From contig OX597821.1 in the NCBI GenBank assembly GCA_951406725.2, positions 48,298,001-48,362,000 on the forward strand: a stretch of DNA of 64,000 bases, given 5' to 3'. The stretch is from Octopus vulgaris (taxonomy: Eukaryota). A program made the position numbers and the translations under genes. This document shows, piece after piece, positions 1-64,000 of the stretch. The notes beneath the pieces were generated by a model. That model searched no databases. It was not told where the DNA came from and saw only the letters and a list, made by a program, of their open reading frames with translations. How positions within the stretch are numbered: the stretch's first letter is position 1; each line of letters begins with the position of its first letter.

Positions 1-103
1 AAAGGGTATAGTGAAAGACATCTGCCCAAGGTGCCATGCAGTGGGACTGAACATGAGACCACATGGTTAGGAAGCAAGCTTCTTAACTCACTGCAATGCT
101 TGC
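1..103 (-). mobile_element. tRNA-derived SINE family A, 5' head (partial, runs off the window edge)
   Basis: Reverse complement of the GGC(G/A)CAGGNGTGGCTGTGTGGTAAGAAGCTTGCTT...CACCTTGGGCA head seen at 26845 and 53615. Confidence 0.75.
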
Positions 104-945
104 ATGTAATGAAAGAAACAATTTTGGAGAATGTTAAAGAGGCATGAAATTTATATTTAAAACTAAACTGAAAACTGAAAGCTAAATATTAAAGCTGTTC
201 CTCTAATAGATTATAGTTATAATAATTGGTAATTGTGGAAATGATCAAGATAAGGAAAGAAGGGAAAAAAACAATACGATTTAGAACACATAATCTAAAA
301 ACTTATGTTGGAGCATTTTATTTACCATAAATACAAGGACTCTTTTATAATTAAAAAATATATATATTATGAGACAACAAAAATATCTAGAAAGAAAATA
401 ATGGGAAATTAGAACAAATAACTAGAAAACATGAATAAAATACAAAATTTTTATTGCCTTTGAAGAGACAAAGAGATAAAGCATAACAGACATTAAGGTG
501 AAAGGCAGTTTGAAGGAAAATGGAGAAAGTATAGCATGAAATATTGATTTCTAAATCAATTATTGATTTCTGTAGCATTTTTCTCCAGGCATAAATAATA
601 TATAATATTAATAATATACTGAAAAATAAAAATAAAAAATGGGACAAAAAATGAAGACATTGACAATAAAATCCCTTACACTGGCAAAATCCCAAAAGAC
701 TGTGGAGCAAAAATGGATTAAGTATATTCTAAATGAAATCCTAAACAGAGAGTAAAGGATTATGATTGCAGCATAAGAACTTAGCCTTATCACCAGAAAC
801 TACCAAAACATAAAATGTAGCAAATTCCAAAGTATAAATGAGGAATATGTGAAGGTATTGAAGAAACTTTCAGTCATACTGGTCATGTCTGTTGAGTCTC
901 ATTGGAAACAGAATGTGTGTGTGTCTTTGTATGTATAAATATATA

Positions 946-1817
946 CAGGGTGCATGAATATATTGTCATCTAAATTACACAAAAAGGAAAATAACACTAA
1001 CATCTCGTTTCAACAGATATATTTGCCAAAATTACAAAAAAAAAAAACATCTTGAAATACTAAAGAGTAAATTTATTCAATAAAATTGCCATTGCCATTG
1101 CCTCCATGGCCTCCAGACAACTTCGAAATCTCCTGCAACTCTTCTGGACAGTCTCCTTGTTTAAGTCGGTGAATGTTGCCATAATCCTTGCCCTCAGTTC
1201 AACTTGGATGTTACAAGGAGTTTTATTGGTATCTCACTCAACTACACCCCACACATAACAATCAAGAAGGTTGCAGTCTGGGGAGTTAGGTGGACAGATG
1301 TTAAGAGTGATGTGGTCACAGAAATTGTCTCACAGCCATGACTGAGTTCTCCTGCTTGTCTGTATGGTGCAGTCCTGTTACCAGACATAGGGTCTTCCAG
1401 CAGCCACCCTTTTGACTCAGGGCAGCACTACCTCCTCCGTGTTAGGCCTCCGTGTTGAGTCTAAGGTCGTGTGAGAAGATGAATGGGAGCATAACATCAC
1501 CATCACTAGGGATCACTCCAAACACCAAGATGTTGACTGGATGTTTGATTTTTATCACTCTTGGTACATGTTTTGGGGACAGGGCAAGCCATCTGTTGTT
1601 CTGTATGTTCACCATCTGTTTGTATTGGAGCTTTGGGCATGAATGCCAAGCAGTACAGCATGTCGTTTCCAAATTTCTGGCAGAGTTAATAGCGTATTGG
1701 TGCTGTTTTTCTTACAGATAGTGCCCAACTGCCCCTACTATACTGTGCAGTCAACAAACAATGCACATGCGTGAAATTAAAAATATAAAATGGTAACAAT
1801 TTACCCATTGCACCCTG
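946..1817 (-). mobile_element. Internally deleted Tc1/mariner DNA transposon, maT/DD37D (Bmmar1)-like
   Basis: TA-CAGGGTGCA ... TGCACCCTG-TA termini. The minus strand encodes QNNRWLA...KHPVNILVFGVIPSDGDVMLPFIF and a PPNSPDCNLLDCYVW motif. Confidence 0.85.
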
Positions 1818-3019
1818 TATGTATGTATGTATGTATATATATATCTTGCCACCATCTCCCACCTCTCTCTTTCTTTTCTCTTGCTCTTACCTCTGCTGGG
1901 GTAACCATGTTTCTCCTTTACAGTAGTACATCTGTTTCTGTCTTCTTTCTTGTTAACTCTTTCTCCCTCTCTCTTCCTCTCTATTTGGCCAGATAACCAT
2001 CTACCTCCTCTACAGGAAGACACCTCTTTCTGCCTCTCTATCTCAGTCACTATCCATCATCACCTCCTCCAATATCCCCTCCTCTCACAAAGATTCCTTT
2101 TCCAGCAAAGTTACTTGGTGACTCTGCCAGTGCTGGTGCCACTTAAAAAGCATGCGGTCCACACTGTAGCGTGGTTGGCATTCAGCAATAAAACCCATGT
2201 CAAAACTGACCTCACCTGCACTGGTACCACATAAAAAACACTCAGCCCACTCTGCAGGGTCACTGCAGCCACCAGAAAATATACAAAGCATAGGGACCTC
2301 ACTTGGCCATGCCTGGCTGAGATTTGAAATTAAATCTAAGAATTCTCACTCTCCAAATTCATCTGCTATTTTCTGACCAAGCGAGGAAAATTTCTTTGTC
2401 CTCTCAAAAGGAACATTGATTGATGTATTTCCACTTGACCCACGACCTTGCTGTGTCAGGAAAAGTTCAAATGGACAACAAGCCACCTAAATGGGCATAG
2501 GCTACGCTTTTAAAGGTATATCCATCTTTCTAACTGGAATGGGCCATTATAAATACCAGCGCTCTGCAAGCAGAGAGTGAGAGAAACCAACAGAGAGCAG
2601 GCCGACACATTTCCCCTCTGCACTACTTTAAAGGCATTTCACACTGAATGCAATCCTGCAACAAAACCATCTCAACAGAATGTCATAGAGACAGATATAG
2701 AATTTACCAACAATACAGTTGTCCCATCCATCACTCTCTTACTTTCTCACTCACTTTCGACAACATCACTTGATCTATTTAGTTATGGCTGCTAGAACAA
2801 CAGGGAATAAGTAAGTCCAATGCTATTTACCCTTTTACAAGAAAATATAACTCTTGTTACCTAGTATGCTTTCCCGCTGTTTTTATACATGCCTGACCAT
2901 CATGGTTTGGCTTTAATTATATGTAATGGAGAAATAAATATGTTAACTACAACTTTGGCCACTGTCTTTCTTTCCTTGAGTCATCTTCATCTACCACCCA
3001 GTTACATATATATGGATTC

Positions 3020-3050
<31 letters not shown>

Positions 3051-3109
3051 CATGCATATAATTTAAACAAACTCTTCAAGGTAAGCATTAACATCAATAT
3101 ATATATATA

Positions 3110-3204
3110 TATTTTTCGTTGTTTAAAAAAAGTCCATTTCCTTGTTTGATTTTTATGTTCTTGTCTCTCGTTGTGTTCTACGTTTATTTGTGGTGTCTTG
3201 TACT

Positions 3205-3258
<54 letters not shown>

Positions 3259-3378
3259 CATGTATATATACATGTAGATGTAAGTATGTACATATATGTA
3301 TGTTTGTATGCATATATTTTATTTATTTATTATATTACTATATGACCGAATGCACGCGTTATTTCTCTTCTCCAAGTT

Positions 3379-3390
<12 letters not shown>
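3110..3390 (+). mobile_element. Non-coding repeat (PLE-terminus-like) embedded in (TA)n
   Basis: Near-identical reverse-complement copy at about 16825-17075, including the internal microsatellite block. Confidence 0.65.
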
Positions 3391-3446
<56 letters not shown>

Positions 3447-3500
3447 GTGTGTGTGTGTGTGTGTGTGTATTTTTACTTATTATATTATATTTAACTTTTT

Positions 3501-3886
3501 TATACTTTTTGGTTAATTATATATAAAAAAAAAATTAAAAGTTTTAAAATTTAAAAATTTTAAAATTTTAAAATATTATATATATTATATATTATATTAA
3601 TTATATTTATTGTTTTTTATGCTTTGGTTTATGTCTAGCACTGTTTGAGTTACCTAATAGTGGTTTTATCTCTAATTTAATTTATATATATATATGTAAT
3701 ACATATATATATATAAATTAAATTAGAGATAAAACCACTATTAGGTAACTCAAACAGTGCTAGACATAAACCAAAGCATAAAAAACAATAAATATAATTA
3801 ATATAATATATAATATATAAATATTTTTAAATTTTTAAATTTTTAAACTTTAAATTTTTTTTTTATATAACTAGCCAAAAAGTATA
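3501..3886. repeat. About 385-bp palindrome (fold-back) centred on (TA)n-TGTA-A-TACA-(TA)n
   Basis: The inner ~110-bp arms are exact reverse complements (...GTCTAGCACTGTTTGAGTTACCTAATAGTGG... / ...CCACTATTAGGTAACTCAAACAGTGCTAGAC...). The outer arms are imperfect. Confidence 0.95.
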
Positions 3887-4060
3887 TATATATACAAGTA
3901 TATATGTATGTGTATATACACACACACACATTTCAGAATTAGAGATTTATATAGATTAAGAACCGTTAACACCATTATAGAATATCATAATGAAATTCCA
4001 TTAATATCAATATGTAAATAGTTATATGTCTTGACAAATACATGTATTGAAAAAAATATA

Positions 4061-5285
4061 CAGGATGTTCAAAAAGTCTCTCTGCAGTAAGTATTTTATT
4101 GCAGAATAAATATTTATAAGATGGTATAAGACGACAAAAGAATATATTAGACTTTACAAGACTTCAAAAAACTTTATAAGTGTTGAAAGTGTCGTCTTTC
4201 ATTTTCAATACATAAGTTAACTCTTGTACACATATTTTAAATACATCTTGGAAAGTCTGATGTGGTATGGACTGTATGAAGGTTATGATTGCTTCTCTTA
4301 GCTCATTCATGGTTTTTGAGTGATTCTTGTACACTGATCCTTTACTTGCTCCCCAGAAAAAAAATCCAGGTGGTGTTAAATCAGGTGATCAAAATAATCT
4401 GCTCACCGAAAATCTCTTGAAGAAGCGTCATGGTGATGCACGAAGTATGTGCTGTAATTCCATCTTGCTGAAAGTATGCATTATTAATTTCGCTTTCAGT
4501 GAGTTGGCCTACAAATGAATAGATAATATTTGAGCAATATCTCTCGGGGTTGATGGTGTCTTCAAAAAATATCAGTCCCACAAGACACTTTCTCGAAATT
4601 GCTTTCCATTCTCCAACTTTTTCAGTTATGTGTCATGTGTGGATTCTCAGTGTTCCATATCCTTGTGTTTTGTGAATTTGTGTGTCCCAACAGATGAACC
4701 AAGCCTCATCGGTGTAAAAACACCCATCCAGCACTCCTATGCTTTTTTCGGCAACAAAGTTTTGGAACCAATGACAATAATGAAGCTTTTTAGCATGATC
4801 AGTAGTGTGGCCAGCACTTTGTATGGAAAGAAATTTAATTTCTTTTTTACAGCCATGTGAGCACTTCCTAAGCTGATTTCCATTTCCTGTGACAATTTGC
4901 ATAAAGACTTTGACGGGCTTGCCAACAATTTATTGGAAATATGGGAGAGTGTTTCACCTAAAAGAACAGTAGGCCTACTACTTCTTACTGTGGCTTCCAC
5001 TGAGCCTGTGTTTCTAAAGTTTCTTATCAAATCCTGCACAGTGCCACAATGTGAAACAACAGTATTTGTAAAAGTTTCACTGAACTTCTATTTCACAGTA
5101 TCTGTGTATTTGTTTCCAGCTTGAAACACCCATTCAACTAAAAACGTAAGTTCTTCAATGGTTAGCATGCCGACACACTGAAGGGTACACAATGGCTGAA
5201 ACCCAGCCATTCATGTAGTGATAGTCAAGTTTTGCATGCGCAGGATGAAAAAAATTTACTGCGGAGAGACCTTTTGAACACCCTG
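4061..5285 (-). mobile_element. Near full-length decayed Tc1/mariner transposon (Tc3-like, N-terminal DUF4817-type HTH)
   Basis: TIRs CAGGATGTTCAAAAAGTCTCTCTGCAGTAA / TTACTGCGGAGAGACCTTTTGAACACCCTG. Frameshifted ORF pieces contain FYTDEAWF, YFQQDGITAHT and SPDLTPPGFFFWG. Confidence 0.88.
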
Positions 5286-5580
5286 TCATCCATAAATAAT
5301 GCATTTTTTTATACTTTTATTTTTCAAAATTAAGATAAACAAAGTTCTTTTTTAATCTAAAATATACTCCCCTTCATTTTCTATAATGCCCTTCCATGTA
5401 TCTGGTAGACTTGCAAGGCCTCTCTTCCAAAATTCACTTACCCATGACGAAAACTACTCCTCCACTACTGTTCTAACCTTATCTACAGAATTCATATATT
5501 TTTCTATAGAAATGATTTTGAAGACTGCAGAATGAATGATAATCAGATGGGGCAATGTTCAGCAAATATGGCGGATGGAG
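5285..5580 (-). mobile_element. Mariner 3' fragment
   Basis: TIR-like GTCATCCCATAAATAATGCATTTTTT matches the TIR at 16600-16630 in reverse. The minus strand reads WKRGLASLPDTWKGIIENEGEYILD, a mariner C-terminus. Confidence 0.7.
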
Positions 5581-6084
5581 TCCATACAAAATCTCTCAAC
5601 TGGGGTCCATACAAAATTTCTGAGTCCACAGATGAAATGCAGCAAATTGGAGGTTCATGATAATTTTTCAGGGGTCATGAAAAATTGTGCTTTAGACCAG
5701 TAGTTTCCTATGTGGATCCTGTAAATGAGTGTAAGAAACTTGTTTAAAAAACACCCTGAAATATGTTGCTAGACATATTTTACTAATTTATTAACTTAAT
5801 TATTTACTATTTTACTTAACGTATTTATTTACTAATTTACTTTTCAAAACAAGAATAACAAAAAAAATAAAATAAAACAAAACAAAGCTGGTCATAAAAT
5901 TCCCTTGGAAATTCCCTAGAAAGTTGAAAGAAATAATACTGAGAAGAAGCAAAGTCAACAGCAATAGCAGCAACAAAATTATAAGAATACATACACACAT
6001 ACACACATACACACACACTTGGCTTTGGTTTCAAAGAACTGGTTAGGCATAGCTGATCAGTGGTACCCAAAGTAATCACAGTGT

Positions 6085-6087
6085 ATG

Positions 6088-6119
<32 letters not shown>

Positions 6120-6190
6120 GATGGATGGATGGATGGATGGATGGATGGATGGATGGATGGATGGATGGATGGATGGATGGATGGATATGG
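6085..6190. repeat. (TATG)n-(GATG)n microsatellite
   Basis: Direct observation. Confidence 0.95.
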
Positions 6191-6274
6191 GGAAATCAAA
6201 AATAAAACAACAAAAGTTAAAAGGCTGGTACACAGTGAATGTTTTATGCTGACACTTAGTTTAAGATGGAAAAT

Positions 6275-6309
<35 letters not shown>

Positions 6310-6313
<4 letters not shown>

Positions 6314-6822
6314 AATATAACAATAAGGGTTTAGCAACAAGTTACTTGACCACATGCGGAAAATTTTAGAAACAGCAGCCAAAAGACTACTATTTCCTTT
6401 TTCTACAAAAATATGTCTCCACAGACAACAATATTTGTAACTCACACATGGCAAAAAAGAGGAAAAATAATGAAATCAAACAGTCTTCGATTAATTATGG
6501 AAACGTCTCTGGATTAGAATCATAAGACTCATTTCCTTTGTCAACATAATATTTCGATAATTATAAATCTGAAGATACTAGGAGAACTTACCCCTTATAT
6601 TTCTGACCAAGCGTCATCAGAACATATAAAAACCTAATCAGCATATTAATCGAAGACTGTTTGATTTCATTATTTTTCTTCTTTTTTGCCATGTGTGAGT
6701 TACAAATATTGTTGTCTGTGGAGACTTATTTTTGTAGAAAAAGGAAATAGTAGTCTTTTGGCTGCTATTTCTAAAATTCTTGGTATATGGTCAAGCAACT
6801 TGTTGCTAAACCCTTATTGTTA

Positions 6823-6830
<8 letters not shown>
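6310..6830. mobile_element. Fold-back element with ~185-bp inverted arms in (TA)n and a hammerhead-like spacer
   Basis: Arms 6310-6495 and 6645-6830 are reverse complements at roughly 90% identity by eye. The ~150-bp spacer carries CUGAUGA...GAAA on the minus strand. Confidence 0.85.
6539..6624 (-). ncRNA. Putative type I hammerhead ribozyme with long stem II
   Basis: Minus strand: UGUU-CUGAUGA-[~58 nt with a hairpin]-GAAA-UAUUAUG-U-U-GACA. Stem I is UGUU/GACA and stem III is near-palindromic. Confidence 0.5.
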
Positions 6831-6901
<71 letters not shown>

Positions 6902-7049
6902 ATATATTATATATGCATATATATATATGTCTTACCATTACTATATATATATAAATAGTAATGGTAAGACAACAAAAGAATAAAAGAGACCTCGATATTG
7001 TGTAGATAGAGGAAATTATCTGTAAATATAATACGTGACAATTATTCAA

Positions 7050-7124
7050 TTGCCACAGTAAAACTCTGAGTTTTGGATGTCAGGGTGGAAACCTGCACCA
7101 GCATCTCTTCAGTTATCAAGGCAA
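7050..7124 (-). ncRNA. Degenerate type I hammerhead ribozyme (CGAAA mutated to CAAAA)
   Basis: Minus strand: UUGCC..AUAA-CUGAAGA-GAUG..CAUC-CAAAA-CUCAGAG-U-U-UUAC..GGCAA. Confidence 0.6.
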
Positions 7125-7516
7125 TTAGAATATAGTAAAGAAAATGACCGTTAAATAAGGGAAAAAACCAAAAGGGAGAAAGTAAAAAGTAAAGGAGTAA
7201 AAATGCTCATAGCAATCGCATATACGCACATGTACATACATACACATGTGCATGCACACCCATGTACATGTTCCTATATGCATATGTTGACTCAGACTCG
7301 CATGAAACACATACATGCACACCCACACATACATCAAATAGATGCACATGTATATGCAACCATGCATATACATGTATACAAATCCGCACACATGCAAGCA
7401 CACACACATACACATACTCATACATGCAGTTATATTCAAATACACACGTGCGCGTGCACACACACACACACATGTGCACGTAACCATACGCACACAGTTA
7501 TGTGACAATTATTCGG

Positions 7517-7591
7517 TTGCCATAGTAAAACTCCGAGTTTTGGATCTTGGGGCTGAAACCTACACCGGCATCTCTTCAGTTATTAAGGCAA
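7517..7591 (-). ncRNA. Degenerate type I hammerhead ribozyme, second copy
   Basis: Same fold as 7050-7124, with stem III ACUC-G-GAGU and the same CAAAA change. Confidence 0.55.
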
Positions 7592-7615
7592 TTAAAATAT
7601 GCTATATGTATGTAT

Positions 7616-8104
7616 GTTAGTTAGTTAGTTAGTTAGTTAATTTGGCTCAAAAGCAAATAGCAAGGCCATGTAGGGGGACATGGAGTGGTGTTCATGTAAA
7701 GGGTGGTGTTCATGTAAAGAGTTTAGGCCACTTGAGGTCAAGGGAGGCTTTGAACAAAGTGGTCGTCGGCATCTTCACCATCTCGTCTGGCAGCTTGTTC
7801 CACGGATCCGCAACCCGGACGGAGAAAGCTCCTCTCCTTCGATTGAGATGAAATCGTCGCAGGTAGAGCTTTTCGGAATGACCCCGCAGCTGACGCTCTG
7901 GAGCAGGAGTGAAGAACAGCTCTTTCGAGAGGTTACACTTTCCGCTTATGATGTTGTGGCCGAGAATGAGATCACCACAGCGGCTGCGTTTTTCTAGAGA
8001 ATAAAGGTCGAGCGTCCTCAGCCTTTCTTCATAGGACAAATTTTTGAGACCATGAACCATGCGGGTAGCCAGCTTCTGGACTCTTTCGAGATGCTGTATG
8101 TCTT
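7616..8104 (-). mobile_element. 5'-truncated CR1-like LINE 3' end with (TAAC)n tail
   Basis: ORF 7710-8144: DIQHLERVQKLATRMVHGLKNLSYEERL...LRGHSEKL...FSVRVADPWNKLP. Homologous copies at 51283 and 58020. A small internal duplication of GTGGTGTTCATGTAAAG is present. Confidence 0.9.
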
Positions 8105-8708
8105 GTATGTATGTATGTATGTATGTATCCATCCATTCATACATACATACATATTGAAATATACTTCACTATTTCAAAGCAATATTACAATGAAACCAAG
8201 ATTCTATATGTCTTTATAATGGCTACAATAAGCACTGCTGTGCCATTGTCTTAGTCTCAACACAAGACATCAGGCAAATTCCATTGATACAATTATGTAA
8301 TTGAAACAATGAATAATGTATAGTGTGGTAACATAATCTGTAAAACTACAGGAAAACTGACATATTTTTCTGATTAAATTTTGACATGGAAATTTCAGTA
8401 TAGATAGCATAACTTTAAATTACCAATTTGAAGTTTCAAATATTTTACCATTTAGATGCATACACATATATTCACACAAATATATCTATCTATCTGGCTG
8501 TCCGTCTGTCTGTCTGTCTGTCTGTCTGTATGTATGTATGTATGTATGTATGTATGTATGTATGTATGTATATATGTATGTATGTATGTACGTTTGTATG
8601 TATGTATGCATATAGAAACATACATACATGTATATAATGTATATGTATATTTACACATATATATATGTGTGTGTGTATGTGTGTATGTGTGGGTGGGTGG
8701 GTATATAT

Positions 8709-8756
<48 letters not shown>

Positions 8757-9049
8757 ATGTGTGTGTGTATACACACACAGACACATTCTTTATCATGTTT
8801 TCTTATTTCATTTTGATAATTTTGTTGAGAGTGTATTTAAAAAGCTAAAATGTAGACATTTCAATGTGCAATTAATTTTCATATAACAAATTCAATAGCA
8901 AGGAAAATAGGATAAGAAATATAGTCTTAAAAAACAAGTAACAATTCTTATAACAATAATAATGATAATAATAGTAATAATAACATCAGCAACAGCAATA
9001 ATATAAATTTTAATAATAATATTGATAAATGAGAAAATTGAGAAATAGC

Positions 9050-9175
9050 CTGTGAGATAAAGAGATTATAGAAAATAGGGTGACAATTTTTATTGTCATA
9101 ATTGGTGCACTTGGCACAACTCCCAGAGAGTTACCTAAAAGTTTAAAGGATATTGGAATTGAAACATGGACTGTT
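9050..9175 (+). mobile_element. R4/Dong-like LINE restriction-like endonuclease C-terminal remnant
   Basis: Reads IVIIGALGTTPRELPKSLKDIGIET and lies downstream of an (AAT)n tract. Confidence 0.6.
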
Positions 9176-9761
9176 GTCTTCATTACAGGTCACCTTTCAT
9201 TAGCCCTGTTTGATCATATTCCAATCGGGCAACACAAAGATCACTATAAACCATAGGTTCACATCATTTCCAGTGTCTCTTATTGTGATTACTCTTATTG
9301 TGTTTCTTTGACTCATATACTGTGGCACAGTTGTATAGTCAGAGGTGTATCAGACAATTCCACCCTATTATTTTGGCTGCATTTTTAGTTTCAAACATAC
9401 AGCAAACAGTGTCATAGCTTTTACCTTTTACAAATCAGATAGTTTTTCCTAATATGACCTTGGAATGTTTGTTGTGCAATATATCAAAAGGGGGAAATTT
9501 AATCCAATTCCATTTTCTTATAATCTGAGTTATAAGACTATTTTCTTTTTGCCTTGCTTTACCTCCTGTGGTGAAGAGACAGCTGGGTTTCACAAAATTC
9601 TTCCATATAATTTTTTTTATTGTAATTGTGATAGGTTTGAAAAATTCTGTGTTCATTTAGTGTTGAGGGAATGTCTGTTTACACACAGCTGCATGACAGA
9701 CTGCCAAATTTGACTTCATGTAAAAGTTGCTACAGTTATTATTATTATTACTATCACTGTA

Positions 9762-9980
9762 AAGGTGGCAAGCTGGCAGAAATGTTAGTACACCAGGCAA
9801 AATGCTTACCAGTATTTCGTCTGTCTTTATGTTCTGAGTTCAAATTCTGCCGAGGTCAACTTTGCCTTTCATCTTTTCAGGGTCGATAAATTAAGTACCG
9901 CTTGCATACTGGGGTTGATCTAATTGACTGGCCTCCTCCCCACAAATTTCAGGTCTTGTGCCTAAGGTAGAAAAGATTAT
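9762..9980 (+). mobile_element. tRNA-derived SINE family B
   Basis: GGTGGCAAGCTGGCAGAAATGTTAG head, B-box-like GAGTTCAAATT and central GTCAACTTTGCCTTTCATC..GGGTCGATAAATTAAGTAC. Several copies occur in the window. Confidence 0.85.
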
Positions 9981-11364
9981 TACTATCACTGTTCTCCATA
10001 CTATTTATTAGGGACCTTTTTACTTTTATTTTTTGGCTAAAGTGGTTGATTTTTTGTCCCCTTCCCCTGCAAAATAAGGGTAACTGAGCCCTGTGAGGTA
10101 GAATGGTTGCTGTTGCAAGGGTCACTGGCCATTCCCCATGATAATGCCCTTGTGGTCATTAGTGCAGGGTACAGCCAAGCACCCCACTTGTTCTAGAATG
10201 TGTGGCTCATCACCCCCACCACCTCCATCTTCTGCTACTTTACCCCCACCCCACCCTTGTTTTCCTTTCTTATCTTTCTTCTTTCCTGTTTCTTTATATT
10301 TAAATGTTCTTACAAAATAAAAAAGATTTTCCATTTAGTTGAATGTTTTCTTTTCTGCACCTGTTATCTTTTTGTGTCTTCATATAATTTCCATTGGCAC
10401 TGTTGTCCTTCTGAGTAACAGTAAAATTGCAGAGAGAAATTGTTGTTGTTGCCATTGTTGGTATTACTGTTGTCATGTTATTTTTGTTTTGTTGTTTTGT
10501 TTTTTTGTTACTGCACCTTCTATTATTTTAGTGCTAGTTATAGAGACCTATTACTATTTATTATCTTACTACTTTAAATCTTGCTCTTATTGCTCCTTTT
10601 CTGTTGCTTTTGCTCTTGCAGTCATAGTAACTTGTTCTTGTTGATCAGTTGACTGATTCCTTTATTTCACAATGCTCATGTTTTTGCCATGAGGTTTTGG
10701 GATCCCAAACGGTCTAAATATTGGATTTCTTCCCTTTTCATTCACTTCTCAACTCTGTTGGCCCCTGTTTTCTCAAGTAGTTCTCCAGTTCCTCCTTGTT
10801 ACCATTTTCATCTTCTTTATGGCAACTCCCCACAGACCCACCTGTTATCATACACTTTCTCGTGCTTCAGAAAGAGAGTTTGTCTCATTGTCACTCAGGC
10901 ATCTAAAAACAGCAGCCAAATCTACCTCAAATCACAAAGAAGAAACCACAACTTGAATCATAGGTCTGCTTGATGCAGATTGACCAGAAGCTAAACAACA
11001 GCAACAATAACAACAAAGAAAAGAACCAAAGAAGTGGTAAGTAACTTCAAACAAAGATCGAAATAATAGCAAATGAATGGACATCACTAGCATGCTGGTG
11101 TGGTGGGTAGTAAGAGTGCTGTTTAACTCCAGGTCAGTCCTGTTTGAGTAGAAAGAGGATCAAAGACATCCCTGTCATAATAATATAAGGTAATTATCTG
11201 TACAATATCTAATGCAGTGGTTCTGAAACATTGCACCCCAGTGCACTGGAACATCATCACTATAGGTCCCTGAATGTCACTTGGTTTTGATAAAATATAG
11301 TCTAAAGCTTTATTTATTATTTTGTTATACATCAGTATGGTTAATAAAATGGAATGGTAAATTA

Positions 11365-11702
11365 AGCCCTGTCTGGCCCCCATGTTGGTGGCACGTAAAA
11401 GCACCATCCATTCATGTCTGTTGCCAGCCTCACCTGGCCCCCATGCCGGTGACACATAAAAGAACCATCCGTTCATGGCCATTTGCCAGCTCTGTCTGGC
11501 ACCTGTGTGGGTGGCACGTAAAAAGCACCCACTACACTCATGGAGTGGTTGGCGTTAGGAAGGGTATCCAGCCGTAGAAACACTGCCAGATCTGACTGGG
11601 CCTGATGAAGCCTTCCAGCTTCACAGACCCCAGTCGAACCGTCCAACCCATGCTAGCATGGAAAACGGACGCTAATGATGATGATGATGATGATGATGAT
11701 GT
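11365..11702 (+). mobile_element. SINE or non-autonomous retroelement family C with (GAT)n tail
   Basis: Internal GGTGGCACGTAAAAAGCACC subrepeats and a CCAACCCATGCTAGCATGGAAAACGGACG-(GAT)n end. Many copies occur in the window. Confidence 0.85.
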
Positions 11703-11779
11703 TAGAGCATAGGACAGAATGTGCTGCGCCATTTTTTCTGACTCTCTCTTCATTCTGAGTCTGTCCATCCATCCATATT

Positions 11780-12480
11780 CTCCTTTCATTCATCCATCTT
11801 CTCCTTACACTATTCTTGAGGAGGTCATGAGAGTAGAGACCTCAGGTACCTCCTCCATAGGATCCTATCAGAAGCAATCATCCTTAGATTTTCTAACTAG
11901 ATTCCTAAGCATGACCAACTAAGACTATGAATATTATCCAACTATTTGAGTCTTGGTTTACCCCAAGGTATCCTGCTGGTTGACTTGGCTTCAGGAATCC
12001 ATTCTGCAATTCTTTCTGACATTCTAACCACATATCCATAGTGCTAGAACCGGAACCTCTCAATGCACAGAAGAAATGGCTTGGCCTGGAGAAACTCCTT
12101 GATCTCCAAGCTATACACCTGTTGAGCAACATTACTCCAGAGACACTTTAGCGGAACCCATTTTGGCTGCTTGTATTTACACCTGTACGCTTTTGGTCAT
12201 TATCCAATATTCATGACCATAGGTAAGGATAGGCATAAAAACCTAACTGATGATAATGAGTTTGACTTTTTTACCAACCACTCCTCTTCTGAGGATGGAA
12301 TGTTGGAACTGGCATATTACTGTACCAGTACCGGCAATTCTAGCATTCAGCTCAGCCTCGTGATTCCCATTATTCCTGAATACAGCCCTGGACTACATAA
12401 ACTTCACCATTTGTCTCAGAGATGCTCCATAAACATGCAGAGTGGCACTGCGATGAGTTTTTTGAGAGGACCAAATCCCA
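11780..12480 (-). mobile_element. Decayed RTE-clade (Expander/Rex3-like) LINE ORF 3' part
   Basis: The minus strand reads ELNARIAG...FMPILTYGHEYWIMTK...IQAAKMG and a G-K-P-R motif typical of the RTE C-terminus. Confidence 0.7.
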
Positions 12481-13109
12481 CCTAGACCAATTTTACCTTT
12501 CAAGAATGTTGGATCACAAGCCTTGCAGTATTTATTCAGGCTCTTTACATTCTGAGTTCAAATCTCAGCATGGCCTACTTGAGCAGTAGACTTAACCCAT
12601 CCCATGTGTTGACACACACCACCTGGCATCTTGAATGAACTTTAGTGGTGTCCACTCTGCTGCAAACAACCAGACCAGACCTCTAATTTGAGGATATCTT
12701 ACCCCATAAACCATTCTTGGAAGTAATAGGCACTGCTTTCTCTTCCAACCAAACAATAAACAAAATACAATTTATAAATTTTTTGTAGATTTTAAACATT
12801 GTTTTCAAATAGCCATATAATGTATACTAGTATGTATTAACTTTCCATGTACTGTATATCAGTAACTATAAACCTTTCCAAAGATGTGTACCAGTAATAA
12901 ACTTTTCCACCAATATTTGATCTCCTGTGTTTGATGTAGTCAAAAAGATTAAAAACTATTCTGATATGCATTTTTATTCTTTCTTCTTAAAGATGCTTGA
13001 CAGAGATTTGAACACGATTCATTTGCTATTTCATTCAGGCTCAGAAAAAAGTGGTGGAGATAAGAATATCCATAGTAGAAGTAAGTTTGGGAGAGATGGG
13101 ACTGTGATA

Positions 13110-13320
13110 ATAATGATGATGATGATGATAATGGAGATTACTGGGGAAAATGATGGTGGTGATAGTGGTGGTGGTGGTGGTGGTAGTAGTGGTGGTGATG
13201 ATGATGAAGGTGATGATGGTCGTAGTGGTAGGAGTTGATATACATAATCACGATGATGGTAGTGGTGGTGTTAATATTGATGATGATGAGAATGATAATA
13301 GTGGTGGTGGTGAAGAGGAT
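13110..13320. repeat. (GAT)n/(GGT)n low-complexity tract
   Basis: Direct observation. Confidence 0.9.
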
Positions 13321-14526
13321 AATGCTAGCATGTATGTGATTTTAATTCATAAATTGTTACCTTTATTCTTGTATTAAATTTCATTTTCTGTTTATCTCTT
13401 TCTCTGTGTGTATGTGAGAGAGAGAGAGTGAGAGAGTAAGAGAGGGGGGTTCATGTACATATGTCTGTTTGCTTACAGTAAATTTTTCAATTTTCTAAAA
13501 TCAGGAAAAATGAGAAATAAACGAGTAAGAAAAATATTTCACAGAATGCATGTTTTCCTATATCACACCTTGTTTTACAAGTACAGGAGAGCTTTAATGA
13601 CAAACAGTACATACACTGAACGTCACTGTGTATGACAGTGCTTCAAAACAGTGACACCTTTGTTGCATCTGCAAAATTTCTTCTATCATTGTCAACTTAA
13701 AGTGCATACAATAACAGCAGCTAAAGAAGGAAAACAACAACATAAATGAAAGCAACAAGAATGAAAGAAATGAAGAATGAATAACAAAGAATTTCTATTA
13801 AATCTTGAAAACTTTCCAGAACTTTCTGAATAAATAACAAAATTTTAATTTATTTCCACAACTGTTTGGTTATTTCTTATTGCTTTTCTTCTTTTTAGCT
13901 TTTTTATATTTATTCATCTGTTTACTTATTTGATTATTTGAGCAAGTATTAAAATATTTTCCGTGTTGCATGAAGTAGGTTTATGTTCTGTGATTATTTC
14001 ATTGATTATATAAATGATTATATAAACGAACATTATAATTGATTATATAAACGAACAGCAGAGTTGATCTCAGTGGGATTTGAACTCAGAACATTAAGGA
14101 CATAAACTAAATAATTTTTCTCAACACTCACCTGATTCCGCCATCAGCCATCTCAGCAAAAAATAGCAAAGGCGCCACTACATAGATGGTTCACCTGCTA
14201 AAAATAGTAGCTGATCTCATTCAAATTCAGCTTGTTGTCTTGATTTTGTATTAATTTTGTCATGCAGTCATGGCAGTAGGGATAAATACCACTTCTTTTT
14301 GTTTCTCTGGATCAATACAGATTGAAAAAAAAACTTATGATCATTGTGTCTTCAGGTCTAGCAGTTCTGCCATATTTTTGCAGAATAATCAATACATCCT
14401 TCTTTAAATAACAAGAGGATGTGATTTGAAGAAGGTTTGGTGGATATTTTTTGGAGTATGAAAGCCAAAATGGTAGACACCTTACATATAAGAGAACAAA
14501 GTGTACATAAGCCGCTATATATATAT

Positions 14527-14725
14527 ATAAAAAAAATGCAAAATGGGACAAAAACATAAAACATCCAGACAGTTAGGTGATACAAGAAAGGGACAACAAA
14601 ACTTCCAGACAGACGATACAAAGAAAACAGGGATGGGTCATTCAGAGTTTTCTTTCCTCAGTCAAGTTCCAGATTATCTTTGCAATTTCAGCTTGTTTTG
14701 CGTTCTTGTCCCATTTTGTATTTAT

Positions 14726-14726
<1 letters not shown>
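14527..14726. mobile_element. Small element in (TA)n with short inverted termini
   Basis: AAATGCAAAATGGGACAAAAAC / GTTCTTGTCCCATTTTGTATTT termini and an internal direct repeat AAAAC(A/T)TCCAGACAG. Confidence 0.6.
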
Positions 14727-14764
<38 letters not shown>

Positions 14765-14926
14765 GTTTAACGTCCGTTCTCCATGCTAGTATAGGTTGTA
14801 CGGTTCGACCAGGGATCTGGGAAGCCAGAAGGCTGCACCAGGCTCCAGTCTGATCTGGCAGTGTTTCTACAGTTGGATGCCCTTCCTAATGCTAACCACT
14901 CCGTGAGTGTAGTGGGTGCTTTTTAC
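14727..14926 (-). mobile_element. Family C element with (CAT)n tail
   Basis: (CAT)n-CGTTTAACGTCCGTTCTCCATGCTAG matches the other family C copies. Confidence 0.85.
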
Positions 14927-14931
14927 AAATG

Positions 14932-14989
<58 letters not shown>

Positions 14990-16149
14990 TACACAGCAAC
15001 AGTGGTGATGGTGGAGATACTGATGGTGGTAGTGTGATGATGGTAATTCTGATGCTGCTGATGATGATAATTATGACAATGACAATAAAGAAACATTATA
15101 AGCTCAAATGTTGCTAGAATGTATATCTACATTGGAACCCTCTTGTGTCTACCCAGATCAAAATCTATTTTAATAATGCTTCATATCTTATCCAACTTTA
15201 CCTCCAACCAAAGTCCACAGTAAAAAAAATGGATGTTGTAAGTCAGTAGAATGGAAAATGGAACCTCCAGTCATCTATCTTAGCTGCTGATTCAACCAAA
15301 ATTCTCCATACATCAGTGTTGAAACAATAAAAACATATGCAAACAGAAAAAAAAACTACAATATATTGTAGTTCCTAAGATATCCAATGGAAATAATAAT
15401 GGTAAAAAAATCATTAAAAAAGTGACAAAAATATATAACTTTGGAAATATTTGGAACAGAATTTCTCTAAGACATCAAAGACAAATTATTTATAAGCAAT
15501 TGCTTTTAACTTGCTGGACTTAGTAGCAATTTTTCATTATATTTCACAGAAAAGAAGAGAAAAATATTTTTAAATGTTTTAAGCTTTTAATTCTCTCTAC
15601 TTTATTATTTAATATGTCTTAAGTATATTTAATTAAAAAGAAAAATGAAAACACAAAGAAGGAGAAAACATAATCAGTAAATTTTCTAGAAAGTAATTTC
15701 TGTTTTACATTGTTTTTCTGGTATGTTTTAAAAAATTGTTTTACTTGTATCTCTGTAAATCTTTAATTAATATAATTGTAGATTAAGAATCAAACTATTG
15801 GCAAGTGAGTACTTTGATCACCATTCAGGTTTTCATGGAAGCCATTCGGTTCTATTTATGCCACCAATACTGAGAGAAATAAGCACACGCATGAACCTCA
15901 CAACATTTCCCCTCCTTATGAATCTATATAGACTTGGAGACTATCGTCGTCATCATCACCACCACTTTTGCCATAACTACATTACTACCACCACAACTAT
16001 AACCACCAACACTTCTACTATCATCATCATCATTATCACCACCACCAATATTTCTACTACTATCCTCTACTTTCTCCTCCTCTTTCTTCTCCTCCTCATC
16101 CTTATCCAGTACTAATTTCAAAATATTGTATATGTATGAATGTGTACAC

Positions 16150-16629
16150 CCAGAGATCTTTTCTCTAGACAATATGTGACCGGTGACAAGAAATAGGTTC
16201 TCTATAAAAATGGCAAGCACTGAAGACAGTGGGTTAGGAAAGAAGAAACACTGGCATCCCAAGCCAAAAAAAAGGTCTTCATCCACGCAAGGCTCAGAAT
16301 TTCTGGAACCCCATTGACACTGGCTTATGCTTATTGTCCAATCCTCATACACTGCATTAATATTCCTCACACTTCCCATTGCACTGTTGCCTTTATTGAA
16401 CTCATAAAACAAAATATGCCAAATATGCTCCTTTGTCACTTCCATTATAGCTTTGAAAAAGTAACTGTTAAAATCGAATTGCACTCTTCAAAACTTGCAC
16501 TAAGAATAAGTCCAAGGTAAAATTACTACCTGCTTTTATAGCAAGTTGATGCAGGTAGTTTATCCTGTCCACCTCTGACTTTTAGTTCATGCAATTGAAA
16601 AAAATGCATTATTCATGGGATGACCCAAT

Positions 16630-16630
<1 letters not shown>
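16150..16630 (-). mobile_element. Mariner 5' fragment (HTH region) with TIR
   Basis: ORF MEVTKEHIWHILFYEFNKGNSAMGSVRNINAVYED matches a mariner N-terminal HTH. TIR TA-TTGGGTCATCCCATGAATAATGC. Confidence 0.8.
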
Positions 16631-16665
<35 letters not shown>

Positions 16666-16824
16666 TCAATCCAAGGAAAAAACAATTTCCTTCAAAGGGA
16701 TGGAAAACATCCAATTATATCTTTTTATAGTATAATTATATTACATTATAATGTAAATAAATTTATAGTATGTCAATTGTATTTCTGCTTCCTTAATATA
16801 TATATATATATATATCTATATATA

Positions 16825-17290
16825 TATAAATAAAAACTTACTTGGAGAAGAGAAACAACGCATGCGTTCAGTCATATAATAACAATATAATAAATAAATA
16901 AAATATATGCATATATACATACATATATGTACATACTTACATCTACATGTATATATACAAGCATATATATATATATACGGGTACAGGACACCACAAATAA
17001 ATGTAGAACACAACGAGAGACGAAAACATAAAATCAAACAAGGAAACGGACTTTTTTTAACAACGAAAAAACAGAGTACAGGACAAACAAAACAAGGAAA
17101 ATTCCCCTTCATCAGCTGCCCCTGGTTCGACTCAATGCGTGTTTCGAAGGTAACATCTTTCGTTTCGGGATTTGATTTGCAAGATTCTTTATGTGAGTTC
17201 GTGTGCTGAAGCATATTCTATTGTGTCTGGGGAGAGTCATTCCTTTTAGAGCATCGCCGGTAACATTTCCACTCATTTCCTTCTTTATTT
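16825..17290 (-). mobile_element. PLE-terminus-like non-coding repeat
   Basis: Left part is homologous to 3110-3390 (inverted). Right part (17160-17290) is homologous to 23500-23640. Confidence 0.65.
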
Positions 17291-17309
17291 TTTCTCTCTT
17301 TCATTTTAC

Positions 17310-17700
17310 TTCAGAAATTGAGCTATTAAAACTAAGAGCCTCAAACAAACAAGAAAAATACAAAAACATCGATGAAGAAATGCTTCAGGAAATAAACAAC
17401 TACACAGACGAACACTCACCTAAAAATATTGTTAAACTCTGGAAAGAAACTTGTGAAAAAAAGAGGAAAGAACCTCCCTCCAACACTGGGTTAAGAATAA
17501 CAATTTTTTTCACAGGTGCGAATCCCATTCTAAAGAAAATACCACCACAGACAACCCATACCTGAAGAATAAAACGGGACACAAAAAGAAACCTAACAAC
17601 AAACAAATCCACTCCCCACCATCAAAACACGATGGCAAACAACCCTATAAACACCCCCTTCCATACATACACCATGACAAGATACCCCCAACCATACCTA
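17310..17700 (+). mobile_element. Possible retroelement (PLE-like) N-terminal coiled-coil ORF fragment
   Basis: EIELLKLRASNKQEKYKNIDEEMLQEIN...KLWKETCEK is helical and A-rich, and adjoins a PLE-type terminal repeat. The family assignment is inference. Confidence 0.35.
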
Positions 17701-17795
17701 AATACCTGGAACCATGTGGTTGGGAAGCAAGCTTCTTACCACACAACCACACCTGCATACACACATACGTGTGTGTGTGTGTGTGTGTGTGTGTG

Positions 17796-17853
<58 letters not shown>

Positions 17854-18591
17854 TGTGTGTGCGTGTGCCTTTATGTTTGGTGATTTGCATATTACATGCC
17901 ATCACTTTTAATGATTTCCAGGTACCAAAATTTAGGGAAGTTCTTTTTTATTGTTAATCCCCAAACTTTGGATACCTTCATTTCTGGATTTTTGCATCTG
18001 ACTAGTTTCTCTAGTTCTTCTACAAATATCATTAACATTGGAATAGTACAAATTAGGGGAAATTTTTTCCTTGATGGTCTTTCTTAATTATATGGAAGAA
18101 TTTTCTCAAATCTCCCTGTCTGTATGAATTGTTACTCCTTGTAATCTTTTGTGTATGTATTTGGATTATAGTATATAATTCTCAACAAATATTGCCCCAA
18201 TTCTGTCAGGACTGTTTATATTCTTTAATTTCAACCTAGACAATAACAATGTTTCCAATTCTTCCTTTCCCCCTTTCCCATATTCTACCCTTATTTGTAG
18301 AACTCTGCCACTTTATATGTTTTTACTGCTTCCTTATGTGAAAGCTATGGTCATTTTGTGATGGTTTGAAATTCTTCAGTATAGGGTTTATGCCTAATTC
18401 TTCTCAGCCAGTCATAAAGATGATGAGAGTGGTAGTGGTGATAATAATGGTGATGATGATAGCAGCAGATAATTACTTTTAATACTAATTTATTTTATTT
18501 TTTCACAAAATATCATTGATTTCAAAAAATGAATAAACAAAAATATAAAGAAAATTACATGGAAGCCTAATTGCTGAACAAAATCATGGAT

Positions 18592-18622
<31 letters not shown>

Positions 18623-19169
18623 GAAGAAAAGAAATGAAACAATATAAAACCACTTGTTTCTTTTGTGGGACATTACTTACATCACAAGTTTTACTCAAAT
18701 TAAAGAGATATAAGTAGATCATAATCAAAATATCTGATATAGATTTTTCTTTTTCCTTCTCTCATCTCCAACCCCACTTCTTCACCTAAATTACATCTTT
18801 CATTTTTGCTTAGTTCAATTATGTTTTTTTTATATAATTATTTACTTATTTCCTTCTCACTCTCTACCTCATCTCCCCATCTCCATCTCTACCTCCTTGT
18901 ACTTAAAGCAGACCAAGACCATCATATCAAAACTCTTGGCAAGAAAAATATTGGTGGTCAGATGCTTGGCAACTTCCCAAGTCTGTCTCTGATTACCAAT
19001 ACAAAAAGTTCCAATGATTGTTTTTCCCTCTTTAGATAAAGGTACATCTTCTGACCCTGCCAATCCAAATTGCAAAGGGACAATGATTTACTATGATGGT
19101 GTTATTATTATTTACTTTTAATCTGCATATCTGTTACAATCACTTACTGAGACACACCCAGCATCCTAG

Positions 19170-19470
19170 GGCAAGTGAAGGATAAAAAATGTTACAGTAT
19201 GACTGAAAGTTTGGGGAGGGGAGGTGGCGAGGCAGTAGTGGAATATCTTCATGTAATACAGCACAGACATATAAATTGATAGGGTTTTTCTAAGGATGTG
19301 GACAGTACTTGTCAGCACAATCTTTTGGATTTCTCTGAGACATGGTTTTCCTGGGATCTTATCTAAATATTTTTGACATCCCTTTCTTATTATACTTATG
19401 GCATCCACAATAACAGGAATAGTTCTCGCTTTAAGATGCCACATCTTTTGTATTTCAATTATTTGCATTA
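19170..19470 (-). mobile_element. R4/Dong-like LINE 3' end (REL endonuclease C-terminus)
   Basis: ORF IEIQKMWHLKARTIPVIVDAISII...LREIQKIVLTSTVHILRKTLSI. Confidence 0.8.
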
Positions 19471-19499
19471 TTATTGTTGTTGTTGTTTTCCAGTACCAC

Positions 19500-19712
19500 T
19501 TGGCTGGCCCTCATGCCAGTGGCATGTAAAAGCACCCACTACACTCTCAGAGTGGTTGACATTAGGAAGGGCATCCAGCTGTAGAAACTCTGCCAGATCA
19601 GATTGGAGTCTGGTGCAGCCATCTGGTTCATCAGACCTCAGTCAAATCGTCCAACCCTTGCTAGCATAGAAAGCGGACATTAAACGATGATGATGATGAT
19701 GATGATGATGAA
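19500..19712 (+). mobile_element. Family C element with (GAT)n tail
   Basis: Matches the 11365-11702 copy. Confidence 0.8.
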
Positions 19713-20799
19713 TAATGATGATAGTTATTTCTTCATTAGACATAAGGGTTCAAAGGAGTGAAGACAATGACAAAGTGACAAATCATAGCAAGGCGTTCAC
19801 TTGAACTGTATAAAAGATATCAGTACCAAAGCCCCAACAAAATTTCAACAAACAAAATTCCTCAAAAGGATGAATCACTGTAAAGGGTCATTCAAGGAAA
19901 CCCTACATAAAATCAATAGCCCTGGCTACCAAGGGCAAGTGACCTCTGTCATCTGCTCTTCCTAGCCTACAAGTAGGAGCATTTTCAGCATAGGCTTATT
20001 TGCTCATACCAAGCTCACCACTTTTACCCACCTTTCAGTTAAAGGGAAACTGCCTGCCCTTTCAAGCCAGAGACATATGATAGAGGAGCTTCATGACTGA
20101 CTTGATTGACAACCAGATACAGCCAACCCACAACAACAGCTGTTTGATGAAACACCACTCATCAGCAATGCTTGCACACTGAATTTACAATATCCCTCAG
20201 TAACACTTACAGACTAGGGATATCCAGAAATTATCCACAGTTCTTGTGCTGATAGTTCTCCAGAAAAGACCAACCTAAAATTTCCTTGAGAATGTTATTG
20301 CTCTTCTCCACCACTAGTTCTCTATAGAAAGTCAAAATGGAAGTTCCATTGACTGTATTTCCTAAGTGGTGGAGTACTGTGTGTCCTGATAGTATTCTAG
20401 GCAATTTCTCAGTCTAGGTCTCTGCTTGATGCAGAGCTGCAACTTTGTCAAAGAGATGAACTGAGGCAAATCTACCTCCGCTCTATCTAGAAATATTTGC
20501 AGATGTCATACTTCTAACACATGTCTCATCATTGGCAGCATGGCATGCAAAGTTCTCTATGTAAGGATGTTAACAACAGATGGGTCTCCTAACTAGTGAA
20601 CACATCTTTTTTACAAGAAGTGATCTTGTCCAGAGAAAACAAGGGCAATATATGATGGCGCAATATATGCATGCAGCATTTTGGTTTGACCTTTCAATGG
20701 TAGCTCTCTTTCAGCATGACTACCCTACTTGTAATTTTATTCCATTTCCTATCCACATATCATAATAATAATAATAATAATAACAATAATAATAATAAC

Positions 20800-21190
20800 A
20801 ACTACAGACCTATAACCTGTCTCCCTACAATGTACAAAGCCTTTACTGCAATAATATCGCAAAGAATGAGCAAGCATCTGGAAGAAAAAAACCTATTTCC
20901 AGAAGAGAAGAAGGGATGCTGCAAGGGCTCATATGGCTGTGAAAATCAACTAATGATTAATAAAGCCATAACTGAAGACAGCCGCAGAAAGAAGAAAGGC
21001 CTTAGTATGGCCTGGATAGACTACCAAAAGGCTTTTGATAGTATTCTCCACACATAGACCCTCGAAACACTAGCCATTAACAAAGTAGCTACAATAATTA
21101 TAAAATACATAAGACACCCTATGAATAAATGGCAGACAGTGCTACAGCTCCAAACAAAAGCAGGACTCGTGAAAACCAAAGCCATCCCCA
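20800..21190 (+). mobile_element. R4/Dong-like LINE reverse transcriptase fragment abutting (AAT)n
   Basis: NYRPITCLPTMYKAFTAII...GCCKGSYGCENQLMINKAI...LSMAWIDYQKAFDSI begins immediately after an (AAT)n tract. Confidence 0.88.
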
Positions 21191-21199
21191 ATAGAAGTT

Positions 21200-22530
21200 A
21201 TCGAACCCCATCAAGGTATTTTTCATACTTAGGAATTACCTCTCGATCCCTAAGATTCTATATTTACTCAGAGTCAGCTCATCTTACCAATTCCCATCAT
21301 GCCTCCAATGTTTTGGCAACCTAATCTTTGAGAGACTCGAATGCTTAGTCAATGTCAGACTCTCTCCAATGTCCTGCAATCAGGCTGCATTGCCCAAGCG
21401 ATTTGGAGGTCTTGGGCTTTGTAAGTGTTCATCCCTCTCTCTCTCTCCCCTGCTTCCTTCTTCCACCCACGCCTGCTCCACTCTGGTGAGCAACATCCTC
21501 TCCTCACCAACATGGACCAGTTCCAACAGGAAGTTGGATGAAGCTCTCTAACACTGGAGGGAATTGGGCTTGTCTGCTCCTGAGAAGGCGGAGGACTGTC
21601 GGAGATAGAGAGCTTGGGACAATATAATTTCAAAGGCCACCTTCAACTTCCTCTTCATCCAGTCGGACCAGTCTGCTAGTGTCAAATACTCAGGTGACTG
21701 AATTGATGCCATCCCTATGGCTAAAGTTAATGGCCTACTCAGCTTGGACGAACTTTGTGTTTCCATTGCCCGCAGAGTGGGAGCTGACATATGCATGGGC
21801 TTGATCTGTCATTGTGGCAGGCTCCTTGACTCCACAGGCCTCCATGGTCCTTCTTGCTGCCTGAATGCTGGTTGCTTCATGCGTCATATGGAGTTGAACC
21901 TGATACTCAAGAGCCTGGCCTGGGCAAACATCCCCTCCATCTTGGAACCATCTGGATTGTCCAGATGTGATGGGAAGAGACTTGAAGGTCCCACCCTGTG
22001 CCTCTGGTTGCAAGGCAGATGCCTTATCTGGGATGTCACAGTTAGCAACTTCTTTGCTTCTTCTCACATCCTGGATGCTGCAGTCAGGGCGAAATCCACA
22101 GCTTCTGCCATCAAGTGAAACAAAATCCTGAACTACTGTGACCTGTCGGCCAACTTCATTTTCCACCCTGTGTCGTTCGAGATGTTTGGTGGGGTCGAAC
22201 CAGCAACTGTAAGATTCCTGTCTTCACTGGCAACTCGCCTTGCAGAGGTAACTGGTGAGGCTTGCAAGGGTGCTTGGCTGTTCCAGTGCATCAGCCTTGC
22301 CATCACCCACAGCAACACTGCAAGCATGCTAGCATGTCTCAATAGCCATTAGAAGGGTTTCCCAGTGCCCCCAACTTTTCAACCTAGCAGTGAATTTTTT
22401 TTTCCTTTTTCTCTTTCTTCTTTCTCTCGTTTTTTTCTTTTTAATTTTTTTCGGTTGTGTTCTCTGTTTTGTCCAGTTTTCTAGTTTGCTTTTGTAAAAC
22501 AGTAAATGCTGTGAAGGCAATAAAAATTTT
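21200..22530 (+). mobile_element. CRE-like (REL endonuclease) non-LTR retrotransposon 3' half, decayed
   Basis: QAALPKRFGGLG, a Cys/His zinc-knuckle-like segment (CHCG..LDSTGLH..CC), EPSGLSRCDGKRLEG..W..GRCLIWDVTV, PVSFEMFGG and WLFQCISLAI..N, then a T-rich 3' UTR ending AATAAAAA. Confidence 0.8.
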
Positions 22531-23462
22531 AATCATATATTCACCATAAAATTAATAAATAAATTATAAATGAAGTCATTTTTAGCATGCAAATAATTAA
22601 CTCCATGTTTGAAAATTTTTAAATAGTGAAAATTGACTGTTAAAATATTTGAATTTTTGCTATTTGCCTTTTCTGAACAGCCCTACTACACGATTCAGTA
22701 CTGCTCATGGAGACAAAATCAAAAAAATAAAAGTATTTTATTAAATAATCTAGTTATTAAAATAATCTATTCAAAAATAGATTTTAAAAATCCATACTAC
22801 AAAAAATTAAGCCAAAAAATTTCATTTTTAAAAAAAAATAATTTAAAATAATGAAAGTAAATATTTGAACTCTTTGTATCGATTTGTGTTGTCTTTTATC
22901 TTTTGTTGTGTGTGTGCCTAAGAAATAGTTTAATTTCATATATGAGTAGTGTTCCTTTAATAACACGCAAAAATTGATAAAAATTTGAGAATTAAAATTA
23001 AATATCTTTTTTCTAATGGATAAAATTTTTCGAAACCTTTACCAGTATATTCCTTTAACATTTCTCTTTCATATTAATATCAATATAATAATTCTTAATG
23101 AAAATTAAAAGAATGGCATGAATTCAAAGTATCGATGTCAGGCATTACTACTCGTCAGTCAACCAGTTTGGTCTATACATATTATCTCTTAACTTTTGTT
23201 CTACTGCACCAGATTTTAAGTATTTCATGCCTAAATGTAGCTTATCACTAGTCAAACATAATTCAAAAACTAAATTTCATTTCAATTAAAACTGATTTAG
23301 TGAGACTGCTTGGAAGATGCCGACTGTGATAAAAATGTTACGTTAAGAATATTATTCAACTACTACTGTAGTTGATATATAAATATGTATATGTGTGTGT
23401 GTATATATATATATATAGAGAGAGAGAGAGACAGAGAGAGACAGAGAGAGACAGAGAGAGAC

Positions 23463-23493
<31 letters not shown>

Positions 23494-23497
23494 GAGA

Positions 23498-23690
23498 CTT
23501 CGTTTTCGGAGATGGTTTGCAAGATTCTTTATGTGTGTTCGTATGTTGAAATAAATTTTGCTGTGTCTGGGGAGAGCCATTCTCTTTTAGTGCCTTATAA
23601 TTTAACACACTCACTAGTAAGGTTTCCTCTCATTTATTCATTTTTCCTAAAGTTTTTGTTGCGTCTTGCAACTTTTTCAATAGTCATTGA
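23498..23690 (+). mobile_element. Fragment of the repeat family at 17160-17290
   Basis: Shared TTTGCAAGATTCTTTATGTG...GTGTCTGGGGAGAG(T/C)CATTC. Confidence 0.7.
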
Positions 23691-24269
23691 CCCATTCCAT
23701 TATCCAAGCTGTGTTCTTTATGTTTGTTTGTGCACATGTGTGTGGGTCAGTGTGTATGCACATACACATGTATTTGTGTATGTATGTATTTATGTATGTA
23801 TGTATGTATGTATACATCTTAGTGTGTGTATGCATGTATGAGTGTGTGTGCATGTGTATGCATATGTATATATATATGTGTGTACATACATATATGTTTG
23901 TGTGTTCGTGTTTGTGTTTTTTGTGTGTGTGTTTGCATGTGTGTGTGTCTGTGTACCTCTGTCTCCTTGTGTGTGTGTGTCTGAGTGTGTCTGTGTATGG
24001 GTTTTGTGACTATATACTGTGCCTGTATGTATGGATGTGTGTCTTCATATGTGTCCTTGTGTGAAGTGAAGTGTGTGTGTATATGGTCATGTGTTTCAGC
24101 CTTCATTTGCATATGTATGTGTGTATGAGTGCTTGTCTGTTCGTATTACCTATGTACCTATCCGTCTGTATGTCGATCTGTTTACATTCATATCCATTTG
24201 CCTACATACATACACACAACACACACACACACATACATACAGCTACATAACACCCCACTAACTATTCTA

Positions 24270-25860
24270 CTTGTATATAAATATAAACTGTGGGTACAGG
24301 TGTATGACTACCTGCTTTGTATATTTCCCATTTAGTACTGGGGAAGTTTCATTTATGAAGACATACTCCTGTATTTGTCTGAGGGTTAGGTCCTTTGGGT
24401 GCTTGAATAAAATGCACATGTCAAGTTGACCCAGGTTGCCTCCGTGCTGGTAGAGTATGTAGGACTGTTTTTTGTTGTCATATTGTTTCAAATGTACATT
24501 TAGTCTTTCTGCAATGCTCCTAGATGTCTCTTCTATGTATGTCATGTTCATGTCAAGCACCTTTTCTGCATCTTATGCTGTAGACTACACTTCTAGTTCT
24601 ACAGTTAATGCCAGGGTTAATCCTACATACCATGCAGTTATCATTGGTGTATGTGGTGTTCTCAATGGGGTACGTCCTACATAACTGTGATCTGATAGAG
24701 TTCCCTGGCTTTTCAACAATCTTAATGTTGTGTTTGGTCTCCTTCAGAGCTTTCCTAAATCTATAAGCTAGTTCTCCATGGGCTTTGGCCTCTACAAACA
24801 TCACTCCCTGACATTTGTCAGTTTTATACCACATGTTCACCAGGTTTCCTTTGTCACAAGCTCTTTGTATTCTATTCCAGTCTTTACTTCTATATCTAGG
24901 GCAGGTCCCACTGGTTTCATTACATATAATGTTATCTAAAAGGCGGCTAGCTGGCAGAAACGTTAGCATGCCGGGCGATATGCGTAGCCGTATTTCGTCT
25001 GTCATTACATTCTGAGTTCAAATTCCGCCGAGGTCGACTTTGCCTTTCATCCTTCCGGGTTGATAAATTAAGTACCAGTTATGGGGTCGATATAATCGAC
25101 TTAATCCATTTGTCTGTCCTTGTTTGTCCTCTCTGTGTTTAGCCCCTTGTGGGTAGTAAAGAAATATATTATGTTATCTAACTTCTTTTTAGCACCCTTG
25201 TATACTCAAACCCTATCTTTCTGATCATATCCAGAGAACTGCATGTTGTGCATGAATTTCTGTACATGTTTCTTTGTTTCATAAGGTTTGTAAAGTGGGG
25301 ACACATTATCCTAACTAAGTCTGCTATCAGTATGTTAATTTTCTTGTTATGTGACAAAACTTAGTTCTTGTGAACAACATATTTAGAAGCTATGGGTTTC
25401 ATGTAATAGGAGTGGAGGAGCTGCACTCTGTTATTCAGTCTCTAACCAAAGTTCAGTATCAAGGATGGTGAGTATATTGTTGGGGTTCCTAGTGGGGTAA
25501 TCTATAGTTATCTTGATACTCTGGTAGATGGAGTTAGCTACTTGTTCGGTGCTCTCCATTATGTTCCTCTTAAGTTTCTGCATTGCCATTACTAGAGATG
25601 GTCTTGTCTAGGATGTTAATGTCACCTATATACCTACTTAAAGTAAGAGAGCTGTAGAATGTTCTACTAAAGATTGTTTAAGTTTTCTGTCCTACCAGGT
25701 CATGAAGTGGCCGGCCACATCTCCATCTACACTGACACCAATGGCTGCACCTTGAACCTGCATGTATAGTTTCTTATTAAACTTTACTATGTGGTTCTTG
25801 AAGGTGGTTCTTATGCTAGCTCCTATTGCATATACAATCATTCCTTTCACCTGATTGTTG
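24270..25860 (-). mobile_element. Penelope-like element: RT plus GIY-YIG endonuclease, decayed
   Basis: Minus strand has QVQGAAIGVS..GDVA, YIGDIN (YxDD-like), LDTELW and HSYYMKPIASK, then CRTRSVVYSIRC and TYIEETSRSIAERLNVH (GIY-YIG). Interrupted by a SINE. Confidence 0.85.
24940..25165 (+). mobile_element. SINE family B inserted in the PLE, with TSD
   Basis: Full head-to-tail copy flanked by an ATA(T/A)ATGTTATCTAA-type direct repeat (about 24924-24939 and 25166-25181). Confidence 0.92.
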
Positions 25861-26070
25861 TGCAACATACTCCAACCTAAGAAACGGACTTACACAATTT
25901 CCAAGCATCCAACAATGATGTTCCTACACTATACAGGTTATGCAAAGACCACAAACACTACATAAACCCTGTCATGAGGCCCCCAACCCGACCAGATTGT
26001 AGAGCAAATATCTCCAGCAATTATAGACTGTCCTACTTCCTCTCACAGGTATAACGACCTCTCATAGAAA
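25860..26070 (+). mobile_element. Inverted 5' piece of a PLE RT (early motifs)
   Basis: Reads VPTLY-GYAK-HK...GPPTRPDCRANISSNYRLSYFLS, the PLE P.LY...K.HK...RP motif, in the opposite orientation to 24270-25860. Confidence 0.65.
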
Positions 26071-26844
26071 TCTTATATGTAACAACGATATTTAACAGGT
26101 TTATATTTTCATAAAGACATAAATTAGCACCCTGTCCTTAAAAGTGACATAACATGGTTTTTTTTTTTTTTGGCTGACTTGTTTGCTAGTGAAATTGATT
26201 TCCTCTGTCTTTGATGTAACAAGCCTTCAACTACTGCATCCAAACATATATATATATATATGGAGAGAGAATAGCTCTCCTGTGGGGTCTACACATCCTG
26301 CACATCTTGATGCTATGCCACTTTGACCAAGTATTTTAAATAATTTATATTTACAACACATCTTATCTTCTTGAAAATGCAGACAAGATATTTTGAGCTG
26401 TATTAGAAAATAGATTCCCATCTTAAAATGTCAACTAGATATTTTAGATAATTTACTTAAGATGGTGTCCTGGTATTTTAATCTGTTAAATTATAAGACA
26501 ACTTGTCTCCTAATAAAGATATCACGTCTAAGGTTAGAAATGGTAATTGAAACACTGGTCTGGTTAGATAAATCCATATTGTTAGTCCAAGCAGACAACA
26601 ACAACAACAACAGCAATGACAATAGCAGGAACTACTTATTAAGTGTGTAAGAAAGCATCAATTTTAGTGGAACTAAAATGGTTGTAAACTCCTGGTTGCA
26701 ATCAGTTCCAGAAATATTCTATCATTAAATTATAGACAACCATCTTGTACAGAGAAGATTTTGGCTTCACAGCTAAAAATGTGAAAGATTAATTTTGTTT
26801 TTCTTCCTCTATAATTTGATTTTTGTCCTAGATGTATTATATAT

Positions 26845-27250
26845 AGGCACAGGTGTGGCTATGTGGTAAGAAGCTTGCTTCCCAACCACATGGTTCCAGG
26901 TTCAGTTCCAGTGCATGGCGCCTTGGGCAAGTGACTTCTACTTTATCCTCAGCCCAACCAAAACCTTGTGAATGAATTTGGTAGACAGAAACTGAAAGAA
27001 ACCTGTTGTGTACATATATATATATATGTATATATATATTTGTGTGTTTGTGTCTGTTTTTGTCCTTCTACCATCGCTTGACAACCGATTTTGCTGTGTT
27101 TACATCCTTGTAACTTAGTGGTTCGGCAAAAGGGACCAATAGAATAAGTACCAGGCTTACAAAGAATAAGTACAGGGGTCGATTTCTTTGACTAAAAGGT
27201 GGTGCTCTGGCATGCCCACAGTCAAAATGACTGAAACAAGTAAAAGAATA
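26845..27250 (+). mobile_element. SINE family A, full length with internal (TA)/(TG) tract
   Basis: tRNA-like head GGCACAGGTGTGGCTATGTGGTAAGAAGCTTGC..GGTTCAG and 3' end AATGACTGAAACAAGTAAAAGA. Confidence 0.9.
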
Positions 27251-27409
27251 TGTGTGTATGCATATCAAGTATATAAGGATATGATGGCCGTCCACTCATT
27301 CCTGAGGAAGACCATTAGGAAGACCATTAGGAATATTATGTGCTCTAGGACTAACTTATATTTTGCTGATCATCTCGATTTCCAGACTGTCCGACACTAT
27401 TACGGTGAC

Positions 27410-29270
27410 GTCTGCATCCTAGATCACTCTCAATGCACCTTGAAATATCTAACTTTCTTAGTAATGGCTTCAGAGCCAGCATATACAGCAGGGAAGAGAG
27501 TGGGTATCTTTTGACAGACTGAACGAGCGATGCTAACCGATTTCGATAGGTGGCTGTTTACTTTGACCACAGAACAGATGTCACTGTACATTGCAGTGAT
27601 CCAGCCTCTAAAAACAAGACTGAAACCGGCTGCCTCCAAGCACTGATGGACAGCCTCCAGATATTGATGGTCAACCCTGTCAAAAGCTTTCGATTGATCC
27701 AAATTGATCAGGGCCCCACCCATGTCAGGTTCCTTCACTACGCTTTATATGATGTAACGCATGAGGTGGAGGTTGTCCAGAGTAGATCTTTTCGGAATTG
27801 CGCATGTCTGTGCATCACCGACCGGTTTATAGATGACAAGCGCCAACCTCTTGCTGACACTTTGGCCAAAATATTATAATCTGCATTCAGCAGAGTTATG
27901 GGCCTAAAATTATCTAATTGGTCCCCATTGTTCGAGTCCTTTCTCAGCAGCACCATGGTACCACAGATCACAGCACTGAGTATTCTCCCATTTTGCTACC
28001 AGTTGTGGTAGACATCTCCCAAGAGATCTCCGAACAAGTCTAGCATATGAAGTTAAAGCTCAAAGGTCAGACCATTCAGCCCCAGAGACTTTTCCCTTGT
28101 GTAGCTCGTCCTCATATCCCATATGTCTTTGGCTATTATCAGCATTTCGCAAAACTCCACATGTCTCGAAAAGTTTGGTGAATTGCCACTGAACCTCGGT
28201 ACACATCTGCTTGAATTTATGTAGCATACGCCCATCCCAGCCCATCAAAGACCGAATTGTGGCTTTGTTTCCACACTGCACCTCTTCCACTTGGGCTCGT
28301 CGAATGGCTTCCGTCCTCCCATGTCTTAGAGCATGCATGCTAGCTCTGACAACGCAATCTTTGTGCTTGGCATTGAAGAATTGATCAAGAGCTAATCTCA
28401 CCACCATCATGTTAATCTCAATGCTGCTCCAAAGTGCCTCATCTAGCTTCCGAACTAGCCCTCACTCTATCCTAGATGACTCTAAGGCTATTTCCTTACT
28501 AAATCTTACTGCTTCTACTCTTACAGCCCTTTTCAGGGTTATCCACCAACAGTTGTTGACTATTGCACCCTCCAAATTCTGATGTACTAGCTTGTTAACC
28601 TGGTTTCTGAATGCTTGACAGTCTGGGGAAAATGCGTTCAGCTTCCAGTACTCAAGGCCCTGCTTGTGGATCTTATCCAGGTTAACTGTGCAGACAAATT
28701 TGTGGACTGTGTAGCTGATAACTTTGAACTGTGGACAACATATGCTACTATCTACTGGCCTACAGAATATCCTATCTAAATATGATCTGGAAGACCCAGT
28801 GCTCTTTGCCCATGTCCATTGGTGCATACGGGAAGTTCGGTCGGTACCTGTCAGTCAATTGGAGATGACTGAGCAGGTTTGTAAGGCTTCTGTACCCCAT
28901 CTCTCCTATTGGCTAGCGTCACCCTATCCAGGTATACATCCAAAGTGTCATTCCAATCGCCCACTATAATGAAAGAGCGAGATATCCCAAGGAAAGCCTC
29001 CAAATGTCTGAAGAAATCTGGCTGCCCTGCCCCAGTTGGGGTGCACACAGCAACTTGTCTGAAAGTATCATCTTTGCTGTTGTTCACATCCAGGACCACC
29101 AACTTACTTCCGGGTCCAGGAAGATTGTCTGTACCTCGAGATCCAGGTTTTTCCTAAACAGCACTGCCACCCAACCCCACTTCCAGGATGACTAAGAGAT
29201 ACATAGATCTTGAAATCGTCAAAGATGGGGGCTAGATCACGTGTCAGAAATCCTGGCTGTTACATTCATA
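27410..29270 (-). mobile_element. Tx1/L1-clade LINE ORF2 (APE endonuclease plus RT), decayed
   Basis: IIVGDWND, SYLDRIF, YWKLNA, GLNGLTFE, NFRPITLLNADY and INLDQSKAFDRVDHQYL occur in consecutive frameshifted minus-strand ORFs. Confidence 0.9.
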
Positions 29271-30431
29271 GATAGTGACCTGAGGTGATTGAGCAGGCAA
29301 CTCTGCTTCCAGGGCAACCCCAAGCCACAAACATTTCTACTACCTGCTCTTAAACACCCCATCATAACCGGACAGAATTTAGAGAAGACACAAAGGGGTG
29401 TCTACTTACCACTCAGGTGTCACTGTAACATAGGCACAAGGCCACCAATGTGGAGGAAGGTGTTTGTTGATTAAAGGTTGAAAGCAAAGTTGACATTGGT
29501 AGGATTTGAACTCAAAAATATAAACAGACTGAAGAAGTATCCCAGTGCCTTAAGGTACTTTCAGTAGAAGCCTGTGTTTCAAATATTTCATTTAGATCTT
29601 CAGTGGAAAGTTACTTCTGATTTGTGCTTTCTTCCTTCAGTCCTTCCACCATTTATCCAAGCTCCACAAAAGGTCAAAGGGTGCTGGCCTTTTTCCCTAT
29701 CCTTTACTAAAACATAAAATACTTCAGATTAATTGTTCCTCCTCTAAAACAACCATTTAGACATTTGCCATTACAAAGAATAAAACGAATTGTTTAAAGA
29801 GTCATAAAGCTAAAGCCTGTTAAGAACATTAGTTTGTGTTTTAACAATGAGTCCCAGTTCAACTCATTTTTCTCTAAAACACGGATATAAAACAAACAAA
29901 AAACAACGTTATTTCACTACCTCTTCTCACCTCTCTCATTACTTTATTATTATTACATTATTACGTTATATGTCTGCATGATTATACACACTCTCATACC
30001 TGCTCCTCTTCACCAACACCCTTATTTGATGGACCATTTAACATAGAGACAAATGGTTTGATAAAGCAAAAGAGGACATCAGGGGGCATTTAAATCACAC
30101 CGTCACAATACTGAATGACATTGGTGTTGTTGATGATGGTGGTGGTGGTATAGTAAAAATGAGGATATATCATTGATGATGATCACAACGATGATGATGA
30201 TGATGATGGTGACTGAAGATGGTAATTAAAACAAATATAGTGTTGTAAACAACCCCCAGCATCACAACGACTATATTAGACATCCACATAATCGTTAACA
30301 TCTCTGTCAACAGCATCACCATCGTCACCACCAAAACCAGAAAAGCAAAAACCTAAGAGACAGTCATCTAAACATAATATGTGCATATGTATGTATGTTT
30401 GAAGTATGTATGTAGATGTATGTAAATATGC

Positions 30432-30472
<41 letters not shown>

Positions 30473-30666
30473 CGCACGCATGCACGCACACACAGTGTAT
30501 ACACGCAAATATATGTAAAAGACAGCTATAGTTAATGGTAAAATTCCTCTGCAGAAAATGAGATAAAAATTCTGTCAGAGATTGAACTGCGGCTGTCTTT
30601 ACTAATATTAAATATAATACGACTTAATCTGATGATTATTGCAATGATAACGTTTAATATTTCACT

Positions 30667-30698
<32 letters not shown>

Positions 30699-30939
30699 TA
30701 TTATAAGCTGTTTTAGTAGTTATATGTAGTGTACTCTCACTGCAATCACTCCTGTCAGTGTGTCTTTGAGTGTGTTCAGTGTTGTTGTTGTTGATTTTTC
30801 AGATCTTTATCCTCCTCTGCTAAAAGTATTTCACATGATATATGTGTAGTATCTAATAACACTATTTTCTCTATGCTGTGTCTAAGTCTTGGGCTTTAAA
30901 TGTTTATCCTTCTCTACTTAAAATACATGGCATAATATA

Positions 30940-31212
30940 TCATCATCATCATCATCATCATCATTATTTAGGGTCCGCTTTCCATGCTAGCATGGGTTGG
31001 ACGGTTTAACTGGGGTCTGGGAAGCCAGAAGGCTGCATCAGGCCCACTCTGATCTGGCAGTGTTTCTACGGCTGGATGCCCTTCCTAACGCCAACCACTC
31101 CGTGAGTGTGGTGGGTGCTTTTTACGTGCCACCCGCACAGGTGCCAGACGGGGCTGGCAAATGGCCACGGACGGATGGTGCTTTTTACGTGCCACCGGCA
31201 CGGGGGCCAGGC
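30940..31212 (-). mobile_element. Family C element
   Basis: (CAT)n then CCGCTTTCCATGCTAGCATGGGTTGGACG, with GGTGCTTTTTACGTGCCACC subrepeats. Confidence 0.88.
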
Positions 31213-31689
31213 ATATATATATATATAGTTAAACTGATAGACAGATAGATAGATATGTGCATGTGTATGCATACGTATGCACATATGTGTGTGTGTGTGA
31301 GTGTTAAGCAAAGCTATTATGTCTGTGTTGTGTGTATAGCTTTTTAGTCCTAGGGTTTGCATTCCAGACCATTTATGTTTCCAAACTTCAGTTTCTGCTT
31401 ATCTAATGTGGATAACTTCTTCCTTTCTTAGCAAGATATATTGTTGTCAAATAAGAGACATTTCTTTTACTAATGATTTTTTACAGTATAATATGTGGAT
31501 AATTAGCCTCAATATTTCCCCCTGACAACAACTGTACTGTTTATGGATGGCATCTACCATTACATTAGTGAGTACATACTTTATACAATGCTAGTAGCAA
31601 TGACAAGGATAATTACATTTTGTATTTCATTTACTTAACAACAGTAAAAGGACTTCTTTTTATCTTATTCAGGAAATAATATAGATTTA

Positions 31690-32030
31690 TATACACCAAA
31701 TTGGGCCTATATCTAACCAATGTTGTTACTTATATCAGCCCTACATCAGAAATTTTGTTGTATTGATTTTGGTCCAATCTCATTTTGCAACACGGTGCAA
31801 CAACAGTCCGACATATTTCCTGATGTTGGGCCCATATGAATTTGAGGTTAGGCCGATGTGAGATTTTGGTCTCTTACATCAGGTTGTCATCAGCCCAATG
31901 TCATATTCACATCAAGGTGACATCAGTCCGATATGAAAACAAGGTTGGGCTGATGTATGATTGTTCAACTTGAGAAGCCTCAATATAGGCCTGAGCTGAT
32001 TTTGCCAAATGCCTGATCTGGCTCCAAAAT
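31690..32030. repeat. Array of degenerate ACATCGG(C/G)CCGATGT-type palindromic motifs, probably a DNA-transposon subterminal region
   Basis: Recurrent CATCAGCCC, CATCAGTCCGAT, GGCCGATGT, GGGCTGATGT and GGGCCTATAT in both orientations at roughly 30-bp spacing. Confidence 0.5.
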
Positions 32031-32666
32031 ACATTCAAGGATGGGTTAATTAATGTATTATTAAATATTTATACAGGTTCAACCTCAGCCACATTTCATG
32101 TTCTCCATGGCATTACACCAGATCCCTGGCAGGAATTGCTCTGATTCCAGCCTTACCCACCCAGCTTTGAAAATTAAAATGTAATCATGTTTCAATTTAC
32201 AGGCAATGAGGACCACTCACTACTAAACAGAAACAATATTAAATTTATTTTGAAGATGTAAGTGTATGAGCATTAGTTTACGTGGCATGCGTATGGGAAT
32301 ATCTGAAAAATCATGTAAAAACCGCCAGAAAAAAATTAAAAGATAAACAACTCATTTTTTCTTTGCAAACATCATCTATTTTATAAACTATAACTTCAAA
32401 AAATGGCTATTTACAACATAACAAAAGTTAATCACAACATTTAAAAGTTAATAAAAATGAAGACAAAATATATTGGCCAATATACACTGTAAAATTAAGA
32501 GATTTATTTAATTGGTGTTAAGGTCAACAGCGGTGGCTATTTGTGACAAAGTTCAACAACCATTCATATCTGCAAATAAAGGCCAGTAAATATAGACTAA
32601 CGGTATTCATTTTAAGGTTTGATTTTATGAAATGAAATTTGGGAGATTCTTAAAAATATACATATA

Positions 32667-33750
32667 CAGGATGCGTAAGGTATTTGAAAACATACCTTTA
32701 TTGGGGTCATTGCTGCATTTTTTGCTAACTCTGTATAATCTTTGCTTCAGAAAATAATAATGGCAGACCCCTAGCTTACTCAAGAAATGAAGAGGCATGC
32801 TCTTACTGTGGTTATAAAGACTTAGCATAGCGATTTAGAAATATCTCGATTTTTAAAAGTTGTTAGATCTTTTGTCTATAAAGTTTGTAAGGAGTTAGAG
32901 ACTGAATATGGAAATATATCACCAGTATCAAAGCATAAAAAGCATTCTAAATGCTCTAAAATCATCAGAACACTTGAATTTATCTTGCAAGTTCAACAGA
33001 CCATTGATTAAAATCCCAGAAAGTTCATGAGGTCAATTGCAAAAGATCTCCTTGTATCAGAAGGAACAGTCAGAAATGTTGTCCACGAAGACATCAGATA
33101 TAAGTCTTATGTGATGAGGAAAGGTTAATTTGTCAGAAAAAGCAAAAGAAAATTACTACATCAGATCTAAAAGGTTCTTAAACAAACTGAAAAATCCAGC
33201 AGAAGGTTTGATTTGATCCAGCAGAAGATCAAAATGTTAACAGAACAAATGACAGATGGTTATGAGCAGACCCTTCTGAACTTCCAAGTGTTATGCATAA
33301 AACATTTCCTACAACTATCATGGTTTTAGGGGTTGTCAGCAATGAAGGACATGTGATGCTCCTTACTTCTTTCCACAAGGCCTTAGAGTTAACTCTGCCA
33401 CCTACATTGAGGTCGTGGAAACAATTGTTAAACTGTGGATAGGCAGTATATGCAATGAAAGGCCATATGTGTTTCAGTAAGACTCTGCACTATCAGACAT
33501 GGCTCTAGTAAACACAGGAATGGATGGCTGAAAATTTTCATGATCACATAACCTCTAACATTTGGCCTCCTATTTCAATCCATTGGACTATTACATGTGG
33601 AGCCTTGTTGAGAGAGAGGTCAGTGAACACACCCATAATACAAAAGATTCTTTGAAAGCTGTCATAGTCAGAGTAATGTCCAAAATGAACCAGGACCACT
33701 TGATTTAGATCTCCTATAGAAGCAGTTGTTGAAGCTGAAGGTGGCTGAAT
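32667..33750 (+). mobile_element. Decayed maT/DD37D-like Tc1/mariner transposon
   Basis: TA-CAGGATGCG start and MAD..LTQEMKRHA N-terminus. It also reads VHEDIRYKSY, MVLGVVSNEGHVM and WPP..NPLDYYMWSLVERE, with many stops. Confidence 0.82.
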
Positions 33751-34035
33751 GTTGAGTTACAATATCTTACATGGAAATGTTGGACAGCTAATATTTCGCT
33801 GTCATCATACTTCAGGCAGTAAATAGTGTTTTAGAATTTGCATATAAATTTAACATGTCTAAATATAACAGTATTTTAAGATTTTACTCAACAGCATTTA
33901 GAGATAGTTGTAACTGATAATGGCATTGACAGATTCATTACTTAAGAAGATTTTGTGTCTACAGCAAAAGAATTTTAAATAAGAAATCATCATTGTCCTC
34001 ACCATCATTTAATTTCCCCATATTATATATATATA

Positions 34036-34220
34036 TCTGTAAATAATATCTTATAAGCTTATAAGTGATCACTGTGTATTGACTAAAGAAAATAGTCTAA
34101 TACTGGAACCCTTGAATCCCTTGAAGGTAAAATGGGACTTTTTTCTGTTCAGGGTTTATATGCCCCAATATTAAAGTATTTTCTTAAGTCAATACACAAA
34201 ATATTATTATTATTTACAGA
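34036..34220. repeat. Fold-back (inverted repeat) adjoining (TA)n
   Basis: TCTGTAAATAAT / ATTATTTACAGA and TGTGTATTGACTAAAGAAAATAG / TATTTTCTTAAGTCAATACACA. Confidence 0.8.
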
Positions 34221-34229
34221 ATTTTATGG

Positions 34230-34366
34230 AATAGTAGTGTTAGTAAAAGTAGAGTACTACTTATAATTAAGGAGTTTAAAGAAGGAGGGGTTATATAATA
34301 AACTATATAAACCCTTCTTAACTCCTCAATGATAAGTAGTACTCCACCTTTACTAACACTACTATT
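34230..34366. repeat. Fold-back with ~55-bp arms
   Basis: AATAGTAGTGTTAGTAAAAGTAGAGTACTACTTAT / ATAAGTAGTACTCCACCTTTACTAACACTACTATT. Confidence 0.88.
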
Positions 34367-34993
34367 GTATAAAAGTTAGAATTTAATATTCGATTGCCTT
34401 TGTACTCTCCCCCAACTTTCAACCAATATCCACAGAATACTCCTAAATTCTGAGTATTTCTGTCACCCTCCCTTAGTCCTTTAGCATTAGCTAGCAAATC
34501 CTAATCTTTGACCCTATGCCTAACTGGCTTGTATGCTATTATTTTTCTTTACCCTTACTTTTGCTTTATTTTTTCTTTCTTTAACCCTAATTTATATTAG
34601 TACCTCTTCTTACTTCCCACTAACCTAAGCCTACTATAATAAGATATCACCTACATCCCACTCTAGTCTACCTAAGAACCAGTCTAGCAGACTCTTATGT
34701 CACTCGGGTTGCTGACCTTTGATAACATATTACACACTTTCAAGAACTATATTCTTAGCATCAATGGCCAAATTTGTTGATCATTCTCCCATTTCATAGA
34801 TGGTCTGGACAGACTTCAGCCACATCCCAGCTGTAATCTTGGGATATTCTTTTGTTTGTAAAACTACTTTTCTGATGAATACGGTTTTTTGTAATGGAGT
34901 AATGTTCTCATTCTTCTATTAAAAATGATATGTAAGAAACAGCAGTAATGAGCTGACAATTATCCATTGTATATTATTATTCATTTGTGTATA

Positions 34994-35040
<47 letters not shown>

Positions 35041-35041
<1 letters not shown>

Positions 35042-35697
35042 CAAAATTTAGAGGACTAACCACTAAAAGTGGACAGCCTATATGCTAGATATAGACATCA
35101 AATCACCATTTCCCATGAAGAATGTGTTCTTAAGAAAAAACTCAGCAAAAAACCAAAAGTGTAAAAATAAGCAAGACAAATGAAAATATACGAAATAAAA
35201 AATGATTACCTATGTACTAATTAGTTTCACTTGTTAATATTTACGTATATGGAAACGTAAACATCTGCAAGATCATCAGCATAGTCTGTCATTTACAAAA
35301 CACAATTTCCAGAACTAGATACAGAACGCTCAACCGAAATCCAGCATCTATAAAGTTCTACAAATTATATTTATGTGTATCCTTTCAAATGCCCTCACTT
35401 TGGTGTGCTGAGATCAGAAATTACTCTGCAGTTAATAAACTACAGCAGTCAATTTACCGGCTAGAGAACATTTTTTTATTTAAAATTAAATAAGGGTAGA
35501 AAGTGATATTAATCAATTAAAACCAGTGGCCTAGCATATTGTTGATATTTACGTATATGGACACATAAACATCTTTTAGTGGTCAGTCCTCTAAATTTTG
35601 TATGTAAAAAAATTTTTATCTTCGATTTTTTAAAATTATGCTAGGCCACTGGTTTTAATTGATTGATATAAATTTCTACCCTTATTTAATTTTATAT
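35041..35697. mobile_element. PLE-terminus-like element between (TA)n tracts with interleaved inverted repeats
   Basis: Arm A is 35041-35069 and A' is 35574-35602. Arm B is 35481-35538 and B' is 35637-35695. An internal direct repeat ATATTTACGTATATGGA and a hammerhead are present. Confidence 0.75.
35210..35284 (-). ncRNA. Type I hammerhead ribozyme
   Basis: Minus strand: CUAUG-CUGAUGA-U-CUUG..(AUGUUUACGU/ACGUAAAUAU)..CAAG-U-GAAA-CUAAUUAG-U-A-CAUAG. Stem I is a perfect 5 bp, stem III is the palindrome ACUAAUUAGU, and the cleavage triplet is GUA. Confidence 0.8.
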
Positions 35698-35710
35698 ATA
35701 TATATATATA

Positions 35711-36131
35711 TTAAGTAGATAATTTTAAAAATATATATATAATTAAGGGCGCTGGAATGCCAGTGCTATATGCTAGAAGTAGAAGTCAAATACCAACAAT
35801 CCACTCTAAATTTGTTCTCTATTTATAATCCAAGGTTGAATGCAAGGTAATGAGCAAGAGCATTTACAAAATTTCAGATAATCCCATATCTTAAGATTTC
35901 ATGCTCTGTAATAAAGATTACTTTACTCTCTTCAGGGAATGAAATCTTAAGTTATAGGATTATCCGAAGTTTTGTAATACTTCTTGCTCATTACCTTGCA
36001 TTCAACCTTGGATTATAAATAGAGAACAAATTTAGGGCAGATTGTAGGTATTTGACATCTACTTCTAGCATATAAGCACTGGCATTCCAGTGTCCTTAAT
36101 TATGATGGGTTTTTTTATAATTATATACTTA
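35711..36131. mobile_element. Fold-back element with ~160-bp arms and a hammerhead-like loop
   Basis: Arms 35740-35902 and 35939-36102 are reverse complementary. The minus strand across the loop reads UCC-CUGAAGA..GAAA-UCUUAAGA-U-A-UGGGA. Confidence 0.85.
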
Positions 36132-36194
36132 AAAATTAATTTTACTAATATGGTTGTTTTTTTATACGCTAGCCACTGATATAATCATTTTAAT

Positions 36195-37763
36195 GGTTGT
36201 TTCCTCAATTTATATGCAGGTTAATTATTACTCAATAAAATCAAAACCCCTTGTCTAATTTTCTTGGAGTATGTTGGAGTATATATCTCATGTCTCATGT
36301 ACTTTTCATCGAAATTGGTGTACATTTAAAGTGGAAATGAAGAAAACACGTTTATAGGGTGTTTCTTTTTATTATGCAAGTTAACAAGATACTGCTTTCC
36401 CCCATTTGATATGTAATTTTGAAATATTTTTTCTTAATTTCAGATACAGGAAATGTAGAAATGGGTCAAAATAAAGATATAACATCAAAGGAGAAGAAAG
36501 AAATAGTGGAGAAGGGGATACAACAACTGTAATTTCTAAAAAGGTAAACAGATATCACAGAACAAAAAAAAAAATAGGTACAAAACATTGAAAGAGTAAG
36601 AATAAGGAAGGAAACAGGTTTCAAGAACATCACAAATAGAGATAAGAGGAAACTCAAAAGAATTATGTACAAGAAAAGTGGGTTAACCAGCAAGCAAGCA
36701 AATCTTTGAAGAAGCAGGAAAAAACGTTGCACAATACTAAATAGGCAAAGTCATAAACTTCACAAGATTGCCTCCTTTAAATAAAGTACACAAAGAAAAA
36801 AGAGTGACGTGGGCAAAAAGATGTATGAAGACAGACTTTACAAATGTAATTTTTACTGACGAGTCCAGGGCAACATTAGATGGACCTGGTGGATGGGCAA
36901 GAGGCTGGGTGTTACAAGGAAAAAGTCAACCAACATGATTAAGAAGACAGCAGGGTGGTGGAGGAATCATGTTTTGGGCTGGTATAGTTGGAGGAGACAT
37001 TATAGGTCCATTTAAGGTTGCTGATGGAGTCGAAATAAATGCTGAAAAATATTGCAAGTTTTTAGATGACAACTTCTTCCATTGGTACAAGTCAACATCG
37101 CAAAGTTTCAAGTTAAAGAGTATATTTATGCATGATAATACCCCTTAACACTCTGCCAAACTCACTATTAACCATTTAGCTAAGAAAGGTTTCAAAGAGT
37201 ATAAGAAAATAGAGTGACCCTTCACCAAAATTCCGATCTAAATCCAATAGAGAATTGGTGATCAATTATTAAAAAATATGTATATTCTAATGGTAAACAA
37301 TATCCAAACAAGGATTTACTATGGGAAACAATAAAAACTGCTGCAAGTTTTAAAAATGAGGTTGTTGAGAAATGGACAAAATCAGTTGATGAGAGAATAT
37401 TTAAAGTTATAGATGGTTAAGGAGGCTATATAAAGATGTAAAATGTATACATAATTGTTTGTAAATATAATTATATGGTGGAAGATATATGTATATATTA
37501 ATGGTCTGGTTATGTATTGTTGTATATGTAAATCACATTACATGTAGTTTATATAATATTTTGTTTACTTGCATAATAAAAAGAAATACCCTCTAAATGT
37601 GTTTTTCTTCCTTTCTGCTTTAAATGTACACCAATTTAGATGAAAAGTACATGAGACATGGGATACATAATCCTACATATACTGTAAAAATTTCAAGAAA
37701 ATCAAACATGGGGTTTTGATTTTATTGAGGAATGATTAACCTGCATAATAAAAGGAAACAGTG
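36195..37763 (+). mobile_element. Near full-length Tc1-like transposon with ~200-bp TIRs and DD37E-like spacing, decayed
   Basis: Inverted repeats at about 36195-36388 and 37560-37763. The ORF starts at ATG 36461 (MGQNKDITSKEK) and reads FTDESRATLDGPGGW, RRQQGGGGIMFWAGI, FMHDN and DLNPIEN, with about 37 residues between the second D and E after frameshift repair. Confidence 0.88.
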
Positions 37764-37789
37764 TGTGTGTGTATAAATTATTTTAGATT

Positions 37790-39220
37790 GTGACCATATG
37801 AGGGATAAACTTCGATGTATTCTTTTGCCAACACGAGTATACAGTCCCTATAAATATTGATATATATATAAAATTAAAGCTTAATTTAAGGTCTAATTCA
37901 TTCCAAGTTGTCGACTGGTTTAGTTCTATTAATAGCAAGAAGTGCTCTAAGTTTATCCAATTTGACATTTCTAGTTTCTATTCCTCCATCAACCCAATAG
38001 TACTTAATAAGGCACTCTGGCTAGCTCACAACAAAGCAGATCTCACCAGGGATGAGTTTAATGTCATGTTGGCCACCAGAAAATCTATTATTAAATAGAT
38101 AACAAGCTATGGGTCCATAAAGATACACCTGACAGTTTTTATGTCATGATGAGAAGTTCTGATTCAACACAAATCGCTGATTTGGTCAGTATATATATCC
38201 TTTATGAGATGGCTGAACAATTCCCAAACATCAATGGAGATCTATATTGTGATGTTTGTCTACTCTACTTTCAAAATGCTTCTAACCAAAAAATACAAAA
38301 GGTTAAGAATAGCTTATTTAAATTTTACCAAAACATGGGCTTAAGCATTGTTTTTGATGAAGTAATGAAAGCCAACTTTTTGGATATTACCCTTAACTTG
38401 CATAATGATTTGCACTTCCCATACTATAAACCCTCAACTGATTAAAAATATATTAGCTATTTCAGTCATCATTCTAAGGCTATTACAAAGAATTCAATTA
38501 GGAGCATTTCACCTAGACTTTCTAGATTATCTGCTAATATTGACAGCTTCAACGATAAAGCTGAATTTTATAACTCTGCCTTACTTAAAGCAGGCTATAA
38601 AGAAAAAAATTACTTATATATTAACCTTATTGACATTAATTCTTCCTCTATTAAACAGGGTATGAAATTAAGTTGTAATGATATTACCAATTTAATTTTA
38701 TTTTGAATAACAACACCAAATTGAGTAATGTATTTCTGCAGTGTAAGGGAGATAACCATTATTTAAGACCCTTGTTTCATTATAAAGGTAAATCGATGAC
38801 TTTTAAAGATAATTACCCTACTAACAAGGTATGACCTAGCAAAACTGTTTGGTTTATAATTCCTTATGGTAAGCAGATCAAATCTAACCTCCCTTTCTAG
38901 TTCTGTGAAGCTATAGAAAAGAATTTCATAAGAAATTCAAGATACTATTCAATCATTAACTCACACCGAATTAGGATAGGTTTTTCTAACACAAAAAATC
39001 TTTCACAAATCATCTCTTCGCATAATAATAAGTTGTTAAATACAAATCCACTTACTGAAAAGACTAACATTAATTTTGTTAATACTAATCATTCTTTAAA
39101 TAATGGTAATAGTGGGGCTATTGTTTCTGAAGTCAACTCCAATTGCATTTGTTTTCTTAGCAGTAATTCTAAGACTAAAAACATTTATCAATGTAAGATT
39201 ACTTCCGGTTCTGATATCTA
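37790..39220 (+). mobile_element. Penelope-like element RT and start of GIY-YIG, decayed
   Basis: Reads QFDISSFYSSI, MRSSDSTQIADLVSIYIL, DLYCDV (YxDD-like), NFLDITLNL..PYYKP and NIYQCKIT, then ends at (TA)n. Confidence 0.8.
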
Positions 39221-39227
39221 GGCTAAC

Positions 39228-39321
<94 letters not shown>

Positions 39322-39340
39322 TGATAGATAGATATAGACT
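39228..39340. repeat. (TA)n-(TAGA)n microsatellite
   Basis: Direct observation. Confidence 0.95.
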
Positions 39341-39937
39341 GACAAACAGACAGAATCCATATACATACTGTACAAAACTATACACACACAAATATCAAGC
39401 AAATACATGTGTAAACATCATGCACATACTGAAGAATCATAAACAGACACCATACATATGCATGTGTTGTAGGTGGCTGGTGTATGCACGTGAGCACACA
39501 TATACACACACACATTCTATGCATCCGCTTGTCCATTGAAAAATCTGTCTGTGTATCTCTATTCAGACTCCAGGATTTCACCATTCCATAAAAATTCATT
39601 TATCCCCCAGTCTGTCTCTCTGTCTGTCTCTGCATTGTCTGTTTGTCTTTATTCATACTGTGAACCTCTAGTGGTACAGCAATTGGATTGTGTTGTTTGC
39701 ACTTTTTCTATTTTTCTACAATGTCTCAGCTCCATTGATTAGTTCAGGTCAGGTATAGTGATCAGATTTAATCTCTTCCTCCTTGCTTTTTTGTTGGCAA
39801 ACACGTCTTCATGCTGAGCGCATCTTGTCACTCACACATATGTGCACACATGTATGGATATATATGTGTGTTTGTGAATGGGTGTGTGTATACATATACA
39901 TAAATGTATATACTCACACACGCACACATACACACAC

Positions 39938-39968
<31 letters not shown>

Positions 39969-40044
39969 CATGTATGCACGTATGAATGCATATATATATG
40001 TATATATGTATGTATGCATGTATGCATGTATATACATGTATGAA

Positions 40045-40082
<38 letters not shown>

Positions 40083-40437
40083 TTATATGGGGAGGCCTGT
40101 TTATGGGGTTAGCCTGGGTTTCTCACTCATAAGGGGTGTAGACTTATGGCGTATTTTCAGACTCTAATCACTACCGACCTAAGACCTGTGAAATTTGATT
40201 TGTATACTAAATCGAATTTTTCCCTGTAAGTTTGGAATTATACTCTCTAATATTATTATTAATATTATATATGTCTGTGTGTGTGTGTGTATGTTCCTTT
40301 CACTACCGTCTAAGGATGAATAGATACAATATCATAGATACATACATGCAAATATAAACATACCTATACATATGTACAAACACACACAATCACATAAACA
40401 CATATTCACACACATATATTTGTTTATCCATCTACAC

Positions 40438-40474
<37 letters not shown>

Positions 40475-40534
40475 TCTATTTTTACAGACAATGGTTAAAC
40501 CCAAATACTTTTTTTCTTGCATTTTACATTGACA

Positions 40535-40567
<33 letters not shown>

Positions 40568-41022
40568 GGGTTACCATATGGGTAAATTCTTAAAAGTGCA
40601 CTCCTACGCTTTTAACTAAAAAAAAACTCGGATTTTTCGCATATGGGTAACAGACATACATACTCACACACAGACACACACACACACAGACACACACACA
40701 CAGACACACACACACACACACACGTACACACACACTCATACACACGTGCAAAAGTGCACATACATCTACATATACACACATACATGTGGAAATATATGTA
40801 TATGTGCATATGTGTTTTTATGTGCACATGCTTTTATATACACTTACATACACATGCAAACCTACACACATGTACACATACACAATTACATGCACCAATA
40901 TGCATACTTATATAAAATACAGAATAATGTACGATAAAACACATAGTGATACCTTGGCCGTCTAGTTCTAAGTCAGAGTAGTATTTACCTGCACACTATG
41001 AGAGGGCACAAAGAGATGGATT

Positions 41023-41412
41023 ATGGTGGTGGTGGTGGTGGTTGTGGTGGTGGTGGTGGTGGTGGTGGTGTGTGTGGTGGTGGTGGTGGTGGTGGTGGTT
41101 GTGGTGGTTGTGGTGGTGGTGGTAGTGGTGGTGGTGGTTGTGGTTGTGGTGGTGGTGGTGGTGGTTGTGGTGGTGGTGGTGGTGGTGGGGGGGTAGTGGT
41201 TGTGGTAGTGGTGGTGGTGGTGGTGGTGATGGTGGTGGTGGTGGTGGTGGTGGTGGTGGTGGTGGTGGTGGTGGTTGTGGTTGTGGTGGTGGTAGTGGTG
41301 ATGGTGGTGGTGGTGGTATGGTGGTGGTGGTGGTGGTGGTGGTGGTGGTGGTGGTGGTGGTGGTGGTTGTGGTGGTGGTGGTGGTGGTGGTGGTGGTGGT
41401 GGTGGTGGTGTT
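41023..41412. repeat. About 390-bp (GGT)n trinucleotide tract
   Basis: Direct observation. It is the source of the poly-G/V/W/H/T/P ORFs. Confidence 0.97.
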
Positions 41413-42050
41413 GATAATGATGATGATGATAAATATGGTGGTTCTGGTAGTTGGTGTCGGGGTTGCTGATCATGATGTTAGCTTTATTAATACTGTGACT
41501 GTTGCTACTACTACTACTGCTACTAATTCAAATACTTGTGGTGATGTGATGTTGCGTGTCCATTAATGTTTAGCTAACATCCAGATGAAACCCTCTGAGA
41601 TGCTTGACAATTTTTTGGTAAAATTGTTTGTTTCCATTTTTACCACTGATTTATATTTTTATTTAAATATACATTTTGTCTTCTTTTTTTCTTTTCCAGT
41701 TTTACATTTATTTTTTATTGTTTTATTTCTTATTTCTGCTGATTTCTCTGCCAAAAGAATGTTTTATGAAATCTAAATAATTTCTTACCATGACAGAGAA
41801 TGTTTTTAATAATTGTACACATAATTAAAAAACCTAATCAACAGACTTAAAAGATTAATTAATTTCATCTGCATATAACACTTACATCTATGTTATTGTT
41901 AAAAGCAAGTTAATTCCGCTGTTTGAGCATGAATGTGTGAGTCTATGGTTCAATTCACACAATAGGAACAATATGTTGTCCATGACCAAGGTACTATGAT
42001 TACCATACTGTCACTGAACTCTCTGTCGATAAGTTCAGCTATCTCTGAAT

Positions 42051-42087
<37 letters not shown>

Positions 42088-42760
42088 TATTTGTTTAGCC
42101 CCTGGTAAACTCTGATTGAGTTAACCTATGATCAAAATTGTTCCAGCCAGCCCACCCTGTACATTTAGTGATATCTAGGTCTATTTTATCTAATGCGTAC
42201 TTCCCTTTGATGAGAGTTCTGGTATATCAGGTGAAGTAGAATTTTATCTGAGAGAAATTTTGTTGCTATTTCTGGCAGATCAAGCATTTACTTACAGTAT
42301 CTGTCAAAACTAGGTGCAATTGATAAAACTGAACGTTACTGAGAGTGGTGCTCTTATCTGAGGGATGATTCATTATTGAGCAGTGCTGGGTTCAATATCC
42401 CCTATCGATAAAGTTACATGTGAGAATGTCTAACATCCTATCCAGGATTTATTTCTCATCTCTTTCATACTACAAGAAATAGTGTGAACAAATAGCATCC
42501 TTACAATGATTCCTTGTAATTCAGAGAAAGACATCATTGATTCCAATACTATCAACCAAACAAAATCAATAACTACAACTCCTCCTCCTCCTCCCTATAT
42601 CTTCAGCAAGCCTCAAGTTTTCAATCATCTTTCTTGCAGTCTATCACTTGACATTACAAAGGTGCACCCTCATTGTGATATAACTATACCTCAGTATATT
42701 ACTGTTGCCATTCAAACAACTGAGTCAAATTGATCAGTGTTAGGAGATAAATTCAGAATA

Positions 42761-42967
42761 CCATATATTTCAGTATACAAGTCAAAATTTTCGGCCCACA
42801 TTTACAACCAAAAAACGGTAAATTGACTTATACACTGAGACAACTTTGGAGGACCAAAAATTCCATATGAAATGCAGTAGAATTCTGAAAGACAGCAATA
42901 ATGTTTGAATGTTTACACTGCCTGTTGACACTACATGTTATGTTGACTTGTATGCTGGAAAATAAGG
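42761..42967. mobile_element. pogo/Tigger-like MITE
   Basis: TA-CCATATATTTCAGTATACAAGTC ... GACTTGTATGCTGGAAAATAAGG-TA imperfect TIRs with TA flanks. Confidence 0.6.
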
Positions 42968-43221
42968 TATATCTGAACCTGAGAAACATTACAAATTATT
43001 TCACATTCTCTGAAAGGAGAATATGGAAATAAAAGACTTTAAGTTGGTGTGTCAGTGACAACTGACTCTCTAGTGCAGAATTATCACTATGCTGTGTAGA
43101 AACTGGTCTTAATGAGTAATATTTTATCTTTCTAACTAAATAATGTGTCAGTCATTTAACACTGGTCACACTGACTTCAGTTTTTAGTATCAAATACTGT
43201 TTTCACTACTTTCATTGCAAT

Positions 43222-43795
43222 TATCATCATCACCATCATCATCATCATCATCATCATCGTTTAACGTCCACTTTCCATGCTAGCATGGGTTGGGCGATTT
43301 GACTGAGGACTGGCGAACCAGATGGCTGCACCAGGTTCCAATCTTGATCTGGCAGAGTTTCTACAGCTGAATGCCCTTCCTAATGCCAACCACCCTGAGA
43401 GTGTAGTGGGTGCTTTTATGTGCCACCTTCATGAGGGCCAGTCAGGTAGTACTGGCAACGGCCATGCTCAGGCGGTGTTTTTTACATGCCACTTGCACAG
43501 GAGCTAGTCCAGCAGCACTGGCAGCAACCTCGCTCGAATGTTTTTTTCACGTGCCACCGGCACAAGGGCCGGTAAGGTGAGGCTGGTAACAATCACGCTC
43601 GAATGATGCTTTTTACATGCCACTGGCAAGGAAGCCAGTTAGCTGCTCTGGCAACGATCATGCTTGGATGGTGCTCTTATTGCTCCACTAGCACGGATGC
43701 CAGTCATCGAATTTGATTTCGATTTTGATTTCACTTGCCTCAACAAGTCTTCACAAGCAGAGTTTAGTGTCCAATGAAGGAAGGGTATGCATAAG
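43222..43795 (-). mobile_element. Long family C element with expanded ~60-bp internal subrepeats
   Basis: (CAT)n tail and about five GGTGCTTTTTAC(A/G)TGCCAC..CTGGCAACG subunits. Confidence 0.85.
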
Positions 43796-44341
43796 TGTAT
43801 ACATACATGTTGATGTCTATGAACAGGTGTGTTTTAGGCAATATATTTGTGTGTATGTGTGTGATACACACAATATAATAAATATCCAATTAGTTGGTGT
43901 TTAGTTATTACATACATAAACAAGTAATTGACCTTGTTGATATTAGTTGACTGTCTTTTCATTGCTCTCCAGTGAAAGAAAGAAGATATTGAAATCATCA
44001 TCATCATCATTTAACATCCGTTTTCCATGCTGGCATGGGTTGGACCATGTGACATAGAGCTGGTATGGATAGGAGTCACACCAGGTTCCTTTGTTTGTTT
44101 CTACAGCTGGATGTTCTTCCTAACACCAACCACTTTACTAAGTGGCACCAAGACCAAATATGTTCTAAGACAAATGCCCCTTAACTGGGAGTAGGGGAGT
44201 AATATGAACATGTGTGGTTTTATGCCATTTGAGAGAGGGACAGAAATAGGTAGCTTGTTGTAGAATAGATACAGTGATATCCCAGTTGGAAAAGGAAGGA
44301 GGGTGAGCTAGACAGTAAGATTAAGAGAGCAATATGAGAGA

Positions 44342-44569
44342 TGTTTCTTTACTGCCCACAAGGGGCTAAACATAGAAGGGACAAACAAGGACAGACAAAC
44401 GGATTAAGACGATTATATCGACCCCAGTAAGTAACTGGTACTTAATTTATCGACCCCGAATGGACGAAAGGCAAAGTCGACCTCAGCAGAATTCGAACTC
44501 AGAACGTAAAGACAGACGAAATACCACTAATCATTTCGCCCGGCGTGCTAACGTTTCTGCCAGCTCACC
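44342..44569 (-). mobile_element. SINE family B with 16-bp TSD
   Basis: Flanked by AGAGCAATATGAGAGA at 44326-44341 and 44570-44585. Confidence 0.93.
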
Positions 44570-45393
44570 AGAGCAATATGAGAGAGACAATGGTAAAGAT
44601 GAATCAAGACTTGCCCTCGAATGACATTGAGGGTGATTAGAATAGGTGAGGTGGTACAGAGGTTTGGACTGGGAGAGTGGGCAGGATTAAGATGGCTGTA
44701 GCAAAAGAAGGAGAGAAATATAAGAGAGACTTGGGGATGCAGACTGCAGTAGATATATGAGGACATTGAGGGTGATAGCAGGTGAGTGAGGTGCTAATGA
44801 TGGAGAACAACACAGGAGGAAGTAGACACAAAAAGGAGGTGATTGGCAGAGACAGTAGGTGAGGCAAGACAATGGGAAATGGAGGTGGTTTGAAGAAGGT
44901 AACTGACAAAGCTAGGACAAAGCTTATTCTGCTCTCGGAATTGTAGGAATATAGATTTCTAGAGATTTCTTTCTAATGGCATGTGGTTTAGTGGTTAAGG
45001 TGTTCAGCTCATGCTCTTAAGGTGGTGGGTTCAATTCAGGTGGTACATTGTATCTTAGAACAAGTCACTTCATTTCATGTAGCTACAGTCTACATCATTC
45101 AGCAAACAAAATTGTTTGTTGATCATTGCTTATGTCTGCCAACCTATAAAAATTATACACACTGTCATTTTAAATTAAAGAACTTGTTCTCAAGTGACAT
45201 ACATAACAGTGACTAGCATATTTTGTGTTTAAATCTGCCAGAATAAATTAACAATAAATATGCAAATCTATCCATCCATCCATTCATCCACCCAAACATC
45301 CATTCACCCACTCTCCCACCCATCCATCCATCCATCAATCTGTACGTACGTATGTACGTACATATGTACATACATGCATACGTGTGTGTGTGT

Positions 45394-45444
<51 letters not shown>

Positions 45445-46163
45445 GTGTGTGTGTGCATACACTGGGATTCTGCAGTTTCCATCTCCCTAATTTAACTCCC
45501 ATACTGTTGGTCTAATGACAGTTGGATCACTCACCTAAAATGCTGCACAGTGTGGTTGATTCCAGTATCACATGACTGTGTAGGTGTAAATATGAAATGT
45601 CGAAATGAGGGTAATATTTTGTTTGTCATCATTATCATCATCATCATCTTTTAATGTCCATGTTCCATGCTGGCATAGGGTGGAGAGTTTGACAAGTCTG
45701 AGGATTGCACTGTGCTCCAGTTTCGGCTTTGGCAAAGTTTTTATAGTTGGTTGCCCTTCCTAATGCCAATCATTTTACAGTGTGTATTGGGTGCTATTTT
45801 TGTATCACCAGTTCAAGTGAGGTCACTATGTAGGTTCTAAGCCTATGGACTTTGAGAAAGGCAGCTTTATGTCAGGAAAAGAGGGATTAAAACAAGAGAG
45901 AAAGGTTCAGAACATAGGAGATTTCTTACTATAGGGATGCAACATAGCTACTCACATTATAGAAGAGAGAGCGTAAGTTATTGGAGTGACCTGGAAAACT
46001 ATAAAAAATGGTGATGCAGTATTAGTATGAACCCTCAAGGTATCAGGTGAGTGGAAGTGAATGGGGGCAGAAGAGGAAGTGTGGGTGGGTGGGTAGAGGT
46101 TGCAAGAGTGTATAATTGAGGGAGAGATAGTTAGTGATGGAAATGGGTGTAGGGGGTAAATAT

Positions 46164-46380
46164 ATTTCGTTCATTTATTGGCCACAAGGGCTTACAAAAA
46201 TCAATTAAAACATAAAGGGACAAAACACAGGACGAAAGTTACAAAGGGTTTTGTCTGTTTGAAAAAGTCTGTGTACAAAAGCAGGATAACAACGAAATAT
46301 AAGTAACAATTAAAACTCCCAATAGGGGGAGGTGCTTCGAAAGGTTACTCGTGAAAAAACCCATAAAAGCCACAGGTTAT
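46164..46380 (-). mobile_element. LINE-type 3' UTR fragment sharing its tail with SINE family B
   Basis: The minus strand ends ...GTCCTGTGTTTTGTCCCTTTATG...AGCCCTTGTGGCCAATAAATGAACGAAAT, similar to the SINE tail GTCCTTGTTTGTCCTCTCTGTG..AGCCCCTTGTGGGTAGTAAAGAAAT. Confidence 0.55.
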
Positions 46381-46496
46381 ATAATGAATGAAGAATAAAT
46401 ATTGAGGGATGATAAGTATACATTGAAGAGAAGGTAGGGAAGAGTAGGTGTTGACTTTTGAGACTGTGTAGGGTTGAGGGTGGATATATTAACTGC

Positions 46497-46710
46497 TGGG
46501 AGCTGGCAGAAACGTTTGCACGCTGGGCGAAATCCTTAGCAGTATTTCATCTGTCTTTATGTTCTGAGTTCAAACTCCACTGAGGTCGACTTTGCCTTTC
46601 ATCCTTTTGGGGTCGATAAATTAAGTACCAGTTGTGCACTGGGGTCGATCTAATCGACTGGCCCCCAACCACAAAATTTCGGGCCTTGTGCCTAGAGTAG
46701 AAAAGGATAA
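46497..46710 (+). mobile_element. SINE family B (variant tail, as at 9762)
   Basis: GAGCTGGCAGAAACG head and GGCCTTGTGCCTAGAGTAGAAAAG tail. Confidence 0.85.
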
Positions 46711-48056
46711 GAGGTAAAGGTGATTAATGATATCTGAAAGCTAGGGAGAGGAAGCAGAGAGTAGATGGTGGATAATGCAGAAAAAGATGGACTCTAGCAG
46801 AATAATAAAGATGATACTGTAGACAGGAGAAGAATGAGAGAAGATGAGAGAGAGAGAGAGAGAGAGTAAAACAAGTAGACACAACAGACAGAACAGCTAT
46901 TAAAATTGACATGTTATATGGTTAACTAACAAAGTGCCTTAATTCATACCAATACTATCTTCTCTTAACTTCTCTTAGCTTAGCTTCCCCTGTTTGTTTC
47001 TGACACTGCACTTTACTACCCCCTTTCACTTTTTCAACCTCTCCTACTAATGGCATTACCCTGTTGTCTCTCTACTAAACCACAATTATGTTGCATGAGA
47101 TACACCAACTCTTTAAAGTACCTAATGTATAACGCATAAGACAATATACAACAACATATGTAATATGATATATAACATATCATGACATATGATATACATC
47201 ATATATCACAATGTACATCATATATGGAACATGATATATAATATATAACAATACGTGACATTCTATATTAATAAATAGCATATAGCAATACATGATATAG
47301 AACATACCATGAGATAACTTAAAGTAACATTATGACACTGTAATAATCATGGCTGTCACTCACAAGTACTATGATTTTGATAATTGTGATACCTATGTAG
47401 TCACTCGTAGACATGGGCAACTTCTTAGAACCTCCTACCTCTGACTCTGCAGAACATATAGGATGAAAAAGCTGGAGGGGATGAAGGATGTTAAATAAAA
47501 CACCATACTCAACACACACGCACTGCATAAGGCCATGGGAATTGAACCCATTATCTTATGGTTATGAACCCAACACTGTAGCCACTATGTTACATTACTT
47601 CATAAAAGAATAGATGGTGGTAAAGTATCAGAATCATTACATATCTTCTTAAGTCCACCATTTCGTCAATCACAGCAGCTTCCAAGCTTCACCACTAATT
47701 CAGTTCTCAACTAAATTGCAAACTGTTAAGAGTTTTAGAGAGGACACCTCCTCACTTACACTTAAATAGTTTGAGATTTTGGTTCAGTAGAAAAAAGTTA
47801 CATCAAAATATCTGTGACCTCAATTAACATAAACTTTTTAATTTTAAAATAAAAGTATACTTTTCTTAGGCTTAAATGATAGAAAAACATATGATGAATT
47901 CAGAGTCATTAGTCGCATTGAACAAAAATTAGTAGAAGAAAAGTTATAGGGTGAAATGCCACGAAGTTTTGTGTCAGTAAGTAAGAGAGTAAGGAAGTAA
48001 CACTTAGCTATAAGAATAATAAAGAATATATTGCTAAAATTAATGTTTATGTCCTA

Positions 48057-48175
48057 AGGCAGTGAGCTGACAGAAATGTTAGTATGCTGGGTGAAATGCA
48101 TAGCAGTATTTTGTCTGTGTTTACATTTTGAGTTCAAATTCTGCCGAGGTTGACTTTGCTTTTTATCCATTTCGG
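48057..48175 (+). mobile_element. SINE family B, 3'-truncated
   Basis: Head and central motif only. Confidence 0.75.
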
Positions 48176-48642
48176 ATCTATTCAATTTGACATACAGATT
48201 ATTTAATTAATTTTTTTTAACTAAACACTTTGAAACTTCTGATACTGGTACAATGTGTCACATACAATAGGGTTTACTCTTAACGTTTTTGACAAAATTT
48301 TGTATTTTAGAAGTTATTTCATCACAAGTTACAGAGTGACAATGGACAAATTCATGTTTGATAAGTGCCAATACATGAGAAACTCTAAGTTTTTTACTTA
48401 CTCTCTAACTTCTGCCAATGATATATATGCATATTATACATATATGTGTAAAAAAATCTCAAAAATCTCATCATGCAATCAAACCAATGAAAGAGCCTCT
48501 ACCTGGTCACTCGAAATGCTAAAAATAGCAGGCAATGTAATGTATCCCCCTACACAGTATTCTATAAGGTAAAATCTTAAATTATTAATTGACACATTAT
48601 TAATTATCTTATAACAGCAATGTCTGGAAAAATCATGGATTA

Positions 48643-49125
48643 CATGGAAAAATGTGAGCATGGGAAGTAATATTCTTAAGATTAGGACAAGTTATTACAC
48701 CTGTAAAAGAATAGGACAAATTATTACTTCAAGTAAAGTAAAGAATAAGAAAGTTTTTACTTTAAATATTGCAGCTAAAATTAAAATTTGAATATTAAAA
48801 AATATTTTATTGTAGTTTACAAATAACACTATACTTATTTAAGTAGAATTTGGTTAATTTACTACCTTAAATACAGAAAAAAGTGACTAATTAGACAAAC
48901 TTACAAATTAGCTTAACAGTTTTGAACAATAAATTTAAAAGATGAGTGATAAATTAGAAGAACTGGCATTCTTTGCTGTAATATTTTAAGTAAAAAGTTT
49001 CTTATTCTTTACTTTACATGAAGTAATAGTTTGTCCTATACTTTTACATGTGTAATAACTTGTCCTGTACTTTTCCAGGTTTATAATCTTAAGTATATTA
49101 CTTTTCATGCCTACATTTTTCCGTG
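48643..49125. mobile_element. MITE with ~140-bp TIRs and CAC/TGG termini (CACTA/Chapaev-like)
   Basis: TA-CATGGAAAAATG...GCAGC / GCTGT...CATTTTTCCGTG-TA, with TAGGACAA subrepeats in the arms. Confidence 0.75.
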
Positions 49126-49785
49126 TAATTATGGTATGCTCTGGGTTCAAATCCTGCTAGGATCAACTTTGCCCTTCATCCTTTCAGGGTCAATAAAAAG
49201 TGCTGGGGTGGATTGGTCGAAATGTGTGGAATATGATACATATTTCATATCGTAACACGATATAGTAATAATATATAATATATATTGCATACCATAACAT
49301 GATATAAAACAACATAATGCAAATATCTAGTAAGATATCATTTCACATACATTATCACACAAAAATGTAAAACAACATAATGCAATAATATACAATGACA
49401 TACAATAACATGACATTGTAATCAAATATATTGATGAATATCATCTCAACCACATTTTCTTGTCCTCTGATTTCTTGTTTTTACTTAGAATCTATGAAAC
49501 CAATATCAGTAAAATAGATCAATAGAAACAGATAGGTTATTACAGTTCAAAACCTCTTCAATATAAATCAACAACAGCAACTCATTTTCCTCCGTTTTGA
49601 ATTCAAATCCTGGATTAATTTTCAATATCTGAATGACATTTCTAGCTTACAATTCTCATTAGCATGTTTTGCTTGTGTTTGAACTTGGCTGGTATGTGAG
49701 AGAGAAAAGGTCAAAAGTCACTTTAACTCGCCCTGTCTCATCTCTCCAGAGCTCATGCCATCTGTCCCCCCCGTCTCTCTCTCTC

Positions 49786-49824
<39 letters not shown>

Positions 49825-50327
49825 TATCCTTCTGTTTTTACCCTCCAATGCAATTCAATATATTTATCTGGTTTCAAAATGATTTGATCTTTACCATTTC
49901 CTTGATGTTATTGGAAATTCAAAGTAATATACTAATTAAGTGACATCCATGTGTGCCAGAAATGTATTTATCATTACAATGATGGATGATGGGAGCCTGC
50001 CAAATGACGCATACACAAACAGTCCCATGTGGGCACACAGATGTGCACATGTGCGCACACACACACACACACAGGCACACACACCTTAGAATTTTTATGG
50101 AATTAGATATGATGCATACAGAAATATACATACATGCAAACATTCACGCACACACACACTCATATATATATATATACATATGTATATATGCTGATATATG
50201 ACCTAGATCCTTATTGCAACTGTGCTTCTTTTAGCTTTAAATTAGGAATATATTCCTGAATGTGCATGCACACACACACACACACACATTCAAATACAAA
50301 TAAATATGAATACACATTTGTGTATAT

Positions 50328-50547
50328 GGAGGCGCAATGGCACAGTGGTTAGGGCAGCGGACTTGCGGTCGGAGGATCGCGGTTTCGATTCCCAGACCGG
50401 GCGTTGTGTGTGTTTATTGAGCGAAAACACCTAAAAGCTCCACGAGGCTCCGGCAGGGGGTGGTGGTGATCCCTGCTGTACTCTTTCACCACTCTAAAGG
50501 CAGTGCTCCAGCATGGCCGCAGTCAAATGACTGAAACAAGTACAAAA

Positions 50548-50560
<13 letters not shown>
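50328..50560 (+). mobile_element. tRNA-derived SINE (distinct head) with poly(A) end
   Basis: GGAGGCGCAATGGCACAGTGGTTAGGGCAGCGGACTTGCGGTC..GGTTTCGATTCC (A and B boxes). It shares the GCAGTCAAATGACTGAAACAAG 3' end with family A. Confidence 0.85.
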
Positions 50561-50592
<32 letters not shown>

Positions 50593-50644
50593 AATAATTA
50601 ATATATATATATGCATATATGTATATGTATGTATGTATGTATGT

Positions 50645-51118
50645 TTTGTTTTTTGCTTGTTGTTTTTTGGTTTTTGGTTTTTGTACATTTTTAAATATGA
50701 GAACTTTTATAATAGGTTTTTATATTCAATTGTTTATAGGGTTTATTTTAGATTATTTTAGATTATATATTGATTATATATAGATTATATATAGATTATA
50801 TATAGATTATATATTTTTATTTTCATTGATAATTTTATTATTTTATTATTTTAAATTATATTAAATTATATTTTAAAATATTGATATTTTTAGATCGAAA
50901 ATCCACCTGAAGATTGTCGATAGCAGACATGAAACAATTGTTGTGGCGGTTTATTTAATTTATATTAAAATTTTATGTATTGATTAAGTCTTTTCTTGTT
51001 TGGTTTTAAAATAGTGGTTTTGTCTCGAATTATATTATATAATATTTTACTATAAAATTGGATTTAACCCTAAATCTCATTTTTCCCTGTAATTTTGGAT
51101 TCATTCCCTAATATTTAT

Positions 51119-51120
<2 letters not shown>
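50645..51120 (+). mobile_element. PLE 3'-terminal-like AT-rich element with hammerhead, ending in (TA)n
   Basis: The 3' segment TTTTTCCCTGTAA.TTTGGATT.ATTCCCTAATATT is shared with 40190-40260 (+) and 54795-54870 (-). ATAGTGGTTTT.TCTC is shared with the 3501-3886 palindrome. Confidence 0.7.
50903..50946 (+). ncRNA. Minimal type I hammerhead ribozyme
   Basis: CCAC-CUGAAGA-U-UGUC-GAUAGCA-GACA-U-GAAA-CAAUUG-U-U-GUGG. Stem I is CCAC/GUGG, stem II is UGUC/GACA, and stem III is the palindrome ACAAUUGU. Confidence 0.8.
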
Positions 51121-51165
<45 letters not shown>

Positions 51166-51282
51166 ATATAGCCACAACCACACACACATACCCACACACA
51201 CACACAGACCTGCACACATGCACATACCCACACATACCTCCTTCTCTTGCACTCTCCCATCTTTGAAACAGGACGTCACCAA

Positions 51283-51545
51283 TGTGGGGTCACTCCGAAA
51301 AGCTCTATCTGTGACGATTTCATCTCAATCGAAGTAGAGGGGCTTTCTCCGTCCGGGTTGCGGATCCGTGGAATAAGCTGCCGGACGAGATGGTGAAGAT
51401 GCCGACGACTGCTCGGTTCAAAGTCTCCCTTGACCACAAGTGGCCTGAACTCTTTACATGAACACCACCCTGTACATAACTCCATGTCCCCCTACATGGC
51501 CTTGCTTTTTGCTTTTTGAGCCAAAAATTAACTAACTAACTAACT
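51283..51545 (+). mobile_element. CR1-like LINE 3' end with (TAAC)n tail
   Basis: Homologous to 7616-8104 and 58020-58811. Confidence 0.88.
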
Positions 51546-51799
51546 CATCATTGTTGTCCATTATCAAATGCAGCATGGTAGTAGAATTGTCAGAATATAT
51601 TGCAGCATTTTCCCCCAGCTCTTTACACACTGAGTTCGAATTCCACTGAGATCAACTATGTCTTTCATCCTGAGATTGATAAAAAAAAAAGCCTAATCAA
51701 ATATTGTGTTTAATGTAACCAATATAATCTTTCCTTTTAATTGTATATACAGATACATACATCCATAAACACACACACACATTCTTACTTGTTTTACTT

Positions 51800-52078
51800 G
51801 GCACTCCATCGGTAACAACAACACGAGTTCCAGTTGATCCAATCCATAGAACTGCCTACTCTTCTACTTGTTTCAGTCATTTGACTGTGGCCGTGCTGAG
51901 CACCACCTTTAGTCGAGCAAATCGACCCCAGGACTTATTCTTTGTAAGCCCAGTACTTATTCTATCAGTCTCTTTTGCCAAACCGCTAAGTGACAGGGAT
52001 GTAAACACACCAGCATCGGTTGTCAAGCAATGCTAGAGGGACAAACACAGACATACAAATATATACACACACATACAA

Positions 52079-52124
<46 letters not shown>

Positions 52125-52540
52125 GACAGGCTTCTTTCAGTTTCCGTCTACCAAATCCACTCACAAGGCTTTGGTCAGCCCGAGGCTATAGCAGAAGACA
52201 CTTGCCCAAGATGCCACGCAGTGCGACTGAACCCGGGACCATGTGGTTGGTTAGCAAGCTACTTACCACACAGCCACTCCTGTGCCTGTTCATGAAATTA
52301 ATGAGCAGGTGGCTGAGCACTCCACAGACATGTGTACTCTTAACGTAGTTCTCAATGATTCAGCGTGACACAAGATGTGACAAGTCTGGCCCTTTGAAAT
52401 ACAGGGACAAGTCATTTTTGCCAGCTGAGTGAACTGGTGCAACGTGAAATGAAGTGCCTTGCTCAAGGATACAACATGCTGCAGGGTATCAAACTCACAA
52501 CCTCATGATTGTGATCCAAACACTCTAACGACCACTAAGT
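51800..52540 (-). mobile_element. tRNA-headed SINE with V-domain-like TCCTTGAGCAAGGCACTT, split by a family A SINE
   Basis: Flanks at 51800-51860 and 52290-52540 join across the insertion, with a duplicated GCCT(A/G)(C/T)TC. A partial homologue lies at 62170-62240. Confidence 0.6.
51862..52286 (-). mobile_element. SINE family A
   Basis: Full reverse-complement copy with internal microsatellite. Confidence 0.9.
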
Positions 52541-52761
52541 ATAGTATAGTAAGACAAGAGGGTAACACCATCAGTATGAGATGTTGGGAAGGTGAAGGAG
52601 GAGGATGAAACACTGTAATTGAATAAGAGAAGTCAAAAGAAGTTAAAAGCAATTAAGAACAAGGAAAGGAAAGAAAACACCAAACCACACACCTTCAGCA
52701 ATATGTACACACACACACACACACACGTGCGCACGCATGCGTATACATACACATACATATA

Positions 52762-52988
52762 TATTTCTTTACTACCCACAAGGGGCTACACACAGAGGGG
52801 ACAAACAAGAACAGACAAACGGACCAAGTCGATTACATCAACCTCAGTGCGTAACTGGTACTTAATTTATTGACCCCGAAAGGTTGAAAGGCAAAGTCGA
52901 CCTCGGCGGAATTTGAAGTCGGAACGTAATGGCAGACGAAATACGGCTACGCATTTCGCCCGGCGTGCTAACGTTTCTGTCAGCTCGC
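52762..52988 (-). mobile_element. SINE family B
   Basis: Reverse complement of 24940-25165. Confidence 0.9.
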
Positions 52989-53219
52989 ATACACATACAT
53001 ATAAAGAGACCTAAATGCAAATTGTTATAATTGCCAATATGAGCCATTGAAAATTATACCATACATTAAGTATGGTAGTCACCATTACAGAGGTGACACT
53101 GGTAGTTTGTGGAATAAAGTGCACAAACTCATAAAATACAACTTGTGCTGAACTTATGATCACAGAATGTAGCAATCACTCTGTCCATTTGTGATGCTAC
53201 ATATGTATATATTTTTTTT

Positions 53220-53614
53220 TCTTGTTTCAGTCATTTGACTGTGGCCATGCTGGAGCACCACCTTTAGTTGAGCAACTCGACCCCGGGACTTATTCTTTGT
53301 AAGCCCAGTACTTATTCTATCGGTCTCTTTTACCAAACCGCTAAGTGACGGGGACATAAACACACCAGCATCGGTTGTCAAGCAATGCTAGGGGGACAAA
53401 CACAGACACACAAACTCACACGCACACACATATATATATATACATATATACGACGGGCTTCTTTCAGTTTCCGTCTACCAAATCCACTCACAAAGCTTTG
53501 GTCGGCCCGAGGCTATAGTAGAAGACACTTGCCCAAGGTGCCACGCAGTGAGACTGAACCCGGAACCATGTGGCTGGTAAGCAAGCTACTTACCACACAG
53601 CCACTCCTGTGCCT
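53220..53614 (-). mobile_element. SINE family A
   Basis: Highly similar to 51862-52286. Confidence 0.9.
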
Positions 53615-54753
53615 ATGTGTACACATAATACATCACATCCTGATCCATTGCATATATTTACATCCCTTCAAGTATCCAGCATATTGACACAAATTGTGAG
53701 TTATTTTATTTGTGTGATGATATGATGGATGTTTCGGGTCTGTTTCTGAAAAACATTGGAAATATTTATTGATAAAGGCTATAAGATGGTAACTGATATA
53801 ACGTGTGTGTGTGTGTGTGTCCGTGCATATGAATCAGCCTATATTTACATCTACATGTACACCTGCTTGGATAATTTTCTAGTGTGGTACCTGTTCATTC
53901 AGGTAACTTGAACAAATCTGTGAGTTTATTGTATTTGTTTGATAACTGAGCTGGAAATTGAAGAATCTGATCACACACACAAACACACACACACATACAC
54001 ACACACAAACACACACACACACATCATGGAAGTTAACTTCAAATTTCATTTGGATGAAAAAACAATAATTTCTTTGTTGTATCTGACATGTTTTTCAATT
54101 GGTTGTGTTCAACTTTGATTAGACAGAGAAAACATCAACAGTTGAACAATGATATCTTGTTGTGAAAGGGAGACCTCAATTGTGATAAACAGATTTCATG
54201 GTGATTGACCATGAGATGCTGAAGTAATGGGATATTAGCCAGATATAACACTAGTCATATCATGTGAAGCTGACTGAAAATAATACCATATTCACTTCTT
54301 ACTAGATTCAGTAGCTATTTATATAGAATCCACTTTGCTGCCTCATGTGTAATTATAATGGAGATACTGGGGGCATTTAGAAGGACTGAAGAATATCCTT
54401 AAATCACCACATCCATCAATTACATTGTTTAAAGTGACATGAATAGTTAAAATCACACATTCTTACAAAATTCTAAACAACTTTAAAATGTCTGCTTAAT
54501 TCTTTAAAATGTATTCTTTATTCATGCAGAACACATTTTTGGGTCATTAACTTGTAAGCATAATCATATTTAGCATCATTTTAGCTTTCGTCTATTACAA
54601 GGTTCCAAATAAACACACAGACACACATATGCACACATAAACAGACACACACATACACATGCACGCACACACACAAACACATATGTACTCTCAAACATAC
54701 ACAGACACATGTATAAATTCATATATATCTATATATATATCTATATATATCTA

Positions 54754-54794
<41 letters not shown>

Positions 54795-55117
54795 ATTATA
54801 ATATTAGGGAATAAATCCAAACTTACAGGGAAAAAATGAGATTTAGGATTAAATCCAATTTTATAGTATAAATATATTATATTATATTAAATATAATATT
54901 TAATATTAGTATTAATATTTGATTTGCCTAATAGTGGTTATATATATACAGTTTGTGTATCAAATAGCTAACTTAAGGCGATGGCCTCATGGAGCTAATA
55001 AGCAGACAGCTTTATTCTTATTTTTATAAGAATGCCATATTAGTATGGCGATAACTATTATTTTCCGGGAACGCTGCCGCTGTTCTCTTTTAGAGAGACT
55101 TAGTAATTTTAATATTT

Positions 55118-55165
55118 CTATTATTGAAAACAAGTGGATGTATTCCACCGAAACTAGGTAAATAA
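55118..55165 (+). ncRNA. Second, degenerate hammerhead-like motif with UUGAAAA core
   Basis: UAUUA-UUGAAAA-CAA-GUGGA-UGUAU-UCCAC-C-GAAA-CUAGG-U-A-AAUAA. Stem II is clear but the stem I register is imperfect. Confidence 0.45.
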
Positions 55166-55212
55166 AACCATCGAACAGAGATTGTCGGAAGCGACACCTA
55201 CTGGCTGGCTAC

Positions 55213-55254
55213 GCTGCATTGAAAAGGGGCAATACCCCGAAACGCGTCTGTAGC
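55213..55254 (+). ncRNA. Type I hammerhead ribozyme, U3-A8 compensatory core variant
   Basis: GCUGCA-UUGAAAA-GGGG-CAAUA-CCCC-GAAA-CGCG-U-C-UGUAGC. Stem I is 6 bp and extends via GGCUGGC/GCCGGUC and CUACU/AGUAG. Stem II is 4 G-C pairs, stem III is the palindrome ACGCGU, and the triplet is GUC. Confidence 0.85.
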
Positions 55255-55480
55255 TGCCGGTCAAGTAGTGTGGAGCGACTGACCTCCCTTGTTCGAAGGT
55301 TATATGGATACAGTTTGTGTATCAAATAGCTAACTTAAGGCGATGGCCTCATGGAGCTAATAAGCGGACAGCTTTATTCTTATTTTTATAAGAATGCCAT
55401 ATTAGTATGGCGATAACTATTATTTTCCGGGAACGCTGCCGCTGTTCTCTTTTAGAGAGACTTAGTAATTTTAATATTTC

Positions 55481-55517
<37 letters not shown>

Positions 55518-55666
55518 CACACACACACACATATATATATATATATCATCATCATCATCATATTTTAACATTTATTTTCCATGCTGGCATGGGTTGGACA
55601 ACTTGACAGGAACTAGCAAAGCCAGGGTGACATCAGGTTTCATAGTTTCTTTTGGTTTGGTTTCTA

Positions 55667-56960
55667 TGAGGGAATATCAAAAAATTCCAGGACTAGTTAT
55701 ATTTTATAAAAAATTGCTTATTTACATAAGTTTTAACATCATCATCACCTTCAAAATAGTTACCTTGTACAGCAATATATTGGTCTCAGCATCCCTGCCA
55801 CTTTTGGAATCTGTCCTGGAAGTTGTTTTCTGGAAGCAAGTCAAGGACCTTCTGCAATTCAGTCTGGATCTCAACAATGGTGTTAAAACAGTGACCTTTG
55901 AACTGTATTTTCATCTTGGAGAAGCAGTGCAAGTCCACAGGTGCTAGATCTGGTGAATAGGGTGCATGCGGAAGCAATACCATGTTGTTTTGGGTGAGAA
56001 ACTCATGAGTGAGGAGAGCTTAGTAACACGGTGCATTGTTGTCATGAAGAATCCAATTCTTCACACTCTACAGATCTAATCACTTTCACTGCATGTCCTC
56101 CCTCAAATGCTTTAAAATGCCACAGTAGAACTCTTGATTGACAGTCTGGCCCTGAGGGGATGAATTCTTGGGGCCCAATGCCACAGATGTCGAAAAAAAT
56201 TATGAGCATGCTCTTGATTGAGCGATGGGTCTGTTGTGCTTTCTTCAGTTGTGAAAATGAAGGGCTCTTCCATTGTGATGACTGCTGCTTTGCCTCAGGG
56301 TCATACTTGTTAACCCAACTCTTGTCACCGATGAAGATCCTCAATATGTAGGATAGTTTATCAGTGGCATGCTGACAGAGATCTTGACAAACTTCAACAT
56401 GATGTTCTTTCTGCTCAGTGGTCAGCATGCGGGAGACAAACTTAGCAAGGACATATTGCATATTCAGTTCAGATGTTAGGATTGCCTGCATGGAACCATA
56501 CAACAGACCAATGACATCAGCAATGTCACTGACTGTCCTTCAATGATCCTCATGCACAAGCTGATGAATTTTCTCCACATTTCCGATGGTGATGCTCGAG
56601 GCAGGTCTTCCAGATTGCTCTTCGTCTTCCAGGGATGCTCTTCCACTTTTGAAGTACCCATTGCATGTAACCCATTGTGTTGTCGCTGTAAGCTTGCTGA
56701 AGTGTGCTCAATGGCTTTGTAGCAGACTTCCCAAGTTTAATACAAAATTTCATGTTGGCACTTTGTTCCAACTTCCTATCCATGATAAAATATGTGTAAT
56801 CACAAAAACACAGATTTCACAAGATGTGAAGTAAACACAGCAATGTCACTGCACACTGCCTCATGAAGGTCACTGCTAACTCTCACTGTGCGTGCAATCG
56901 TGTGCTGCCATCTGTTGGCACACTACAGAACTAGTCTAGGAACCTTTTGATACCACCTCA
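55667..56960 (-). mobile_element. Full-length (~1.3 kb) decayed mariner (DD34D), inserted at TA in a family C element
   Basis: TIRs TGAGGGAATATCAAAAAATTCCAGGACTAGTT / AACTAGTCTAGGAACCTTTTGATACCACCTCA with TA on both sides. ORF pieces are MDRKLEQSANMKFCIKLGKSA, IFIGDKSWV..YDPE..QQSSQW and HAPYSPDLAPVD. The host family C sequence resumes (TTTC-TA-CAGCTGG). Confidence 0.92.
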
Positions 56961-57559
56961 TACAGCTGGCTGTCCTTCCCATCACCAACAACTTGGAATG
57001 GATGCTTTTTATGTGACACCAGTGCCAGTGCTTTTTACGTGGCAGTAACACTGACATGAATGCTTTAAACATGGCACCTTGGTTTTAGGATATCAATTCT
57101 GTTGTGGTGGGCAGGTCTTCTTGAGAACAGCAATGTGCCACATATCTTGGTCCTTTGTCATCTCCTCTGTGTGTGTGTGCGTGTATATGTGTGTGTGTGT
57201 GCATGCATGTGTGTGTGCATGTGTGTGCTTGTGTGTGCACGTGTATACACACACACACACATATATATATCCAAACCGATTGAGTGAATGGAACAGGCAT
57301 GACCCAGGCTATATATGTTTCCTAGCTGACAAAACCTTGGAAGTAATAATTACTCAATCTGTGATTATATCTTTCAATTCATCACTCTGAGCAATGATTG
57401 GTAGGTTTGCTCTGGCAACGTTGAAGATATTCTGCTGACATGGGCTGTGTCTCACTATAAATAGTATGACTGTTTTCCTCTTCTTTAGTTTGTCCTCAGC
57501 TGATGTATGGGGATTTTTATAGCCTACTATATGACATTTTCTATAAGTAGAGATAAATA

Positions 57560-58019
57560 TTTTTGGTTGAACAAAAATTCTGTTAGTTCTGTTAGGACAG
57601 AAAACAACAAAACTGAGTAAAATACCACAACCAAAACAGGAACATAAGTCATAAACAGAGAAAAATCCATTTTTAACATCAGGACAACAAATACCAGAGA
57701 AAGAAAAATCCAAGAGGAAACATACCCAAAACAATTGAACGTATAGATCTTAAAATCATTAATTTATTCAAAAGAGATCTTGACAATGACGAAATCCAAC
57801 TTCTGTCAAAAGGACTGAAATGTATACTTACATCAACAGTCAACCACCAAGAACTAAAGGAGGATATCCAAAAATTCTGTCGTAAGTTACAGAATTCTTC
57901 ACTAATAAAAGTAATGAGATTAATGAATCCCAAGTAAAGAATAAATCAAATTTCACCCCCACCAAAAGGAAGAAATAACTATCTTGACCAATACATTGAT
58001 ATCCTGTCAAAATTTCCCT
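57560..58019 (+). mobile_element. Penelope-like element N-terminal ORF fragment
   Basis: KIINLFKRDLDNDEIQLLSKGLKCILT...ELKEDIQKFCRKL matches the PLE pre-RT IINLS..L...E..LL.KGL.F motif. Confidence 0.72.
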
Positions 58020-58811
58020 TTAGTTAGTTAGTTAGTTAGTTAGTTAATTTGGCTCAAAAGCAAATAGCAAGGCCATGTAGGGGGACATGGAGTTAAGTAC
58101 AGGGTGGTGTTCATGTAAAGAGTTCAGGCCACTTGAGGTCCAGGGAGGCTTTGAACAAAGCGGTCGTCGGCATCTTTACCATCTCGTCTGGCAGCTTGTT
58201 CCACGGATCCGCAACCCGGACGGAGAAAGCTCCTCTCCTTCGATTGAGATGAAATCGTTGCAGGTAGAGCTTTTCGGAATGACCCCGCAGCTGACACTCT
58301 GGAGCAGGAGTGAAGAACAGCTCTTTCGTGAGGTTACACTTTCCGCTTATGATGTTGTGGGTGAGAATGAGATCACCACCGCGGCGGCGTTTTTCAAGAG
58401 AATAAAGGTCGAGCGTCCTCAGCCTTTCTTCGTAGGACAAATTTTTGAGACCATGAACCATGCGGGTAGCCAGCTTCTGGACTCTTTCGAGATGCTGTAT
58501 GTCTTTGAGGAGATAAGGAGAAGAGGCTTGAATCCCATACTCCAATATGGGTCTCACCAGCGTGACATAGAGTGGTAGGAATATGGCTGCTGTGAGCATT
58601 CCGAATGACCGTCGAATCAAGAACAGAATTCCGCGTGCTTTGTTGGCAGCATGGATGCACTGGGCCGAAGGTGAAAAGGAGGAAACCACCAAGATACCCA
58701 GGTCCTTTACCTGATCGGTCCTCTCCAGCAGCAGACGACCCGGCTCGAAATCAAGTTGAGTTGCAGGAGTAGAGCCGACAGGCAGATGACAGCACTTTGA
58801 CACGTTCAGAC
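58020..58811 (-). mobile_element. CR1-like LINE 3' fragment with an uninterrupted reading frame and (TAAC)n tail
   Basis: ORF 58111-58845: LNVSKCCHL..VKDLGILV..AANKARGIL..LYVTLVRPILEYG..LERVQKLATR..RRRGGDLI. Confidence 0.92.
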
Positions 58812-60149
58812 ACAATAATGTTAGGCCAAACATTAACATTAACACGTTCCATATACTGGTGATTATAGATTTTATTGCTCCCCATCAGCCATATTGTGAG
58901 AAGCAGTAATAGAAATATCAGCTGAGTTAGGTTGATCAGATTCATATCACTAATTCACATCATATCACAGGGATTTGCAACTAACAGACATGTTTATTGG
59001 TGATTTTCTGTCAGATTTTTTACCCATTAAATGATCTTAATTATTATGATACCTAATGTTCTCTCGACATAAATTCCGACTACAGTTTTATCCTGTAGAG
59101 AATTCCCTGCTTTATGCCCATTACAAGTAATAAGAAATCACAATTGTATGTTATTATTATGGCAACAATTTTTAATGGAAAATGAAATTTGACAAGGTTA
59201 AAAGTGCAGTTTCTGAAGTATATTAATTTCTCTTGCTTTGGCACAAGGCCTCTATTCTATGATATATTCTCTTTTATAAAATTAAAACTAGCAATACCAA
59301 CATCAATAACCATGACAAGAACATATTTACTGCAAAACTTGAATATCTAAGAAATGTAATTATTTACTTGAGTGTTTAGTCTCTTTCCATTCTTATTATC
59401 ATTATTAATTACTCTTTACATTATTGTGCTACATATCCTGTGCTATCATCTTTACTCTTCACTGTCTTCCAGCTGAGATTTTGAGTATTGATACATCATT
59501 AGATGACACCCTCAACTGATTTTTCCATGAGTCAATTATCACAGGGTTCTCAGATAGTGTCCTAGATGGTGAGTTCCAACAAGCTTTCGGCTATTTTGAT
59601 GGTCAATCAGAAAAGGTAACTATAGAATTACTCATTCATCACTTTCTACATTCAGCTAACATTTGATAATAATTACAAAGCATGTGTAGATTCTATTACC
59701 TTCTATTGATAGAGTGTTGGCATCAATACTTCATGGTTATTAATTACATCTATTTATGTTCTGAGTTCAAATACAGTTCACACAAATTTGCCTTTCATCA
59801 TTACCTTATTGATAAAATAAAGTACCAATCAAGTTTTGTGGAGTAGCATAATTAATAAGAATGATTTAATTTATTCTCAAAAGAGAGACTTCAAAAATAA
59901 GAACTAGTGTCAATTTGCTCAACTAAACCCTTCAGGTGGTACCCTAGCATGGCTGCAGTTCAGTTACTGAAGCAAGTGAAAGAATATAGAATACAGTGTT
60001 TGTAATTGTTATGACACGGAGTACATGTTAGGTGCAAGAATAGTATTACCCAAATAAATATTTAGATATGGTTATCTAGAATAACCTTTCACAGAATATG
60101 TTCACACAGAACGCATTCCACGCTACTCCACATGTAGTTACGATATTAA

Positions 60150-60650
60150 ACTAACTCAGTAACCAATATGGATGATCAATGCTGTTAACTGTATCGCGAT
60201 CAACTACTCTGTCCACTTTCAGTCATGTGGAAGTGGTCAGGGTCCTTCCACAACATCTCCCTTCCATATGGAATTAACCTTCCATAACTTTTTTTCCTTT
60301 TTGAGAATTAAATTCTGTCTAGAGTTTAATATCTCTTACACTTAGGGTCTAATTCCAGTATTTGTTCTTTCTTTTTTTCTGGTACTTGAATGTGTAGTTT
60401 CATTGGTTTGGGTTTGGTACCTCAAATGAGTCATAAAAAACATCCATGGGAATTTCATCTCTCATGAGCGTTTCTTCCATAAATCTATTTTTAAGTTGGT
60501 TTATATGTTTTTTGTTCCAATTTTTTTACTTTTACCTAGTTTAACATTTTTCCAATTTCTTTAATAATTACACTGTCCTCCCAGCTTTCTTTGCCATATC
60601 TATACGTTTTAAAAAAAAACTTTGTCACCTATCTTGAAAAATTTTGAATT
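60150..60650 (-). mobile_element. Decayed RTE (BovB-like) LINE 3' fragment
   Basis: The minus strand has RIDMAK and VMEG..GR-type C-terminal motifs, heavily degenerate. Confidence 0.5.
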
Positions 60651-60689
60651 ATATTTATTGTTCACCATTTTCCTGCCATGGCGGAAGCG

Positions 60690-60846
60690 TGCACCAGTAT
60701 CTCTTCAGTTATTGAGGCAATTAATTAAAGTAAGCTATTTTTCATAGCTTATTTTAATTGCCTCAATAACTGGAGAGATGCTGGTGCAAGTTTCCACCCT
60801 GACATCCGAAACTTGGAGTTATTATGGCAACCAAATAATTGTCACA
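60690..60846. mobile_element. Hairpin-ended copy of the 7034-7133 hammerhead family
   Basis: Inverted arms TGCACCAGTATCTCTTCAGTTATTGAGGCAATTA (60690-60723) and TAATTGCCTCAATAACTGGAGAGATGCTGGTGCA (60755-60788). The + strand carries CUGGAGA..CGAAA-CUUGGAG-UU. Confidence 0.75.
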
Positions 60847-60928
60847 TATTATATTACATATATATATATATACACAGACACACATATATACATATATATA
60901 CATACGTATCTATATTTATCTCTCTCTT

Positions 60929-60992
<64 letters not shown>

Positions 60993-60995
60993 GAT

Positions 60996-61026
<31 letters not shown>

Positions 61027-61032
61027 CAAATG

Positions 61033-61064
<32 letters not shown>

Positions 61065-61084
61065 CTCCTCTTTTACTCTTTTAT

Positions 61085-61451
61085 CTGTTTAAGTCACTTG
61101 ACTGTGGCCATGCTGGAGCACCGCCTTTAGCCGAGCAAATTGACCCTAGGACTTATTCTTTGTAAGCATAGTACTTATTCTAGCGGTCTCTTTTGCCGAA
61201 CCGCTAAGTTATGGTTGTCAAGCGATTTTGGAGGGACAAACACAGACACAAAAACGTATACACACACAGACACACACACACACACATATATACAACGGGC
61301 TTCTTTCAGTTTCCATCTACCAATGCCACTCACAAGGCTTTGGTCAGCCTGAGGCTAAAGTAGAAGACACTTGCCCAAGGTACCACACAGTGTGACTGAA
61401 CCCAGAACCATGTGGTTGGCAAGCAAGCTACCTACCACACAGCCACTCCTA

Positions 61452-61452
<1 letters not shown>
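61085..61452 (-). mobile_element. SINE family A
   Basis: Reverse-complement copy with a small internal deletion. Confidence 0.88.
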
Positions 61453-61496
<44 letters not shown>

Positions 61497-61891
61497 TGTT
61501 CATTCAAAGTTAATAATAAGCTCTGATGATACTGGTATGACTGAATCTCTATAATGATTCATAATAATGATTTTTATGCTTCATAATTCCACCTCAAATC
61601 ATCTAGCTGTATGTATATATCTTTGCTTTTCTTAAAAAAGCCTTTTTTTAATATATTTAATGTGCATTTTTTTGTTTTCTTTTTACTCTTTCCCTATTTA
61701 TACCACCTTTAATCTTTTTCTTTGAAACCTATTTCTATTATATATATGGACTTCTTGCATTTCTCCCTTCAGCCTGAATGAGTCGGGTTTTTGTTAGAAG
61801 CCTGTGAAAGTTACACGGAACCAAATCAAACTGTTTTAAATAATATATTTAATTCCTACCAAATGTGCTTTTTCTTTTGTTCACTCACTCA

Positions 61892-61960
<69 letters not shown>

Positions 61961-63789
61961 ATGTGAGTGTGTGTGTGTGTGTGTATCATCATTGTCATTG
62001 AACATCTGTTGTCCAATCTGGCATGGGTTGAACAGCTTGAACAGAGCTGGCAAGCTGGAGAGCTGCACCAGGTTCCAGTCTGATTTGGCATCGTTTCTAT
62101 GGTTGGATGCCCTTCCTAACATCAACAACTTAACTGGTACTCTGCCAGTTATGACAATACATGTTTCAGTTGATCTAATCAACAAAACTGTCTGCTCATG
62201 AAATTAATGTGAAAATGGTTAAGCACTCCACTGACATACACACACACACACACATATAATATATACGCAATTAGGAACAGAAGCAGCCCTTAAAATGAAT
62301 ATTAATTAGCCCATCCAACCTAACTCGGATGTGTTGTTTAGAATATTTTAGACTGCATTGAACATCCCAGGAAATCAGTTTGTAAAGATAACAAATACTA
62401 AACAGCATTCATTATATCAGCTGATGCAATTTATGTCAGAACTAGTAGATGACATTACTGTACCATGTGATTTCACTGTAAATTGCAGATCATCAGCAAT
62501 AGTTAGTCAAGCATTGAATGCCAGAGTAAAAATCAGTGCTAATTTATATTTGTGAAAAAAGTTGTTTCTGTTGCTAATTGTGAATTTTATTCGCAGTCTG
62601 CCAGCTTCTTGCGACATCACTGGCTATTTGGTCAGCGTTACACTATACTGGTTTGATTGATTTTTGATTTGGCATTCACTGCTTGGCTAGCTACTGTTGA
62701 AGATTTTCAATCTACTGTGAAATCATGTGATACTCTGGGACTGATGAAAATTTCCTCGGATGATAGAGAGTCTGTGCCTTTTAGCATTTGTTGGCTACAT
62801 GAGAGGATTTCTTGGGATGTATGTGTGTATGTATGCACGAATGTATATATGCATGTATGTATATGCATGTATGTGCATTTCTGTGTTTGTGTCTTGCTGC
62901 TTGACATCCAGTGCTGGTTTGTTTATGTTCCCATGAAATTAGTATTTTGGGGAAAAGTGACTAATAAAATAAGTACCAATCCTAAACCCAGAGATCAATA
63001 CAAGTGGTTAAATCTTTCGTGCCAGTGTCCCAGCATGACTACCATCCAATTTCTCAGAGTTAATTTATACAGTCTGAACATGTAAAAGAGTTTTTCTTGA
63101 GAATTCATGAAGAAAATTCATAGAATTCTTCCACTACAGCAAGGCTGTTGATGATCAATTCTGGAGATTCAAAAGTGTAACCAGAGGTATTTTGGGACTT
63201 TCTCAATGCATAACCAATCATCTCAAATAATGTTCTTGAATGCAGGTTTCAAATTTTGACACAAGGCCAGCAATTTCCAGGGCAGGCATTAGTTGATTAC
63301 ATTGACCTCAGTGGTCAACTGGTACAGATTTATCAACCACAAAAGGATAAAAGGTAAAGTCGACCGTGGTGGAATGATGTTTTTGAATATTACCAAGAAA
63401 GTATGTGATCCTGCAATGAGTTGTTTATTGTTCACTCATTTCTACTCCTCAAGTTGTGATGTGAGTAGGGGACAAAGGAACCAAGTGTTCCTTTGTCCAG
63501 AATGCCCATATACTTTTGCAACATCCACCCATCCATACACATGGTCTCTTTCTGTTCCTACTCACTTCTACTCATCCCGTATCTTGAGTGGGGTGGTCAC
63601 CTAGACACCTCATCACCAGTATTTTCATTGCTTCCTAGCTCCCACCAATCATTCTCAACATTTCTTCTGCAATGTTAAGTCATGCAGCTCTTCCACAGCA
63701 AGAAACCTTCTCTGTTGGCCCCTTTTTTCATACATTAAACCCTCATCTTCTAGCATAAATTCACCATCTTCCTCTAAAGGATTCATAGT

Positions 63790-63968
63790 CTTGCAAGGTG
63801 CCTGGTAATCTAACTAGTACTGGTGGCATGCAAAATATCCAGTACACTTCATAATGTGGTTGACATTAGAAAGGGCATCTGGCTATAAAAACCATGCCAT
63901 TCTGTCAAACTTTCCAACCTATGCCAGTATGAAACATGGACGTTTAAATGATGATGATGATGATGATG
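63790..63968 (+). mobile_element. Diverged family C element with (GAT)n tail
   Basis: CCAACCTATGCCAGTATGAAACATGGACGTTTAAA-(TGA)n. Confidence 0.7.
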
Positions 63969-64000
63969 TTCCAAGATAATGAGGATCTAGACAGATTTAA

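Follow-up and report, generated by a model that had tools for sequence, protein, structure and literature searches.

The tandem repeat on the forward strand of a 64,000-nt stretch of Octopus vulgaris DNA (the whole stretch is called the window here, and positions are counted from its first letter) raises the question of what kind of element it represents, from which template it was copied and which machinery inserted it. As originally predicted, the locus holds a 189-nt direct repeat with a 362-nt period that ends in (TA)n: the segments 54936–55124 and 55298–55486 are 98% identical and spaced by 362 nt, with three mismatches (54944, 54945, and 55004), and the target, a (TA)n microsatellite at the 3′ end, spans 55484–55546. 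The locus is one 5′-truncated copy of a non-coding 362-nt family and comprises 1.5 units, i.e., a partial unit at 54936–55124 (unit positions 174–362) and a full unit at 55125–55486 (41.7% GC), from which our unit numbering is taken (u1 = 55125, u362 = 55486). Mismatches 54944–45 are probably target DNA and not part of the unit, so the true 5′ junction may lie at 54946, with imperfect microhomology to the target; given that junction, the two window copies differ by one CpG transition over 179 nt. The 5′ end of the copy is abutted by what is left of another AT-rich repeat that likewise inserts in (TA)n (element X; 54792–54939, minus strand); this remnant lies outside the retrozyme and has a (TA)n array at its own 3′ end (54721–54791).

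The unusual CpG richness noted for the unit was recovered (17 CpG; observed/expected 1.09 vs. 0.32 for the window, the second highest among 176 bins), as was the lack of a credible ORF, the longest Met ORF read round the circular unit reaching 38 aa. ARAGORN gave no tRNA in 54000–56500. Folded as a circular monomer, the unit is predicted to be highly paired (–122.1 kcal/mol, z –6.2 against 100 shuffles), and the minus-strand circle is likewise stable (z –5.9). Of the six hairpins listed originally, the predicted circular fold contains four and lacks UGUCG/CGACA and GGAG/CUCC.

The predicted type I hammerhead occupies 55197–55271 on the plus strand. Its long stem I (55197–55218 with 55249–55271) carries a UAC bulge and is followed by the core U3-U4-G5-A6-A7-A8-A9 (55219–55225), stem II (GGGG-CAAUA-CCCC, 55226–55238), the GAAA (55239–55242) and a stem III of 2 bp inside the palindrome ACGCGU; in hammerhead numbering, self-cleavage and ligation are predicted after C17 of GUC, between 55248 and 55249 (unit 124/125). 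The well-formed architecture that had been proposed stands (z –4.0, none of 200 shuffles being equally stable), but the core sequence is UUGAAAA, in which the C3-G8 pair is replaced by its covariant U3-A8, and not CUGANGA, and the ribozyme is of the canonical and not of the minimal type. An Rfam scan of 53000–58000 returned 34 weak matches and no hammerhead at E ≤ 5, and standard searches based on CUGANGA would overlook families of this kind owing to the U3-A8 core. On the minus strand of the unit, no hammerhead core of the form CUGANGA or UUGANAA was found, other ribozyme types being covered by the Rfam screen alone.

Covariation argues for the same structure. Across 11 natural sequences from five subfamilies, 98.3% of cells are paired, compared to 24–44% in slid controls, and 6 of the 32 pairs changed on both sides, in stems I and II and in the palindrome, among them the pair that closes stem II and the centre of the palindrome (ACGCGU vs. 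ACAUGU). The structure was drawn by hand from these same, related sequences, and shuffle counts are therefore no probabilities. Between subfamilies, the core varies solely at the tolerant position 7 (N7), and it is intact in 196 of 207 units of a sample partly selected on the motif. As far as natural variation can tell, the hammerhead structure is under selection across the subfamilies, and its cleavage is predicted. A U3-A8 core is known from Cercyon Penelope-like elements (PLEs) of S. mansoni, as reported in PMC4209133, and our literature search brought up no study of cleavage rates for U3-A8 cores. As the activity of this core is a prediction here, a report that eight of nine Xenopus retrozyme dimers gave no cleavage in vitro (10.64898/2026.07.22.740005) counts against the explanation favored below.

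The expected multicopy family exists, and the locus is far from single-copy: in 2.8 Gb of genome (227 contigs), a 29-nt ribozyme word has 1126 exact matches (control 0), and as the first 100 matches fall in about 67 places, some 750 insertions carrying the word can be extrapolated. Its proposed youth applies to part of the family, because young copies occur along with older subfamilies of 77–87% identity, which keep the period near 362 and the same ends; all five subfamilies retain this period. A motif variant, AGGG-CAAAUA-CCCU, was considered as a PLE end and rejected, since it corresponds to the older retrozyme subfamilies. Arrays and arms reach up to 9.9 units, and 19 of 61 position-ordered loci have arms with at least two intact cores, hence arrays predicted to be able to release monomers. 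The window copy has one hammerhead, which makes monomer release by that copy alone impossible, and it is likely a dead end.

No PLE ORF is contiguous with a unit arm in any of 170 locus records, which overlap in part; PLE fragments lie near arms in six of the records and adjoin none. This speaks against the contrary outcome envisaged originally, namely a fixed-end terminal repeat of a coding PLE. With no RT + GIY-YIG ORF between the repeats in these 170 records, the family is not an autonomous PLE, and by genomic criteria it fits the metazoan non-LTR retrozymes. One 81% unit beside a GIY-YIG ORF (L079) was rejected as pointing to a parent PLE, the two being separated by about 500 nt of microsatellite and oriented tail to tail. 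No cephalopod retrozyme was found in the literature searched, repeat libraries being outside its scope, and the main text of the Octopus vulgaris repeat annotation (PMC13282606) contains neither “ribozyme” nor “retrozyme”; the family may have been deposited under another name.

Which machinery inserts these units can be read from their ends. Our end survey covered 61 loci in genome order, drawn from the 29-nt-word matches, with 98 arms, of which 80 face (TA)n. While variable circular permutations had been anticipated, such scatter is seen at the 5′ ends of the arms but not at their 3′ ends, 88 of which lie at two fixed sites: 43 at u290–304 (site A) and 45 at u355–4 (site B), with the other 10 elsewhere. 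TATTAT occurs in the unit at these two sites only and is mostly unpaired at both in the predicted circle. At site A, it forms unit 294–299 in a predicted loop (55418–55426, also 55056–55061), and at site B unit 357–362, the 3′ end of the window copy (55481–55486, also 55119–55124); the 60–63 nt between the sites (55424–55486) are the equivalent of the “tail” described for PLEs (PMC11167929).

Head-to-head insertions, found at 36 of the 61 loci, combine the two sites: all 29 loci with two canonical ends are A+B, the other seven having one odd end, and 24 of the 36 junctions show 1–9 nt of overlap (BLAST boundaries). A+B insertions were also found at 12 of the 20 top-scoring loci, at 13 of 20 further loci (simple A+B, besides two complex and one B+B), in 10 out of 10 head-to-head cases among 29 loci of an 81% subfamily, and in 19 of 20 entries of the end-pattern lists of one contig (C1; the remaining one B+B), which partly contain the same loci as the other sets. 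The two B+B insertions seen are rare and count against the favored explanation. Counted over the whole genome, exact B-(TA)n junctions number 1056, and A-(TA)n matches on the forward strand 433 (the reverse count is inflated by duplicates). In two complex insertions (L179, L182), short duplicated pieces at the head-to-head junction suggest repeated template switches during 5′ joining.

This A+B head-to-head pattern is the Penelope “tail” signature. The tail of PLEs is described as additional sequence that inverted insertions carry at just one of their ends (10.1101/2021.04.23.441226; PMC3846280) and has been explained by an RT that starts at two internal RNA sites while both DNA strands are cut and extended, two such start sites and extension of both strands having been described in vitro for the PAc RT (PMC11167929). 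The PAc start sites are said there to lack homology to the target, whereas both retrozyme start sites are TA-like, so that primer pairing may help in the octopus. The postulated tie to PLEs consequently gains support from the two fixed 3′ ends, the A+B pairing and the (TA)n targets.

A GIY-YIG search of the genome yielded 6136 candidates, of which 150 were scored and 50 locus records were read. Among these is a young PLE family with an intact 781-aa RT+GIY-YIG ORF and copies 95–99% identical (L091–L110, e.g., L094:744–5990). It has a C-x3-CxxC linker, a feature typical of Neptune/Nematis (10.1101/2021.04.23.441226), inserts in (TA)n and carries a minimal U3-A8 hammerhead with the core UUGAUAA. 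It too has two 3′ ends, separated by 35 nt (A in 22 cases, B in 7, read-through or other in 7), and both head-to-head copies seen are A+B. An upstream ORF of about 479 aa (stop-to-stop), a terminal repeat of about 540 nt and repeated ATTGG/TGACGTC motifs upstream were further noted. We regard this Neptune-type PLE as a candidate helper of the retrozyme. Local alignment of the unit with the terminal repeat of this one intact family scored 23–24, compared with shuffled maxima of 39–40, i.e., no similarity above shuffles, and the tails measure 35 nt in the PLE vs. 60–63 nt in the retrozyme, both of which weigh against the explanation we favor. At least four or five further PLE families (L100, L102, L082, L125, L057) share 32–62% protein identity with the young PLE; L100 and L103 carry a degenerate minimal hammerhead, and their ends in (TA)n are separated by about 30 nt.

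Other elements were observed as well. Element X, an AT-rich repeat in (TA)n with 219 candidates in the genome (loci L152–L170), shows arms in head-to-head orientation and what seem to be two 3′ ends with about 90 nt between them; it looks like another non-autonomous PLE-type element, and no hammerhead was noticed within the portion read. A Mos1/mariner transposase HTH fragment lies at 15924–16487 of the window (minus strand; Pfam HTH_48, E 2.8e-10), and 56042–56539, beside the retrozyme, appears mariner-like by eye, with no Pfam match.

Regarding the template, the 1.5-copy overlap that was originally taken as the mark of a circle is insufficient alone, since a tandem transcript yields the same overlap. 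Sequencing runs do not bear on this point either. The unit words are present at 87–100% in 20 of the 24 runs listed, under six organism labels, and a wrap-around from 55486 to 55125 appears in each of four runs, which consist of contigs only and whose RNA origin is guessed; as tandem DNA or read-through would give the same, these contigs were not used as evidence for a circle. One of the four (X4) contains a single 392-nt record (362 + 30) without flanking branches, and two runs of the same study are nearly without its words.

Comparison of units is more informative. It comprised 83 loci and was restricted to segments with an identity of 94% or more; each arm end was shortened by 6 nt, and insertions were left unscored. 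Within an arm, units diverge by 0.53% if adjacent, 0.49% if two apart and 0.38% if further apart, so that divergence does not rise with distance, while it amounts to 0.59% between opposite arms and 1.7% between different loci. Non-CpG variants that are ever fixed were fixed throughout the covering units in 140 observations and segregating in 19, and those that only segregate recur at the chance level (12 vs. 12.5 expected); one separate upstream piece was dropped from this analysis. The 27 insertions with at least two near-full units fall into 12 fixed haplotypes, and within any one insertion all units and both arms carry the same haplotype. A variant fixed in every daughter unit and in both arms implies that the daughter was copied repeatedly from a single unit.

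The cleavage site points in the same direction. Its spacing is exact in 117 + 60 = 177 junctions at loci not selected on the site, and ten other matches showed substitutions, an arm junction or unrelated sequence, with no indel seen. Copying of linear cleaved monomers is not favored, since the expected pile-up of 5′ ends at this site was not seen (3 of 98 within unit 122–128, p = 0.29; 6 of 98 within 122–132, p = 0.08). Separately, 12 of the 98 5′ ends cluster at unit 160–170 (window 55284–55294; a post hoc observation) where the long stem enclosing the ribozyme has its 3′ strand, possibly an RT pause site. Haplotype fixation, the indel-free cleavage site and the missing 5′ pile-up together favor a ligated monomer circle over linear monomers or heterogeneous multimers, and the genomic support for a circular monomer template is indirect but fairly strong. 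Against this, among 234 variants at positions for which three or more units provide coverage, 12 are present in only part of the units, and a pure monomer circle leaves them unexplained. Two alternate between units (u187 at L147 and u311 at L171), a hint of an occasional dimer template; in general, partial variants may stem from occasional dimer circles, conversion or linear templates.

We therefore consider it probable that the family is a non-coding hammerhead retrozyme whose array transcripts cut themselves to monomers, which are circularised and reverse-transcribed into (TA)n by a Neptune-type PLE protein. Arrays with at least two ribozymes would be transcribed, probably by read-through, and four T-runs in the unit argue against Pol III. 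Cleavage by the hammerheads would follow unit position 124 and probably involve dimers formed via the palindromic stem III, and a host ligase could close the 362-nt circle, by analogy with the mussel, coral and axolotl retrozymes. The PLE protein would then nick both (TA)n strands, and the two 3′ ends, one at A and one at B, would prime at the TATTAT loops at which the arms are seen to end. Each RT would circle the template for 0.1–10 turns through the ligation site and stop at scattered positions, as in the copies, before the cDNAs are linked head-to-head through short microhomology or, as in the window copy, a lone arm joins the target DNA. A more specific version, which we put forward tentatively and as somewhat less likely than its opposite, holds that one PLE protein dimer uses a single ribozyme-made circle as the true template, both nicked strands being primed at loops 63 nt apart and two RTs rolling to give palindromic A+B products. 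If true, PLE integration would have in this family a minimal natural substrate, and the insertions would document rolling-circle twin priming in the genome, the circle having stayed close to 362 nt over five subfamilies.

Alternatively, the same PLE-driven element could be copied from uncleaved linear multimers of a few homogeneous source arrays, with circles as by-products. This would agree with the report that PAc used mainly uncleaved, i.e., unprocessed, RNA in vitro and that ribozyme mutants inserted normally (PMC11167929), which counts against a ribozyme-made template; seamless read-through of the cleavage site is expected here too, and some partial and alternating variants exist. However, 12 haplotypes are each fixed throughout their arrays and within-array differences are unshared between loci, whereas a linear lineage should transmit unit-to-unit differences and cannot lengthen arrays, and we judge this option unlikely. 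It seems quite improbable that a coding PLE, so far unseen, has this unit as its terminal repeat (pLTR) and left the copies as truncated 3′ ends. Features described for pLTRs do include a hammerhead, a tail, inverted arms and (TA)n targeting (PMC8557442, preprint), Xenopus retrozymes are reported to resemble pLTRs (10.64898/2026.07.22.740005), and our GIY-YIG scoring covered 150 of 6136 candidates; but units run head-to-tail for up to 10 turns, all five subfamilies keep the period near 362, and the 170 locus records contain no contiguous PLE ORF. An ancestral origin of the unit from a pLTR is possible.

Production or homogenisation of the arrays at the DNA level, as in satellite DNA, by extrachromosomal circles, unequal crossing-over or conversion, would leave the fixed A/B ends, the A+B rule and inverted arms of one haplotype unexplained. 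Dispersal over many contigs and the fact that adjacent units are no more alike than distant ones render it very improbable as well, even though a DNA monomer circle would be a bottleneck too, variants common to adjacent units only exist at two loci (L020, L013) and a satellite route has been discussed (10.64898/2026.07.22.740005). Least credible, at a barely appreciable probability, is an endogenised viroid-like RNA with RNA-to-RNA replication, the other half of the original prediction: size, the circular fold of both strands (z –6.2 and –5.9) and the conserved length near 362 would be in line with it, but the minus strand lacks a hammerhead core, the fold is branched and not rod-like, and the family has diversified into genomic subfamilies bearing marks of PLE integration.

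Hammerhead viroids and viroid-like RNAs resemble the octopus unit in size, predicted circular fold and hammerhead. In contrast to hammerhead viroids, the octopus unit is genomic, integrated by retrotransposition and provided with a ribozyme on one strand only. Non-LTR retrozymes have units of about 170–400 nt, in dimers to multimers, a range that includes the 362-nt family. Those of metazoans are known from mussel (350–390 nt), coral and axolotl (330/350 nt), and according to the available text of PMC7229834 they share with it the short non-coding tandem unit with a GC content under 45%, the canonical type I hammerhead with palindromic helix III, the highly paired predicted circle and the presence of PLEs with minimal hammerheads in the same genome. 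Unlike them, the octopus family has a U3-A8 core, and its circle is predicted from the genome alone; that text was not found to describe insertion into (TA)n, a pair of fixed 3′ ends or A+B insertions. With the EN+ PLEs Neptune, Poseidon and Naiad, as far as these are covered in the sources at hand, it shares partial tandems, an inverted 5′-truncated arm, a tail on one end, a microsatellite target, 5′ microhomology and a hammerhead (PMC11167929; 10.1101/2021.04.23.441226; PMC3846280), but it has no ORF, a tail of 60–63 nt vs. 30–40 nt and a canonical vs. minimal hammerhead, and it did not align with the terminal repeat of the one intact PLE compared.

Vertebrate retrozymes, described as non-autonomous PLE derivatives, belong to the same class with the same proposed helper (10.64898/2026.07.22.740005). 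There, 35 genomes (31 from vertebrates, three from insects and one from an anthozoan) are reported to provide the argument, through the joint occurrence of retrozymes and PLEs and through similarity to pLTRs, whereas the octopus evidence consists of insertion anatomy and haplotype pattern; neither an A+B nor a haplotype analysis for retrozymes was found in the literature searched. PLEs have been called a “strong candidate” for retrozyme movement (PMC7229834), the mechanism of which, in the words of the recent preprint, “remains to be elucidated” (10.64898/2026.07.22.740005). In this context, the PLE two-start-site signature in nearly every copy, combined with the monomer bottleneck, ties retrozymes to the PLE machinery by mechanism, and the family supports the circle as transposition template along a PLE route so far mostly assumed. 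The 99%-conserved intact PLE in the same genome makes this mechanism directly testable in vitro. Judged by its genomic record, the octopus family is real and new within a known class, and offers unusually clear genomic evidence on how that class moves.

Follow-up and report, generated by a model that had tools for sequence, protein, structure and literature searches.

A U3-A8 hammerhead repeat of the octopus genome that fits the non-LTR retrozyme type and is the target of a LINE

Hammerhead repeats and target-specific LINEs

The closest described counterparts of the octopus repeat are the non-LTR retrozymes of metazoans, non-coding tandem units that carry a type I hammerhead (PMC7229834; 10.64898/2026.07.22.740005). 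In the accessible parts of these two reports they are of low GC content, are predicted to form a stable circle and are presumed to be mobilised by Penelope elements, a Penelope-type mobiliser having already been proposed for retrozymes; the mussel repeats measure 350-390 bp (PMC7229834). The hammerheads of coral and mussel retrozymes have been reported to be efficient in cleavage. As for the catalytic core, natural covariation of positions 3 and 8 to U3-A8 has been reported, with in vitro activity cited (Perreault 2011, PMC3088659), and about 1,300 U3-A8 motifs have been described in Schistosoma Penelope elements, along with variants in the pLTRs of Cercyon (Cervera and de la Pena 2014, PMC4209133), as far as the available text of both papers goes. 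The U3-A8 core is therefore a known variant, as the initial annotation of this DNA had recognised, and is not new in itself. Satellite 2 of the newt (Coats 1994, as cited in PMC2220036) is a tandem repeat that carries a hammerhead and has an snRNA-type promoter, the short stem III of which has been tied to dimer cleavage (PMC6765202). Among LINEs, target specificity in the Tx1 clade is exemplified by Tx1L in Tx1D, Keno in U2 snRNA and Tx1-Mar in Mariner-N4, and the choice of target by AP-endonuclease LINEs is usually ascribed to the sequence preference of the endonuclease (PMC4494074).

Set beside the available descriptions of metazoan retrozymes, the octopus family has in common with them the type I hammerhead, a non-coding tandem unit of similar size (362 nt), the low GC content, the stable predicted circle and the presumed Penelope mobilisation. 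It differs from them, as described there, in that its core is normally U3-A8, in a PSE-like promoter motif, in fixed twin arm ends and in hosting a site-specific LINE, and it is known here from DNA alone. The 3-8 covariation is the same as in the published U3-A8 hammerheads, but the octopus motif is an extended canonical retrozyme ribozyme, in a genome that also holds C3-G8 sisters and a U3-G8 subfamily. With newt satellite 2, as presented in the citing papers, the octopus unit shares the organization as a hammerhead tandem repeat, whereas its copies are dispersed two-arm insertions and its promoter is proposed from the position of motifs only. The octopus LINE, in turn, shares with the target-specific Tx1 LINEs cited above a zinc knuckle in ORF1, an ORF2 with AP endonuclease, reverse transcriptase and zf-RVT, a fixed target in repeated sequence and tandem arrays, but the targets of its lineage have no common primary sequence and are alike in their position at predicted transcription starts. 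On these sequence features, the element fits the non-LTR retrozyme type. The unit of repetition, the footprint of insertion, the motif resembling a promoter and the target of the LINE are additions to the initial annotation.

The U3-A8 hammerhead and its family

The window, i.e. the whole 64-kb stretch of DNA that was analysed, contains a single match to a hammerhead descriptor that accepts any Watson-Crick pair between positions 3 and 8, and 0 matches were obtained in each of five shuffles of local composition. The match is a type I hammerhead with an extended stem I on the forward strand (55198-55269). Its core, UUGAAAA (55219-55225), with U3 at 55219 and A8 at 55224, is the norm of the family; it is preceded by the proximal strand of stem I (GCUGCA, 55213-55218, pairing with UGUAGC, 55249-55254) and followed by stem II (GGGG/CCCC at 55226-55238, with the loop CAAUA), by GAA (55239-55241) and by the palindromic stem III ACGCGU (55242-55247). 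The GUC triplet places C17 at 55248, and the cut is predicted, from its position in the motif, between 55248 and 55249. The strand of the hammerhead folds at −31.4 kcal/mol (z −3.94; 0 of 200 shuffles equal), and it displays the three-way junction, the conserved core and the Watson-Crick 3-8 pair of the type I hammerhead. With sequence, descriptor scan and fold in agreement, and with covariation across copies, the motif is, as first annotated and as judged from sequence, a genuine type I hammerhead with a U3-A8 core, for which cleavage is predicted.

Every stem had been described as intact. This holds for stems I and II, for which the pairing probability is 0.94-1.0 in the motif, in the circular unit and in the linear transcript, but not for stem III, which is not formed in the monomer: C15.2-G16.2 would close a 2-nt loop and A15.1-U16.1 has a pairing probability of 0.0. 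Pairing of stem III is predicted only between two ribozymes, the self-duplex of the ACGCGU palindrome between molecules having a predicted energy of −7.5 kcal/mol. From folding, cleavage that depends on a dimer through the palindromic stem III appears plausible, and, since the locus carries a single whole hammerhead, the dimer could form only in trans. The initial annotation had also likened the motif to the minimal hammerheads of Penelope elements, with their short stem I, long bulged stem II and little or no stem III; this comparison had to be abandoned by taking into account the internal loop in the long stem I, the 4-bp stem II with no bulge, and the non-coding 362-nt tandem unit. No match to the Rfam hammerhead models was obtained in the interval 55100-55350 with E values of up to 10, as would be expected from the variant core and the very short stem III, in line with the earlier statement that standard searches of the CUGANGA type miss the family. 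Censuses of hammerheads based on CUGANGA or on Rfam would thus overlook the commonest family of this shape in the genome.

The core cannot be called rare, as it had been, given that a looser U3-A8 pattern yielded 2,588 matches genome-wide (control, 105) versus 753 once C3-G8 replaced U3-A8 in it (control, 47). With a core pattern specific for the family 2,084 matches were found in the genome and 0 in the control. The consensus of the family has the UUGAAAA-type core that the annotation had made decisive: U3-A8 is present in 99 of the first 100 listed of the 2,084, the remaining one being C3-A8, with 0 C3-G8. The copy number, by counting core copies, is about 2,000-2,100, and a genome search with the unit returned 1,367 candidates, 40 out of 40 scored copies being 100% identical over 175 nt. 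Position 7 is occupied by any of the four bases, positions 3 and 8 are constant across the family, and the core is retained in subfamilies that diverge down to about 80% identity. For the analysis of covariation 23 rows were hand-picked out of 45 distinct variants, with omission of 22 truncated or single-mutant variants. Changes on both sides were found in 4 of the 17 stem pairs (23 cells, a number reached in 0 of 500 shuffles), all in stems I and II, which bears out the covariation across copies foreseen in the initial annotation, with the proviso that these counts exceed the number of independent events because the aligned copies are related. Paired cells amount to 94.9%, versus 25-48% in slid controls. 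Of the 23 rows, 14 have ACGCGU as stem III, 8 have ACAUGU and one has a non-palindromic sequence; ACAUGU identifies an older subfamily that is likewise palindromic.

Homology to the family outside the core was found for two sister families, B (z 11.3) and C (z 4.8-6.8), the cores of which are mostly C3-G8, so that the double change is genuine in the evolutionary sense. The argument for selection that had been drawn from it therefore stands at the level of the family, but not from the single copy on which it had been built. A U3-G8 core is found in four family C loci and is possibly a wobble intermediate between C3-G8 and U3-A8. The natural series C3-G8, U3-G8 and U3-A8 in one genome offers a test of how a catalytic pair changes. 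Other variants were noted along the way. A family B subfamily (L192, L194 and L197) has a U4C core, CCGAUGA, with a longer, near-palindromic stem III; the family C subfamily with the U3-G8 wobble (L198, L201, L203 and L271) has an 8-nt palindromic stem III; and hammerhead-like matches with a G3-C8 core and a palindromic AAUAUU stem III, one near position 2752 of L114 and another at one other locus, may be a third core type.

The unit, its insertion and its mobilisation

The hammerhead lies in a retrozyme arm on the forward strand (54936-55486) made of 1.5 units of 362 nt, one partial (54936-55124) and one whole (55125-55486), as revealed by a direct repeat of 189 nt, 98% identical, with a spacing of 362. 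The left arm of the insertion is formed by the 3' terminus of another AT-rich repeat family, on the reverse strand (54792-54935; 205 candidates, with (AT)n ends), and the insertion as a whole lies between (AT)n tracts. Copies of the family are found in (AT)n, frequently with two arms placed back to back, and comparison of two-arm loci identified two fixed arm ends: the first, at unit positions 290-303 (55414-55427, forward strand), is used by other copies, and the second, at about unit position 362 (55482-55486, forward strand), is the one used by the window copy, after which (AT)n follows. One arm per fixed end is present in 35 of 44 two-arm loci; both arms share the same end in two, and seven include another end. 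The mixed-family arms of the window reflect the use of two templates in one insertion or else the nesting of one insertion in another. The other family (54792-54935, and also L114-L132) is abundant and AT-rich, with Penelope-like inverted arms and (AT)n ends, and one of its loci, L124, contains a fragment of a short ORF in which there is an IPIP motif, as in Penelope-like N-termini.

Inverted 5' copies and a (TA)n bias are hallmarks of Penelope elements, and purified Penelope protein has been found to cut both strands at ATT, with reverse transcription beginning at two internal sites. The octopus insertions present the same pattern, with partial tandems, an inverted 5' copy, a (TA)n target and internal starts, and by this analogy a Penelope-type enzyme is inferred to mobilise the family. 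Each tandem non-coding unit falls in the 150-450 bp range and contains one type I hammerhead, and the copies are dispersed, recently mobile and devoid of coding capacity, as in retrozymes. The fold of the circular unit is stable (predicted, −122 kcal/mol). The arms cross the cleavage site, and the RNA that was copied must therefore have been either uncut or religated. Assembled contigs of four runs guessed to be RNA span most of the unit, with ends, strand and cleavage not readable there. Two frames are recorded as separate observations: a 397-aa frame at 1983-3173 (forward strand) of L012, near a retrozyme copy and resembling a reverse transcriptase by eye, could be a Penelope fragment, and a 257-aa frame of the window (58114-58884, reverse strand) looks, again by eye, like the C-terminal portion of the reverse transcriptase of a LINE.

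The locus is, in our judgement, very probably a copy of a non-LTR retrozyme, namely a 362-nt non-coding unit that would have its own snRNA-type promoter, would cut itself after C55248 and would be pasted into (AT)n by a Penelope-type process. Transcription would begin near 55187, the multimers would be cut to 362-nt monomers, which may circularise, stem III would pair between two ribozymes, and the Penelope reverse transcriptase would prime from both cut strands, with two internal sites. An unlikely alternative would have the unit be the pLTR of an autonomous Penelope element, so that the copies would be truncated insertions and not an independent retrozyme. It would explain why the insertion footprint is the same as that of Penelope, and it is in keeping with the relation of frog retrozymes to pLTRs stated in the accessible part of a 2026 preprint and with the U3-A8 cores reported in Schistosoma pLTRs (in the available text of PMC4209133). 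However, the ribozyme is canonical rather than minimal, pure arrays of at least five units occur, and a search of the screened loci and of the intervals between spaced hammerheads found no Penelope ORF joined to the unit and no autonomous Penelope partner, with reverse transcriptase and GIY-YIG ORF, setting aside the frame of L012 described above. The least credible reading takes the hammerhead for a passenger with weak or no activity, its U3-A8 pair having drifted to fixation and the family having spread without cleavage. Retention of the core over subfamilies about 80% identical, compensation in the stems, retention of the stem III palindrome and the reported activity of U3-A8 ribozymes (in the accessible portion of PMC3088659) all speak against it, even by taking into account that the arms cross the cleavage site uncut, that stem III is unstable in the folded monomer, that Penelope hammerheads are reported to be poor cleavers in vitro and that CpG decay could have led from G8 to A when position 7 was C.

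A LINE at the predicted transcription start

Within the whole unit, positions 55187-55203 (forward strand) are the empty 17-bp target of an L1/Tx1-type LINE, and the first base of the target coincides with the predicted transcription start. In other copies the unit is interrupted by a 5.36-kb LINE, with the equivalent of 55187-55203 duplicated on both sides, so that the whole hammerhead is preserved 3' of the LINE. The LINE encodes a CCHC ORF1 and an ORF2 with AP endonuclease, reverse transcriptase and zf-RVT (Pfam), the latter being uninterrupted, as one open frame of 1,134-1,140 aa, in 9 of the 17 copies inspected; among relatives of solved structure the best match is human L1 ORF2p (E 5e-66), the nearest protein with a name belongs to an octopod (63%), in keeping with the cephalopod genomes to which the initial annotation had pointed, and 0 relatives were confirmed in metagenomes. 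Target specificity with site duplication is as in Tx1 elements, a label given provisionally, on anatomy. Among 30 3' ends fetched, of 42 matches, the 20 with at least 98% identity are all followed by the target, as are 0 of the 10 older ones, and the target precedes the 5' end of the intact young LINE in 16 of 16 cases. From its sequence, the LINE is judged to be active. No paper reporting a hammerhead repeat as the target of a LINE was found in a literature search that covered few subscription papers, and Repbase may already contain the families.

The LINE would be a parasite of the repeat that nicks the unit at the start site and duplicates its first 17 nt, by which it would gain the promoter lying in front of the insertion, and the hammerhead behind it could trim the LINE transcript 62 nt past its 3' end. 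The opposite view, that the LINE is not site-specific and entered a unit once, the composites being then spread by the Penelope machinery, is quite improbable. Independent targeting of the unit site is shown by L105, in which a 5'-truncated LINE of the youngest type lies in an older variant of the unit with a local duplication, by L102, where a 69-bp LINE tail is found at the same site of the unit, and by the LINE-duplication-LINE arrays of L110-L112 (G000:C2:73.04-73.07 Mb), where at least five head-to-tail LINE copies, spaced by the 17-bp target or by one unit, lie in one retrozyme insertion. Relatives of the LINE are moreover found at U1 and TATA targets, which are not retrozymes. L105 and the arrays contradict the spreading of composites as the sole cause of the distribution, to which it may nevertheless contribute. 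The young LINE copies are mostly of full length and within ordinary two-arm insertions, and the age of the LINE follows the subfamily of the flanks. In L106 a truncated LINE stops exactly at the arm junction, without duplication, which suggests that composites can also be moved by the Penelope machinery. Hitchhiking of this kind may supplement targeting, but is no substitute for it.

Upstream of the target, a TATA-like sequence, TAAATAAAA (55159-55167, forward strand), precedes it by 28 nt, where its position would agree with such a function, and a PSE-like ACAAGTG (55130-55136, forward strand) by 57 nt. The latter is a weak match to the ATCAGTG of U1, U2 and U5 genes: it is the top of 345 positions but scores only 2.8 bits, two bases off ATCAGTG, in a window where about 0.5% of positions reach 3 bits or more, and it aligns with the ATCAGT of sister family B. 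ATCAGT(G/C), with a background rate of 0.1%, begins 57-60 nt before +1 in the genes measured (four U1 and one U2) and in 11 of 12 U5 genes, and 58-59 nt before the LINE site in four of four LINE-bearing family B loci and in four of four further family C loci. In two LINE-free copies of family B the motif is at −53, and the spacing is thus not fixed. The Pol II snRNA genes (L208-L227, L248-L259 and L236-L240) share ATCAGTG at about −58. The U6 genes of the genome have a different element, an octamer with TATA, and ATCAGTG at the expected distance was found in 0 of 20 U6 loci, so that by this motif the promoter of the unit is not of the U6 type.

The LINE relatives extend the range of targets. 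Among the closest older ones, a complete U1 gene follows the LINE at one 3' end, and two 5' ends bear the initial 17 nt of U1. A family search retrieved 20 U1, 20 U6 and 12 U5 loci, and in 0 of them does a LINE directly precede the snRNA. More distant relatives (82-85%) lie directly in front of the family B and family C hammerheads. At least 48 distinct LINE 3' ends were counted by hand among the first 100 of 130 matches, of which 18 are in family A, 15 are family C-like, 10 are in class D and 5 elsewhere. The class D targets (L260-L269) are repeated sequences with no Rfam match and no clear ORF, in which TATAAA is found at −27 to −30 in six of six sites of three sequence types (background, 1.4%), and ATCAGTG at −57 to −59 in none of the six assessable sites. 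A restriction of the LINE to snRNA-type promoters, which had been considered, is refuted by these values, and the feature common to the targets becomes the predicted transcription start. In a tree of 31 LINE copies family A is nested within the U1-linked ones and class D is beside the family C group, with seven changes of label, the direction of the target switches depending on the root, which was set at the midpoint.

Taken as a set, the sequences suggest that the LINE lineage targets transcription starts. A wider scheme is put forward tentatively, as one that may or may not hold: the lineage would choose its targets by position and not by sequence, at the Pol II starts of three retrozyme families, of U1 snRNA and of TATA-box repeats, probably while tethered to the PIC; it would gain a promoter along with the first 17 nt, and would switch quickly, from retrozyme to U1 to family A and from retrozyme to TATA repeat, with the hammerhead defining the 3' end in retrozymes. 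If so, the fixed distance to promoter elements in otherwise unrelated sequences would provide a testable path for target switching of LINEs, and the LINE site would indicate where transcription of animal retrozymes likely begins, a position still largely unmapped. Among the minor observations, L107 (G000:C15:21.15 Mb) contains a LINE with a 17-nt leader derived from U1, which lies outside a U1 gene and between two U2 genes, and older LINE 3' junctions often start with ATAC, as does U1 at +1, a hint that a read-through tail may do the priming.
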